Assembly: GCA_017609385.1 (NCBI GenBank)
Contig: JAFCEA010000004.1
Coordinates: 1-37,730 of the forward strand
Source of the DNA: Candidatus Woesearchaeota archaeon
Lineage (GTDB): Archaea; Nanobdellota; Nanobdellia; Woesearchaeales; CG1-02-33-12
Length of the DNA stretch: 37,730 nt
Direction: 5' to 3'
A program made the translations under genes and the position numbers. The notes under the pieces are model-generated. The model worked only from the letters and a program-made list of their open reading frames with translations. It did no database searches and was not told the origin of the DNA. Of this stretch, positions 1 to 37,730 are shown in pieces (positions within the stretch are counted from its first letter, which is position 1; every line of letters begins with the position of its first letter).

Positions 1-1
1 A

Positions 2-76
2 GAATTCTGCCTTGCTGATACAGAGGGATTAAAGGCAAGAATATTATGCAATGTGCATGGATTATGGGTTAATTAA
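2..76 (+). CDS. 3' end of superoxide reductase/desulfoferrodoxin (partial, runs off window)
   Basis: Frame from nt 2 reads EFCLADTEGLKARILCNVHGLWVN*. CNxHGLW is the C-terminal iron-ligand motif of SOR/desulfoferrodoxin. Not in the ORF track. Confidence 0.8.
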   Translation, partial: EFCLADTEGLKARILCNVHGLWVN

Positions 77-92
77 TTTTTTTTAATTAAAA

Positions 93-731
93 ATGAACAA
101 GCTTCTTGAAGGTATAAAAAAACTGAGGAAATCATTAATAAGAAAAAAAGTAGACAAAAGACTCAAGGAATTTGAGAGTTTTAAAAAGAGAGATACAAAG
201 GAATGGTTTTCTGAGTTATGCTTCTGCATACTTACTGCAAACTCAAAAGCTGCTACAGCATTAAAAATTCAGAAAGAATTAACTTCAAAAGGTTTCTGCG
301 AATATTCCTTAAATAATATAAGAAAAACAATAAGAAAAAACAAGCACCGCTTTCATAACAACAAGGCAGGCTATATTGTTTCTGCGAGAAAGCATATTGA
401 CATAAAAGACAAACTAACAAAGCTAATAAAAGAACAGGATGAGATTAAAGCAAGGGAATGGCTTGTAAAAAACATAAAAGGCCTTGGCTACAAGGAGGCA
501 AGTCATTTTTTAAGGAATGTTGGATGTAAAAATCTTGCAATCCTTGACAGGCACGTCCTTAATATAATGAAAGAGAAGAATTTTATAAAAGAAAGACCAA
601 AGACACTAAACAAAAAAAATTATCTTGAGATTGAAAAAATTTTCAAAAAGATTGCTGATATGCTTAATACATCATGTGCAGAGCTTGACCTTTACATGTG
701 GTACATGAAAACCAGAGAAGTCTTAAAATAA
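93..731 (+). CDS. ogg: 8-oxoguanine DNA glycosylase/AP lyase (archaeal Ogg, HhH)
   Basis: ELCFCILTAN, HRFHNNKA, and HhH GLGYKEASHFLRNVG...AILDRH with catalytic Lys and Asp; C-terminal LDLYMWY. Confidence 0.92.
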   Translation: MNKLLEGIKKLRKSLIRKKVDKRLKEFESFKKRDTKEWFSELCFCILTANSKAATALKIQKELTSKGFCEYSLNNIRKTIRKNKHRFHNNKAGYIVSARKHIDIKDKLTKLIKEQDEIKAREWLVKNIKGLGYKEASHFLRNVGCKNLAILDRHVLNIMKEKNFIKERPKTLNKKNYLEIEKIFKKIADMLNTSCAELDLYMWYMKTREVLK

Positions 732-840
732 TTAAAAGAGGCTTTATTGTTAATATGACCCAATTTAAGATATTCTTTGCTTACCTAAAGTCTTTATACC
801 TATTATTCAACTTTTAAATTAACCAAGATTGTTTAAAACG

Positions 841-853
841 AAAGCTATTTAAA
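841..853 (+). promoter_or_regulatory. BRE/TATA promoter of histone gene
   Basis: AAAGCTATTTAAA about 45 nt upstream of the ATG; SD GAGGT precedes the start. Confidence 0.5.
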
Positions 854-898
854 CAAGATAAGTTTTACGCTTTCCATTAAATCAACGAGGTAATCATA

Positions 899-1111
899 AT
901 GGCAAGAAACATAAGCATAATACCAAAGGCCCCTATCGCAAGAATACTAATGGATGCTGGCGCAAAAAGGGTTTCTGCAGAAGCAGTTGATGCATTCACT
1001 GATGTTATAATAGATATTGCAGAGGAGATTTCAACAAAAGCAGTAAAGATTGCACAGCACTCTGGAAGAAAAACAGTGCATGATGGTGACATAAAACTGG
1101 CTGTCAAGTAA
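899..1111 (+). CDS. Archaeal histone (HMf family)
   Basis: IPKAPIARIL..AGAKRVS..A....HSGRKTV...DI.LA histone fold signature, 70 aa. Confidence 0.95.
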   Translation: MARNISIIPKAPIARILMDAGAKRVSAEAVDAFTDVIIDIAEEISTKAVKIAQHSGRKTVHDGDIKLAVK

Positions 1112-1211
1112 CTTTATTTTTTCTTAATATTTTAATGAGAACCCTTGTAACTACTTCTAAATCACTAAAAAATCAAAAGTTTTAAATATAATCAATTTTG
1201 ACTATTTATTT

Positions 1212-2585
1212 ATGATAATAAACAATAAAAATAATTTTAATATACTTTTATCAATCTGTGAACTTGGGGGTTTTGGTGATGTTGTTTCTAGCCTGAGCAT
1301 TATGGAATATTTTGATTCAGTTAAATTACCATATCAAATATCTTTTAATGGTGATATTAGTGAAAAAGTAGAAAAAGCAGAAGAAAAATTAATAAAACTT
1401 ATTGGTAATAAAGAATTTAGGTCACTGAAACATTATAAAGATGGCCCAAAAATTGTATCCATATCCCCAGTAAGTGATAAAAGAACAAAAGAACAAGTAA
1501 ACAAAACATATGTTGATATTCAGCTGAGTGAATATGACAAGGATAAGATACCCTGGACTGACTATTCTAATAATCACATAAAAATAAAAACAGGCTTTTC
1601 TTTTGACCATGATTCATTTGGTCCGCAGGCAGGAATCTATACAAGGGAAACACTTGAATCAATCTTGACAAAGATTGATAAAAACATAACTCATAAAGGC
1701 AGCATAGAAGAACTGAGAAAAAAAGCATTAATATCAATGATAAGAAAATATCCTAAATCAAAATTCATTGATTATTTTTGTTCACATGAAATTGAAAAAA
1801 TGGTCAAAGGAGGATGGTCACTCTTTTACCCAAGCAATATGGAAGCATATAATTTTCTAGATATAGCATCATTTGCAAGAAAAAATTTAGATAAGCCTCT
1901 TTATATTTTTAGTGTTGGTAATACAAACAAATCAAACCTAAAATACCCTTGCCTTAAAAGAGGCATTACTTATTATAATCTTCCTGAGAGAGAACGCAGA
2001 TTAAAAGATAAGAATCTCTCAGTTATTGAGATGGGATTTATCCCAGATTTTGATTTCATGCAGCTTGTAGCCCTTACAGACAAATTTTCACTTGTTACAG
2101 GAGATCACTCTTTAAGCCAGATGATACAGAAATCACAATCAAAACTAAAAGTTCCCTTTGTTTATCATTCTCCTTCATGGAAGCTGGATTGCTTTAGATC
2201 CTTTTCTGAGCTTATTGGGAAAGAAGACACTAATTCAAAAGATTTTTTCTTAGATTATAGGGAACTTATTGAACGTGACATTCCTATAAGGAATAGACTG
2301 ATTCCTTCAGAAATCAAAAAAATTAAATTAAAGTTATCAAAACTCTTTTATGATAAAAAATTAATCAATGATTATAACAAATCCATATCCAAAATAAAAG
2401 AAAATTTCATTAATCAGAGAAAAGAAAAAGAAATTGATAAAGCTGATATTTTATGGTCTGTAAATAAAACGCTTTTGTTTGTTGTTAATAGGATTCTTGA
2501 TGGAATGAGTTGTTATGATGCTGTGGAACCCTTACTGGAAAAAGAAGAAAAACTTTTAGCAAAGAAGGGAAGGACAAATAGATAA
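1212..2585 (+). CDS. Hypothetical protein, probable GT-B fold glycosyltransferase distantly similar to EarP
   Basis: N-terminal ICELGGFGDVV and C-terminal GFIPDFDFMQLVALTD..SLVTGDHSLSQ...PFVYH parallel the EarP motifs (FC.V.DN.GDIG; PFV.Q..YD.LL..CD.NFVRGEDS...PF.WH). Similarity judged by eye. Confidence 0.45.
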   Translation: MIINNKNNFNILLSICELGGFGDVVSSLSIMEYFDSVKLPYQISFNGDISEKVEKAEEKLIKLIGNKEFRSLKHYKDGPKIVSISPVSDKRTKEQVNKTYVDIQLSEYDKDKIPWTDYSNNHIKIKTGFSFDHDSFGPQAGIYTRETLESILTKIDKNITHKGSIEELRKKALISMIRKYPKSKFIDYFCSHEIEKMVKGGWSLFYPSNMEAYNFLDIASFARKNLDKPLYIFSVGNTNKSNLKYPCLKRGITYYNLPERERRLKDKNLSVIEMGFIPDFDFMQLVALTDKFSLVTGDHSLSQMIQKSQSKLKVPFVYHSPSWKLDCFRSFSELIGKEDTNSKDFFLDYRELIERDIPIRNRLIPSEIKKIKLKLSKLFYDKKLINDYNKSISKIKENFINQRKEKEIDKADILWSVNKTLLFVVNRILDGMSCYDAVEPLLEKEEKLLAKKGRTNR

Positions 2586-2629
2586 TACAAGGAAATCTTT
2601 TTAAACTAACATTATTTCTCTTGAGCTAT

Positions 2630-2703
2630 GGGCAGGTAGTTCAGTCCGGTAGAATGCGCCCTTGGCTAGGGTGAGGCCCCGGGTTCAAATCCCGGTCTGT
2701 CCA
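2630..2703 (+). tRNA. tRNA-Ala(GGC), intronless
   Basis: Cloverleaf with acceptor GGGCAGG/TCTGTCC and G3:U70; anticodon arm CGCCC-TTGGCTA-GGGTG; T loop TTCAAAT. Confidence 0.93.
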
Positions 2704-2722
2704 GTTAAAATGAGGTAAAATA

Positions 2723-3697
2723 ATGGCAAATGTATATCATTCAAATAATAAAGATAAATTCTTATTAAAGGTAAAAGAAGAGATTAAGCATAGGTTTAAA
2801 GACTGCAATAAAATTGCAGTCAAGATTCATTTTGGTGAGCCAGGCAACAAAACAGCTTTTAAGCCAGAGGATATCAAGCCAATAACCGATATTTTAAATG
2901 AACTTGATATAAAATTCTTTTTATTTGATTCATTGGTAAAATACAGCAGCCCAAGAAGCAATTCTAAATCTTACAAAAATTTTGCCCTTAAAAAAGGATG
3001 GGGCAAGCTTGGCGAGATCAAAACAAATGATGAACATATTAATGTGAAAGGAGAGAATCTGACATATGAGGTTTGCAGGGAGCTTGTTGATGCAGATGCT
3101 GTCTTGGTTGTAAGCCATGTTAAAGGTCATATTTGCACTGGTTTTGGTGGTGCTATTAAGAATCTAGGAATGGGTGCTTTGACAAAAAAAACAAAAGGGG
3201 ATATACATTATGGAGGAAAGCCAGTATTTGTTGGTAAATGCACACAATGTGGGACTTGTGAAAGAGCATGCCCATTAGGAACTTTAAAAGTAAAAGACAA
3301 GCCAGTCTTTGGAATATGCTATGGATGCTCTGACTGTGCTTATGCATGCCCAATTTCAGCAATTAAAACAAGGGTAAATTATTTTGATACATTGTTAGCA
3401 GAGGGAGCTACTATTGCACAATCAAGATTTAAAAAAGCATATTATATTTCATTCTTAAAAAACATAACTCAACTATGTGACTGCGAATCAGATCCAGGAG
3501 AGATTATTGCAGATGATTATGGCTTTTTGGCAAGCACTGATGGAGTTGCAATTGATATGGCTGCTCATGATATTATATTAGAGAATGAGGGAGAAGATGT
3601 TTTCCTAAAACACAATAAGAAGAGCGGAACAGAACAGGTTAAAGCAGCAGAGAAGTTTGGCATGGGCCAAAGCAAATATAATTTAATAAAACTATAG
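2723..3697 (+). CDS. DUF362-family Fe-S protein with 2x[4Fe-4S] ferredoxin insert
   Basis: KIHFGEPGN, SHVKGH...GFGGAIKNLGMG, two CxxCxxCxxxCP motifs, CDC, and ASTDGVAID. Confidence 0.88.
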   Translation: MANVYHSNNKDKFLLKVKEEIKHRFKDCNKIAVKIHFGEPGNKTAFKPEDIKPITDILNELDIKFFLFDSLVKYSSPRSNSKSYKNFALKKGWGKLGEIKTNDEHINVKGENLTYEVCRELVDADAVLVVSHVKGHICTGFGGAIKNLGMGALTKKTKGDIHYGGKPVFVGKCTQCGTCERACPLGTLKVKDKPVFGICYGCSDCAYACPISAIKTRVNYFDTLLAEGATIAQSRFKKAYYISFLKNITQLCDCESDPGEIIADDYGFLASTDGVAIDMAAHDIILENEGEDVFLKHNKKSGTEQVKAAEKFGMGQSKYNLIKL

Positions 3698-3706
3698 GAG
3701 GTTAAA

Positions 3707-4159
3707 ATGGACTGTATATTTTGCAAGATTGTTAATGGAGAATTTGATTCTGCAAAAATTTGGGAAGATGATGAGTTTTTGGCAATACTTGAGATAATGC
3801 CAAACACAAAAGGAGTAACACTTGTTTTAACAAAAAAGCATTATGATTCTTATGCTTTTAAACTTCCTGAAGATGTTTATTTAAGATTGATGTCTGCATC
3901 AAAAAAAGTCGCTAAAGTCCTTGAAAAAGGATTAAATGTAAAAAGGGTTGCAATGGTTATGGAAGGCATGGGAGTAAATCATGCTCACACTAAATTATAC
4001 CCCTTGCATGGAGTCAAGGAAAAATTTAACCCAGCAGATTTGCCAGAAGAAAATATCTTCTTTGAAAAATATGAGGGTTATGTAAGCACCAAAAGAGGTG
4101 AAAAAGCAGATATAAAAGAATTAAAGAAATTAGCAGAAGAAATCAAGCAAAATCAATAA
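3707..4159 (+). CDS. HIT family nucleotide hydrolase
   Basis: N-terminal DCIFCKIV; EGMGVNHAHTKLYP is a HIT-like motif in which the third His is replaced by K. Confidence 0.85.
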   Translation: MDCIFCKIVNGEFDSAKIWEDDEFLAILEIMPNTKGVTLVLTKKHYDSYAFKLPEDVYLRLMSASKKVAKVLEKGLNVKRVAMVMEGMGVNHAHTKLYPLHGVKEKFNPADLPEENIFFEKYEGYVSTKRGEKADIKELKKLAEEIKQNQ

Positions 4160-4244
4160 GATACAATGTGAATTTAGTGCAGTAAATATTATAGTGCAAA
4201 AATAGTAAACTATTTATAAACTCATCTTTCACATTTTTACACAT

Positions 4245-4370
4245 GCCGCTGTAGCTCAGCCTGGTTAGAGCGCTACGCTCATATGTATTGAGCGATGAGA
4301 GCTTTGCTCGATGATTAACTCATCTAACTGAGGTACGTAGAGGTCACGGGCTCAAATCCCGCCAGCGGCA
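4245..4370 (+). tRNA. tRNA-Met(CAT) elongator with 51-nt intron at 37/38 (4284-4334)
   Basis: Acceptor GCCGCTG/CAGCGGC; anticodon stem CTACG/CGTAG; CT-CAT-A; BHB central helix CTCA/TGAG. TATA TTTATAAA lies upstream. Confidence 0.9.
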
Positions 4371-4396
4371 CCTTTTTTTCTTAAGAATTAATTAAA

Positions 4397-4495
4397 CGCC
4401 GGGCCCAGGATTTGAACCTGGATGCCCTTGCGGACACCCGCTTTCTTTTGATTAATTCGAGGCGGGCGCGTTAAGCCAGATTCCGCCAACCCGGC
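4397..4495 (-). tRNA. tRNA-Ser(CGA) with 13-nt intron at 37/38 (4443-4455)
   Basis: Acceptor GCCGGGT/GCCCGGC with G73; stem CCCGC/GCGGG; long variable arm TGTCC-GCAA-GGGCA. Confidence 0.88.
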
Positions 4496-4508
4496 ACATA
4501 ATAATAAT

Positions 4509-4760
4509 TTAAAACTTGGGAATAAAAATGCCTATTGTTGTGATTATTATTCCCATTATAAATGTATAAAGAGGAAGTTTTTCTATAACACTAACTGTGC
4601 CTGTTATTTCATAAGATGCTTCTATTAAATTCTCATCAGCAGGCATTTCAGACACAACCATTCCAGTGATATCTGATGATGAATTAATCCCTAAATTAGA
4701 CAAGATAACTATTCTTGCAATTCCCAAGAGACCTGAGCATAAAATCAGGAATATGGCTGT
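4509..4760 (-). CDS. Small two-TM membrane ORF with ITGxV motifs; in frame with, and directly after, the TGA stop of the upstream methyltransferase (no good start of its own)
   Basis: The frame stays open from 4760: TAIFLILCSGLLGIARIVIL...ITGMVV...ITGTVSV...FIMGIIITTIGIFIPKF*. The ORF track starts it at a TTG (4727). Confidence 0.45.
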   Translation of the reverse strand, partial: TAIFLILCSGLLGIARIVILSNLGINSSSDITGMVVSEMPADENLIEASYEITGTVSVIEKLPLYTFIMGIIITTIGIFIPKF

Positions 4761-5354
4761 TCATTTTCTATAGACCATGATTTTTCCTTCTTGATATCCT
4801 GCAAGTCTTTGCCATAAACTATCAGGCCTTAATTGTTCAAATGGGTGTTTCTGCCCATAAACCAGAAAAAAGGAGTTGTCTTTCATTGTTTTGATCAGCT
4901 TATCTTCCAATTCTTTGTAGTTATTAAAGCCTCCTGGGAAGAAATAAATCATATCATAATCTGAAAAGTCTTCATTTAAAAAATCTCCCTGTTTAAACCT
5001 GGCTTTTTTTACATTAAACCCCTCTAAAATTAACCTTGGCTTAATTATATTATCTGATAATCTACAAAGATGCTCATTATATTCCACTCCTATGGAATAA
5101 TACCCAATTAATGAGAAAAGAAATACAATTCTTCCATCACCGCTTCCTAAATCTATGATACTAGTTTTGTCCTTGAATTTAGGATTCTTAACTGTGTTAT
5201 ATAGATTAATTAAATTAAAAGTTGGTAAATAAATCCCTTTTTCAAGTTTTTTGAAGTGGAATGTTTTAGTTTCAGAATTATTCTTGAATTTCTCATTGCA
5301 TATCTTTTCAAGTCTGGTTATTTGTTCTGGATTTAAATTGATATTAATCTTCAT
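4761..5354 (-). CDS. Class I SAM-dependent methyltransferase
   Basis: Motif I IIDLGSGDGR, then GVEYN and GDFLNEDFSDYDMIYFF. Confidence 0.85.
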   Translation of the reverse strand: MKININLNPEQITRLEKICNEKFKNNSETKTFHFKKLEKGIYLPTFNLINLYNTVKNPKFKDKTSIIDLGSGDGRIVFLFSLIGYYSIGVEYNEHLCRLSDNIIKPRLILEGFNVKKARFKQGDFLNEDFSDYDMIYFFPGGFNNYKELEDKLIKTMKDNSFFLVYGQKHPFEQLRPDSLWQRLAGYQEGKIMVYRK

Positions 5355-5386
5355 AAAGATGACCCAATCTTAGTAAAATAAGTATA

Positions 5387-5597
5387 TGCCCGGTCCGGGA
5401 CTTTCGACCTGATTGCGATTGCAAGCGAATTTAATTGACAGGCCTGATTTTTAATTCAGTTCCTGCCATTTCTTGCGAGCGTAGCGAGCGAGTCCAGCTT
5501 TATGCTGGACATGCGTGCCAGCTGAGCAAACAGCTGTTCGAACCCGAGTCCCGGCCTCGAGAGGGCCGGATGATTGGCCGAACTACACCAACCGGGC
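5387..5597 (-). tRNA. tRNA-Glu(CTC) with 136-nt T-loop intron at 59/60 (5401-5536)
   Basis: Acceptor GCCCGGT/ACCGGGC; anticodon arm CGGCC-CTCTCGA-GGCCG; TCGGG-TTCGAA|intron|T-CCCGG. BHB has central helix TTCG/CGAA and 3-nt bulges AA|C and AG|T. Confidence 0.88.
5475..5536 (-). repeat. Modular hairpin repeat, copy 1 (inside tRNA-Glu intron)
   Basis: CAGCTG-TTTGCT-CAGCTG-GCACGC / GTCCAGC-ATAAA-GCTGGAC / TCGCTCGCTACGCTCGC. Confidence 0.85.
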
Positions 5598-5601
5598 AAT
5601 A

Positions 5602-5767
5602 CGCCAGGGCTGGGACTTTCACTAATGGTTGGGCGAACGAAGTGAGCGCGTCCAGCTTTATGCTGGACTTTGCGTATCAAATGAGCGTAACCATTTGTTT
5701 TGAACCCAGATTCCCAAAAGGGACGAGATTTCCAGTCTCGCGCGGTACCAGATTGCGCCACCCTGGC
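5602..5767 (-). tRNA. tRNA-Ser(GGA) with 83-nt T-loop intron at 59/60 (5616-5698)
   Basis: Acceptor GCCAGGG/CCCTGGC with G73; CGAGA-CTGGAAA-TCTCG; variable arm TCCC-TTTT-GGGA. BHB has TTCA/TGAA and outer helix AATGGTT/AACCATT. Confidence 0.88.
5633..5697 (-). repeat. Modular hairpin repeat, copy 2 (inside tRNA-Ser intron)
   Basis: CAAATG-GTTACGCT-CATTTG-ATACGC / GTCCAGC-ATAAA-GCTGGAC / GCGCTCACTTCGTTCGC. Confidence 0.85.
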
Positions 5768-5816
5768 AACCTTAAAAAGAAAACCATATTTGTTTATATA
5801 AGTTTTGAAAAAAGAA

Positions 5817-6128
5817 CTAAACATCTATCATCTCTATCTCAATATTTAAACCTTCTGGGATAGGAACTCTCATAACAAGCCTTAAAGCGCGCTCATCAAC
5901 TGCCAAGTCAATCAATCTCTTGTGTATCCTCATCTCATATCTTTCCCAGCTAGCTTTTCCTTCGCCATCTGGGCTTTTCCTTGTGGTTACCTTAAGCTTT
6001 TTTGTTGGAAGAGGTATTGGACCTCTTATTTCAACCCCTGTTTTCTCAGCAATATCTTTTATGTACTTGCATACATCATTAATCTTATTAATGTCAATAC
6101 TTGCTAACTTTATTCTTGCTTTCTGCAT
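5817..6128 (-). CDS. rps10: 30S ribosomal protein S10 (uS10)
   Basis: KARIKLAS...[35 protein letters not shown]. Confidence 0.97.
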
Positions 6129-6206
6129 TTTAATCTTCTCTTCAGCTTGTTTACTTCATGATAAAACCCAGTTCACCATGATTTTTTAAAACAAAAAAAT
6201 AAAAAA

Positions 6207-7502
6207 TTACTTCTTATTTAATTCCTTCTTAACCAAGTCAATACACATTCCTGCTGCCACTGTTACTCCACTATCCCTGATAGCAAACCTTGACATGTGT
6301 GGAATGTCTTTTTGTTTCTCAATTACTACTGGCTGAACTGGTTTAACCTTTATGATTGCAGCATCTCCATTCTTTACAAAGTCTGGGTTTTCTGCAATTG
6401 TTTCTCCTGTTGCTGCATTTAGCTTTTTCTCAATAGCTGTTATCTGGCAAGCAACCTGTGATGTGTGTATGTGGAATACAGGCGTATATCCAACAGTCAC
6501 AACAGTTGGGTGATTCAATACAACAATCTGTGCTGTAAATTCACTAGCAACTGTTGGCACATTATCAACATGTCCAAGAACATCACCACGGGCAATGTCT
6601 TTCTTGTCTATGCCTCTAACATTAAATCCAACATTATCTCCTGGAATTGCCTGCTTAAGCTGCTCATGGTGCATTTCTATTGATTTGACCTCACCACTAA
6701 CACCCTTTCCTTCTCTTGCTGGAACTACTATAACCTTATCTCCTACTTTCATGACACCTGTTTCAACTTTTCCTACAGGGACAACTCCAATTCCAGTTAT
6801 ATTATAAACATCTTGTATTGGAAGTCTTAATGGTAGTTGTGTTGGTTTTTCTGGTATATTAAGCAAGTCCAATGCCTCTAGTAATGTTGGTCCCTTGTAC
6901 CATGACATCTTATCTGTCTTCTTGACTACATTATCTCCTGGAAGAGAAGCAATTGGTACAAACTGAACCTTGTTTGGGTCATATCCAACTGTTTTCAATA
7001 ATGTTTCAACATCTGTTTTAATCTTCTTGAAAACATCTTCACTATAATCTTTCATATCCATCTTATTTACAGCAACAATCAGCTGCTGTACTCCAAGGGT
7101 TCTGCACAAGAAGACATGCTCCTTTGTCTGTGCCATAATTCCATCATTAGCAGCAACAACTAAGACAGCTGAATCTGCCTGGCTTGCTCCTGTAATCATA
7201 TTCTTGATAAAGTCTTTGTGGCCTGGTGCATCAATTATTGTAAAATAATATTTGTCTGTATTAAACCTTTTATGAGCCAAATCAATTGTTAGCCCTCTTT
7301 CTCTCTCTTCCTTTAGGTTGTCCATTACAAAGGCAAATTCAAAGCCTGTTTTTCCTAGATCTTTTGCTTTTTCTTTCAGCTTCCTCATACTCTGCTCATC
7401 AACAGATCCGGAGTCAAACAATAGCCTCCCAACTGTTGTTGACTTACCATGATCAACATGTCCTACAAAGACAAGGTTTATATGTTCTTTTTCTTTAGCC
7501 AT
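6207..7502 (-). CDS. tuf: Elongation factor 1-alpha
   Basis: [42 protein letters not shown]. Confidence 0.98.
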
Positions 7503-7582
7503 AATAATCCCTCCGATTATTTTTGAAAATATGTTTAAAAAAGGTGTTTTTATTTAATATATAAAGGTTTCTATAATAACCT

Positions 7583-9745
7583 TTATTCTTCTGTTTTAAG
7601 GCCTTTTCTTTGCCTTATTTGTTTTATTATCTTTTCCTGCAGCTCATTAGGCAGTTTCTCAAAGTTTTGGTCAACAAGGAAATGGCTTCCTCTGCCTGCA
7701 GTAGCAGACCTTAAGTCAGAGGTCATTCCAAACATTTCTCCAACTGGTAGCTTTCCTTTAACAGTTATATGTTCGCCCTCTTGCTGCATATCAAGCAGTT
7801 GACCCCTTTTATTAGCAATAAGCTTTGATATTTCACCCATGTATTCTGCTGGCGCCTCAAACTGCAATGTCTGTAAAGGCTCGTAGATAACAGGGTTAGC
7901 AAGCATCATAGCCCCCCTTATACCTTCTCTTACAGCAGGATATACCTGCGCCGGGCCCCTATGGATTGCATCCTCATGCAGTTTTACATCCATTAGCATT
8001 ACCTTTACATTAATGCATGGCTCTCTTGCCAGTGGGCCAGCAGACATGACATCCTCAAACATATCCATTACCATCTCAATAACCTCTCCTATATGAACTA
8101 TGCCCCTGCTCATATCTATTAACATATTGCCTTTGTAAATATCCCTTACTTTTCTTGCAACCTTGGCATCCATTCCCAATTCCTGTAGTTTCTCCCAAAG
8201 AGCCTTATCTTTTTTCTTAATCCTCATTTCAGGCAGCTCTTTCTTCTTCATTGCATCCATAAACTCCTTTGATAGAGGCTCTACCTTAAAGTAAAATTTA
8301 TTGTGTTTGTTTGGGCTTTTTCCCTCTACCTCTGAAGATGCTTTTGTGATTGCTTCCCTGTAAACAACAATTGGCGGTGATGTTTTCACATCAACACCTT
8401 TTTCTGTCTTTATCCTGTTTTCAATAACCTCAAGATGTAATTCACCCATTCCATGCATTAGATGCTCTCCTGTCTCTTCATTAATCTCAATCTGTATGGT
8501 TGGGTCTTCCTTGCTTACCCTTCTTAAGACTTCAATAAGTTTTGGTAAGTCAGAGGCCTTTGTTGCTTCAATAGCCTTTGTAACAACTGGCTCAAATATA
8601 TGGGTAATTTGCTCAAAAGGCTCTGTTGGCTCTAAGGTTATTGTTTCGCCTGGCATTGCCTTTACACCTGCAACACCAACTATATTGCCTGCAAGAGCCC
8701 TGTCAACTATCTCTCTTTTTGCTCCATTATAGATAAATACCTGCTGTATCCTAAGATTTTTATTCTCCCTGTTCAAGTAAACATTCATTCCCTTTGTTAT
8801 TGTCCCTGAAAATATCCTTCCACATGATAATTCTCCGGCTTGTGGATCAACAACAATCTTTGTAATAACAAAAAACAATGGTCCTTTTGGATTGCATGAT
8901 AAAAGTGATTTTCCCTCCTCGCTTTCAGGGTCACCCTGCCATATTTTCTTGATTCTATAGCCCTGTGCCTCTACTGGATTGGGAAGGTGGTGAATGACTG
9001 CATCAAGAACAACTTCATGCAAAGGAGCCTTCTCAGCAAGTGGCTTGTGGTCTCCCTTTTCATAAGCATCAATTATATCCTTAAAGCTAATTCCTTTCTT
9101 TTTCATATAATTTACAGACATTGCCCAGTTATGGAATGCAGAGCCAAAGCAAACAGAACCATCCATTACATTAACATTCCATTTATCCTTAAACTCCTTG
9201 TCTGCTATTTCCTTTATCAGCTTATTTACATGATCTATTATCTTTACAAACTTTTCCTGCATCTGATCTGGTTTTAACTGAAGCTCCTTTATCAGCCTGT
9301 CAACCTTATTTATGAACAAAATTGGTTTAACATTTTCCCTTAAAGCCTGCCTTAGAACTGTTTCTGTCTGTGGCATCACGCCCTCTACAGCATCGCAAAG
9401 CACAATAACACCATCAACAGCCCTCATTGCCCTTGTGACATCCCCACTAAAATCTATATGTCCAGGCGTATCGAGTAAATTGATAAGGTAATTCTTGCCT
9501 TCAACATTATGCACCATTGATACAGCTGCTGTATCAATTGTTATCCCTCTTTCTTTTTCATCCTCATGAAAATCAAGAACACATTGCTTTCCTGCAAGCT
9601 CTTTTGACATCATTCCTGCTCCTGCAAGAAGATTATCACTCAGGGTGGTTTTCCCATGGTCAATATGAGCAGCAATACCAATATTTCTTATAAATTCAGG
9701 CTTGTCAGCAAGCTCCATAACCTTTTCAACCATTTTCTCTGCCAT
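7583..9745 (-). CDS. fusA: Elongation factor 2 (start moved to ATG 9745 behind SD GTGAGG)
   Basis: AHIDHGKTT, RGITID, DTPGHIDF, NKVD, and the diphthamide loop LHEDAIHRGPAQ. Confidence 0.97.
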   Translation of the reverse strand: MAEKMVEKVMELADKPEFIRNIGIAAHIDHGKTTLSDNLLAGAGMMSKELAGKQCVLDFHEDEKERGITIDTAAVSMVHNVEGKNYLINLLDTPGHIDFSGDVTRAMRAVDGVIVLCDAVEGVMPQTETVLRQALRENVKPILFINKVDRLIKELQLKPDQMQEKFVKIIDHVNKLIKEIADKEFKDKWNVNVMDGSVCFGSAFHNWAMSVNYMKKKGISFKDIIDAYEKGDHKPLAEKAPLHEVVLDAVIHHLPNPVEAQGYRIKKIWQGDPESEEGKSLLSCNPKGPLFFVITKIVVDPQAGELSCGRIFSGTITKGMNVYLNRENKNLRIQQVFIYNGAKREIVDRALAGNIVGVAGVKAMPGETITLEPTEPFEQITHIFEPVVTKAIEATKASDLPKLIEVLRRVSKEDPTIQIEINEETGEHLMHGMGELHLEVIENRIKTEKGVDVKTSPPIVVYREAITKASSEVEGKSPNKHNKFYFKVEPLSKEFMDAMKKKELPEMRIKKKDKALWEKLQELGMDAKVARKVRDIYKGNMLIDMSRGIVHIGEVIEMVMDMFEDVMSAGPLAREPCINVKVMLMDVKLHEDAIHRGPAQVYPAVREGIRGAMMLANPVIYEPLQTLQFEAPAEYMGEISKLIANKRGQLLDMQQEGEHITVKGKLPVGEMFGMTSDLRSATAGRGSHFLVDQNFEKLPNELQEKIIKQIRQRKGLKTEE

Positions 9746-9753
9746 TTTATTCC

Positions 9754-10251
9754 TCACTTACCATAATGAAATATTTCATCTGCTTTTTTATAATCATATA
9801 CTTCATTTATGCTGAACCAAAGCATTATTTCTTTTTCTGCCTCTTCAGCATTAGCTGAAGCATGAATCATATTTTTTACTGACATTTCTTTGCCATTTGC
9901 ATAATGGAACGAATGATGTGTAAAATCTCCTCTTATTGTTCCAGGCAAGGCCTTGCTTGGCTCTGTATCACCAGTTATTATCCTAACAACATTTATAACA
10001 TCAACACCTTCTAAGACCATTGCTACTATTGGCCCTTCAGTTATATAATCTATGCTTTGCTTCCTGACATTTTCTCCTCTCCTCATAGCAATATCTTCTG
10101 TGTAATGCTTTGCGGCAAATTCTTTGTCTATGCAGACCATCTTAAGGCCAATTATCTTAAGGCCTTTTTGTTCAAATCTTTTTATTACCTCACCAATTAA
10201 GCCTCTTTGCACGCCGTCTGGCTTTATTAAAACAAGTGTTCTTTGTATCAT
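9754..10251 (-). CDS. ndk: Nucleoside diphosphate kinase
   Basis: RTLVLIKPDGVQRGLIGE, PGTIRGDF, and NMIHAS with the catalytic His. Confidence 0.96.
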   Translation of the reverse strand: MIQRTLVLIKPDGVQRGLIGEVIKRFEQKGLKIIGLKMVCIDKEFAAKHYTEDIAMRRGENVRKQSIDYITEGPIVAMVLEGVDVINVVRIITGDTEPSKALPGTIRGDFTHHSFHYANGKEMSVKNMIHASANAEEAEKEIMLWFSINEVYDYKKADEIFHYGK

Positions 10252-10445
10252 TTTTTAGTTCCCTTTTTTATATCTTTAAATTCCTGAGTCCATTTTGTTG
10301 TTCTTGGCTTTCTCTTTAGCTTTAGCATATTTTTCTCACATTTTGATGAGCAAAAATATAATATCTTGCCAGTCTTCTGGACATATATCTTTCCAGTTCC
10401 TTTGTTAATATTTTCTTTGCAAAAACTGCACTTCACTTTTATCAT
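10248..10445 (-). CDS. rpl24e: 50S ribosomal protein L24e
   Basis: CSFC...GTGKIYV...[12 protein letters not shown]...RKPR...WT. Confidence 0.95.
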
Positions 10446-10702
10446 CTCCTACCTTGGGTAAGCTTTCTTGCCTCAATCTCTGTTTCCCTAAGCATTAATA
10501 TATCTCCTAATCTTACAGGACCCATTACATTTCTTCTTAAGATTTTGTTAGCATCCCTTCCCTCTAAAACCTTACACCTTACCTGTATAGCCTCGCCCCT
10601 AGTGCCTGTTCTGTCAATTATTTCCTCTACTTTTGCAGGAAAGGCATAGGAAAAACTAACTCCTGTCTTTTTTGCTGTTTCCTTTTTAACTTGAGGTTTC
10701 AT
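10442..10702 (-). CDS. rps28e: 30S ribosomal protein S28e
   Basis: [23 protein letters not shown]...[22 protein letters not shown]. Confidence 0.95.
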
Positions 10703-10717
10703 ATAAAATCACCTTAA

Positions 10718-11059
10718 TTATTCCTTTAATTTTTTAATTATATCCTTGACTGTGGCTTTTGCTTCACCTTCCTCAATTATTGCAATGCTTGCTGTTCCAA
10801 CACTTATGCCAGCTGCTGCACCAAGCTCTTCTTTGCTAGGCACCTCAACACATAAAACCTCCTTCTCTTTTGACAAAAGTGGTATGTGCATTGTGATTTC
10901 TGGTGGATTAACATTTTTTGCTGTTACAACCAGTTTTGCTATGCCTTTTTCAATAGCCTTTGTTACCTCATTACTTCCTTTCTTTATCCTTCCAGTTGCC
11001 TTGGCAACCTCTATAGCCTCATAAATTTTGTCTACTACTTCTTTTGATATCTCAGCCAT
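10718..11059 (-). CDS. rpl7ae: 50S ribosomal protein L7Ae (start at ATG 11059 after GGAGG)
   Basis: IKKGSNEVTKAIE.G.AKLVV.A..V.P.EI..H.P.L..EK...VPSKEELG.AAG. Confidence 0.95.
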   Translation of the reverse strand: MAEISKEVVDKIYEAIEVAKATGRIKKGSNEVTKAIEKGIAKLVVTAKNVNPPEITMHIPLLSKEKEVLCVEVPSKEELGAAAGISVGTASIAIIEEGEAKATVKDIIKKLKE

Positions 11060-11124
11060 TTTATATTCCTCCTTGATTTGAATTATTATTTTTGAGGATA
11101 ACAAATTCAAGAATCTGCATACCT

Positions 11125-11156
11125 CATTCAAACCGCAAGCGGTTATCATCAATCAT
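11125..11156 (-). promoter_or_regulatory. Putative kink-turn in the rpl7ae 5' UTR (L7Ae autoregulation site)
   Basis: Minus strand ATTGATGA-TAACCGC-TT-GCGGTT-TGAAT: box-C-like TGATGA and box-D-like TTGA flank a 6-bp stem, downstream of a TTTATAAA TATA. Confidence 0.6.
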
Positions 11157-11287
11157 TGATTTTTAACTGGGAGTTTTAACCCCTTTATAAAGTTTGTGGT
11201 ATTTTAGCTATGAAAATACACAAGATTTATATATTAAACTAGAATTTAACTATAATTAGAATAAAATATTTATGATGAGGTGTAAAA

Positions 11288-11434
11288 ATGGTAGAAGCAA
11301 GATGCATGAAATGCAAAAAACAGGTTGAAATAAAAAATCCAGAAGAAGTAGTTATGAAGAATAAGATGAAGGCTATGAAAGGGGTTTGCCCACACTGTGG
11401 AACAAAGGTCTTCAGAATCTTAGGAAAAGCTTAA
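11288..11434 (+). CDS. 48-aa zinc-ribbon protein (DUF5679/Cren7-like small basic protein)
   Basis: MVEARCMKCKKQVEIKNPEEVVMKNKMKAMKGVCPHCGTKVFRILGKA* with SD GAGGTG; two CxxC motifs and GTKVFRILG. Below the ORF-track length cutoff. Confidence 0.85.
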   Translation: MVEARCMKCKKQVEIKNPEEVVMKNKMKAMKGVCPHCGTKVFRILGKA

Positions 11435-12168
11435 TTTTTTCTTTGATTTTTATTCTGAAAAGCCTCAATTGCCCTAAAGAAATCTATTTTTGTAAAGTCA
11501 GGCCACTGCTTATCTGTGAAAAAAATCATAGAGTTTTTTGAGTCCCAAAGCAAAAGCCCTGAAAATTTCTTGTTATTCTCTATTATTAAATCAGGTGATA
11601 TAAAATATGATGAATAAAGATTTTCTTTGATTAGTTGGTTGTTTATTGATTCAGGATCAATCTTTTCTGATTTTATCTGCCTTGCAATAAGCCTGCAGGC
11701 ATCAACTATCTCTTCATGGCCATCATAATTCACACAAAAATTAAGGAAGAACTTATCATAATCCTTTGTTGACTCTATTATCCCCCTTACCTGATTTACT
11801 ACGCGCTCAGGCAGGTCATACCATTTTCCAAGAACAGATACCTTTATCTGGTTTTTGTGAATTTTTTTATTAGCTATAAGTTCATTGAAGAATTTAGACA
11901 GGTCATCCATTAGAAATGAAAAATTTTCAGAGTTCTTTGCACTGCTTGATAACAGAAATATTGTCATAATAGGTATATTAGATTCTATTTGGACATTCAC
12001 AAGGTTTTTTATTAGATTAGTTCTTTTATTGTATACATCTTCAAGATTTATATTTGGCATGGTTTTCAGCTCTTTCTCCATTGTAATGGCTATATGCCTA
12101 GGCATATCTGCCTTGATTATATGGATTTTCCCCCTTGCTTTTAGGATATCAGTTATCTTCTTGAACAT
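11431..12168 (-). CDS. cis-prenyltransferase (UppS) homolog, catalytic motifs degenerate
   Basis: PRHIAIT, NFCVNYDGHEEIVDA, PDLII, LLLW and WPDF are recognisable, but DGNxRW and RTSG..R.S are absent. Confidence 0.8.
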   Translation of the reverse strand: MFKKITDILKARGKIHIIKADMPRHIAITMEKELKTMPNINLEDVYNKRTNLIKNLVNVQIESNIPIMTIFLLSSSAKNSENFSFLMDDLSKFFNELIANKKIHKNQIKVSVLGKWYDLPERVVNQVRGIIESTKDYDKFFLNFCVNYDGHEEIVDACRLIARQIKSEKIDPESINNQLIKENLYSSYFISPDLIIENNKKFSGLLLWDSKNSMIFFTDKQWPDFTKIDFFRAIEAFQNKNQRKN

Positions 12169-12247
12169 ATAGCTACTATATGATAAAGAACTTTATAAAG
12201 CTTTTTATTTAAAAAGATTTTTTCTCACAAAGTTTAAATATAGGTCA

Positions 12248-13123
12248 ATGATTTTTTTAGTTAAGATGTTTTTATTCGCTAATGTTACAGCCTTCATAAG
12301 CCTGATTATTGCAAGCATTACAGATATAAAAACCAGAGAAGTGCCGGATTGGCTTAACTATGGGCTTATTATTTTTGGGCTTGGCTCAAGGCTTATTTAT
12401 TCTATTGCTTTATCAGATATTAGTTTCTTCTTATATGGATTAGCAGGATTTTTTGTATTTTTTGTAATAGCAAACCTTATGTTTTATTCTGCACAGTGGG
12501 GCGGTGGCGACAGCAAACTCTTGATGGGCCTTGGAGCAGTGATTGGCCTGAATTTCAATTTTAGGGAAATGCCTTTTCTTCTTATTTTCTGGATTAACAT
12601 AATACTAATAGGGGCAATATACGGGCTTTTCTGGAGTTTTATGGTTGCATTCAGAAATAAGAAAAGATTTTTGAAAGATTTTAAAACAAGAGCCAAAAAA
12701 TCAGCTAAAATAAGAAGATTTTTATTAATAATATGCCTTGCTGTTCTTTTATCTGCATTTTTTATTGATTCTATTGCAACAAGAGTTTTATTGGTTATCC
12801 TTGTTTTTTCAATACTACTAATTTTTTACATATCAATATTCATTAAGTCAGTTGAAAAAACATGCATGCTTAAGCTTGTTGAGCCAGAAAAGCTTACAGA
12901 AGGTGACTGGATTGCAAGAAATGTTATTATTAAGAAAAAAAGAATCTGCGGCCCAAAGGACTTGGGCATTGAAAAAAAGCAGATAAAACAGTTAATTAAA
13001 TTAAAAAGAAAAGGCCTGATAAAAAAAGTCCTAATAAAAGAAGGCATACCATTTGTTCCAAGCTTTTTAGTTGCATTTATTATAACTCTTTGGTTTGGCA
13101 ACTGGCTTTTATTATTCATTTAG
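12248..13123 (+). CDS. A24 family prepilin/preflagellin peptidase (start may be 12266)
   Basis: SITDIKTREVPD, WGGGDSKLL (GxGD), multiple TM segments, C-terminal EGIPFVPSF. Confidence 0.92.
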   Translation: MIFLVKMFLFANVTAFISLIIASITDIKTREVPDWLNYGLIIFGLGSRLIYSIALSDISFFLYGLAGFFVFFVIANLMFYSAQWGGGDSKLLMGLGAVIGLNFNFREMPFLLIFWINIILIGAIYGLFWSFMVAFRNKKRFLKDFKTRAKKSAKIRRFLLIICLAVLLSAFFIDSIATRVLLVILVFSILLIFYISIFIKSVEKTCMLKLVEPEKLTEGDWIARNVIIKKKRICGPKDLGIEKKQIKQLIKLKRKGLIKKVLIKEGIPFVPSFLVAFIITLWFGNWLLLFI

Positions 13124-13190
13124 GAATAAATTCTTGCTGTTTTTATGAAAAAAAGAAACTAATAAATATAAGCTATATTCTTTAATTAAT

Positions 13191-13751
13191 ATGCCTTTTG
13201 AACTTGAAGAAATAAAGAAAATAAGAAAGAGGTTTGGGCTTACGCAGTTTGAGCTGGCCAAGAAAGCACTGGTTTCACAGTCATTGATAGCCAAGATAGA
13301 ATCAAGGAGAATAGATCCAACCTTTACAAAAGTTAAGAAGATATTTGATGTTCTCGATGAATTAAAAAATAAGAATGAGCTTAAAGCAGAGGATATCATG
13401 ACAAAAAAAGTGATCTATGTTAATGCTGATGATAATATAACAAGTGCAATAAACAAAATGAGAAAGCATGAGATATCACAGCTTCCTGTTTTTAATAAGA
13501 ATAATGTTGTTGGCCTTGTTTCAGAAAGCACTATCCTGGACTCAATATCAAGCAATAAACCAGAGAAGACAGCCATGTTAAGAATTAAGGATATTATGCA
13601 GGACTGCCCGCCGATTGTTTCCAGAAAAACATCCACAAGCATTATTTCTAATTTGCTGAAATACTATCCGATCGTCTTGGTGGCCGAAGAAGGAAAACCA
13701 ACAGGAGTAATAACAAAATCAGACATGCTAAGAACTATTTACAAGGGTTGA
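13191..13751 (+). CDS. HTH(XRE)-CBS domain transcriptional regulator
   Basis: RKRFGLTQFELAKKALVSQSLIAKIES HTH followed by a tandem CBS pair. Confidence 0.9.
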   Translation: MPFELEEIKKIRKRFGLTQFELAKKALVSQSLIAKIESRRIDPTFTKVKKIFDVLDELKNKNELKAEDIMTKKVIYVNADDNITSAINKMRKHEISQLPVFNKNNVVGLVSESTILDSISSNKPEKTAMLRIKDIMQDCPPIVSRKTSTSIISNLLKYYPIVLVAEEGKPTGVITKSDMLRTIYKG

Positions 13752-14461
13752 TTTAAATTCTTTAATTTTCCAAAATCATAAACCTTGTCAGCCACAACAA
13801 AAACCTCAAAGTTGCTTATGTCTTGTCCAAGGAATGGGCTCAATAATTTCTCACTTAAGACGTCAGTGCCTTCTGTTGCAAGGCAAAAGGATGGCATAAC
13901 AATCAGGCTTTTTCTTTTCCATCTCCCTTTTAAAAAGCATTTGAATTTTTCTGTTCTTATATCCTCTCTCAGTGATATTGCAGGGTGTTCATGAGCTATG
14001 ATTATTGTTTTTGTTTTTTTCAGAATTTCTTTTTTAGGAATCTTATGGCCATGTGTTATTAAAATACCTTTTTTTGTTAAATAATGCTCAACAATCTTAA
14101 TATTTTTTTTCTTTGCAATAGGCCCAATTATTGTATCATGATTGCCTTTAATTAATATAATCTCATCACAAAACTTAGTTAAAAAATCCAATAACCTTAA
14201 TGTTTCCCTCCACTCCTGCTCTGATATTGTTCCAAACTCATGCTTTATATCGCCGTTGATTATTATTTTTAGTTTATCTTTTTTTAACCTTGAGAATATT
14301 TTTGTTAATCTTTTTATAATATCCTTGAACTGAAATTTTGGAACTAATATGCCCTGCTTGTTCAGTGTTTCCTCATAGCCAATATGAAAGTCTGCTAATA
14401 CAAGAATCTTTTCATTCTTAAGCAGAAGCCCCAAATCAATTATTTCAATTCCTTTTATCAT
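13739..14461 (-). CDS. Metallophosphoesterase (Lhr-associated, ICC-like)
   Basis: ADFHIGYE, NGDIKH, KGNHD, THGH, AHEHPA; adjacent to lhr. Confidence 0.9.
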   Translation of the reverse strand: MIKGIEIIDLGLLLKNEKILVLADFHIGYEETLNKQGILVPKFQFKDIIKRLTKIFSRLKKDKLKIIINGDIKHEFGTISEQEWRETLRLLDFLTKFCDEIILIKGNHDTIIGPIAKKKNIKIVEHYLTKKGILITHGHKIPKKEILKKTKTIIIAHEHPAISLREDIRTEKFKCFLKGRWKRKSLIVMPSFCLATEGTDVLSEKLLSPFLGQDISNFEVFVVADKVYDFGKLKNLNQPL

Positions 14462-14462
14462 C

Positions 14463-17060
14463 TTAATCCATCCTGTGCTTTAACCCAATCTTTGCAAGAG
14501 TCATCTGATGCATTCTTCTCAGGAATTCCATCTTGTCTTCCATTCTCATAACATCTAAATGCCCCTGCATAACAAGATTAAGTGCAAATGGCGAGGGAAT
14601 GGTTGTTGTTATCTGCTTTATCCTGATTTTTTTCTCTTCTATTTGCTTTAAAACAAGTTTTGCATTTTCAATATCCATTAAATCTTGCAGCACTTCACGC
14701 CTTGCCTCTTTTAAAATGGAAAAATTAGGAGATATTCTTTTCACAGCACTCATTAATATCATTGAGGAAACCTGCTGTCTTCCAACCCGCATCTTTCTGC
14801 CATTATAATTTCTTAATATCATTAAAGCACGTGTTGCGCAATGCCTGAACCTTCTTTTCAAGACCTCTGTCTTGTCAATTGCCATATTAAGAACAAGCTC
14901 GAGTTTCTCAGACTTAAGAATCTTCAATGCCTTTACGCCATTTATTCCCTTTTCAGAGCTTATGTAAAATCCATTATCACTTATCCCTATCTCAACATCC
15001 CTGTGCTGAATACGAGAAATTGCAAAAGCAATGGCCCTTGACAGAACATCATTTATTCTCCGCCCATAAAGGCTGTGGAAGATACAATACTTGCGATTAT
15101 CATCATTATATGATTCAACTAATAGTTTTTTTATAGATGGAATCTCTGCATAAAAATACTGCTCCTGAAAATAATTGTATATTGCATTAGCAGCATTCAT
15201 ATCAACATAAAGATATTTGTTGATAAACTCTATAATATCTTTTTTACTCTGCTTTTTCAGGAATTTCTCTTCCATATATCTTCTAAATTTAGTTATTTCT
15301 AATGCAAGATCAAAACTTAAAGGCAGGCTTTCAGAAAACCAGGAGGGTATTGTTGGGGGCCTGTTGACAGAAGAGCTTACATAAGCAACCATTCCCTTTG
15401 AATATAAGAACTCATACATATTTCCGCCAAGCACAAAAACATCTCCTCTTCTCATTTTTTCTAAAAAGGCCTCATCTATCTTCCCGATAGTCTGCTCACC
15501 AACCTTTACAATAACAAAAGTTTCATCTGGTATTGTTCCAATGTTTGTCATGTATGTAACCCTTGCAAGCCGCCCTCTTCTGCCAATCATCCCTGTTTCC
15601 TCGTCGTGCCAGATTTTAGCATAGATATGCCTGTCTTCAAGAGAAATGTATTTTCCTGCAAGATAATCTATAATTTCATTAAAATCAACTCTTTTTAGGT
15701 CATTAAAGCAATAACTCTTTTTTATTAACGAGAATAAATCATTTATGTGTATCTTTTGTGCTATTGCAATACCATAAATCTGCTGTGCAAGGACATCAAG
15801 GCAGTTTTTTGGGATATGAATTTTATCAATCTTTTCCTCAATAGCTGACTTCAAGAGAACAGCGCATTCAACTAAATCATCCCTGTCAAGAACAATTATT
15901 CTTCCTTTTGATATGTCATGCAGCTTATGGCCAGAGCGACCACATCTCTGTAAAGCACGTGCAACTGATTTTGGAGAGCCAAGAAGGATAACCAAATCAA
16001 TATAACCAATATCTATGCCAAGCTCCAAAGAGGTGCTTGAGACAACTGCCTTTAGTTTGCCCTGCCTTAATTTATCCTCAATATCATGCCTGTGGATTTT
16101 TGACAAAGAGCCGTGATGAGCGCCTATGTTTTCAGTATAATTTTTTGGGAAACTCTCTTTAAGGTGATCAACAACCCTTTCAGTAGCAGACCTTGTGTTT
16201 GTAAATATGAGTGTTGTTTTGTGGTCCTGTATAAGCTTATCAATGAGATTATACATTGCATTCTGCATTTCTTCATGGCTTGTGTTTATTAAATCAGGAA
16301 CAGGACTTAAAACCTTTAAGTCCATTTTTTTTATGAACTGAACATTGATAATCTTACAGTCTCTTGGCTTTGCATTTTCAAAACCAACAAGGAATTTTGC
16401 AACATTATCTAATGGACTTATTGTTGCACTTAAACCAACTCTGCATATATGCTGTGAAAGCCTTTGAAGCCTTTCAAGGCTTAATGATAGATGAACCCCT
16501 CTTTTGTTATCTGCCAATGCATGTATCTCATCAACAATACACCACTCAATATTTCTTAATAACTCTCTGAATTTTATTGTTGATAATAATATAGCTAATG
16601 ATTCTGGTGTTGTTATAAGAATATGGGGTGGTTTTTTGAGCATTTTTGATCTTTCTGATGGGGTTGTATCGCCGGTCCTTACAGCAACCCTTATTCCAAG
16701 ATTTTTTCCTGCAATCTCTTCCATCTCTCTTAGTGGCTCATTTAGATTGACCTCTATATCATAATTTAATGCTTTTAATGGTGAAACATAAACGCAATAT
16801 ATCTTATCCTCTAAAATTCCCTTTTCAGCAGAGTCAACAAGCTCATTTAAAATAGATAAAAAAGCAGTCAGTGTTTTTGTTGCTCCTGTTGGAGCTGATA
16901 TAAGAACATTAGAGCGTGAATGAACTTCCATTATCCCATAAAGCTGAGGCAGAGAAAACTCTTTAAATCTGGAAAAGAACCACTTCCTTACAAGAGGGTT
17001 CATTACATTGATTATTTCCTTTTCAGTATTTGGTTTTTCCTTAACAATAATCATACTCAC
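14463..17060 (-). CDS. lhr: Lhr-family SF2 ATP-dependent helicase
   Basis: APTGATKT, SPLKAL, TTPESL, DEIH, SAT, HHGSLS, SLELGIDIG, QRCGRSGH, PSWFSE. Confidence 0.93.
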   Translation of the reverse strand: MSMIIVKEKPNTEKEIINVMNPLVRKWFFSRFKEFSLPQLYGIMEVHSRSNVLISAPTGATKTLTAFLSILNELVDSAEKGILEDKIYCVYVSPLKALNYDIEVNLNEPLREMEEIAGKNLGIRVAVRTGDTTPSERSKMLKKPPHILITTPESLAILLSTIKFRELLRNIEWCIVDEIHALADNKRGVHLSLSLERLQRLSQHICRVGLSATISPLDNVAKFLVGFENAKPRDCKIINVQFIKKMDLKVLSPVPDLINTSHEEMQNAMYNLIDKLIQDHKTTLIFTNTRSATERVVDHLKESFPKNYTENIGAHHGSLSKIHRHDIEDKLRQGKLKAVVSSTSLELGIDIGYIDLVILLGSPKSVARALQRCGRSGHKLHDISKGRIIVLDRDDLVECAVLLKSAIEEKIDKIHIPKNCLDVLAQQIYGIAIAQKIHINDLFSLIKKSYCFNDLKRVDFNEIIDYLAGKYISLEDRHIYAKIWHDEETGMIGRRGRLARVTYMTNIGTIPDETFVIVKVGEQTIGKIDEAFLEKMRRGDVFVLGGNMYEFLYSKGMVAYVSSSVNRPPTIPSWFSESLPLSFDLALEITKFRRYMEEKFLKKQSKKDIIEFINKYLYVDMNAANAIYNYFQEQYFYAEIPSIKKLLVESYNDDNRKYCIFHSLYGRRINDVLSRAIAFAISRIQHRDVEIGISDNGFYISSEKGINGVKALKILKSEKLELVLNMAIDKTEVLKRRFRHCATRALMILRNYNGRKMRVGRQQVSSMILMSAVKRISPNFSILKEARREVLQDLMDIENAKLVLKQIEEKKIRIKQITTTIPSPFALNLVMQGHLDVMRMEDKMEFLRRMHQMTLAKIGLKHRMD

Positions 17061-17150
17061 AAAGAAACATTATATGCTTATAAAACTTATCATCTTAAAT
17101 ATTTATGTATCCTCTATACCCCTATGGTAAGATACATACTTATATACAAT

Positions 17151-17444
17151 ATGTTTGTACAAATAATCCATGATTCTAATTACTATCAAAATACAACAAA
17201 AACCAAAAGACGGGAGATTAATGAATTGTTAAATAGGGATAGTCTTAAAAAATATTTTGGTAGCAGGGTTGTTCCTCAGTTAACACTTCACGAATCTTTT
17301 GTTTTGGGATTTGCGAATTCTGATGCACTGCAAAAAAGAACTTATGAGGAACAACATAAGGTCATGAAATATCTGAAATCTGACAAGTTCAAAAATTATT
17401 TAAACAATTTAGAAGGAAGAATTAGCAAATTAGTTGGTGTTTAG
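17151..17444 (+). CDS. Hypothetical protein (start 17151 or 17124; longer ORF call overlaps lhr)
   Basis: An open frame fills the gap between the divergent lhr and the convergent rps12; no recognisable motif. Confidence 0.5.
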   Translation: MFVQIIHDSNYYQNTTKTKRREINELLNRDSLKKYFGSRVVPQLTLHESFVLGFANSDALQKRTYEEQHKVMKYLKSDKFKNYLNNLEGRISKLVGV

Positions 17445-17519
17445 GACTCTAAACTTATTTCTACTAACTTATGCAATAACAGATATTAAAGAAAAGTTTA
17501 AAATAAATAATGCATAGAA

Positions 17520-17957
17520 TTACTTCCTTGCTTTTTCTAGTTTGCCTTTTAATAAGGCATCTAATGACTGGTCATTTACTTTTTTTACGCACCATCTCAC
17601 GCCGCCGATGTCTCCCTTGGCCCGGCCCATCTTTCCGCCTATACACTCAATCACAACCTCATCGTGCTCATCAACAAGCTTTGTTGCGCCATCTCCTGGA
17701 AGGAATGCAGTAACCTGTTTGCCGTTCTTTATCAGCTGGACCCTTACACACTTTCTCATTGCAGAGTTTGGCTGTTTTGCCTCTAATTGAACTTTCTCAA
17801 GAACAATTCCCTTTGCCTGTGATGATCCTCCCAATGGATCAGATTTTTTCTTGAGATTAAGAGTCCTGCGAGTATATTTCTTGCTGTTCCACCTAAAGGT
17901 GTGCCTTCTCTTCTTGAGTTTTTTTCCAGTATTTATTCCAGATGATTTACTTCCCAT
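17520..17957 (-). CDS. rps12: 30S ribosomal protein S12 (uS12)
   Basis: [31 protein letters not shown]. Confidence 0.97.
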
Positions 17958-17958
17958 A

Positions 17959-18378
17959 TTAAATAACCTTTATTTCATTTATATCAAAATATCTTTTGAC
18001 AATCTCCTCATAGTTTCTTAGGTTTTGCCCGTTTCTTCCTATTAAGAGGCCTTTTGTTTTTGTATCTGGCCCGACAATTGTAACAACCTTGTCATCAATT
18101 TTTATTTCCTTTCCAACTAAAGGGCGGATAATATTTGCAACAAATATTTCAAGATGGGGATTAAATTCTACTATTTTAATCTTTCTATTTATCTTTTCTT
18201 TCATATTCTTTACATTAACCCCTTTTTTGCCAATTGCCTTTGCAATCTGGTTCTCTTCAACAACAAAAACCAGCAGTGAATTATTATCTATAAAGCAGTC
18301 CTTTAGTCTTGTATTTGTCAAGCTCTCAAAAAAAGACATGAACTTCATCAGATTTAGGTCATACTTTATCTTCATCAT
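17959..18378 (-). CDS. nusA: Archaeal NusA (KH domains)
   Basis: AIGKKGVNV and [10 protein letters not shown] loops; position between rpl30e and rps12. Confidence 0.92.
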
Positions 18379-18653
18379 TATTCCTTTAACACACCCAGCA
18401 TAGAGATAGAGTATTGCTTTTTGCAGATGACGCCAAGCTCGTCATTTGGCTGTTTTAGCATGATAACTGGAATCTTCAAGAGCTTAGAGTAATATTCCAG
18501 TTCCTTTTTTGAACTCTCATTACAGTTTGACGCTAGATAAATCTTTTCAAGCTTGTTAAGCCTTAAATTCTTTATCACAATCTTTGTTCCAATAACAATT
18601 TTCTTTGTTTTTAGATCTTTTTTTATATCAGTTAATGCTTGTTTTTTAACCAT
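18378..18653 (-). CDS. rpl30e: 50S ribosomal protein L30e
   Basis: KIVIG....K...IYLASNC...ELG.ICKK.YSIS; operon position. Confidence 0.88.
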   Translation of the reverse strand: MVKKQALTDIKKDLKTKKIVIGTKIVIKNLRLNKLEKIYLASNCNESSKKELEYYSKLLKIPVIMLKQPNDELGVICKKQYSISMLGVLKE

Positions 18654-19792
18654 TCTGGCTCCCTCTTAACCTTTGTTACAAGCCCTGGAAGTCCTGTACC
18701 AACAGGCACTGGCTGATTAAGCATAACATTCTCAACAACAGAGTTAAGGTGATCAACCTCGCCAATAAGGCTTGCATTAAAGATATGCTTTATTGGTGTC
18801 TCAAAAGATGCCCTTGCAAGAACACTTGCCTTTTCCTTTACAACCCCATATCTTGTTACACCCTTTATAGTTCCAGTGGCACACATTGTGTCAGCAACAA
18901 GCATAAGATGTCTTATATCAACATTTAAACCCTGGTTTTGTATAACCTTAAAAACCTCATTGATTATTGCCTGTCTTGCTGCCTCTATTCCAAGAACACT
19001 TGCTATCTCAAATATATTATTTGATATGGTTCTTGTTTTATCAACAAAATCAAGCTCTAATACCTTTTTAAGATTTGTTCCAGCTGTTATTATCAGGAAT
19101 TCACTTCCTTTTTTTATTGGTAATACTTGTGTTATGCCCTTTATTCCTTGTATATAGACTTCCTTGATTTTCTCCTTTACCTTAAAAAGCTGGTTAAGCT
19201 CTTTTTCCTTTTCACTAAGTTTTAATATAATGGAATCCCCTTTCTTAGAAAGAGCAAGTTCCTTAAAACTAGCCTTTATGCATTTTTGGATTACTGGATA
19301 ATTAACACCAATGCTTTCCATCCTTTTCTCATCAACCCTTAGTTCAATCTTTGATTCAGCTATATTAACCATAAATTCAGAAACAATTTCATTAAGTTTT
19401 GTTTCCTTTATTGATAAAGCAAGCTTCTTTATATTCTTGCCTTGACTATAGGGCTTTTTTAGATAAATTTCTGTCATAGGTGTTTCTATTGTTTTTTTGC
19501 CATCCAATATCTCAATAATTCTTGGAAGGCCCATTGTAATATTCATCTCTGCAACACCTGCAAAATGGAATGTATTTAGGGTCATCTGGGTTCCAGGCTC
19601 GCCAATGGACTCTGCACTAACAAGGCCTACAGATTCCCCTGGTTGGACCAACATCTTATTATATTCCATAACTACTTCTTCGAGGATTTTCTTCAATTTT
19701 GCCTCGCTTATTTTCTTAGGCAGTTTTTCTTTAATGTCATTAATTACCTTCAAAGGAAGTTTTCCTTCATATTTCTTAAATAACCTATTCAT
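18632..19792 (-). CDS. rpoA2: RNA polymerase subunit A'' (Rpo1C)
   Basis: AESIGEPGTQMTLNTFHFAGV, GLPRIIE, ARASFETP, PVGTG. Confidence 0.97.
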   Translation of the reverse strand: MNRLFKKYEGKLPLKVINDIKEKLPKKISEAKLKKILEEVVMEYNKMLVQPGESVGLVSAESIGEPGTQMTLNTFHFAGVAEMNITMGLPRIIEILDGKKTIETPMTEIYLKKPYSQGKNIKKLALSIKETKLNEIVSEFMVNIAESKIELRVDEKRMESIGVNYPVIQKCIKASFKELALSKKGDSIILKLSEKEKELNQLFKVKEKIKEVYIQGIKGITQVLPIKKGSEFLIITAGTNLKKVLELDFVDKTRTISNNIFEIASVLGIEAARQAIINEVFKVIQNQGLNVDIRHLMLVADTMCATGTIKGVTRYGVVKEKASVLARASFETPIKHIFNASLIGEVDHLNSVVENVMLNQPVPVGTGLPGLVTKVKREPEWLKNKH

Positions 19793-19805
19793 TAAATTTC
19801 ACCCA

Positions 19806-22388
19806 TTATTTTGTGGACTTAATTACAGTATTTACATCAACTATTCCACCATCAGACTTTGAAACATCTATTCTATCTTCTCCATAATTAAACTGTACAA
19901 TTTTCTTATTTGAGTCCCTAACAGTATTATCATACTCAACCTTCAAATCCTGCAAGGCATTTGCCAATCTTCTATACAAATAACCTGATTTGGGCGTTCT
20001 CAAGGCAGTATCCATGAGGCTGTCTCTTCCAGTCATTGATGCAAAAAAGAACTCTTTGGGATTTAGCCCTTTCTTGAACCCATCTGCTATAAAACCATGT
20101 GCTTCAGGACAGAGATCTCCTTTTTTGAAGCATGATAATGTCCTTTCCTTATAGCCCTTTTCTATTCTTTTTCCCCTCATAGCCTGCTGACCAACACAGG
20201 CAGCCATTTGTGCCAGATTAAGCAGATTTCCCCTTGCTCCTGACTTTGCCATTATTATCATATGTGTTTCCTTATTTGAATAATCAGAAACAATCTCTCC
20301 TGTTTCATTCCTTGCCTTGTTTAATAGTTCCAATATCTTAAGTTCAAGTGTTTCCTTTAATGTCCTGCCAGGAAATGTCTGCAATGTGTTATTATGATAT
20401 GAATCAATCAGCTTTTTTACATCCTCTCTTGCTTTAATCAAGACTTCATTGATTTTGTTGATTGCTTCCCTTGGAAGGTCAGCATCAGATATACCTATTG
20501 TAAATCCTCTCTTAAGCAAGACTGCTGTACCTAATCTGAAGATTGCCCCTATTATTTCTATTGCCTTTGCTTCTCCATATTTTTTGTGTATGTTCCTGAG
20601 CATCAGACCCTTGCCTCCGCCGATGTTTGAACTGTCTATAACTCCGTTTATTAGTTTTCCATTCTTGATTATTACATCCTCTTTTCCAGATTTTGATTTC
20701 CCTGTAAAATTGAAGTCATGAGGCATCAGGACGCTGAATATCTCCTTTCCGCTTACAAACTCTTTTTTACTCAACCTAGGAAAATCTGTTATTCCTGCAG
20801 ACAACAGAAGATCAACTGCCTCTTTTCTTAGATATTTTCCTTCTTTTGTAAGTAAATAATTTCCTGAGATTGCATCTTGGATTGCTCCAATAATGCTTAA
20901 TCCATATCTTGGTGATATAAGCTGTGTCTGTACCATCATAAGGGTTTCAGCCTCTGCCCTTGCCTCTTCTGTCTGTGGAATATGTAAATTCATTTCATCT
21001 CCATCATAGTCTGCGTTATAAGGGTGGGCGACTGTAGGATTAATCCTTAAAGTTCTTCCAGGCAGAACCCTAACCTTATGGCACATCATAGACATCCTAT
21101 GTAATGATGGCTGCCTGTTGAATATTGCTATGTCACCATCCATTAAATGTCTTTCAACTACATAACCTATTTGAATTTCTTCTAATAGCTGCTCCCTTGT
21201 TTCATCAGTTATCTTCTTCTTCTTGCCATCTGGTCTTGCTATATAATTAGCTCCCGGATACTTGTTTTGGCCTCTTTCAACAAATCCCTTAAGGTATTCT
21301 ATGTTCCACTCATTAACCCTCTCAGGTATTGTGAGTTTCATAGCCATAAGTTTTGGAACACCAACCTCATTTAAGTCAAGCATTGGATCAGGGCTTATGA
21401 CAGTTCTTGCTGAAAAATTTGTCCTCTTGCCAGCAAGGTTATGCCTTATTCTGCCCCCCTTGCTTTTTATTCTCTCTGTTATTGTCTTTAATGGATCACC
21501 AGAACGATGCCTTGCGGGAGGCAATTGCGCAATATTATTATCAAAGAATGTTGTAACATGATATTGTAGCAGATCCCATAGATCTTCTATGATAATCTCT
21601 GGAGCTCCTGCATTTATATTTTCAAATAGTCTTTGATTTATCCTAACAATATCTCCTAACTTATGAGTTAAATCATCCTCACTCCTTTCCCCGCTCTCTA
21701 ATGTGATAGATGGCCTCATAGTAACAGGGGGAATTGCCATTATTGTCAGAACCATCCACTCAGGCCTTATTGATTTTGGGTCTAAACCAAATACCTCACA
21801 ATCCTCATCAGTTATCTTCTCCAGCCTTGTCCTGATTTCTATTGGGGATATCCTTTTTTCATTTTCAAGAAATGTTGTTGGCTTTTCCAATGTTATCTTT
21901 TGCTGTCTGCTCTTGCAATAAGGACATTTATTTATTGTTTTAAGGCTTTTAATTATCTCCTTAATCTTTATTCTTCTCCCCTCTAACCCAGATTCAATCT
22001 CGCTCTTTTCCAATTCATCCATATATGTTTCAATCTTGTTCTTAGGAATAAGGATTCTGCTGCACTCTCTGCACGTACACCTTAATAAATCATATATAAC
22101 ACTAACAAACTTGATATGTATGACTGGCCTTGCTAAGGAAATATACCCAAAGTGGCCAACACATTCCTTGAGCTTTGAGCCGCAGGTTTTGCACTTAAGC
22201 CCTGGATCTATTACACCAAGCCTTGCATCCATTAGGCCGCCATCCACTGGATAGCCCTCTTTGTCATAAAGCTCTGGAGTTACTATCTTGGCAGAAGCCA
22301 TTTTCTTGATTGTGTTTGGGCTTAAAACACTAAAACCAATGGTTGCAACCTTTTTAAAAACCGGAATTTCATTATCTTCCATTTTCAA
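19806..22388 (-). CDS. rpoA1: RNA polymerase subunit A' (Rpo1N)
   Basis: Zn-binding C..C...C.GHFG, GKRTNFSARTVI, NRQPSLH, catalytic NADYDGD, DTALRT. Confidence 0.97.
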   Translation of the reverse strand: MKMEDNEIPVFKKVATIGFSVLSPNTIKKMASAKIVTPELYDKEGYPVDGGLMDARLGVIDPGLKCKTCGSKLKECVGHFGYISLARPVIHIKFVSVIYDLLRCTCRECSRILIPKNKIETYMDELEKSEIESGLEGRRIKIKEIIKSLKTINKCPYCKSRQQKITLEKPTTFLENEKRISPIEIRTRLEKITDEDCEVFGLDPKSIRPEWMVLTIMAIPPVTMRPSITLESGERSEDDLTHKLGDIVRINQRLFENINAGAPEIIIEDLWDLLQYHVTTFFDNNIAQLPPARHRSGDPLKTITERIKSKGGRIRHNLAGKRTNFSARTVISPDPMLDLNEVGVPKLMAMKLTIPERVNEWNIEYLKGFVERGQNKYPGANYIARPDGKKKKITDETREQLLEEIQIGYVVERHLMDGDIAIFNRQPSLHRMSMMCHKVRVLPGRTLRINPTVAHPYNADYDGDEMNLHIPQTEEARAEAETLMMVQTQLISPRYGLSIIGAIQDAISGNYLLTKEGKYLRKEAVDLLLSAGITDFPRLSKKEFVSGKEIFSVLMPHDFNFTGKSKSGKEDVIIKNGKLINGVIDSSNIGGGKGLMLRNIHKKYGEAKAIEIIGAIFRLGTAVLLKRGFTIGISDADLPREAINKINEVLIKAREDVKKLIDSYHNNTLQTFPGRTLKETLELKILELLNKARNETGEIVSDYSNKETHMIIMAKSGARGNLLNLAQMAACVGQQAMRGKRIEKGYKERTLSCFKKGDLCPEAHGFIADGFKKGLNPKEFFFASMTGRDSLMDTALRTPKSGYLYRRLANALQDLKVEYDNTVRDSNKKIVQFNYGEDRIDVSKSDGGIVDVNTVIKSTK

Positions 22389-24187
22389 TATTTGTTCTTT
22401 AAAACCAACTTCGGATGTATTGTTAATGACTTTAATTCATCAAGCAGTAGCTTGAAGGCATAGCTTATCTCAATAAAATTTATTTCAACATTATCACCGC
22501 ATATAGGGCAGTATAATTTATTCTTGAATTTATCATGTATTGCTATCATCCCACACTCTTCACAAACAGGAACTACTGTTCTGTCTGCATCAAACCTTTC
22601 CTTTAACAATAAGGATGCTCCATGTGCAACAAATGTATCTTTTTCCATCTCTCCTAAACGCAGACCACCTTCTTTTGCCCTGCCCTCTGTTGGCTGTCTT
22701 GTCAAAAGCTGTATTGGGCCTCTGGCCCTTGCATGCATCTTATTAGCAACCATATGCTTTAATTTCATATAGTAAATATTTCCAATGTAAATCTTTGCCT
22801 CTAACTGCTCTCCTGTGATGCCATTGTACATTGTTTCAACACCATTCTCTCTGAATCCCAATGATAAGAGTTCTTTTCTTAGCATTTCCTCTGGCTCAAC
22901 ATCAAATAATGTTCCGTCTATATACCTTGAGGATAAAGCACCGACCTTGCCTGCAATTAATTCTATAAGATGTGAGATAGTCATTCTTGACGGTATTCCA
23001 TGAGGTGAGAATATAAGATCTGGTGTAATTCCAGATGCTGTGAAAGGCATGTCTGCCTGGTCAACTATCAACCCAACAACGCCTTTCTGCCCATGTCTTG
23101 ATGTAAACTTATCACCAAGCTCTGGAATTCTCTGATCTCTGATCTTTACCTGAACAAGCCTATTGCCTTCACTGCTTTCTGTTATTAAAACAAAATCAAC
23201 AATTCCTTCTTCTCCATGTTTTAGTGCTACAGAACTCTCACGTCTGCTGCTTGGTGCAAAGTTATACTGATCCATAGAACTTAAGAATCTTGGTGGGCTT
23301 GTCTTGCCAATGATAACATCCCCTTCTCCAACCTTTGCTTCTTGGAAGATTATACCATCTTTTTCCAATAATCTGTAATCCTTCTCGCTCTTATATCCTT
23401 TTACATCCTTATCAGGTATTGATATTTCATCAGTAAGGCCGCCAGAATATCTTAACTCCTCAGCTATAGATGGTCTATAATATGTTGATCTCCCAAAACC
23501 AAGATTAATTGAAGCCTTGTTTAAAACCACTGCATCATCAACATTATATCCCTTATAACTCATAATAGCTACTATAATATTTTGTCCTGAAGGGTGCTTG
23601 TTATAGTTAGAAACATCATGCATGACTGACTGTACAACTGGTATCTGTGGGTAGTGTAACATATTGACATCCATATCAATCCTTATTGGAAAGTTTATTG
23701 CATACATCCCAAGTGCTTGTTTCTGGTTTTTAGATCCAATGCTTACTCTTGCACCAGGACTGAAATTTGCATAAGGTACTAATGATGTGCACAAGCCAAT
23801 CATTGCCAATGGAGCAATCTCTAGGTGCGTATGCTCATTTGTTAACTCTCCTTTGGAAAATGCAACAAAAGCATTCTCTTCTTCAGCTGCATCAAGATAT
23901 TCAATAACTCCTTGCTTTACAAGGTCAGAAAATAAAATCTCATTTTTTTGTAATTTTCTGATATGCTCATCTATTAAAAGTGGTTGTCCATCTTTTACAA
24001 CAATCAATGGTCTTCTTAGTCTGCCTTTATCATCATTTATGTGTATATTGCCAACTATTTTATCATTATATACATTTACATTATTTGAAATAACACCTTT
24101 TCTTCTTCCTTCCCTGATTTTATCACTAAATTCAATAGGGTTTTCTACTGTTCCAATAAATTTCCCATTTAGATATACTTCGCTCAT
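22385..24187 (-). CDS. rpoB1: RNA polymerase subunit B' (Rpo2C)
   Basis: GDKFTSRHGQKG, PHGIPSRMT, KLKHMV..K.HAR, RQPTEGRAKEGGLRLGEME. Confidence 0.97.
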   Translation of the reverse strand: MSEVYLNGKFIGTVENPIEFSDKIREGRRKGVISNNVNVYNDKIVGNIHINDDKGRLRRPLIVVKDGQPLLIDEHIRKLQKNEILFSDLVKQGVIEYLDAAEEENAFVAFSKGELTNEHTHLEIAPLAMIGLCTSLVPYANFSPGARVSIGSKNQKQALGMYAINFPIRIDMDVNMLHYPQIPVVQSVMHDVSNYNKHPSGQNIIVAIMSYKGYNVDDAVVLNKASINLGFGRSTYYRPSIAEELRYSGGLTDEISIPDKDVKGYKSEKDYRLLEKDGIIFQEAKVGEGDVIIGKTSPPRFLSSMDQYNFAPSSRRESSVALKHGEEGIVDFVLITESSEGNRLVQVKIRDQRIPELGDKFTSRHGQKGVVGLIVDQADMPFTASGITPDLIFSPHGIPSRMTISHLIELIAGKVGALSSRYIDGTLFDVEPEEMLRKELLSLGFRENGVETMYNGITGEQLEAKIYIGNIYYMKLKHMVANKMHARARGPIQLLTRQPTEGRAKEGGLRLGEMEKDTFVAHGASLLLKERFDADRTVVPVCEECGMIAIHDKFKNKLYCPICGDNVEINFIEISYAFKLLLDELKSLTIHPKLVLKNKY

Positions 24188-24189
24188 TT

Positions 24190-25674
24190 TTACTTTAATG
24201 GTTTTAGGCCAAGCCCTTTTAGTGATTTTATTGTTTCTTCCTCTTTAACACTTTGTGATATATTTGCAATTAATGCCAGGTTTTTCTTTAGACCTATGTT
24301 TGTTCCTTCTGGAGTTTCAACAGGGCATAGTCTTCCTAAGTGGGTGCTGTGAAGTTCTCTTGCCTCAAAATTTTCCTGGGTTGCTGATAAGGGGCTCACA
24401 ACTCTTTGTAAGTGAGATATCATATCAAGGAAATTTAGGCGTTGTATCCTCTGGCTTACACCCTTTCTTCCCCCAACCCAGTTTCCTGTTGCCATTGAGG
24501 AATAAATTCTTGATGTCAACAACTTCTCTCTTATAATCACCTTTATAGACGGGAACTTACCTCTTTTTACAATTCTCTGAAAATTGTATAAGAGGTCATT
24601 TATCAATATATTAAGATTAACTCTTATCAGGTCTGCCAATAAGTCACCACTCATCTTGACTTTTTTGTTCATGTAATGATCCTTGTCATCAACTTTTATT
24701 TCTCCCCTAGAAACACGTATGAACTTCTTTATCATCTTGCATAAGTTATAGGCTTTTTGTAGCCTGTCTTTTTTGTCAATACCTATGTGGGGCATAAGAT
24801 ATTTATCTATAATTTCCTTTGTTCTCTCAATCCTTATATCCTTTGATTGTGTTATGCCTGATTTTTTTGCAATATAATCAATTGCATCTTCCTGTGTTTT
24901 TATATCAACACATCCATATAGATTTACAAACATTTCATCATAATTATTTTCTGAAACAGCTTTCATTATTTCTTCATCCTTCATAAGACCAAGTGCCTTA
25001 ATTACAATAACAATAGGTATTCTCTTGATTCTTGTAAAACTTAAATAGATTATTCCATCTTTCATCCTCTCAATCGTGTGAGGTATCTTGAAAGAGCCCC
25101 TCTCTGAAAAGAGTTTTCCAACATATTCACTAGGGCCTGTTTTTGTTCTTTCAACCAGAAGCCTATTTGATGCTAAATCCTCTATATTAACAAGCACTTT
25201 CTCACTTCCATTTATTATAAAATAACCGCCAGGGTCATCAGGGTCTTCTTCAGCATCTATTAATGCTTCTTTATCTAGTTTATTAAGATGACAGTATTTT
25301 GACTTAAGCATGATTGGAAGATTACCAATCTCTGTCTTTATGGACTCTCTTTTTTGCCCATTAATATGTGCAGATACCTCAACAAACATTGGGGCAGCAT
25401 AGGTTATTTTCCTTAGTCTTGCCTCTGATGGGAATATATCCCTTTTTGAGCCATCTGCTTCAGTTATCTCTGGCTTGGTAATCCATATTTTGTCAAACCT
25501 TATTTTATATGTATCAACATTAGGCGGTATAATTGTTGGCTCTACCTCTTTATTTTCATCAAGAATCTTTTGAAGTTCAAAATCCACAAAATTATTAAAG
25601 GACTCAATATCAGACCTAATAATGCTGTGTTCTTGAAAATATTTTTGTATTAATAATTTAGATGTTTCATCCAT
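24190..25674 (-). CDS. rpoB2: RNA polymerase subunit B'' (Rpo2N)
   Basis: PSEARLRKITY, DPGGYFIINGSEK, DDKDHYMNK, GRLCPVETPEGTNIGL. Confidence 0.97.
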   Translation of the reverse strand: MDETSKLLIQKYFQEHSIIRSDIESFNNFVDFELQKILDENKEVEPTIIPPNVDTYKIRFDKIWITKPEITEADGSKRDIFPSEARLRKITYAAPMFVEVSAHINGQKRESIKTEIGNLPIMLKSKYCHLNKLDKEALIDAEEDPDDPGGYFIINGSEKVLVNIEDLASNRLLVERTKTGPSEYVGKLFSERGSFKIPHTIERMKDGIIYLSFTRIKRIPIVIVIKALGLMKDEEIMKAVSENNYDEMFVNLYGCVDIKTQEDAIDYIAKKSGITQSKDIRIERTKEIIDKYLMPHIGIDKKDRLQKAYNLCKMIKKFIRVSRGEIKVDDKDHYMNKKVKMSGDLLADLIRVNLNILINDLLYNFQRIVKRGKFPSIKVIIREKLLTSRIYSSMATGNWVGGRKGVSQRIQRLNFLDMISHLQRVVSPLSATQENFEARELHSTHLGRLCPVETPEGTNIGLKKNLALIANISQSVKEEETIKSLKGLGLKPLK

Positions 25675-25906
25675 TTATAACAACCCTATAATATATGGAT
25701 TTGCCTGCTGTTGGACTATCCCTTATTATTTTTATAACATCACCTAGCTTTACATTAAATCTTTCAATTGCAGGGTCTGTTGAAACTATCTTTGGCAGCT
25801 CATTCAGTGAGAGGTTATATTCTTCAAGCAATTCCTGAATTTCTTTTTTAGTTAGTTTAGAATGTTCGGGGACAAGCATATGCTTTTTAACATTAATATT
25901 TTTCAT
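25667..25906 (-). CDS. rpoH: RNA polymerase subunit H (Rpo5)
   Basis: HMLVPEH..L...LPKI...DPA......GDVIKIIRDSPTAG..YYRVV. Confidence 0.96.
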   Translation of the reverse strand: MKNINVKKHMLVPEHSKLTKKEIQELLEEYNLSLNELPKIVSTDPAIERFNVKLGDVIKIIRDSPTAGKSIYYRVVING

Positions 25907-25932
25907 TTAGTTTATCCTCGCTTTTAAGGTTA

Positions 25933-26022
25933 TGGGCCGGACGAGATTCGGACTCGCGACCACCTGATTACTTTCAACCTTTGTTAAAAGTCAGATGCTC
26001 TACCAGGCTGAGCTACCGGCCC
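25933..26022 (-). tRNA. tRNA-Lys(TTT) with 16-nt intron at 37/38 (25969-25984)
   Basis: Acceptor GGGCCGG/CCGGCCC; TCTGA-CTTTTA|ACAAAGGTTGAAAGTA|A-TCAGG; T loop TCCGAAT. Confidence 0.88.
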
Positions 26023-26061
26023 AAAGATGCAAAAACCAGAACAAAATTCTGGTTTAAGCAA

Positions 26062-26154
26062 CGCCCTGGCCGGGATTTTCAGTATTAAATGCCTTTGAAC
26101 CCGAGTCGAAGCCTCGACAGGGCTTCATGATAAGCCGAACTACACCACCAGGGC
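26062..26154 (-). tRNA. tRNA-Asp(GTC) with 18-nt T-loop intron at 59/60
   Basis: Acceptor GCCCTGG/CCAGGGC with G73; AAGCC-CTGTCGA-GGCTT; TTCAAA|GGCATTTAATACTGAAAA|T-CCCGG with BHB helix TTCA/TGAA. Confidence 0.88.
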
Positions 26155-26361
26155 ATTATAGTCCTTAATAAAGGGCATAAATCCTTCTTAAATCTTAAAA
26201 AGCCTTATTCGGCCTGTAAAAGACTAGAGAAAGATTATACCATCATGGGTTTCTGTCCCTTTTTTCATATATAAAGCTTTCGCAGGGAGTTAATTGTTTT
26301 TTGTATTTTCTCCTTTTTAGTTCAAAGATATATTTCCAAATAAAGTTGAAAAGAATAAACA

Positions 26362-26484
26362 TCCCCGCTGCCGGATTCGAACCAGCAACCTTTCGGTAAC
26401 AGCTGTCTGCATTTCATCCATTCTCACGCGAGATAGTCGGGCAGAATCTACAGCCGAACGCTCTAGCCGTTGAGCTAAGCGGGG
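26362..26484 (-). tRNA. tRNA-Tyr(GTA) with ~50-nt intron at 37/38 (26398-26447)
   Basis: C1:G72 acceptor CCCCGCT/AGCGGGG with A73; TTCGG-CTGTAG|intron|A-CCGAA. Confidence 0.87.
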
Positions 26485-26541
26485 CCTAAACAGGTGTGAA
26501 CTAATTTATTTATATAGCTTTTGTTTTTAAATAAGAAATAA

Positions 26542-27984
26542 TTACTTAATTGAAAGGCCTACACTGTTTGAGTGTGTAATAACATCCTTTCCCTTTTCAT
26601 CCTCATACTTGATAACTGCTGGTGGAAGCTTAAACTTTCCCAATATGCCAAGCTTTGATTTTATCTTATAGGTTATTATTCTTTCTTCATACTTTTCAAG
26701 AATAGGAATATTCCACTTGATAAGATTACCCTTTTTCTCATGTGATACAATCTTATCTGGCTTAAGTGTTCCTATCTGGAATTCCTTTTGTATATCTGCA
26801 ATATTTGGAACACGGTCTATTATTGTAACATTCTTAATTGGTTTTGGTGTTCTGTTCCTCACATTCATCATAACCTTCATCTCTGTTATTCCCCCCTCTT
26901 TTGTACTCAAAATCATGGCCTGCTTTTTCACTACTATTAGGCTCCTGAATATAAAATACAATATTGTTAAAATTATTGCAGCAGTTATAACCCCTACCAA
27001 CAGTCTAAAGTTTTTAACAACCATTATTTCTGTTTTTGCACCAGGTCTTAGGTCAACATCCAATGCCCTGTATCTTTTTCCATCCTCTTTTAAAACATAT
27101 GTTTTTGGATTTGTTGATGTTACAATGTCCTCAAAGAATCCCATCTCTATCTTGAGAGTTTCCTGCTTTCTTATATTTCCATCATTTGTGTAAGTTATCT
27201 TTTTCTCTGTTTTCAGGAATGATTTTTCTAATTCTGATGACTTTATAATATCTGAGTAAGCTATTATTTCAACAGGTATGTTTTCTATTGTCCTAATGCT
27301 CTCACCATTGACATAAAGATTTAATGTTACTGTATCTTTTTTTGGTGGCTCCATAGGATCAAATGAATATGTTACAATAATTGTTTTTTCTTCTAAAGGT
27401 CCAAGTGATGTTGCTGTTTCCTTGTTTATAACAATACTTGACAGCTTTATTTTCATGTCTGTGATGTTAAGTATGTTTCTATTTCTCAGATCAATCATTA
27501 TCCTGATAGTTTCTCTAGGGTCTATTTTATCAGGGATATCAACCTTAGCTGTTACTGTTGGCGGATAATCTCCTGCAAGCTTACCTGATTTTAAATAAAT
27601 CGGAATATATATTTTTTCTAACAGATTTGTTTTAACTGATTTTACTGTAACCGGGATCCTATAAAGGCTTGGTGGCATCTCAGAAACAGGCATTATCAAA
27701 ACCCTGATTTTCCTTGTTATTCCCTCACTTATAATTACAGAAGAATCCTTTGGTGGTAATATTTGTATACTCCATTTTGGATTAATGCCAAAACTTATTT
27801 TAAAATTGTCATTAAAATTTTGATTATTTTTTATGGAAATATAGACTTCTGCTGGCTCCCTATAAACTACCTTATCCTTAACAGCTTCATAATTTACTGA
27901 AAATTCTGATAATGCAGAAACAAAGGATATAGTTAACAAAGACACAACAACTAACAAGAAAAATGCTTTTTTAGGCCACTTCAT
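26542..27984 (-). CDS. Exported/membrane protein with Ig-like beta-sandwich domains
   Basis: N-terminal signal peptide; beta-rich repeats; TM LLVGVITAAIILTILYFIF; C-terminal V.N....I.D.VP...W....ITYKI domain. Confidence 0.7.
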   Translation of the reverse strand: MKWPKKAFFLLVVVSLLTISFVSALSEFSVNYEAVKDKVVYREPAEVYISIKNNQNFNDNFKISFGINPKWSIQILPPKDSSVIISEGITRKIRVLIMPVSEMPPSLYRIPVTVKSVKTNLLEKIYIPIYLKSGKLAGDYPPTVTAKVDIPDKIDPRETIRIMIDLRNRNILNITDMKIKLSSIVINKETATSLGPLEEKTIIVTYSFDPMEPPKKDTVTLNLYVNGESIRTIENIPVEIIAYSDIIKSSELEKSFLKTEKKITYTNDGNIRKQETLKIEMGFFEDIVTSTNPKTYVLKEDGKRYRALDVDLRPGAKTEIMVVKNFRLLVGVITAAIILTILYFIFRSLIVVKKQAMILSTKEGGITEMKVMMNVRNRTPKPIKNVTIIDRVPNIADIQKEFQIGTLKPDKIVSHEKKGNLIKWNIPILEKYEERIITYKIKSKLGILGKFKLPPAVIKYEDEKGKDVITHSNSVGLSIK

Positions 27985-28051
27985 TCACTACCACCACTTA
28001 TATTAAATTGGGTATTTATATATAAATGTTTCTAAATTATAAAACTAGTAT

Positions 28052-28115
28052 GTGCGAACGAAGTGAGCGTGTCTGACTTTATGCCTGACCTTCGTGCCAG
28101 CTTAGCAAGAAGCTG
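28052..28115 (-). repeat. Modular hairpin repeat, copy 4 (free-standing, starts 3 nt downstream of tRNA-Pro 3' end)
   Basis: CAGCTT-CTTGCT-AAGCTG-GCACGA / GTCAGGC-ATAAA-GTCAGAC / ACGCTCACTTCGTTCGC. Confidence 0.85.
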
Positions 28116-28117
28116 TA

Positions 28118-28294
28118 TGGGGCCGCCGAGACTTCCGAAAATGGTTGCGAGCGAAGCGAGCTCGGTGGGCTTGCTGTTAGGCAATGCCCGCCCTTGCGTA
28201 TCAAATGAGCGTAACCATTTGTTTGAACTCGGGTTACCAGCGTTCCAGGATAACACCCCGGGCTGGAATGATAGCCAAACTACACTACGGCCCC
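28118..28294 (-). tRNA. tRNA-Pro(GGG) with two introns: 13 nt at 37/38 (28243-28255) and 90 nt at 59/60 (28132-28221)
   Basis: Acceptor GGGGCCG/CGGCCCC with A73; CCAGC-CCGGGG|TGTTATCCTGGAA|C-GCTGG; CCGAG-TTCAAA|intron|T-CTCGG. Confidence 0.82.
28147..28221 (-). repeat. Modular hairpin repeat, copy 3 (inside tRNA-Pro T-loop intron)
   Basis: The first 28 nt CAAATGGTTACGCTCATTTGATACGCAA are identical to the Ser(GGA) copy. The middle hairpin differs; the copy ends GCTCGCTTCGCTCGC. Confidence 0.85.
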
Positions 28295-28296
28295 AA

Positions 28297-30771
28297 TTAA
28301 AAAACCTTACTAACATGCTCGCTCTTGGTTACTCTTAATATATTATCAACAAAACTCTCTATCTTGCTTTCATGGCTGACTGTTATTATCTGCTTTATAT
28401 TTAACTGGTCAAGCACATCTTTCATCTTATCAAGCTGGTCTGTTGAAAATCCATCTGTTGGCTCATCCAGAATTATGATATCCTTTGTTTTTATTCCCCC
28501 AATTAAATCATTTATTACCCTATTGAGGGCAAGCCTGTAAGCTAAGGCACATGATGTTCTCTCACCACCGCTAAGATATTCAATGCTTGTTTCATAATCA
28601 TTCTGCTCTATTATTGGCGTAAACTCATCATCAAGTCTTACACCAATGGTCTCTTCCTCCATAAGAATATTAAACCAGTTTTGGAAGAATTCATTAAACT
28701 CTTGGTAAACCCTTAGCATAATCTGCCTTTCCATCATTGACATAAGCTTTATAAAATATTCATCAAGCCAGTTCCTCATTTGTTTTAGATGGTTAATTTT
28801 TTCCTTGATTCTTAATTTTTCATCAATTTCTTTTTCCAATCCTTTAATTGCTTTATTAATGCCTTCTGCTTCCTTTTCAAGCTGTGCTTTTTTTATTGCT
28901 AAAAGTGTTTCATCTGAGATTGCCTTCTCAAGCTCTTGTTTTATTATTTTGTAGTTTTGCTCAATTCCTTCAAATCTCTTTATCTTATCATCTAGCTCTA
29001 TTTTCAAATTGTTTATCTCTCCAACATCTTTTTTTAATAATGCAATGTTCTTTAAAATCTCTTCCCTACTTTTATTTTTTTCATCCATAAGATTTATTAG
29101 GTTCTGCCTTTCATTTAACATAGTGTTGGATTTATGAATTTTTTTAAGTAAATCTTTTGATTCAGAAATCTTATTTTTTATTTTATCTAAATCTTTTGAA
29201 TTTATAAAATCAAGCTCTTTCTTAATCTTCTCCTCATCTAAACTTAACCTATTAAGCAACTTTTGTTTTTCAATAATCTCTTTTCCCAGTTGCCCAAACC
29301 TTTCTATTTCAATCTTTAATCTATCAGTGGTTTTTTCTTTTTGCAGCAGGCTCTCTAGCTCTGCATTTAAATCTTTAAGCTCATCAATAACTTTCTTTTT
29401 TCTTTTATTTTCTTGCTTTAAGGTTTCAACATAATCTTTTATTTTTTTATCTTCAAGATCATTAATGTATTTTTTGTGTTCTGATGATAATTTCTGTGAG
29501 CATATAGGACATTTATCTGATTTTAAGATGTCTTTTTTTATTTTTTCGGATTTTTCTTTATTGACTTCATTTTCTTTAATTATTAAACTTATTTTTTTAA
29601 TCTCCTCTTCTTTTTCAACAATTTCTTTCTTAAGATCTTCTTTTTTGTGGATATCATGCTGAAGCTGGTCAAACATATTTTTCTTTATAATAATCTTTTT
29701 TGACTCTTCTGATTTTGTTAATATTCCTTCTTCTAGTTCTTTTTTTCTTCTTTGCAATGACTTATTTTTTTCAGTCAGTTCAACTTTCCTCTGCATTAAG
29801 TAATTATATTCTTCCTCTTTCTTTATTATTAATTTTTCCACTTCTGATTCATTTTCTTTTATTGGTTTTATCTCAAATTTCTCTATTTTTGTATTGAACT
29901 CTTTTATGCTTTTATCCAGAACTTCTATATTTTCTTTGTAATTTTGTACTAACATAACCTTTTCTTTAAGTCTTGTGTTTGCTATTTCCTCTTTTTTCCT
30001 TAAATCATTTAATTCATTAATCCTTTTTTCCAGTTGGTTTATACTTTCTTTCTTTTCCTTAACAACAGATTCCGCTGCCTTTATCTTTGGTTTTATCTCA
30101 TCTACTTTTGTTATCACATTCCTTAACTCATTTTCTCTTTCCTTTTTCTGTATTTTTTTTTCTTCAAGGTCAGCAATCATCCCATTAAATTCCTTTGTTT
30201 TCTCTCTTATTTCCCTTATTATGATTTGACTGTTTTCCCTGATTCTTTTGTATTTGTCAATCTGAAAAACTCTTCTTAAAGTGTCAAGCCTGTAATCTTT
30301 GTCATCTAACAATATCTGTTTCATCTCTTCCTGTGGCGTATAAACAGTATACCTGTAAATCAATGATTTGGTCTTTGTAACAAGTTCTTTGGGATAACCC
30401 AAAAGGTCAAGAATTTTTGATTTTAATTCAACAGCAGTTCCCTCTGTTTTTTTGTTATTTATTATTATAAACCCAGAGTCCTGTCTTACATCACCTCTTT
30501 TCCTTTTTAATGTTCTTTTTATTATTATATCTTTATTGTCAAGACTAAATTTAAGTTCAACAGAACCCTTGTTTTTGCCGTTTCTTAAAAGAGAATTACC
30601 AGACAAAGACCTCATTATGCCAAAAAGTGCAAATTCTATGGCTAGTAGTATGGTTGATTTTCCGCTACCTATATCACCACTTAAAAGAACAGAGCCACGT
30701 GGAAAATTTATGGTTTGGTTGAGATAGCTTCTTATGTTCTCAAGCTTCACATATTTTATTATCATACACAT
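28297..30771 (-). CDS. rad50: Rad50/SbcC SMC-like ATPase
   Basis: Walker A GDIGSGKS, long coiled coil with central CPIC zinc hook, LSGGE signature, IILDEPT Walker B, VSH. Confidence 0.9.
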   Translation of the reverse strand: MCMIIKYVKLENIRSYLNQTINFPRGSVLLSGDIGSGKSTILLAIEFALFGIMRSLSGNSLLRNGKNKGSVELKFSLDNKDIIIKRTLKRKRGDVRQDSGFIIINNKKTEGTAVELKSKILDLLGYPKELVTKTKSLIYRYTVYTPQEEMKQILLDDKDYRLDTLRRVFQIDKYKRIRENSQIIIREIREKTKEFNGMIADLEEKKIQKKERENELRNVITKVDEIKPKIKAAESVVKEKKESINQLEKRINELNDLRKKEEIANTRLKEKVMLVQNYKENIEVLDKSIKEFNTKIEKFEIKPIKENESEVEKLIIKKEEEYNYLMQRKVELTEKNKSLQRRKKELEEGILTKSEESKKIIIKKNMFDQLQHDIHKKEDLKKEIVEKEEEIKKISLIIKENEVNKEKSEKIKKDILKSDKCPICSQKLSSEHKKYINDLEDKKIKDYVETLKQENKRKKKVIDELKDLNAELESLLQKEKTTDRLKIEIERFGQLGKEIIEKQKLLNRLSLDEEKIKKELDFINSKDLDKIKNKISESKDLLKKIHKSNTMLNERQNLINLMDEKNKSREEILKNIALLKKDVGEINNLKIELDDKIKRFEGIEQNYKIIKQELEKAISDETLLAIKKAQLEKEAEGINKAIKGLEKEIDEKLRIKEKINHLKQMRNWLDEYFIKLMSMMERQIMLRVYQEFNEFFQNWFNILMEEETIGVRLDDEFTPIIEQNDYETSIEYLSGGERTSCALAYRLALNRVINDLIGGIKTKDIIILDEPTDGFSTDQLDKMKDVLDQLNIKQIITVSHESKIESFVDNILRVTKSEHVSKVF

Positions 30772-30921
30772 AAAAAATATTTCCCAAGTTTTTATATTTA
30801 ATTAAACTAAAAACCATATATTATAAAAATCACCACTACTAAATAGAAAAATATTTAAATAGAGGATAGTTCCTTTACCAATAGGAAAATACAGCACTAC
30901 TAACGCAGCTAGGAGAATAAA

Positions 30922-31119
30922 ATGGATACAAGTCAAATAGAAAGAATAGTTGATGGTGAAATTATGTATGTCAATAAACATAAGGAAGGTGCAGATATAA
31001 TAATCAAAACAATGAACTCAAAGTTTAAAGTAATTCACTGTGGGAAAGATAAGTCTCAATTTTATAATAAAATAAAACCTAGGCAACATCTTATTTATAC
31101 AAAATCTTATTTATATTGA
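30922..31119 (+). CDS. Small hypothetical protein, paralog of 33749-33979
   Basis: SD AGGAG; shares M.T..IE.I..GEI...I..K...VIH...F..KI...IY.K..LY with the 33749 ORF. Confidence 0.6.
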   Translation: MDTSQIERIVDGEIMYVNKHKEGADIIIKTMNSKFKVIHCGKDKSQFYNKIKPRQHLIYTKSYLY

Positions 31120-31231
31120 GAGGAGAGAACTATGTGTTGTCAATAGTAAAAATCAACACAAGCTTTATATACTTCAATGTTTATTAGTATAATATTAGTT
31201 ACTAAACTAAAAAAATATGGGGTAAAATAAA

Positions 31232-31486
31232 ATGGCAAGCCAAGTATTAGAAGAAAAGTTAAGTTCTGTTCCAGAAAAGGAACAAAAAGATGGAACATAC
31301 CAGCCACCAGATGAATATATGGGTTGTCCAAAAAAAACATACGCAGGACAACCGAAACTAGAGCATGAGAAAACTATGAATGTAATTAATGAAGCAATGG
31401 TCAATGCAGATACAATTGAACTTACACCAACACGAAGATTAGGGCTTGATGCCTGTGGCTGTACAGGAAACGGTTCTTGTAGATGA
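31232..31486 (+). CDS. Putative RiPP precursor peptide, Cys-rich C-terminal core (ACGCTGNGSCR)
   Basis: 84 aa, charged leader-like N-terminus, C-terminal CxCxxxxxC; directly upstream of a radical SAM/SPASM gene; TATA CTTTATATA upstream. Confidence 0.65.
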   Translation: MASQVLEEKLSSVPEKEQKDGTYQPPDEYMGCPKKTYAGQPKLEHEKTMNVINEAMVNADTIELTPTRRLGLDACGCTGNGSCR

Positions 31487-31488
31487 AA

Positions 31489-31563
31489 CTCTTAATCTTT
31501 TTGTATGAAGTGCTGAATACGCGGAGGCGTGTGTTTTCATTCACTTCAACTTTGTTATCAAGA
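31489..31563 (+). repeat. attC-like imperfect palindrome 1
   Basis: CTTAAT..GT(A)TGAAGTG..TACGC-GGAG-GCGTG..CACTTCAAC-TTT-GTTATCAAG, starting just after the stop codon. Confidence 0.4.
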
Positions 31564-31590
31564 ATATAAGGAAATTATTGAGAGAGAAGT

Positions 31591-32865
31591 ATGTATAAGG
31601 CTAGCCGGTATAATAATTTTTTTTTGGAAAAAGATTCTATTTTTTTGTTTAATTCATTTAGCAGGGCTTCTATTAAAGTCAAAAAAGCTGAGTTAGGAAA
31701 AGTAAAGGCTATATTAAGAAAAAAAGATCCATGTACAGGAAAAAATAAGAAATATCAGGATATATTGATAAAAAATGGTTTTATTTTATCAGGTAATATC
31801 AATGAAATTGAAATTCTTGAATATTTATATAATGCAAATTATTTCCAAACAGATAAAATCACTGTTGCATTAGTACCAACATTACGATGTAATTTTAAAT
31901 GCCCCTATTGTTTTGAGGCAGGACGCGGAAAAGAAAATAATGAAGTTAAAGACTATTTTGATGTTTTAAAGAAGTTTGCTAATAAAAATTTTTGTAATAA
32001 AAAAAGAGTACATATTAGCTTATTTGGTGGAGAACCTCTTTTAAAAAAAGATGAAATTTTTTCTTATCTAGATTACCTATCAATACAAAGTAAAAAATAT
32101 GGTTATGAGTTAAGTACTGATATTGTAACAAATGGATTCTTATTGGATGAAGATACAGTTAGTGCATTATTAAAGTATAATTGTGTTTCAATTCAAGTTA
32201 CCTTAGATGGTCATAAAGAAACTCACAATAAACTTCGTGTATTACATAATAATGGTAAAACCTTTGACACGATTGTCAATAATTTTACAACAGCAATACG
32301 ATATGCTATTAAAATAAAATCAAATATTCAGTTTGTACTACGAATAAATTTATTAAATCAAAGTGTTGATGATGTTAAGTCAATTTTTAATTTGTTTGAT
32401 AAGGACGAGAGAAAAAAAATAAATATATATTTTAGGCCAATCTATTCAACTAGTCATTGCAATGTATCTAGTAGTAATACAATTTTTGATTTAAAAAAAT
32501 TTTATGATGAAGCAAATAAGTATGGATTTAGTATACTTAAAAGTACTTATTATCTACAATATTGTGAATCAGATGGAGGAATTAATTTTTTTTATGTTAC
32601 CCCTGATTTAAAAATATGGAAATGCATAAACGAATCGACAGAAACAGCTGATATTGGCTATATTGATAAAACAGGTACTACACAACTAAATTCAATGCAT
32701 ATAGCAAAGTGGTATCAAAAATCAAATCCTTTCAAGGATGAAAAATGCCGGAAGTGTTATTATTTACCAGTATGTTATGGTGGGTGTCCTCTTCATTATA
32801 TTAAAACAGGAAAACGGAGATGTACAAGTAAAGATATGACTATAACTCCTTATTTTTATTCGTGA
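31591..32865 (+). CDS. Radical SAM/SPASM domain peptide maturase
   Basis: CNFKCPYC, FGGEPLL, VTNG, QVTLDG...HN..R, and SPASM C...KC...CRKCYYLPVCYGGCP...C. N-terminal KASRYN...FNS resembles an RRE-like region. Confidence 0.9.
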   Translation: MYKASRYNNFFLEKDSIFLFNSFSRASIKVKKAELGKVKAILRKKDPCTGKNKKYQDILIKNGFILSGNINEIEILEYLYNANYFQTDKITVALVPTLRCNFKCPYCFEAGRGKENNEVKDYFDVLKKFANKNFCNKKRVHISLFGGEPLLKKDEIFSYLDYLSIQSKKYGYELSTDIVTNGFLLDEDTVSALLKYNCVSIQVTLDGHKETHNKLRVLHNNGKTFDTIVNNFTTAIRYAIKIKSNIQFVLRINLLNQSVDDVKSIFNLFDKDERKKINIYFRPIYSTSHCNVSSSNTIFDLKKFYDEANKYGFSILKSTYYLQYCESDGGINFFYVTPDLKIWKCINESTETADIGYIDKTGTTQLNSMHIAKWYQKSNPFKDEKCRKCYYLPVCYGGCPLHYIKTGKRRCTSKDMTITPYFYS

Positions 32866-32876
32866 GAATCAATAAC

Positions 32877-33025
32877 ACTTAACGTGTATCTGAAGTCCTG
32901 AACAAGCGAGCAATTTGGATGGAGTAGCGAAGATGAAGCACACCCACATATTAAAATGGAGTTCTTTGTTTACATTATTGAAAACTTGTGCTCATGAATT
33001 GAAGCTGTTTAGACTTTGTTATAAG
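32877..33025 (+). repeat. attC-like imperfect palindrome 2
   Basis: ACTTAAC (RYYYAAC) GTGTATCTGAAGT ... TTTAGAC-TTT-GTTATAAG; both ends resemble palindrome 1. Confidence 0.4.
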
Positions 33026-33109
33026 CAGTTGCTAAGTAATTGATTTCTTTTTTTTGTTTAGTCGTCTAAGCGAAGCCAAGCCCCTTGTATTGATGTCAAT
33101 AATAGAACC

Positions 33110-33396
33110 CCTTTTTTCTAGTTGATTTATGTTTTCTTTTTTCCTTAACAACAGACTCTGCTGTATTTATCCTTGGTTTTATCTCATCTATTTTTGTTAT
33201 TACATTCCTTAACTCATCATTTCTTTGCTTTTTCTGCATTTTTTTCTTCAAGGTCAGAAACTATCCAACTAAATTCCTTTGTTTTCTCTTTTATTTCTCT
33301 TATTATAATTTGACTATTTTCCCAAGTTTTTATATTTAATTAAACTAAAAACCATATATCATAAAAATTACTACTCCTAAATAGAAAAATATTTAA
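33110..33396 (-). pseudogene. Decayed duplicate of the rad50 5' region and its upstream intergenic/promoter segment
   Basis: 33110-33323 aligns to 30022-30239 with substitutions and small indels. It is fused at TTTCCC to 33318-33396, which aligns to 30780-30858. Confidence 0.85.
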
Positions 33397-33420
33397 GCAA
33401 GTGATGTTATTTCTTGAAAA

Positions 33421-33735
33421 ATGGGAGAATATAAAGGTATTTTAGATACAGAACTATATCAATTTGCCTGTTGCTCATATAAAAAATATAGGGAATATGC
33501 CAGTAATTTAACTGAGGAAAACAAAGAAAAATGTTGGAAGATATATAATTCCCTTAAAGGGATTAGTCCCGGGCTCTTAGATAGAGAAAATATTGTTCAA
33601 AAAATTGAGGAAATCCAGAAAAATAAAAAATTTAATTTAAATATAAGACAGAAAAAAGGATATTATTCAATAGATGTTCAAATGCAGGATTTGAATATAG
33701 AGATTGCGCATTTTGAGGCTGTTAAGTTTAAATAG
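33421..33735 (+). CDS. Hypothetical protein
   Basis: 104-aa ORF about 25 nt after the duplicated TATA (ATATTTAA); no motif recognised. Confidence 0.6.
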   Translation: MGEYKGILDTELYQFACCSYKKYREYASNLTEENKEKCWKIYNSLKGISPGLLDRENIVQKIEEIQKNKKFNLNIRQKKGYYSIDVQMQDLNIEIAHFEAVKFK

Positions 33736-33748
33736 TGAGGAAGAAAAA

Positions 33749-33979
33749 ATGAAGACAAGAAAAATAGAAGAAATATTAAGCGGGGAAATTATAAATATAA
33801 CAGAGAAAGAAAATTGTATTCATATATTAGTTAAGGTTTCTGAAGGTGAGTCACTAGTGATTCATTACAATGGCTATAACCCATTGTTTAACAAAAAAAT
33901 AATTGGTAAGGACATTATCTACGCAAAAGATAATAAATTGTATGTTGGAGACCATAACAAATACGTTGAAATAAATTAA
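33749..33979 (+). CDS. Small hypothetical protein (start ATG 33749, SD GTGAGG), paralog of 30922-31119
   Basis: MKTRKIEEILSGEI...VIH...F.KKI...IYAK..LY. Confidence 0.6.
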   Translation: MKTRKIEEILSGEIINITEKENCIHILVKVSEGESLVIHYNGYNPLFNKKIIGKDIIYAKDNKLYVGDHNKYVEIN

Positions 33980-34037
33980 CTTAAAAAATATTTTTTCTAA
34001 ACACAAATTTTTTAAATAATCTGCTTTTATATTTCTA

Positions 34038-34883
34038 TTGATGATAGTTGAAACGCTTCTGGAAACACTAAAAATCCTTGTTATAGTCTTTGTATTAATG
34101 GTTATTGTTGAATTTTTTGAGTTAAAATATGGGAATAAGATTAGGAAGAATATCACAAAAAAGCCATTAACCCAATATGGTTTATCATCTTTGCTGGGAG
34201 TTACACCTGGTTGTTTTGGTGCATTCTTTATTGTTTCATCTTATGCGCATGGCATTGTTGGCTTTGGTGCTTTGACTGCAGTTATGATTGCAACAGCAGG
34301 AGATGAGGCCTTTATTATGCTTGCAAAAATACCTGGAACTGCATTATTGATATTTTTCCTCTGCCTTATTCTTGGAGTTATTGCCGGCTTTTTAGCTGAC
34401 AAGCTTATTAAAAAAACAAAATTAAAAATATCCAGACCATGCGAGATTAAGATTCATAAAAAGCAGGATCTGCAGGGAAAATCATTTTTTACTCATTTTT
34501 TAAAAAAGCATGTTTATGGCCACATAATCAAAGAGCACATACCAAGATTATTTCTGTGGCTTTTCTTTACAATGTTAATAATAAACTCCTTAATGCTGAG
34601 ATTTGATATTGGATCAATACTGCCGCAAAATAAATTAGCATTAATATTTATAGCTGCCTTGGTTGGAATAATTCCTGTTTCAGGCCCGCATATTGTTTTT
34701 GTTTTATTATTTGCCCAGGGCATAATCCCATTTTCAGTATTGCTAGTAAGCTCAATAGTCCAGGACGGCCACGGCCTCCTGCCCTTGTTATCTTATTCTG
34801 TAAAAGATACATTTTATGTGAAGATATTTAATGTCTTGTTTGGCTTAGGAATAGGCTTAATACTTCTTGCTATTGGAATTTAA
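34038..34883 (+). CDS. Putative Mn/metal(loid) permease (ArsP_2/DUF2899-like)
   Basis: LGVTPGCFGA, IATAGDEAF, GIIPVSGPH, SIVQDGHGLLPLL; multiple TM segments. Confidence 0.8.
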   Translation: MMIVETLLETLKILVIVFVLMVIVEFFELKYGNKIRKNITKKPLTQYGLSSLLGVTPGCFGAFFIVSSYAHGIVGFGALTAVMIATAGDEAFIMLAKIPGTALLIFFLCLILGVIAGFLADKLIKKTKLKISRPCEIKIHKKQDLQGKSFFTHFLKKHVYGHIIKEHIPRLFLWLFFTMLIINSLMLRFDIGSILPQNKLALIFIAALVGIIPVSGPHIVFVLLFAQGIIPFSVLLVSSIVQDGHGLLPLLSYSVKDTFYVKIFNVLFGLGIGLILLAIGI

Positions 34884-34912
34884 CTGAAAAATAAAAGAAA
34901 TTGCTGATTTAC

Positions 34913-35779
34913 TTACCTTTTTATGAATGAAGCAGCACCTAAAATAGCAGCATCCTCTAACCTGCCCTTAATAATTATTGGGTTTTTATTTACATAGACC
35001 CTTTCTTTGACTGTTTTTTTCATGTTTTTTGAGAAAAATTTCCAAGCATTTGAAATACCGCCGCCAATAATTATAACATCAGGATCAAAAATATTTACAA
35101 AATTTGCAACAGCAATACCAAGATAAAAACCCATTTTTTCAAAAACTTTTATTGCTTTTTTGTTTCCCTTTAATGCAAGTTTATAGGCATCTAAAGGAGT
35201 TTTTGCCTTTAGGCCTTTTGCAAGCCTCATAATTCCTCTGGCGCTTATGTATTCTTCAAGACAGCCCCTATTTCCACATTTGCTTCTTGTTCCATCAAAT
35301 TTTATTGTCATATGACCAAGCTCTCCTGCATTAATTCTTCCATGAAATATTTTTTTATTAACAACAATCCCTCCTCCAACACCTGTGCCAATGGTTAGTC
35401 CAATAACACAGTTATGTTTTTTTCCACTGCCATAAAGAGCTTCTCCAAGAGTAAAGCAGTTAGCATCATTATCAACAAACACTGGAACCTTGAATTTTTT
35501 CTCTAATATTTTTTTTAGATTAACTTTTTTAAATGGAATATTCTTTGGGTTTATGATAAGGCCTTTTCTATAATCCAATGGTCCTGGAGAGCCTATCCCA
35601 ATTCCTACTACCTCTTTTGTCATTACATTGTTGATGGCCTTAACAAGATTTTTTATAACAATATTTTTTCCTTTGTTTGGCTCTGTTTTTACCTCTACCT
35701 TTTTAATCACTTTACCACCAAGAACTAATCCAGCCCTTATGTTAGTTCCTCCCAAGTCAACTCCAATAGTATATTTCAT
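34913..35779 (-). CDS. glk: ROK-family sugar kinase (glucokinase)
   Basis: GVDLGGT, DNDANC, GTGVGGG, AGELGH, C.CGNRGCLEEY. Confidence 0.9.
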   Translation of the reverse strand: MKYTIGVDLGGTNIRAGLVLGGKVIKKVEVKTEPNKGKNIVIKNLVKAINNVMTKEVVGIGIGSPGPLDYRKGLIINPKNIPFKKVNLKKILEKKFKVPVFVDNDANCFTLGEALYGSGKKHNCVIGLTIGTGVGGGIVVNKKIFHGRINAGELGHMTIKFDGTRSKCGNRGCLEEYISARGIMRLAKGLKAKTPLDAYKLALKGNKKAIKVFEKMGFYLGIAVANFVNIFDPDVIIIGGGISNAWKFFSKNMKKTVKERVYVNKNPIIIKGRLEDAAILGAASFIKR

Positions 35780-35836
35780 TTTCTAAAGTATTTTTTTAAG
35801 GTCTCTTATTTTGTTTATATAATAATCAATATAAGA

Positions 35837-36829
35837 TCACAACCCTTTTTTTAGCTCTTCAATCACCTCAACCGGTGTTGGGTCTGTGCCATACTTTAAT
35901 GCCAGGTAATAAGATGTTAGGTCACCAAGATAGATTGCTGAGAACAGCTTTGTTAAAAAACATTCTCCTTTAATAACCATCTCAGTTACATTAATGCCTG
36001 CCTCTGAGATAAGCCTTTTTGTTATATCAATTCTTTTCTTTACTTTAACATAATCATCATCATCTTTTATTATTATTACATGATACCCGGCCTTTATGTT
36101 GCCATATCCAACAAGCTCATTATGGTCTAATTCAGGAAATACATGACAGAATGCATGAACCTTTGCATTCTCATTAAACTGTGTTTTCCATCTGTATGCA
36201 ACAACACCCATTCTTTCTGAGGTATATATCAATGGTATTTTTTCAACAAGCTTTTCAGCAAGGTCCTGTGCCCTTTCCTTGAATTTAGGGTTTTTTAATG
36301 TCTTAATTGTCTTTTTTATATCCTCTACTGGATTATCAATGAAGTGTGAGTTATATAGCACAGTCAGCATAGGGAAGAACAAATAGGCAAGGGCTGCCCT
36401 TGGCTGAAATCCTTTTGGAATAATAATGCATGGTATTTTGCTTATTTTTGAGAGCTCTTCTAATTTTCCTCCAGTTGTTATGACTACCATGTTCATATTC
36501 TTTCTCTGAGCTGTTCTATAAGCAGAGATTGTTTCTTCTGTGTTCCCTGAGTATGATAGAATAAACAAAAGAGTTTCTTTTCCAACAAGTTCAGGCAGAA
36601 AATAATTTCTGTTAACCCTTACATCAATCTTATCTTTAAGATATGCCTTTAAAATATCTCCTGATACAGCGCTGCCTCCCATTCCAGCAACCATAATCCT
36701 CTTTATTGGCTCTGTTACCTTAACATCCTTTGCAAGCTTTACAGCCTCTGCTATTTGCTCAGGAATGCTTTCTAGAACTTCGATCATATTGGATTTATCT
36801 GTTTGATTGGTTTCATCCATATATACCAC
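35837..36829 (-). CDS. Bifunctional phosphoglucose/phosphomannose isomerase (SIS)
   Basis: GMGGSAVSGD, SYSGNTEET, QPRAAL, RWKTQFNENAK, PELDHNE, DPTPV. Confidence 0.93.
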   Translation of the reverse strand: MVYMDETNQTDKSNMIEVLESIPEQIAEAVKLAKDVKVTEPIKRIMVAGMGGSAVSGDILKAYLKDKIDVRVNRNYFLPELVGKETLLFILSYSGNTEETISAYRTAQRKNMNMVVITTGGKLEELSKISKIPCIIIPKGFQPRAALAYLFFPMLTVLYNSHFIDNPVEDIKKTIKTLKNPKFKERAQDLAEKLVEKIPLIYTSERMGVVAYRWKTQFNENAKVHAFCHVFPELDHNELVGYGNIKAGYHVIIIKDDDDYVKVKKRIDITKRLISEAGINVTEMVIKGECFLTKLFSAIYLGDLTSYYLALKYGTDPTPVEVIEELKKGL

Positions 36830-36972
36830 CCATCATAATACTTATTTGACTATTATTTATAGTTTTCTAAAAACAGTTAAGAGAAAACTTTTTAAACAAA
36901 CTAAAACTCCTGTTCTAAAATGGATGTGGGCAGTTGCTTGCCTGAACTAAAACAAAATAATGGAGGCTAAAA

Positions 36973-37434
36973 ATGAGTTTATACAAATATGTGAGAATGC
37001 TTTGGAAAAGCCCAAAAAAGAATTTAAAGGGAATCTGGTCAAAAAGGCTTATTGAGTGGAGAAAAGAGCCAGTAACAATAAGGATTGAAAGGCCAACAAG
37101 AATTGATGCTGCTCGTTCTTTGGGTTATAAGGCAAAGCAGGGATATGTTGTTGTAAGGCAAAGGCTTATTCGTGGTGGAAGGCAAAGGCCCGATATAAAA
37201 AAAGGAAGAAGGCCAAAGCACAGCACACAAAGAAAAGTTCTTTCAAAAAACTATCAGCAGATAGCTGAAGAGAGAGTAAACAAAAAATACAAGAACTGCG
37301 AAGTCTTAAATTCTTATTATGTTGGGAAAGACGGCAAACATTTCTGGTATGAAGTGATTTTAGTAGATAAATCACACCCTTCAATAATAGCTGATAAAAG
37401 GATAAGCTGGAAGGAAAGGGCGCTGAAAAAGTAA
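36973..37434 (+). CDS. rpl15e: 50S ribosomal protein L15e, C-terminally truncated/frameshifted
   Basis: WRKEP...RIERPTRIDAARSLGYKAKQG...GRRPK...LNSYYVG.DG...WYEVILVD. The conserved GKGAEKVR tail is in another frame (37413-37469). Confidence 0.92.
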   Translation: MSLYKYVRMLWKSPKKNLKGIWSKRLIEWRKEPVTIRIERPTRIDAARSLGYKAKQGYVVVRQRLIRGGRQRPDIKKGRRPKHSTQRKVLSKNYQQIAEERVNKKYKNCEVLNSYYVGKDGKHFWYEVILVDKSHPSIIADKRISWKERALKK

Positions 37435-37730
37435 GAAGCAAGCCAAATCAAAAGAAAAGAAGGATTTAATTCGAAACCTTTATAAATTTTAATCTTTTTA
37501 TTCTTTGCGGAAAAGAAGGGACTTTAGAGAAAGTAAAGCCAATGCAGAAGATAATAGATGAAGTTATTGATGAGATGGACTCATAATTAAACCAACATAT
37601 AATTAGTCTAATAGTTTTATATGCTCTGGCTTGGTAAGAAATTCCTCTTTCTTTAGGTCTTCGATAAATTCCCTTAAAAAATCAAAACATTTATATAAGA
37701 CCTATTACAATTATGTTATATATGTTACAA

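What the first reader, a model, noticed from the sequence alone, without database searches (positions are those of the whole stretch)
5401..5698. A modular structured repeat family lives inside T-loop introns of unrelated tRNAs (Glu, Ser, Pro)
Seen: the long 59/60 introns of tRNA-Glu (136 nt), tRNA-Ser(GGA) (83 nt) and tRNA-Pro (90 nt, 22 kb away) share a three-part unit. Module A is a 6-bp hairpin with a loop ending GCT, followed by RYACG (CAGCTG/CAGCTG, CAAATG/CATTTG, CAGCTT/AAGCTG, i.e. compensatory changes). Module B is the hairpin GTCCAGC-ATAAA-GCTGGAC. Module C is GCTC(G/A)CT(A/T)CG(C/T)TCGC. The modules are shuffled: Ser and Pro share 28 identical nt of A, Glu and Ser share B exactly, and Glu shares the A type with the free copy. 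Established: archaeal tRNA introns are removed by the splicing endonuclease at BHB motifs whatever the intron interior contains. Inference: a non-autonomous mobile/REP-like element uses spliced tRNA introns as a neutral safe harbour, or the excised (possibly circular) introns form a family of functional structured RNAs.
Basis: partly seen in the sequence, partly recalled or inferred. Interest (0 to 1): 0.85.

Follow-up and report, generated by a model that had tools for sequence, protein, structure and literature searches.

The report
Modular repeats inside tRNA T-loop introns
In this tiny archaeon most transfer-RNA genes that are interrupted in their T-loop carry copies of one family of folded, modular repeat units, which appear to move or be swapped between unrelated tRNA genes and so offer a handle on how archaeal tRNA introns spread.

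Summary
Window 5401-5698 (minus strand) holds the T-loop (59/60) bulge-helix-bulge introns of tRNA-Glu(CUC) and tRNA-Ser(GGA). Their interiors are A-B-C units: hairpin A, RYACGC, a variable hairpin B, then GCUCRCU-n-GYUCGC.

A covariance model finds 19 copies in this 0.99-Mb genome: 15 in the T-loop introns of 14 tRNA genes, 2 in tRNA 3' trailers and 2 elsewhere. It finds 1-20 copies in 12 of 12 other genomes of the same family and in 6 of 48 other families of the order (record titles: Nanoarchaeota / Woesearchaeota, DPANN).

The stems covary strongly. No Rfam family matches. Orthologous introns differ between congeners: a 20-nt "empty" intron versus an 81-nt "filled" one, and an intron copy versus an intronless tRNA with a trailer copy. 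One copy lies in frame inside a protein gene.

The single IS200-like Y1 transposase is unlinked and has different ends.

Best reading (0.5): a portable intron cargo, harmless because the intron pairs with universal T-loop bases, and exchanged at DNA level by recombination. Main rival (0.3): a functional RNA released by tRNA processing. No RNA evidence could be obtained.

Closest precedent: Thermoproteales "tRNA intron transposition". Verdict: new variant of a known kind.

The parts
5602..5767 (-). tRNA-Ser(GGA) gene with an 83-nt intron at T-loop position 59/60
   Evidence: After the intron is removed, ARAGORN reads tRNA-Ser(GGA) over the full length. Sequence read.
5616..5698 (-). Ser(GGA) T-loop intron: A1 (5672-5697), B1 (5650-5668), C (5633-5647), closing-helix 3' strand AACCAUU, tail UGAA + AG
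   Evidence: Modules located. Covariance-model hit at 5631-5697, E = 6.5e-14. Tail UGAA pairs with T-loop UUCA, followed by the bulge AGU.
5387..5597 (-). tRNA-Glu(CUC) gene with a 136-nt intron at 59/60
   Evidence: Spliced sequence read as tRNA-Glu(CUC). Sequence.
5401..5536 (-). Glu(CUC) T-loop intron: A2 (5513-5536), B1 (5492-5510), C (5475-5489), a second degenerate unit (about 5419-5472: B3-like hairpin and decayed C), tail CGAA + AG
   Evidence: Modules. Model hit at 5473-5536, E = 6.9e-16. The minimum-energy fold shows T-stem, 3-nt bulge and H helix. DNA contigs of runs X1 and X2 carry a variant in which 112 nt of this intron are replaced by 22 nt.
28118..28294 (-). tRNA-Pro(GGG) (hand reading; ARAGORN: Ser(GGA)) with an anticodon-loop intron and a 90-nt T-loop intron
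   Evidence: The G002 orthologue is in L038.
28132..28221 (-). Pro T-loop intron: A1 (28196-28221), B3 hairpin (about 28164-28193), C (28147-28161), closing strand AACCAUUU, tail
   Evidence: Modules. Model hit at 28145-28221, E = 1e-8.
28052..28115 (-). Trailer unit A2-B1-C. It starts 3 nt after the tRNA-Pro 3' end and is followed by a T-run (28032-28051)
   Evidence: Model hit E = 2e-13. In G002 the same place holds two further [unit + tail + decaying 3'-exon copy] repeats.
26062..26154 (-). tRNA-Asp(GUC) with an 18-nt 'empty' intron at the same 59/60 position (26076-26093)
   Evidence: Tail UGAA + AAU pairs with UUCA.

Best explanation
The region consists of bulge-helix-bulge (BHB) introns at T-loop position 59/60. 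Their interiors are copies of a lineage-wide family of modular structured units (A-B-C).

I read the family as portable intron cargo: a non-autonomous, largely selfish repeat that is tolerated because its carrier intron brings everything needed for removal from any tRNA.
1. A 3' tail, YGRA followed by AG, pairs with the near-universal T-loop bases 54-57 (UUCR). This leaves the 3-nt bulge AGU next to the T-stem.
2. A closing helix forms between the intron's first bases (the 5' arm and loop of hairpin A) and the bases just before the tail.

The host splicing endonuclease (a single alpha-type EndA) and the RtcB ligase would then excise it, so the insert is neutral for the tRNA.

Units and whole intron interiors are exchanged between tRNA genes at the DNA level. 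The likely routes are ectopic gene conversion, template switching or unequal recombination. These would be seeded by the short flanks shared by T-loop-intron genes (GGTTCRAA on the left; GAAAGTCC on the right in most, read).

Displaced units end up in tRNA trailers, in some cases as decaying [intron + 3' exon] tandem copies, and rarely elsewhere.

Shown here: the anatomy, copy number, covariation, distribution, polymorphism between orthologues, and presence of EndA and RtcB.
Inferred: that splicing occurs, that the exchange is recombinational, and that the unit has no host function.
For: Census in the genome:
- 19 model hits: 15 in the T-loop introns of 14 tRNA genes, 2 in trailers, 2 elsewhere (contexts).
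- 17 tRNA genes have a 59/60 intron. One search lists 16 true ones; C80 was added by eye.
- ARAGORN finds no uninterrupted gene for Glu, Asp, Pro or Lys among its 26 calls. The interrupted genes must therefore work.

Splice signals:
- In 68 of 76 candidate T-loop-intron tRNAs, all four pairs form between bases 54-57 and the 4 nt before the bulge. These pairs covary: UUCA/UGAA 35, UUCG/CGAA 17, UUCG/CGGA 7. The bulge is AGU in 58 and AAU in 12.
- T-stem, bulge and H helix appear in 9 of 17 minimum-energy folds cleanly and in 2 more partly.
- An intron's first 14 nt fit its own tail better than other introns' tails: -9.09 versus -6.29 +/- 0.44 kcal/mol, 0 of 300 permutations as good.
- EndA and RtcB are present.

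Mobility and turnover:
- Ile(UAU)-like tRNA: a 20-nt intron in G000 versus an 81-nt A1-B1-C intron in G001. The tail is kept, the whole interior is replaced, and there is no target duplication.
- Val(UAC): an intron copy in G000 versus an intact T-loop plus a trailer copy in G001.
- The Ser(GGA)/Glu(CUC) pair behind aEF-1alpha carries different module sets in 6 close relatives. The Glu intron ranges from 45 to 130 nt there and is 136 nt in the window.
- Ser(GGA) is uninterrupted in 11 more distant loci.
- Neighbouring genes share variants. The GTCCAGC...GCTGGAC form of B1 occurs only in the adjacent Ser and Glu introns, 2 of 10 B1 copies. In G003 the two units differ at 2 of 76 nt.
- One copy lies in frame, antisense, inside a 329-aa NET-repeat ORF. 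It is missing from the aligned region in G001 and G002.

Distribution: 12 of 12 family genomes and 6 of 48 other families of the order.
Against: The unit itself looks selected.
- Loop sequences (AUAAA; GUUACGCU or CUUGCU) and the U.C/C.U internal loop of module C (53 and 54 of 54 rows) are kept.
- The stems change by compensation, including in other families of the order.
- In five orthologous Ser(GCU) introns the unit differs at 81 of 640 compared sites (0.127). The rest of the intron differs at 221 of 572 (0.386).
- A purely neutral passenger should decay. So either a factor recognises the unit, or it has a function, or gene conversion keeps renewing it.

Other points against:
- No enzyme or mechanism of movement was identified.
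- Recombination arms of about 8 nt are very short.
- Splicing and the fate of the excised RNA are unobserved.
- All genomes are metagenome bins, so copy counts are rough.
Confidence: 0.5

Rival explanations
1. The A-B-C unit is a functional structured RNA or RNP module that borrows tRNA promoters and tRNA processing for its own production. EndA/RtcB would release it from introns, possibly as circles, and 3' end processing would release it from trailers. Alternatively it acts in cis as a protein-binding aid for maturation of T-loop-interrupted pre-tRNAs.
For: - Strong covariation with conserved loops and a conserved non-Watson-Crick internal loop.
- The unit evolves about three times more slowly than the rest of orthologous introns.
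- It is kept in 12 of 12 genomes of the family, at 7-20 copies in 11 of them and 1 in G010.
- The same tRNA locus keeps a unit in either the intron or the trailer (Val(UAC)). Both positions would deliver the RNA.
- G.U versus A.C in hairpin A is 5:0, favouring the sense strand.
Against: - The cargo is dispensable locus by locus: 18-, 20- and 45-49-nt introns exist at the same position.
- Module types turn over quickly between congeners.
- Copies lie antisense in an ORF and antisense between two genes.
- Distribution across the order is patchy.
- The variable parts are stems, not single-stranded guide-like segments.
- No box C/D motif in 0 of 56 copies, and no Rfam match.
- No expression data.
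Confidence: 0.3
2. It is a REP/PATE-like single-strand-DNA element mobilised in trans by an HUH (Y1, IS200/IS605-type or RAYT-like) transposase. The enzyme would recognise the hairpins and insert seamlessly 3' of a T-loop-like target (TTCRAA).
For: - One intact Y1_Tnp gene in the genome (E = 2.2e-27).
- Y1 was found in 11 of 19 element-positive genomes against 10 of 42 element-negative ones. These genomes are kin, so this is not a statistical test.
- Presence/absence at Val(UAC) is seamless.
- The in-ORF copy also sits directly behind TTCAAAA.
- On the antisense strand module C reads GCGAGC-GAA-GCGAGC. Its mismatches become tandem G.A, and 42 of 54 loops begin with G and end with A. From recall, that is a stable DNA mini-hairpin type.
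Against: - The Y1 gene is a complete IS200-like element with different end hairpins, and it sits behind TTAC.
- It is not flanked by units.
- The model finds nothing better than E = 2.8 in 14 Y1 loci with filters off.
- 5 of 12 family genomes with 7-15 units show no Y1 gene (57-89% complete).
- Left flanks of trailer and other copies are not a fixed word.
- Filled and empty introns differ by replacement of the whole interior, not by a simple insertion.
- Folding energies do not separate the strands.
Confidence: 0.1
3. There is no mobility. The introns are similar because they descend vertically from one ancestral T-loop intron of duplicated tRNA genes.
For: - The position (59/60) is identical in all cases.
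- T-loop introns are widespread in the wider lineage.
- Ser(GCU) introns are clearly orthologous across five species.
Against: - Introns of unrelated tRNAs (Glu, Ser, Pro, Val, Arg, Ala, Gly, Lys) share 86-100% identical stretches of 25-91 nt within the same genes that carry different anticodons and acceptor stems.
- Orthologues differ in module content.
- Copies occur outside tRNAs.
Confidence: 0.05

Closest known systems
Intron families shared between different tRNA genes in Thermoproteales ('large-scale tRNA intron transposition', Fujishima et al. 2010; paper not held, known here only through passages of the reviews PMC4033280 and PMC4090602)
   Same: - Near-identical BHB intron sequences in tRNAs of different identity.
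- Inferred DNA-level spread with an unknown mechanism.
- The BHB requirement defines where such introns can live.
   Different: - Here the lineage is DPANN (record titles: Nanoarchaeota/Woesearchaeota) and there is a single position (59/60).
- The introns are long (76-163 nt).
- The shared part is a structured, modular unit with covariation.
- It also occurs in trailers, between genes and inside an ORF.
- Sequence relatedness to the Thermoproteales classes could not be tested, because the paper and its supplements were not available.
Intron-encoded box C/D guide RNA of archaeal pre-tRNA-Trp (Singh et al. 2004, seen only as a reference-list entry; otherwise recalled)
   Same: A structured RNA housed in a BHB tRNA intron and released by tRNA splicing. 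This is the model for the functional-RNA rival.
   Different: - No C (RUGAUGA) box in 0 of 56 units.
- No Rfam snoRNA hit above noise.
- The family is multi-copy across many tRNAs, and there is no evident guide segment.
REP/BIME elements with RAYT, and IS200/IS605-derived PATEs (recalled)
   Same: Short hairpin-forming, non-coding, multi-copy elements. A Y1 HUH gene is present in the genome.
   Different: - Units do not flank the Y1 gene and do not resemble its ends.
- They sit inside genes for RNAs and depend on RNA splicing for harmlessness.
Modular intergenic repeats such as pneumococcal BOX elements (boxA-boxB-boxC; recalled)
   Same: Mosaic units built from a few module types, with variable middle modules and stable predicted RNA structure.
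   Different: Bacterial, intergenic, and with no link to introns or tRNA processing. This is a resemblance of form only.
Ordinary archaeal non-canonical BHB tRNA introns, and the 'missing' disrupted tRNAs of DPANN genomes (Kaneta et al. 2018, PMC5829648, passages read)
   Same: - EndA-type introns at non-canonical positions.
- Standard tRNA finders fail: ARAGORN and Rfam miss them.
- The EndA is alpha-type.
   Different: That paper reports incomplete tRNA sets. In the passages read it does not describe a shared structured cargo.

Membership tests
Archaeal BHB (EndA-dependent) tRNA intron, non-canonical position 59/60 | Removing the insert restores a canonical cloverleaf tRNA | tested here: met
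   ARAGORN reads full-length tRNAs from the spliced sequences in the own genome and in relatives. For genes with a second intron the isotype call is uncertain.
Archaeal BHB (EndA-dependent) tRNA intron, non-canonical position 59/60 | Helix-bulge-helix-bulge-helix: two 3-nt bulges around a 4-bp helix at the exon-intron borders | tested here: inconclusive
   The 4-bp central helix is complete in 68 of 76, with covariation. The 3' bulge is 3 nt (AGU 58, AAU 12). The closing helix is supported. The 5' bulge is 1-6 nt in the minimum-energy folds, so some introns are relaxed forms.
Archaeal BHB (EndA-dependent) tRNA intron, non-canonical position 59/60 | Splicing endonuclease and RNA ligase encoded | tested here: met
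   PF01974 hit in G000, cut by a contig end. One hit per genome, in open frames of 179-246 aa, in 14 relatives. RtcB at E = 2.9e-158. The DPANN-specific EndA loop was not examined.
Archaeal BHB (EndA-dependent) tRNA intron, non-canonical position 59/60 | Splicing observed in RNA | not testable with these tools
   No run held half of the stretch. The RNA contigs covered only part of the Glu 5' exon.
Transposed tRNA intron classes (Thermoproteales type) | Highly similar introns in tRNAs of different identity within a genome | tested here: met
Transposed tRNA intron classes (Thermoproteales type) | Sequence membership in the published classes | not tested
   The paper is not held and supplements are closed.
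REP / RAYT system | Repeats flank a single-copy RAYT-type Y1 gene and share its recognition hairpin | tested here: not met
   The flanks of the Y1 gene hold other hairpins. Model R1 finds nothing better than E = 2.8 in 14 Y1 loci.
IS200/IS605-derived PATE | The element's ends match the left and right ends of a resident IS | tested here: not met
   The IS sits behind TTAC, whereas the units sit behind TTCRAA or variable words.
MITE | Terminal inverted repeats plus a target-site duplication | tested here: not met
   The closing helix can pass for inverted termini. But the filled/empty comparison shows no duplication and shows replacement of the whole interior.
Box C/D sRNA in a tRNA intron | C (RUGAUGA) and D (CUGA) boxes forming a k-turn | tested here: not met
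   0 of 56 units have RTGATGA. The only snoRNA row in the Rfam scan is 15.9 bits against a gathering score of 37.
Any Rfam 15 family | Score at or above the gathering threshold | tested here: not met
   The whole window at gathering threshold gives 4 tRNA hits only. The scan of 5380-5780 at E <= 10 gives one sub-threshold tRNA row and one chance snoRNA row.

The most novel reading that the evidence does not exclude
The A-B-C unit with its T-loop-complementary tail is a new kind of mobile intron: a non-autonomous element that carries its own host-endonuclease splice signals, matched to the universal T-loop. It can therefore colonise any tRNA gene without harm, a BHB-intron counterpart of self-splicing mobile introns. 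It would be recognised by a still unidentified factor, which would explain the conserved loops and the U.C/C.U motif. Tandem [intron + 3' exon] arrays would be footprints of its insertion or replacement cycle. A bolder variant: the excised units are stable circular RNAs with a cellular role.
Probability: 0.3. Interest if true: 0.8.

Novelty: new variant of a known kind. Interest (0 to 1): 0.66.

Why it matters
How archaeal tRNA introns arrive at new sites is an open question. One review calls the mechanism of intron transposition "still unknown" (PMC4090602, passage). A 2026 preprint on Asgard archaea ends with "how they arrive remains open" (abstract only).

This lineage offers an unusually readable case:
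- one insertion position;
- a recognisable structured cargo;
- many genomes with filled, empty, swapped and displaced states at orthologous loci;
- a simple reason why the T-loop is a universal landing pad, namely that the intron pairs with bases common to nearly all tRNAs.

There is also a practical point. ARAGORN finds no uninterrupted gene for Glu, Asp, Pro or Lys, and ARAGORN and Rfam miss the T-loop-interrupted genes. tRNA complements of such DPANN genomes are therefore under-called.

If the units prove to be stable RNAs, they would be a new RNA family made by tRNA processing.

Tried and rejected
- **Rfam.** The window at gathering threshold and 5380-5780 at E <= 10 gave no family for the units.
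- **Box C/D.** 0 of 56 units carry a C box.
- **HUH link.** Examined. The gene is unlinked, its ends differ, and its distribution is only loosely enriched among kin.
- **Reverse transcriptase.** PF00078 was not found in the 92.7%-complete genome, so RNA-level reverse splicing followed by cDNA is disfavoured.
- **Tyrosine recombinases.** Two full copies and fragments are present. No link was examined.
- **Viral carriage.** Two exact module-A patterns gave 0 matches in viral contigs. Exact matching only, so this is weak.
- **Strand of function.** G.U versus A.C counts were 5:0 for hairpin A, 5:4 for B1 and 3:6 for C. RNA and DNA folding energies of both strands were alike, with z between -0.8 and -3.1 for the whole units and near zero for module C alone. 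Inconclusive.
- **Module C mini-hairpin.** It is supported by R:Y covariation (GC 36, AU 12, GU 1, other 5). The energy model does not predict it.
- **Public runs.** No run held half of the words. The two RNA runs gave 2 contigs on part of the Glu 5' exon and 0 contigs. There is no evidence for or against splicing, expression or habitat.
- **In-ORF copy.** Alignment to G001 and G002 lies in a repeat-rich region, so the exact empty site is uncertain.
- **Not run.** Complex prediction, structure prediction and the protein-database searches, because no protein partner was in hand.
- **Literature.** Four full-text searches listed no paper whose title or abstract start, as listed, describes a shared structured cargo in DPANN T-loop introns. 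Subscription journals and supplements were not searchable, and Fujishima 2010 was not held.
Full report
**What is at the coordinates.**
The minus strand of 5387-5767 holds two adjacent tRNA genes, Ser(GGA) at 5602-5767 and Glu(CUC) at 5387-5597. Each is interrupted after six T-loop bases (UUCRAN), by 83 nt and 136 nt respectively. tRNA-Pro(GGG), at 28118-28294, carries a 90-nt insert at the same place. ARAGORN and Rfam at default settings miss all three. After the insert is removed, ARAGORN reads full-length tRNAs. For genes with a second intron its isotype call differs from my hand reading: it gives Ser(GGA) for Pro, and Phe for a gene I read as Arg(UCU).

The 'free' copy begins 3 nt after the 3' end of tRNA-Pro and ends at a T-run, so it is a trailer copy.

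**Size of the family.**
BLAST, motif scans and a model (R1) built from ten A-B1-C copies give 19 hits in this 988-kb, 141-contig, 92.7%-complete genome:
- 15 in the T-loop introns of 14 tRNA genes;
- 2 in tRNA trailers;
- 2 elsewhere, one on contig C49 and one between two genes on C27.

Further partial copies were seen by eye or by motif:
- two more trailers;
- the 49-nt Glu(UUC) intron, which holds a decayed hairpin A only;
- a copy at C27:330-415.

Seventeen tRNA genes have a 59/60 intron. Two of these are 'empty': Asp 18 nt and the Ile(UAU)-like gene 20 nt. ARAGORN's 26 plain or anticodon-intron tRNAs include no Glu, Asp, Pro or Lys. Those isotypes exist only as T-loop-interrupted genes in the assembly, which argues that the genes are spliced and used.

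**Anatomy.**
A unit has four parts.
- Hairpin A: 6 bp. Its types are CAAAUG/CAUUUG, CAGCUG/CAGCUG, CAGCUU/AAGCUG, CAACUG/CAGUUG, CGACUG/CGGUCG and others. The loop is GUUACGCU or YUUGCU.
- The motif RYACGC plus a short A-rich linker.
- A variable hairpin B. B1 is 7 bp with loop AUAAA. B2 and B3 are a longer stem with a C.C or C.A mismatch and a bulged A.
- Module C: GCUCRCU-(2-5 nt)-GYUCGC followed by AA.

On 56 copies (54 distinct rows) from 42 sources, 95.8% of cells pair and 14 of 17 pairs show double changes. No shuffle out of 500 reaches the observed covariation score, and slid registers fall to 23-39% paired. These rows are related and the alignment was fitted to the model, so the shuffle figure is not a probability.

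Module C behaves as a mini-hairpin. Its R:Y pair covaries (GC 36, AU 12). It also has an invariant U.C/C.U internal loop (53 and 54 of 54).

**Splice signals.**
- The 4 nt before the last two intron bases pair with T-loop bases 54-57 in 68 of 76 candidate genes. These pairs covary: UUCA/UGAA 35, UUCG/CGAA 17, UUCG/CGGA 7.
- This leaves a 3-nt bulge, AGU in 58 and AAU in 12, next to the T-stem.
- The intron's first 14 nt, which are the 5' arm and loop of hairpin A, are complementary to the 14 nt before that tail. The fit is better than with other introns' tails: -9.09 versus -6.29 +/- 0.44 kcal/mol, 0 of 300 permutations as good.

The full intron therefore reads: 5' splice site, closing helix 5' strand, modules, closing helix 3' strand, central helix strand, bulge. 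Hairpin A and the closing helix are alternative pairings of the same 5' arm.

Minimum-energy folds show T-stem, 3-nt bulge and central helix in 9 of 17 genes cleanly and in 2 partly. The A-U-rich UUCA/UGAA helices are not in the minimum-energy fold.

EndA is a single alpha-type gene; in G000 it is cut by a contig end. RtcB is present.

**Distribution.**
R1 finds 1-20 copies in 12 of 12 other genomes of the family: 15, 20, 7, 11, 10, 11, 10, 10, 16, 1, 11 and 15. It also finds hits in 6 of 48 other families of the order: 3 in G013, one strong hit in G021, and single or paired weak hits in G027, G034, G038 and G053.

Of the 56 copies held, a script places 37 in T-loop introns, 7 in trailers and 12 elsewhere. 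Reading the printed flanks of those 12, I judge 4-5 more to be T-loop introns that the script missed and one more to be a trailer. That leaves about 6 elsewhere.

Titles of the closest public records found with the neighbouring aEF-1alpha gene call these organisms Nanoarchaeota or Candidatus Woesearchaeota.

**Turnover.**
The clearest case is the tRNA cluster of contig C94 compared with its counterpart in the congener G001.
- The Ile(UAU)-like tRNA has a 20-nt intron in G000 and an 81-nt A1-B1-C intron in G001. The tail UGAAAG is kept and the whole interior is replaced.
- tRNA-Val(UAC) has the unit in its T-loop in G000. In G001 it has an intact T-loop, with a unit 3 nt behind the gene.

Behind aEF-1alpha, the six closest of 80 loci (86-94% protein identity) all keep Ser(GGA)-Glu(CUC) with T-loop introns. 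The module sets differ, however: Glu introns of 45, 88, 96, 96, 111 and 130 nt. Ser(GGA) is uninterrupted in 11 more distant loci and has T-loop introns without A or C in about 5.

Metagenome DNA contigs from two studies carry a Glu(CUC) variant in which 112 nt of the window's intron are replaced by 22 nt.

Adjacent genes share variants. The window's Ser and Glu introns are the only 2 of 10 B1 copies with the GTCCAGC...GCTGGAC form. In G003, Ser and Glu units differ at 2 of 76 nt. This points to local gene conversion.

**Trailer copies and arrays.**
In G002 the orthologue of the window's tRNA-Pro is followed by two more repeats of [unit + tail + 3'-exon copy]. The exon copies decay progressively. 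In G012, tRNA-Pro(CGG) is followed by a second unit, a tail and a near-perfect second 3' exon. A tRNA-Lys of a more distant genome shows the same layout with an unrelated interior (L118).

At least some trailer units are thus displaced or duplicated [intron + 3' exon] segments. Whether they arise by duplication or by successive replacement at 59/60 is open.

**Copies outside tRNAs.**
- C27:1637-1717 is a full A-B2-C unit. It lies antisense between two minus-strand ORFs.
- C27:330-415 lies in frame and antisense within a 329-aa ORF with NET repeats. It is closest to unit 3 of the G002 array.
- The aligned region of the G001 and G002 homologues lacks it, though the region is repetitive.
- Its left flank reads TTCAAAA, like a T-loop.

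These copies argue for events at the DNA level.

**Candidate mobilising genes.**
- The genome has one IS200-like Y1 gene. It lies between an eIF-2beta gene and a BcrAD/BadFG-type ATPase gene. It has its own pair of similar end hairpins and a TTAC upstream.
- R1 finds nothing better than E = 2.8 in 14 Y1 loci.
- Y1 genes occur in 11 of 19 element-positive and 10 of 42 element-negative genomes. They are not found in 5 element-rich but incomplete family members.
- No reverse transcriptase was found.

**Interpretation.**
The data fit a portable intron cargo that is neutral because it is spliced, and that is exchanged between tRNA genes by recombination through short shared flanks. The T-loop suits this because the exon half of the central helix is the same in nearly all tRNAs. 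In anticodon-loop introns, by contrast, that helix includes the anticodon (established BHB geometry, recalled).

Against pure neutrality stand two observations:
- conserved loops and motifs alongside compensating stems, also in other families of the order;
- the three-fold slower change of the unit relative to the rest of five orthologous Ser(GCU) introns, 0.127 versus 0.386 differences per site over 10 pairs.

Something recognises the unit, or it works as an RNA, or conversion keeps renewing it. I give:
- 0.5 to selfish or neutral cargo with recombinational exchange;
- 0.3 to a functional RNA or RNP module;
- 0.1 to HUH-driven ssDNA transposition;
- 0.05 to purely vertical descent.

**Comparison with what is known.**
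The nearest precedent is the sharing of intron sequences between different tRNAs in Thermoproteales. Its mechanism is unknown (reviews; the primary paper was not held).

DPANN genomes are reported to have incomplete predicted tRNA sets and alpha4-type EndA (passages).

Four full-text searches listed no paper whose listed title or abstract start describes this cargo. The library lacks most subscription journals and supplements were closed, so absence from print is not shown.

Noticed in passing
window 4245-4372 (+): tRNA-Met(CAU) has a 51-nt anticodon-loop intron containing GATGAG, GATGAT and a terminal CTGA. This may be a box C/D-like guide, as in some archaeal tRNA introns. Read by eye only.
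   Followed up: no
window 26062-26154 (-): tRNA-Asp(GUC) carries an 18-nt intron at the same 59/60 position with tail UGAA + AAU and no A-B-C unit. It is an 'empty' T-loop intron in the same window.
   Followed up: partly
L038 1316-1720 (G002); L034 1340-1610 minus strand (G012); L118 from 6019: Tandem arrays of [T-loop intron + tail + 3' exon copy] behind a complete tRNA, with downstream exon copies decaying. In L118 an uninterrupted tRNA-Lys is followed by TA, about 80 nt, a tail and a second 3' exon. The origin is unexplained.
   Followed up: partly
G000 contig C27 (L013) 330-415: A family member lies in frame, antisense, inside a 329-aa ORF rich in NET sequons. The stretch is missing from the aligned part of the homologues in G001 and G002.
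   Followed up: partly
G000 contig C17 (L045) about 1294-1975: A complete IS200-like element: a 156-aa Y1 transposase ORF and similar hairpins at both ends (ACCTAGCTTTTAGCTAGG and ACCTCGGCTTTAGCCGAGG), sitting behind TTAC. It lies between an eIF-2beta gene and a BcrAD/BadFG-type ATPase gene.
   Followed up: partly
window 30046-30239 vs 33132-33323, and 30780-30858 vs 33318-33396: Direct repeats of 79-114 nt at 87-95% identity, about 3 kb apart. The first lies at the 5' end of the SMC/Rad50-like gene 28297-30771. Not examined.
   Followed up: no
window 25932-26023 (-): ARAGORN calls this tRNA Val(AAC). By eye the anticodon loop reads CUUUUAA (Lys UUU) with a short intron whose 3' end, GGTTGAAAGT, resembles the T-loop-intron tail. 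The T-loop reads UCCGAAU.
   Followed up: no
L103 and L109 (Ser(GGA) behind aEF-1alpha in two distant Woesearchaeota records): Their T-loop introns lack A-B-C but share a block of about 29 nt (GAGCTYWGCTTGTTGCCTGACTTAACAAA). This is either an orthologous conserved interior or another cargo type.
   Followed up: no
window 28118-28294 (-): tRNA-Pro(GGG), as read by hand, would have C at positions 32 and 33 of the anticodon loop, where U33 is expected. ARAGORN's alternative splice gives a GGA anticodon in a tRNA without a long variable arm.
   Followed up: no
G000 contig C62 (L044): The only EndA hit of the genome is cut by the contig end. An upstream 71-aa ORF looks like its N-terminal part in another frame or piece.
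   Followed up: no

What the first reader, a model, noticed from the sequence alone, without database searches (positions are those of the whole stretch)
31232..32865. Two-gene RiPP system (CxCxxxxxC-tailed peptide + radical SAM/SPASM) in a DPANN-like archaeon
Seen: an 84-aa ORF ending RRLGLDACGCTGNGSCR, followed by a full radical SAM/SPASM enzyme with an N-terminal RRE-like region. The rSAM gene is visibly more AT-rich and uses CGA/CGG/CGT Arg codons, which are rare in the flanking core genes. Established: rSAM/SPASM enzymes next to Cys-rich peptides install thioether crosslinks (sactipeptides, ranthipeptides). Inference: a horizontally acquired and possibly new precursor class in a reduced-genome archaeon. 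No protease or exporter is adjacent.
Basis: partly seen in the sequence, partly recalled or inferred. Interest (0 to 1): 0.75.

Follow-up and report, generated by a model that had tools for sequence, protein, structure and literature searches.

The report
Mobile archaeal cysteine-peptide radical-SAM cassette
A tiny-genome archaeon has recently picked up a two-gene cassette, a small peptide with an invariant three-cysteine tail and the iron-sulfur enzyme that most likely cross-links it, and the same unnamed peptide family also occurs in other archaea and in bacteria.

Summary
ORF 31232-31486 (84 aa) and a 424-aa radical SAM/SPASM enzyme (31591-32865) are a genuine precursor/maturase pair. A peptide with the invariant core D-A-C-x-C-T-G-N-(0-4 residues)-C lies beside the homologous enzyme in 25 of 29 related loci and in 0 of 131 loci with more distant radical SAM enzymes. 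A profile search found 65 peptide clusters, 60 with the full motif.

The conserved unit is the last 36 residues. The first 48 are a fast-evolving extension seen only in close relatives.

The enzyme has the CxxxCxxC motif, a 7-Cys SPASM domain and an N-terminal leader-binding (RRE) fold like CteB and TigE. A complex model puts the leader motif on that fold (0.61; best control 0.02). It reaches no curated family cut-off, and the peptide matches no Pfam or NCBIfam model.

Horizontal acquisition is well supported: atypical GC and Arg codons, 94-96% identity to a relative whose flanks are 78-84% identical, a different insertion site with permuted order, and 0 of 400 other genomes of the phylum.

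Thioether cross-linking is the likeliest chemistry but is untested. This is a new variant of a known kind, of moderate interest.

The parts
30774..31150 (+). Block A: promoter region plus the 65-aa ORF (30922-31119). It travels with the cassette.
   Evidence: It is 95.5% identical to L001 3396-3772, where it lies after the rSAM instead of before the precursor. The 65-aa ORF has a GGAG-type ribosome-binding site, no family match and a 31%-identical paralog at 33749-33979.
31148..32882 (+). Block B: the precursor and rSAM cassette, with its own upstream region and 17 nt after the stop codon.
   Evidence: It is 93.8% identical over 1735 nt to L001 1676-3398 and to L003 1227-2949. The L001 flanks match G000 at only 83.5% and 77.7%.
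31164..31171 (+). TTTATATA, a candidate archaeal TATA box about 60 nt upstream of the precursor start.
   Evidence: Read from the sequence and conserved in L001 and L003. Promoter function is inferred from the recalled archaeal TATA consensus and was not tested.
31232..31486 (+). Precursor ORF of 84 aa. Start M1 is preceded by GGGGT at 31219-31223.
   Evidence: ORF. The SD-like motif resembles those of other genes in the window. The frame stays open in L001 and L003, with two 6-nt in-frame indels.
31232..31375 (+). N-terminal extension (residues 1-48), lineage-specific and fast-evolving.
   Evidence: It is 81% identical to L001, against 91-96% in the neighbouring segments. dN/dS is 1.07-1.23, and L001 versus L003 shows 7 nonsynonymous and 0 synonymous changes. 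The extension is absent from most family members.
31376..31483 (+). Conserved 36-aa precursor unit (M49-R84): the leader motif MNVINEAMVNAD followed by the core.
   Evidence: Aligns with 23 other precursors. Residues 1-12 of this unit contact the enzyme's N-terminal domain in the complex model. A 36-aa form is on record as P0145.
31448..31480 (+). Core D73-A-C75-G-C77-T78-G-N80-G-S-C83, the presumed site of modification.
   Evidence: D, A, C, C, T, G, N and C are invariant in 24 of 24 sequences. The full motif is present in 60 of 65 profile hits.
31506..31548 (+). Hairpin in the 104-nt spacer between the precursor and the rSAM, a possible attenuator.
   Evidence: RNA fold of 31480-31595 gives -26.2 kcal/mol, z = -1.99, with 8 of 200 shuffles folding as well. 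This is weak, and the function is inferred.
31591..31854 (+). rSAM residues 1-88: N-terminal RRE-like (winged-helix) leader-binding domain.
   Evidence: Model elements are strands 2-4, 8-13, 16-21 and 26-30 and helices 32-42, 51-61 and 72-84. It is aligned with the N-terminal domains of CteB and TigE. Interface residues are 18-31 and 55-79. The TigE RRE is residues 3-85 (PMC10878394, passages).
31855..32550 (+). rSAM residues 89-320: radical SAM core with C100-x3-C104-x2-C107.
   Evidence: Pfam PF04055 covers residues 95-246. C100, C104 and C107 are invariant in 105 sequences.
32551..32865 (+). rSAM residues 321-424: SPASM domain with 7 Cys (C325, C345, C386, C389, C395, C399, C411), plus the stop codon.
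   Evidence: TIGR04085 scores 47.4 bits against a cut-off of 27 at 32572-32814. The Cys are invariant or nearly so. The motif Cx2Cx5Cx3C is read from the sequence.
33110..33396 (-). Remnant of rad50 (codons about 178-250) fused to a second copy of the rad50 promoter region. It is the right-hand repeat bracketing the insertion.
   Evidence: Direct repeats 30022-30239 / 33110-33323 (85-89%) and 30780-30858 / 33318-33396 (95%). 540 nt are missing between them in the second copy.

Best explanation
This is a working, recently acquired two-gene RiPP cassette.

Proposed steps:
1. The precursor is translated, probably as 84 aa from M1.
2. [quoted passage not shown]
3. The invariant C-terminal core D73-A-C-G-C-T-G-N-G-S-C83 enters the active site.
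4. Reductive cleavage of SAM at the C100/C104/C107 cluster gives a 5'-deoxyadenosyl radical that abstracts a hydrogen from an acceptor residue.
5. A core cysteine, probably held at the open iron of auxiliary cluster I of the 7-Cys SPASM domain, forms a thioether with that carbon. Up to three such links (-2 Da each) would give a compact polycyclic peptide. The invariant Asp, Thr and Asn are the obvious acceptors.

What is shown, by comparison and models only: the gene pair, the domain set, purifying selection on the enzyme, and recent transfer.

What is inferred: leader binding (model only), thioether chemistry and its topology, and the fate of the product. Leader removal and export are not encoded in the block.

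The cassette entered next to rad50, most simply by recombination of a circular or tandem intermediate.
For: Pairing:
- The motif peptide is found beside the homologous rSAM in 25 of 29 loci with at least 34% identity, and in 2 further loci with partial rSAM matches. It is in 0 of 51 other metagenome loci and 0 of 80 viral loci.
- The core is invariant in 24 of 24 aligned precursors and complete in 60 of 65 profile hits.

Enzyme:
- PF04055 scores 66.6 bits and TIGR04085 SPASM scores 47.4 bits against a cut-off of 27. The CxxxCxxC motif and 7 SPASM Cys are conserved in 105 sequences.
- The nearest curated families are all Cys-peptide maturases: CefB 192.6, TIGR04463 183.1, Clo7bot 168.9, PapB 87.8 and SCIFF 71.9 bits.
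- A TIGR04463 member, CrpC, installs ranthionine links (PMC13692751, abstract and section 8).
- The profile's best solved relative is CteB (E = 3.6e-35). The model (pLDDT 94.8) matches CteB at Z 25.5 over residues 5-424.

Leader binding:
- The complex score is 0.61 (runs 0.49, 0.61, 0.64) against a best control of 0.02. That mark was reached by 58 of 80 solved complexes and 2 of 110 mismatched pairs. The runs share at least 50% of contacts, and partner pLDDT is 50-52.
- Contacts are precursor residues 1-12 with enzyme residues 18-31 and 55-79.

Selection: rSAM dN/dS is 0.22, 0.12 and 0.16.

Transfer.
Against: - No mass or activity data exist. No RNA run holds the stretch, so expression is unknown.
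- The enzyme is below the cut-off of every curated equivalog, so its chemistry cannot be transferred by membership.
- Close structural relatives do other reactions: TigE makes cyclopropylglycine (PMC10878394), SuiB makes a C-C link and anSME oxidises Cys or Ser (PDB titles; chemistry recalled).
- The complex pass may reflect likeness to solved RRE-leader complexes (CteB, SuiB and ChlB appear). My own alignments were used, so its calibration holds only roughly. The core was not placed with confidence.
- The PqqD sequence model does not detect the RRE.
- No protease or exporter is in the block, whereas bacterial relatives have ABC exporters and often a second rSAM. The archaeal product may therefore be less modified, or not secreted.
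- The start codon (M1 or M49) is unresolved.
Confidence: 0.6

Rival explanations
1. It is the same precursor and enzyme pair, but the radical chemistry is not thioether formation. Options include a C-C or C-O cross-link, epimerisation, or oxidation or rearrangement of a core residue. The invariant cysteines would then serve as cluster or metal ligands, or as later disulfides.
For: The top structural and sequence neighbours include non-thioether enzymes: TigE at Z 22.3 over residues 1-424, ChlB at Z 23.9, anSME at about Z 23 and SuiB at Z 19.6. No equivalog cut-off is reached. PMC10288494 (passages) stresses that full-length similarity mispredicts function in this superfamily.
Against: All five best NCBIfam matches are maturases of Cys-rich peptides. 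Three Cys are invariant next to invariant Asp, Thr and Asn. The 7-Cys SPASM leaves one open iron site as in CteB (recalled from Grove et al. 2017, not read here). The GYW motif that PMC10878394 gives as diagnostic for cyclopropyl synthases is not seen in the sequence.
Confidence: 0.2
2. The cassette is a recently arrived passenger that is not used in this host. It would be silent or unable to finish its product, because leader protease, exporter and the second rSAM of bacterial clusters are missing.
For: The composition is still foreign. The insertion scar (rad50 remnant) is undecayed. The cassette is absent from the same-genus genome G314 and from 399 other genomes of the phylum. No accessory genes lie in the block.
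Against: Both ORFs are intact and every invariant residue is kept. The rSAM is under purifying selection among the three near-identical archaeal copies and against L002 (dN/dS 0.12-0.22). Seven archaeal-clade loci (L001-L007) keep the same minimal two-gene form.
Confidence: 0.1
3. The rSAM/SPASM enzyme acts on another substrate, a protein or a small molecule, and the upstream ORF is an unrelated small gene or a chance ORF.
For: An 84-codon ORF is not rare in this AT-rich DNA: many spurious ORFs of 60-100 aa are listed. Residues 1-48 are under no detectable constraint.
Against: Strict co-occurrence and the invariant core. The leader motif docks on the RRE in the model, with controls at 0.00-0.02. 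The gene order of precursor immediately before the enzyme recurs in 19 of the 25 loci and is divergent in 6.
Confidence: 0.04

Closest known systems
CteB / CteA (SCIFF, thermocellin) of Clostridium thermocellum, PDB 5WGG/5WHY
   Same: It is the best solved relative by sequence profile (E = 3.6e-35) and by fold (Z 25.5, 379 residues aligned, model 5-424 to chain 1-446). It has the same three-domain plan: RRE, rSAM core and 7-Cys SPASM. It acts on a small Cys-bearing precursor encoded next to it.
   Different: Identity is only 18-19%. The SCIFF maturase model TIGR03974 gives 71.9 bits against a cut-off of 425. The precursor has three conserved Cys in a D-A-C-x-C-T-G-N..C core rather than the six-Cys SCIFF pattern, and no SCIFF model matched any of 24 precursors.
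TIGR04463 family (CrpC / CrpA of Methanococcus voltae)
   Same: It is the second-best NCBIfam match, nearly full length (residues 13-415, 183.1 bits). It is an archaeal example with RRE, rSAM and SPASM, shown to install ranthionine thioethers (PMC13692751, abstract and section 8).
   Different: It is far below the cut-off of 525 bits. CrpA is a large protein with a 17-residue Cys motif repeated ten times (PMC13692751, section 8). Here there is one short core in a 36-84-aa peptide.
CefB (NF038107, Cys-every-fifth) and Clo7bot (TIGR04334) maturases
   Same: They are the best and third-best NCBIfam matches over the whole length (192.6 and 168.9 bits). Their family names describe maturases of short Cys-rich peptides.
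   Different: Both cut-offs are 600 bits. The precursors do not match any NCBIfam model. I found no paper on either family, so their chemistry is unknown to me.
PapB / PapA (freyrasin) ranthipeptides
   Same: It is a radical SAM/SPASM thioether synthase acting on Cys and Asp pairs (PMC9413430, abstract only). In bacterial members of this family the second rSAM of the cluster is nearest to PapB (162-182 bits).
   Different: The window's enzyme scores 87.8 bits against a cut-off of 340. The core has no repeated C-x3-D units.
ACGX-type and other small rSAM plus Cys-peptide cassettes of DPANN and CPR organisms
   Same: They are compact, mobile, curated-family-less cassettes of a Cys peptide and an rSAM/SPASM enzyme in ultra-small genomes.
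   Different: No sequence look-alike of either gene exists in the scan's index. The ACGX maturase model TIGR04340 gives 33.8 bits against a cut-off of 400. No methyltransferase is in this block, although L007 has one downstream.

Membership tests
Radical SAM superfamily | CxxxCxxC cluster motif and a match to PF04055 above the gathering score. | tested here: met
   C100-x3-C104-x2-C107 is invariant in 105 sequences. PF04055 scores 66.6 bits against 29.5.
SPASM subfamily | C-terminal domain with the Cx2Cx5Cx3C motif and further Cys for two auxiliary 4Fe-4S clusters. | tested here: met
   TIGR04085 scores 47.4 bits against 27. C325, C345, C386, C389, C395, C399 and C411 are conserved. Pfam PF13186 did not appear at E <= 0.1.
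RRE-dependent RiPP maturases | N-terminal winged-helix RiPP recognition element that binds the leader. | tested here: met
   By fold: model residues 1-88 are aligned with the N-terminal domains of CteB (5-424 to 1-446) and TigE (1-424 to 6-461). The complex model places the leader on residues 18-31 and 55-79. By sequence: the PqqD model PF05402 has no match. Binding itself was not measured.
CefB (NF038107) | Whole-protein score of at least 600 bits. | tested here: not met
   192.6 bits. Ten relatives also stay below the cut-off.
TIGR04463 (CrpC-type) | Score of at least 525 bits, with a large repeat-bearing Cys-rich protein substrate. | tested here: not met
   183.1 bits. The substrate here is a 36-84-aa peptide with one core.
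Clo7bot maturase (TIGR04334) | Score of at least 600 bits. | tested here: not met
   168.9 bits.
PapB ranthipeptide maturase (NF047865) | Score of at least 340 bits. | tested here: not met
   87.8 bits.
SCIFF maturase (TIGR03974) with SCIFF peptide | Score of at least 425 bits, with a six-Cys precursor family. | tested here: not met
   71.9 bits. 0 of 24 precursors match any precursor model.
ACGX system (TIGR04340) | Score of at least 400 bits. | tested here: not met
   33.8 bits over model positions 12-150 only.
NxxC-type thioether peptides (NxxcB; family name seen in the abstract of PMC11851443, motif recalled) | Conserved Asn-x-x-Cys units as cross-link sites. | tested here: not met
   The window's core does contain N80-G-S-C83. 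In 47 of the 60 full-motif family members, however, Cys follows Asn directly, so the NxxC spacing is not a family feature.
Ranthipeptides / sactipeptides (class) | Enzymatically installed Cys-S to carbon thioether (non-alpha or alpha carbon). | not testable with these tools
   This needs MS/MS, thiol labelling and desulfurisation or NMR on the modified peptide.

The most novel reading that the evidence does not exclude
The invariant nonapeptide D-A-C-x-C-T-G-N-C is kept unchanged from DPANN archaea and methanogen-related archaea to bacteria. It may not be one more variable bacteriocin. It could be the scaffold of a fixed, small, triply thioether-bridged 'knot', with each of the three Cys linked to one of the invariant Asp, Thr and Asn. 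Such a product would act as a conserved signal, metal-binding peptide or cofactor-like molecule. The 2.1-kb two-gene archaeal cassette would be its minimal self-sufficient biosynthetic unit, spreading horizontally among anaerobes.
Probability: 0.2. Interest if true: 0.7.

Novelty: new variant of a known kind. Interest (0 to 1): 0.5.

Why it matters
It defines a RiPP precursor family with an unusually rigid core, at least 60 sequence clusters, and its own radical SAM/SPASM subfamily. No Pfam or NCBIfam model names either one, and no paper I could search mentions the motif.

The archaeal form is a minimal system of two genes and about 1.7 kb, which makes it easy to reconstitute. It could therefore settle the chemistry for the whole family, including its bacterial members.

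It also documents very recent gene flow of a secondary-metabolite cassette between reduced-genome archaea, with the insertion scar still visible.

The limits are plain:
- Peptide-modifying rSAM cassettes in DPANN and CPR organisms have turned up repeatedly in this scan.
- rSAM-dependent RiPP clusters are already reported across DPANN (PMC12144867, passages).
- The kind of system is therefore expected. What is new is the family.

Tried and rejected
- Expression: the run search listed no RNA holder.
- Viral carriage: the best viral-contig relative of the enzyme is 31% identical, and none of the 80 loci has the motif.
- Integrase link: L001 and L003 have a tyrosine recombinase (PF00589, E = 1.8e-44) just upstream of the cassette. 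Its G000 ortholog (83.5%, contig C66) has other neighbours, and no recombinase is near the cassette in the window. An about 16-40-nt similarity at block junctions could be an att-like core, but the 16-mer occurs only once in G000. This is left as a lead.
- The 227 nt between the cassette and the rad50 remnant (32883-33109) has no meaningful repeat elsewhere in G000. Rfam found only four tRNAs in the window.
- Known-family assignment failed for the enzyme, for the second rSAM of bacterial clusters and for the precursors.
- Literature: motif strings and family names gave nothing relevant. Only PMC13692751 mentions TIGR04463.
- PMC10288494 reports six uncharacterised precursor groups only in its supplements, which were closed, so I cannot exclude that this family is listed there.
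- The intergenic hairpin is only marginally better than shuffles (z = -1.99).
- (translation of the rad50 remnant) failed on stop codons and was not pursued.
- The scan's own index holds no look-alike of either gene.
Full report
OBSERVATION

ORF 31232-31486 (+) encodes 84 aa ending ...RRLGLDACGCTGNGSCR. ORF 31591-32865 (+) encodes 424 aa.

The larger protein matches Pfam Radical_SAM (66.6 bits, cut-off 29.5) and the SPASM model TIGR04085 (47.4 bits, cut-off 27). It is the only SPASM protein found in the 988-kb, 92.7%-complete genome.

The compositional remark is quantitatively right:
- The rSAM gene has 26.3% GC and 15.1% GC3, against 34.4% and 29.8% for 25 other long ORFs of the window.
- It uses CGN for 8 of 14 Arg codons, against 27 of 434.

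The host is an archaeon with a reduced genome:
- It has intron-bearing tRNAs, a split RNA polymerase B subunit and ribosomal protein L15e.
- Its closest public relatives are labelled Nanoarchaeota and Woesearchaeota.

IS IT A REAL PAIR?

The enzyme has 530 word-sharing homologs at E <= 1e-3.

I collected 2 genome loci, 80 metagenome loci and 80 viral loci, and scanned all six frames for the core.

A peptide carrying D-A-C-x-C-[T/S]-G-N was found as follows:
- In 25 of the 29 loci whose enzyme is at least 34% identical (L001-L029). It lies directly upstream on the same strand in 19 and divergently in 6.
- Among the four misses, L011 and L027 carry other Cys-rich ORFs, L019 has none that I could see, and L028 has no upstream DNA.
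- In two further loci with partial but close enzyme matches (L033, L051).
- In none of the other 51 metagenome loci, which have enzymes of 32% identity or less. One chance 'DAC.C' pentamer appeared with the looser pattern.
- In none of the 80 viral loci.

In an alignment of 24 non-identical precursors, D, A, C, C, T, G, N and the last C are invariant.

A profile of that alignment, run against 1.84 billion representative proteins, found 65 proteins at E <= 1e-3 and 13 at E <= 1e-10:
- Nearly all are 33-88 aa long.
- 60 of the 65 carry the full motif.
- In 47 of those the third Cys follows Asn directly. In 12 the 'x' is Gly, and Cys then usually follows after 2-4 residues, as in the window.
- The five exceptions are two variant cores, one frameshifted copy, one copy ending at Asn and one 1681-aa protein that is probably spurious.

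WHICH PART IS THE PRECURSOR?

Across the family the conserved unit is about 35-45 aa. It has an N-terminal leader motif (hydrophobic-V-I/V-K/N-E-A) and the C-terminal core. In the window this unit is M49-R84.

Evidence on residues 1-48:
- The 48 residues before M49 are found only in the near-identical copies L001 and L003.
- There the frame stays open, with two 6-nt in-frame indels.
- M1 is preceded by a GGGGT motif like the ribosome-binding sites of other genes, whereas M49 has a weak one.
- This stretch is the most diverged part of the block, at 81% identity against 91-96% around it.
- Its dN/dS is 1.07-1.23. L001 versus L003 shows 7 nonsynonymous and 0 synonymous changes.

I conclude that the 84-aa form is probably translated in this lineage. 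Its first 48 residues are either unconstrained or diversifying, and the start remains open.

THE ENZYME

- Conserved cysteines: the CxxxCxxC motif (C100/C104/C107) and seven SPASM cysteines (C325, C345, C386, C389, C395, C399, C411; Cx2Cx5Cx3C) are conserved in 105 sequences.
- Model: an AlphaFold2 model built on that alignment has mean pLDDT 94.8.
- Best solved relative: CteB, by profile (E = 3.6e-35) and by fold (Foldseek E = 3e-18; Z 25.5, 379 residues aligned, rmsd 4.9, model 5-424 to chain 1-446).
- Second full-length match: TigE aligns over model residues 1-424 (Z 22.3). Its paper assigns residues 3-85 to an RRE (PMC10878394, passages).
- N-terminal domain: residues 1-88 (four strands and three helices) are thus RRE-like by fold. 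The PqqD sequence model does not see them.

A complex prediction of the enzyme with the 36-aa unit scored 0.61 (runs 0.49, 0.61, 0.64), against 0.02 for the best of three controls:
- That mark was reached by 58 of 80 solved complexes and 2 of 110 mismatched pairs.
- The runs share at least half of their contacts, and partner pLDDT is 50-52.
- The confident contacts are precursor residues 1-12 with enzyme residues 18-31 and 55-79, the canonical strand-plus-helix groove.
- Similar complexes are solved, and I used my own alignments. The pass therefore shows likeness and does not show binding.

The enzyme is under purifying selection (dN/dS 0.22, 0.12 and 0.16).

WHAT FAMILY?

The five best NCBIfam matches are all maturases of Cys-rich peptides, and all are far below their cut-offs:

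| Family | Score (bits) | Cut-off (bits) |
|---|---|---|
| CefB | 192.6 | 600 |
| TIGR04463 | 183.1 | 525 |
| Clo7bot | 168.9 | 600 |
| PapB | 87.8 | 340 |
| SCIFF | 71.9 | 425 |

- Ten relatives behave the same way.
- The ACGX model suggested by earlier notes of this scan gives 33.8 bits against 400.
- None of 24 precursors matches a Pfam or NCBIfam precursor model.
- The motif strings occur in no paper of the searched library.
- Only one paper mentions TIGR04463. It shows that a member, CrpC, installs ranthionine links in a large repeat protein (PMC13692751).
- PMC10288494 mentions six uncharacterised precursor groups only in supplements that I could not open.

MECHANISM

The best-supported reading is thioether cross-linking of the three core cysteines, probably to non-alpha carbons. 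It rests on three points:
- All nearest curated families are Cys-peptide maturases, and one of them is now shown to make ranthionines.
- The three Cys are invariant and are interleaved with invariant Asp, Thr and Asn, which are all acceptor types known from ranthipeptides (recalled).
- A 7-Cys SPASM leaves one open iron, as in CteB (recalled).

This is inference. TigE, SuiB, ChlB and anSME are equally close in fold and do other chemistry. I put thioether chemistry at about 0.6.

CONTEXT AND MOBILITY

The window holds two blocks, A and B.
- Block B (31148-32882: precursor, spacer, enzyme) is 93.8% identical to L001 and L003.
- Block A (30774-31150: promoter plus a 65-aa ORF) is 95.5% identical.
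- The flanks of L001 match the window's genome at only 83.5% (recombinase gene, contig C66) and 77.7% (3.5 kb, contig C14).
- The order is A-B in the window and B-A in L001 and L003, with the junctions overlapping by 3 bp.

In the window the insertion lies between an intact rad50 and a repeat:
- The repeat is made of an internal rad50 fragment (33110-33323, 85-89% identical to 30022-30239) fused to a second copy of the rad50 promoter (33318-33396, 95%).
- This pattern fits recombination of a circular or tandem intermediate that carried rad50-proximal homology. That is inference.

Distribution and phylogeny:
- The enzyme was found in 1 of 401 sampled genomes of the phylum at E <= 1e-40, namely G000 itself. 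It was not found in the same-genus genome G314 (93% complete).
- In a tree of 105 enzymes, an 18-row clade (SH-aLRT 99) holds all four archaeon-labelled rows: the window, Methanoperedens, Woesearchaeota and Thermoplasmatota.
- That clade lies inside a 74-row group (96) that also holds a Clostridia-labelled clade.
- Only 9 of the 105 rows are named and the root is the midpoint. A bacterial origin followed by spread among archaeal phyla is therefore likely but not shown.

Neighbouring genes in related clusters:
- Bacterial clusters add a second, PapB-like rSAM (L009, L013, L015, L017) and ABC exporters (L008, L012, L016, L021).
- Archaeal loci keep only the two genes. L007 adds a methyltransferase.
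- How the leader is removed and whether the product leaves the cell are therefore unknown here.

VERDICT

- It is an uncurated precursor family with its own rSAM/SPASM subfamily, caught in a DPANN-type archaeon shortly after horizontal arrival.
- The kind of system is known. Similar small cassettes recur in DPANN and CPR genomes, and rSAM-dependent RiPP clusters are reported across DPANN (PMC12144867, passages).
- I therefore rate it a new variant of a known kind, with moderate interest.

Noticed in passing
window 33110-33396 (with 30022-30239 and 30780-30858): There is a decayed partial copy of rad50 (about codons 178-250, 85-89% identical) fused to a second copy of the rad50 promoter region (95%). 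540 nt, including the rad50 N-terminus, are missing between them. It looks like the scar of the recombination that brought in the cassette.
   Followed up: partly
window 30922-31119 and 33749-33979: Two small paralogous ORFs (65 and 76 aa, 31% identity, E = 4e-6 for the pair) each sit downstream of a copy of the rad50 promoter region. Neither has a family match. The 65-aa gene travels with the cassette and differs from L001 by 6 nonsynonymous and 0 synonymous changes.
   Followed up: partly
window 31232-31375: The N-terminal extension of the precursor evolves faster than the surrounding non-coding DNA. It is 81% identical, against 91-93% around it, and has dN/dS of at least 1. This could be diversifying selection or a recombination patch.
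   Followed up: partly
window 4245-4370, 25933-26022, 26362-26484: Rfam finds four tRNAs, three of them 90-126 nt long and presumably intron-bearing. ARAGORN reports only two of the four.
   Followed up: no
window 31506-31548: A nested hairpin lies in the spacer between the precursor and the enzyme (z = -1.99). It may be an attenuator that sets the peptide-to-enzyme ratio, but it is not clearly supported by covariation in L001 and L003.
   Followed up: partly
L009, L012, L013, L015, L016, L017, L021 (bacterial metagenome loci): The same precursor family occurs in bacterial clusters, several from contigs labelled as human gut metagenomes. These clusters carry a second PapB-like rSAM/SPASM enzyme, ABC exporters and conserved 285-327-aa proteins with no family match.
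   Followed up: partly
L001 671-1489 and L003 222-1037: A tyrosine recombinase (PF00589, E = 1.8e-44) sits about 190 nt upstream of the cassette in both relatives. Its ortholog in the window's genome (contig C66, 83.5%) has unrelated neighbours.
   Followed up: partly
window 34038-34883: There is an ArsP-type permease (PF11449, E = 6e-36; NCBIfam arsenic efflux, 132 bits against a cut-off of 100) 1.2 kb downstream. It lies outside the transferred block, so it is probably unrelated to the peptide.
   Followed up: no
L013 2677-2841; profile hit P0128: Some bacterial precursors carry a fourth Cys after the core (for example ...VLVKGTAVAPKKVVEVMAQDLCKSELVSPLDACTCTGNCTSKC). This suggests extra cross-links where a second rSAM is present.
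   Followed up: no
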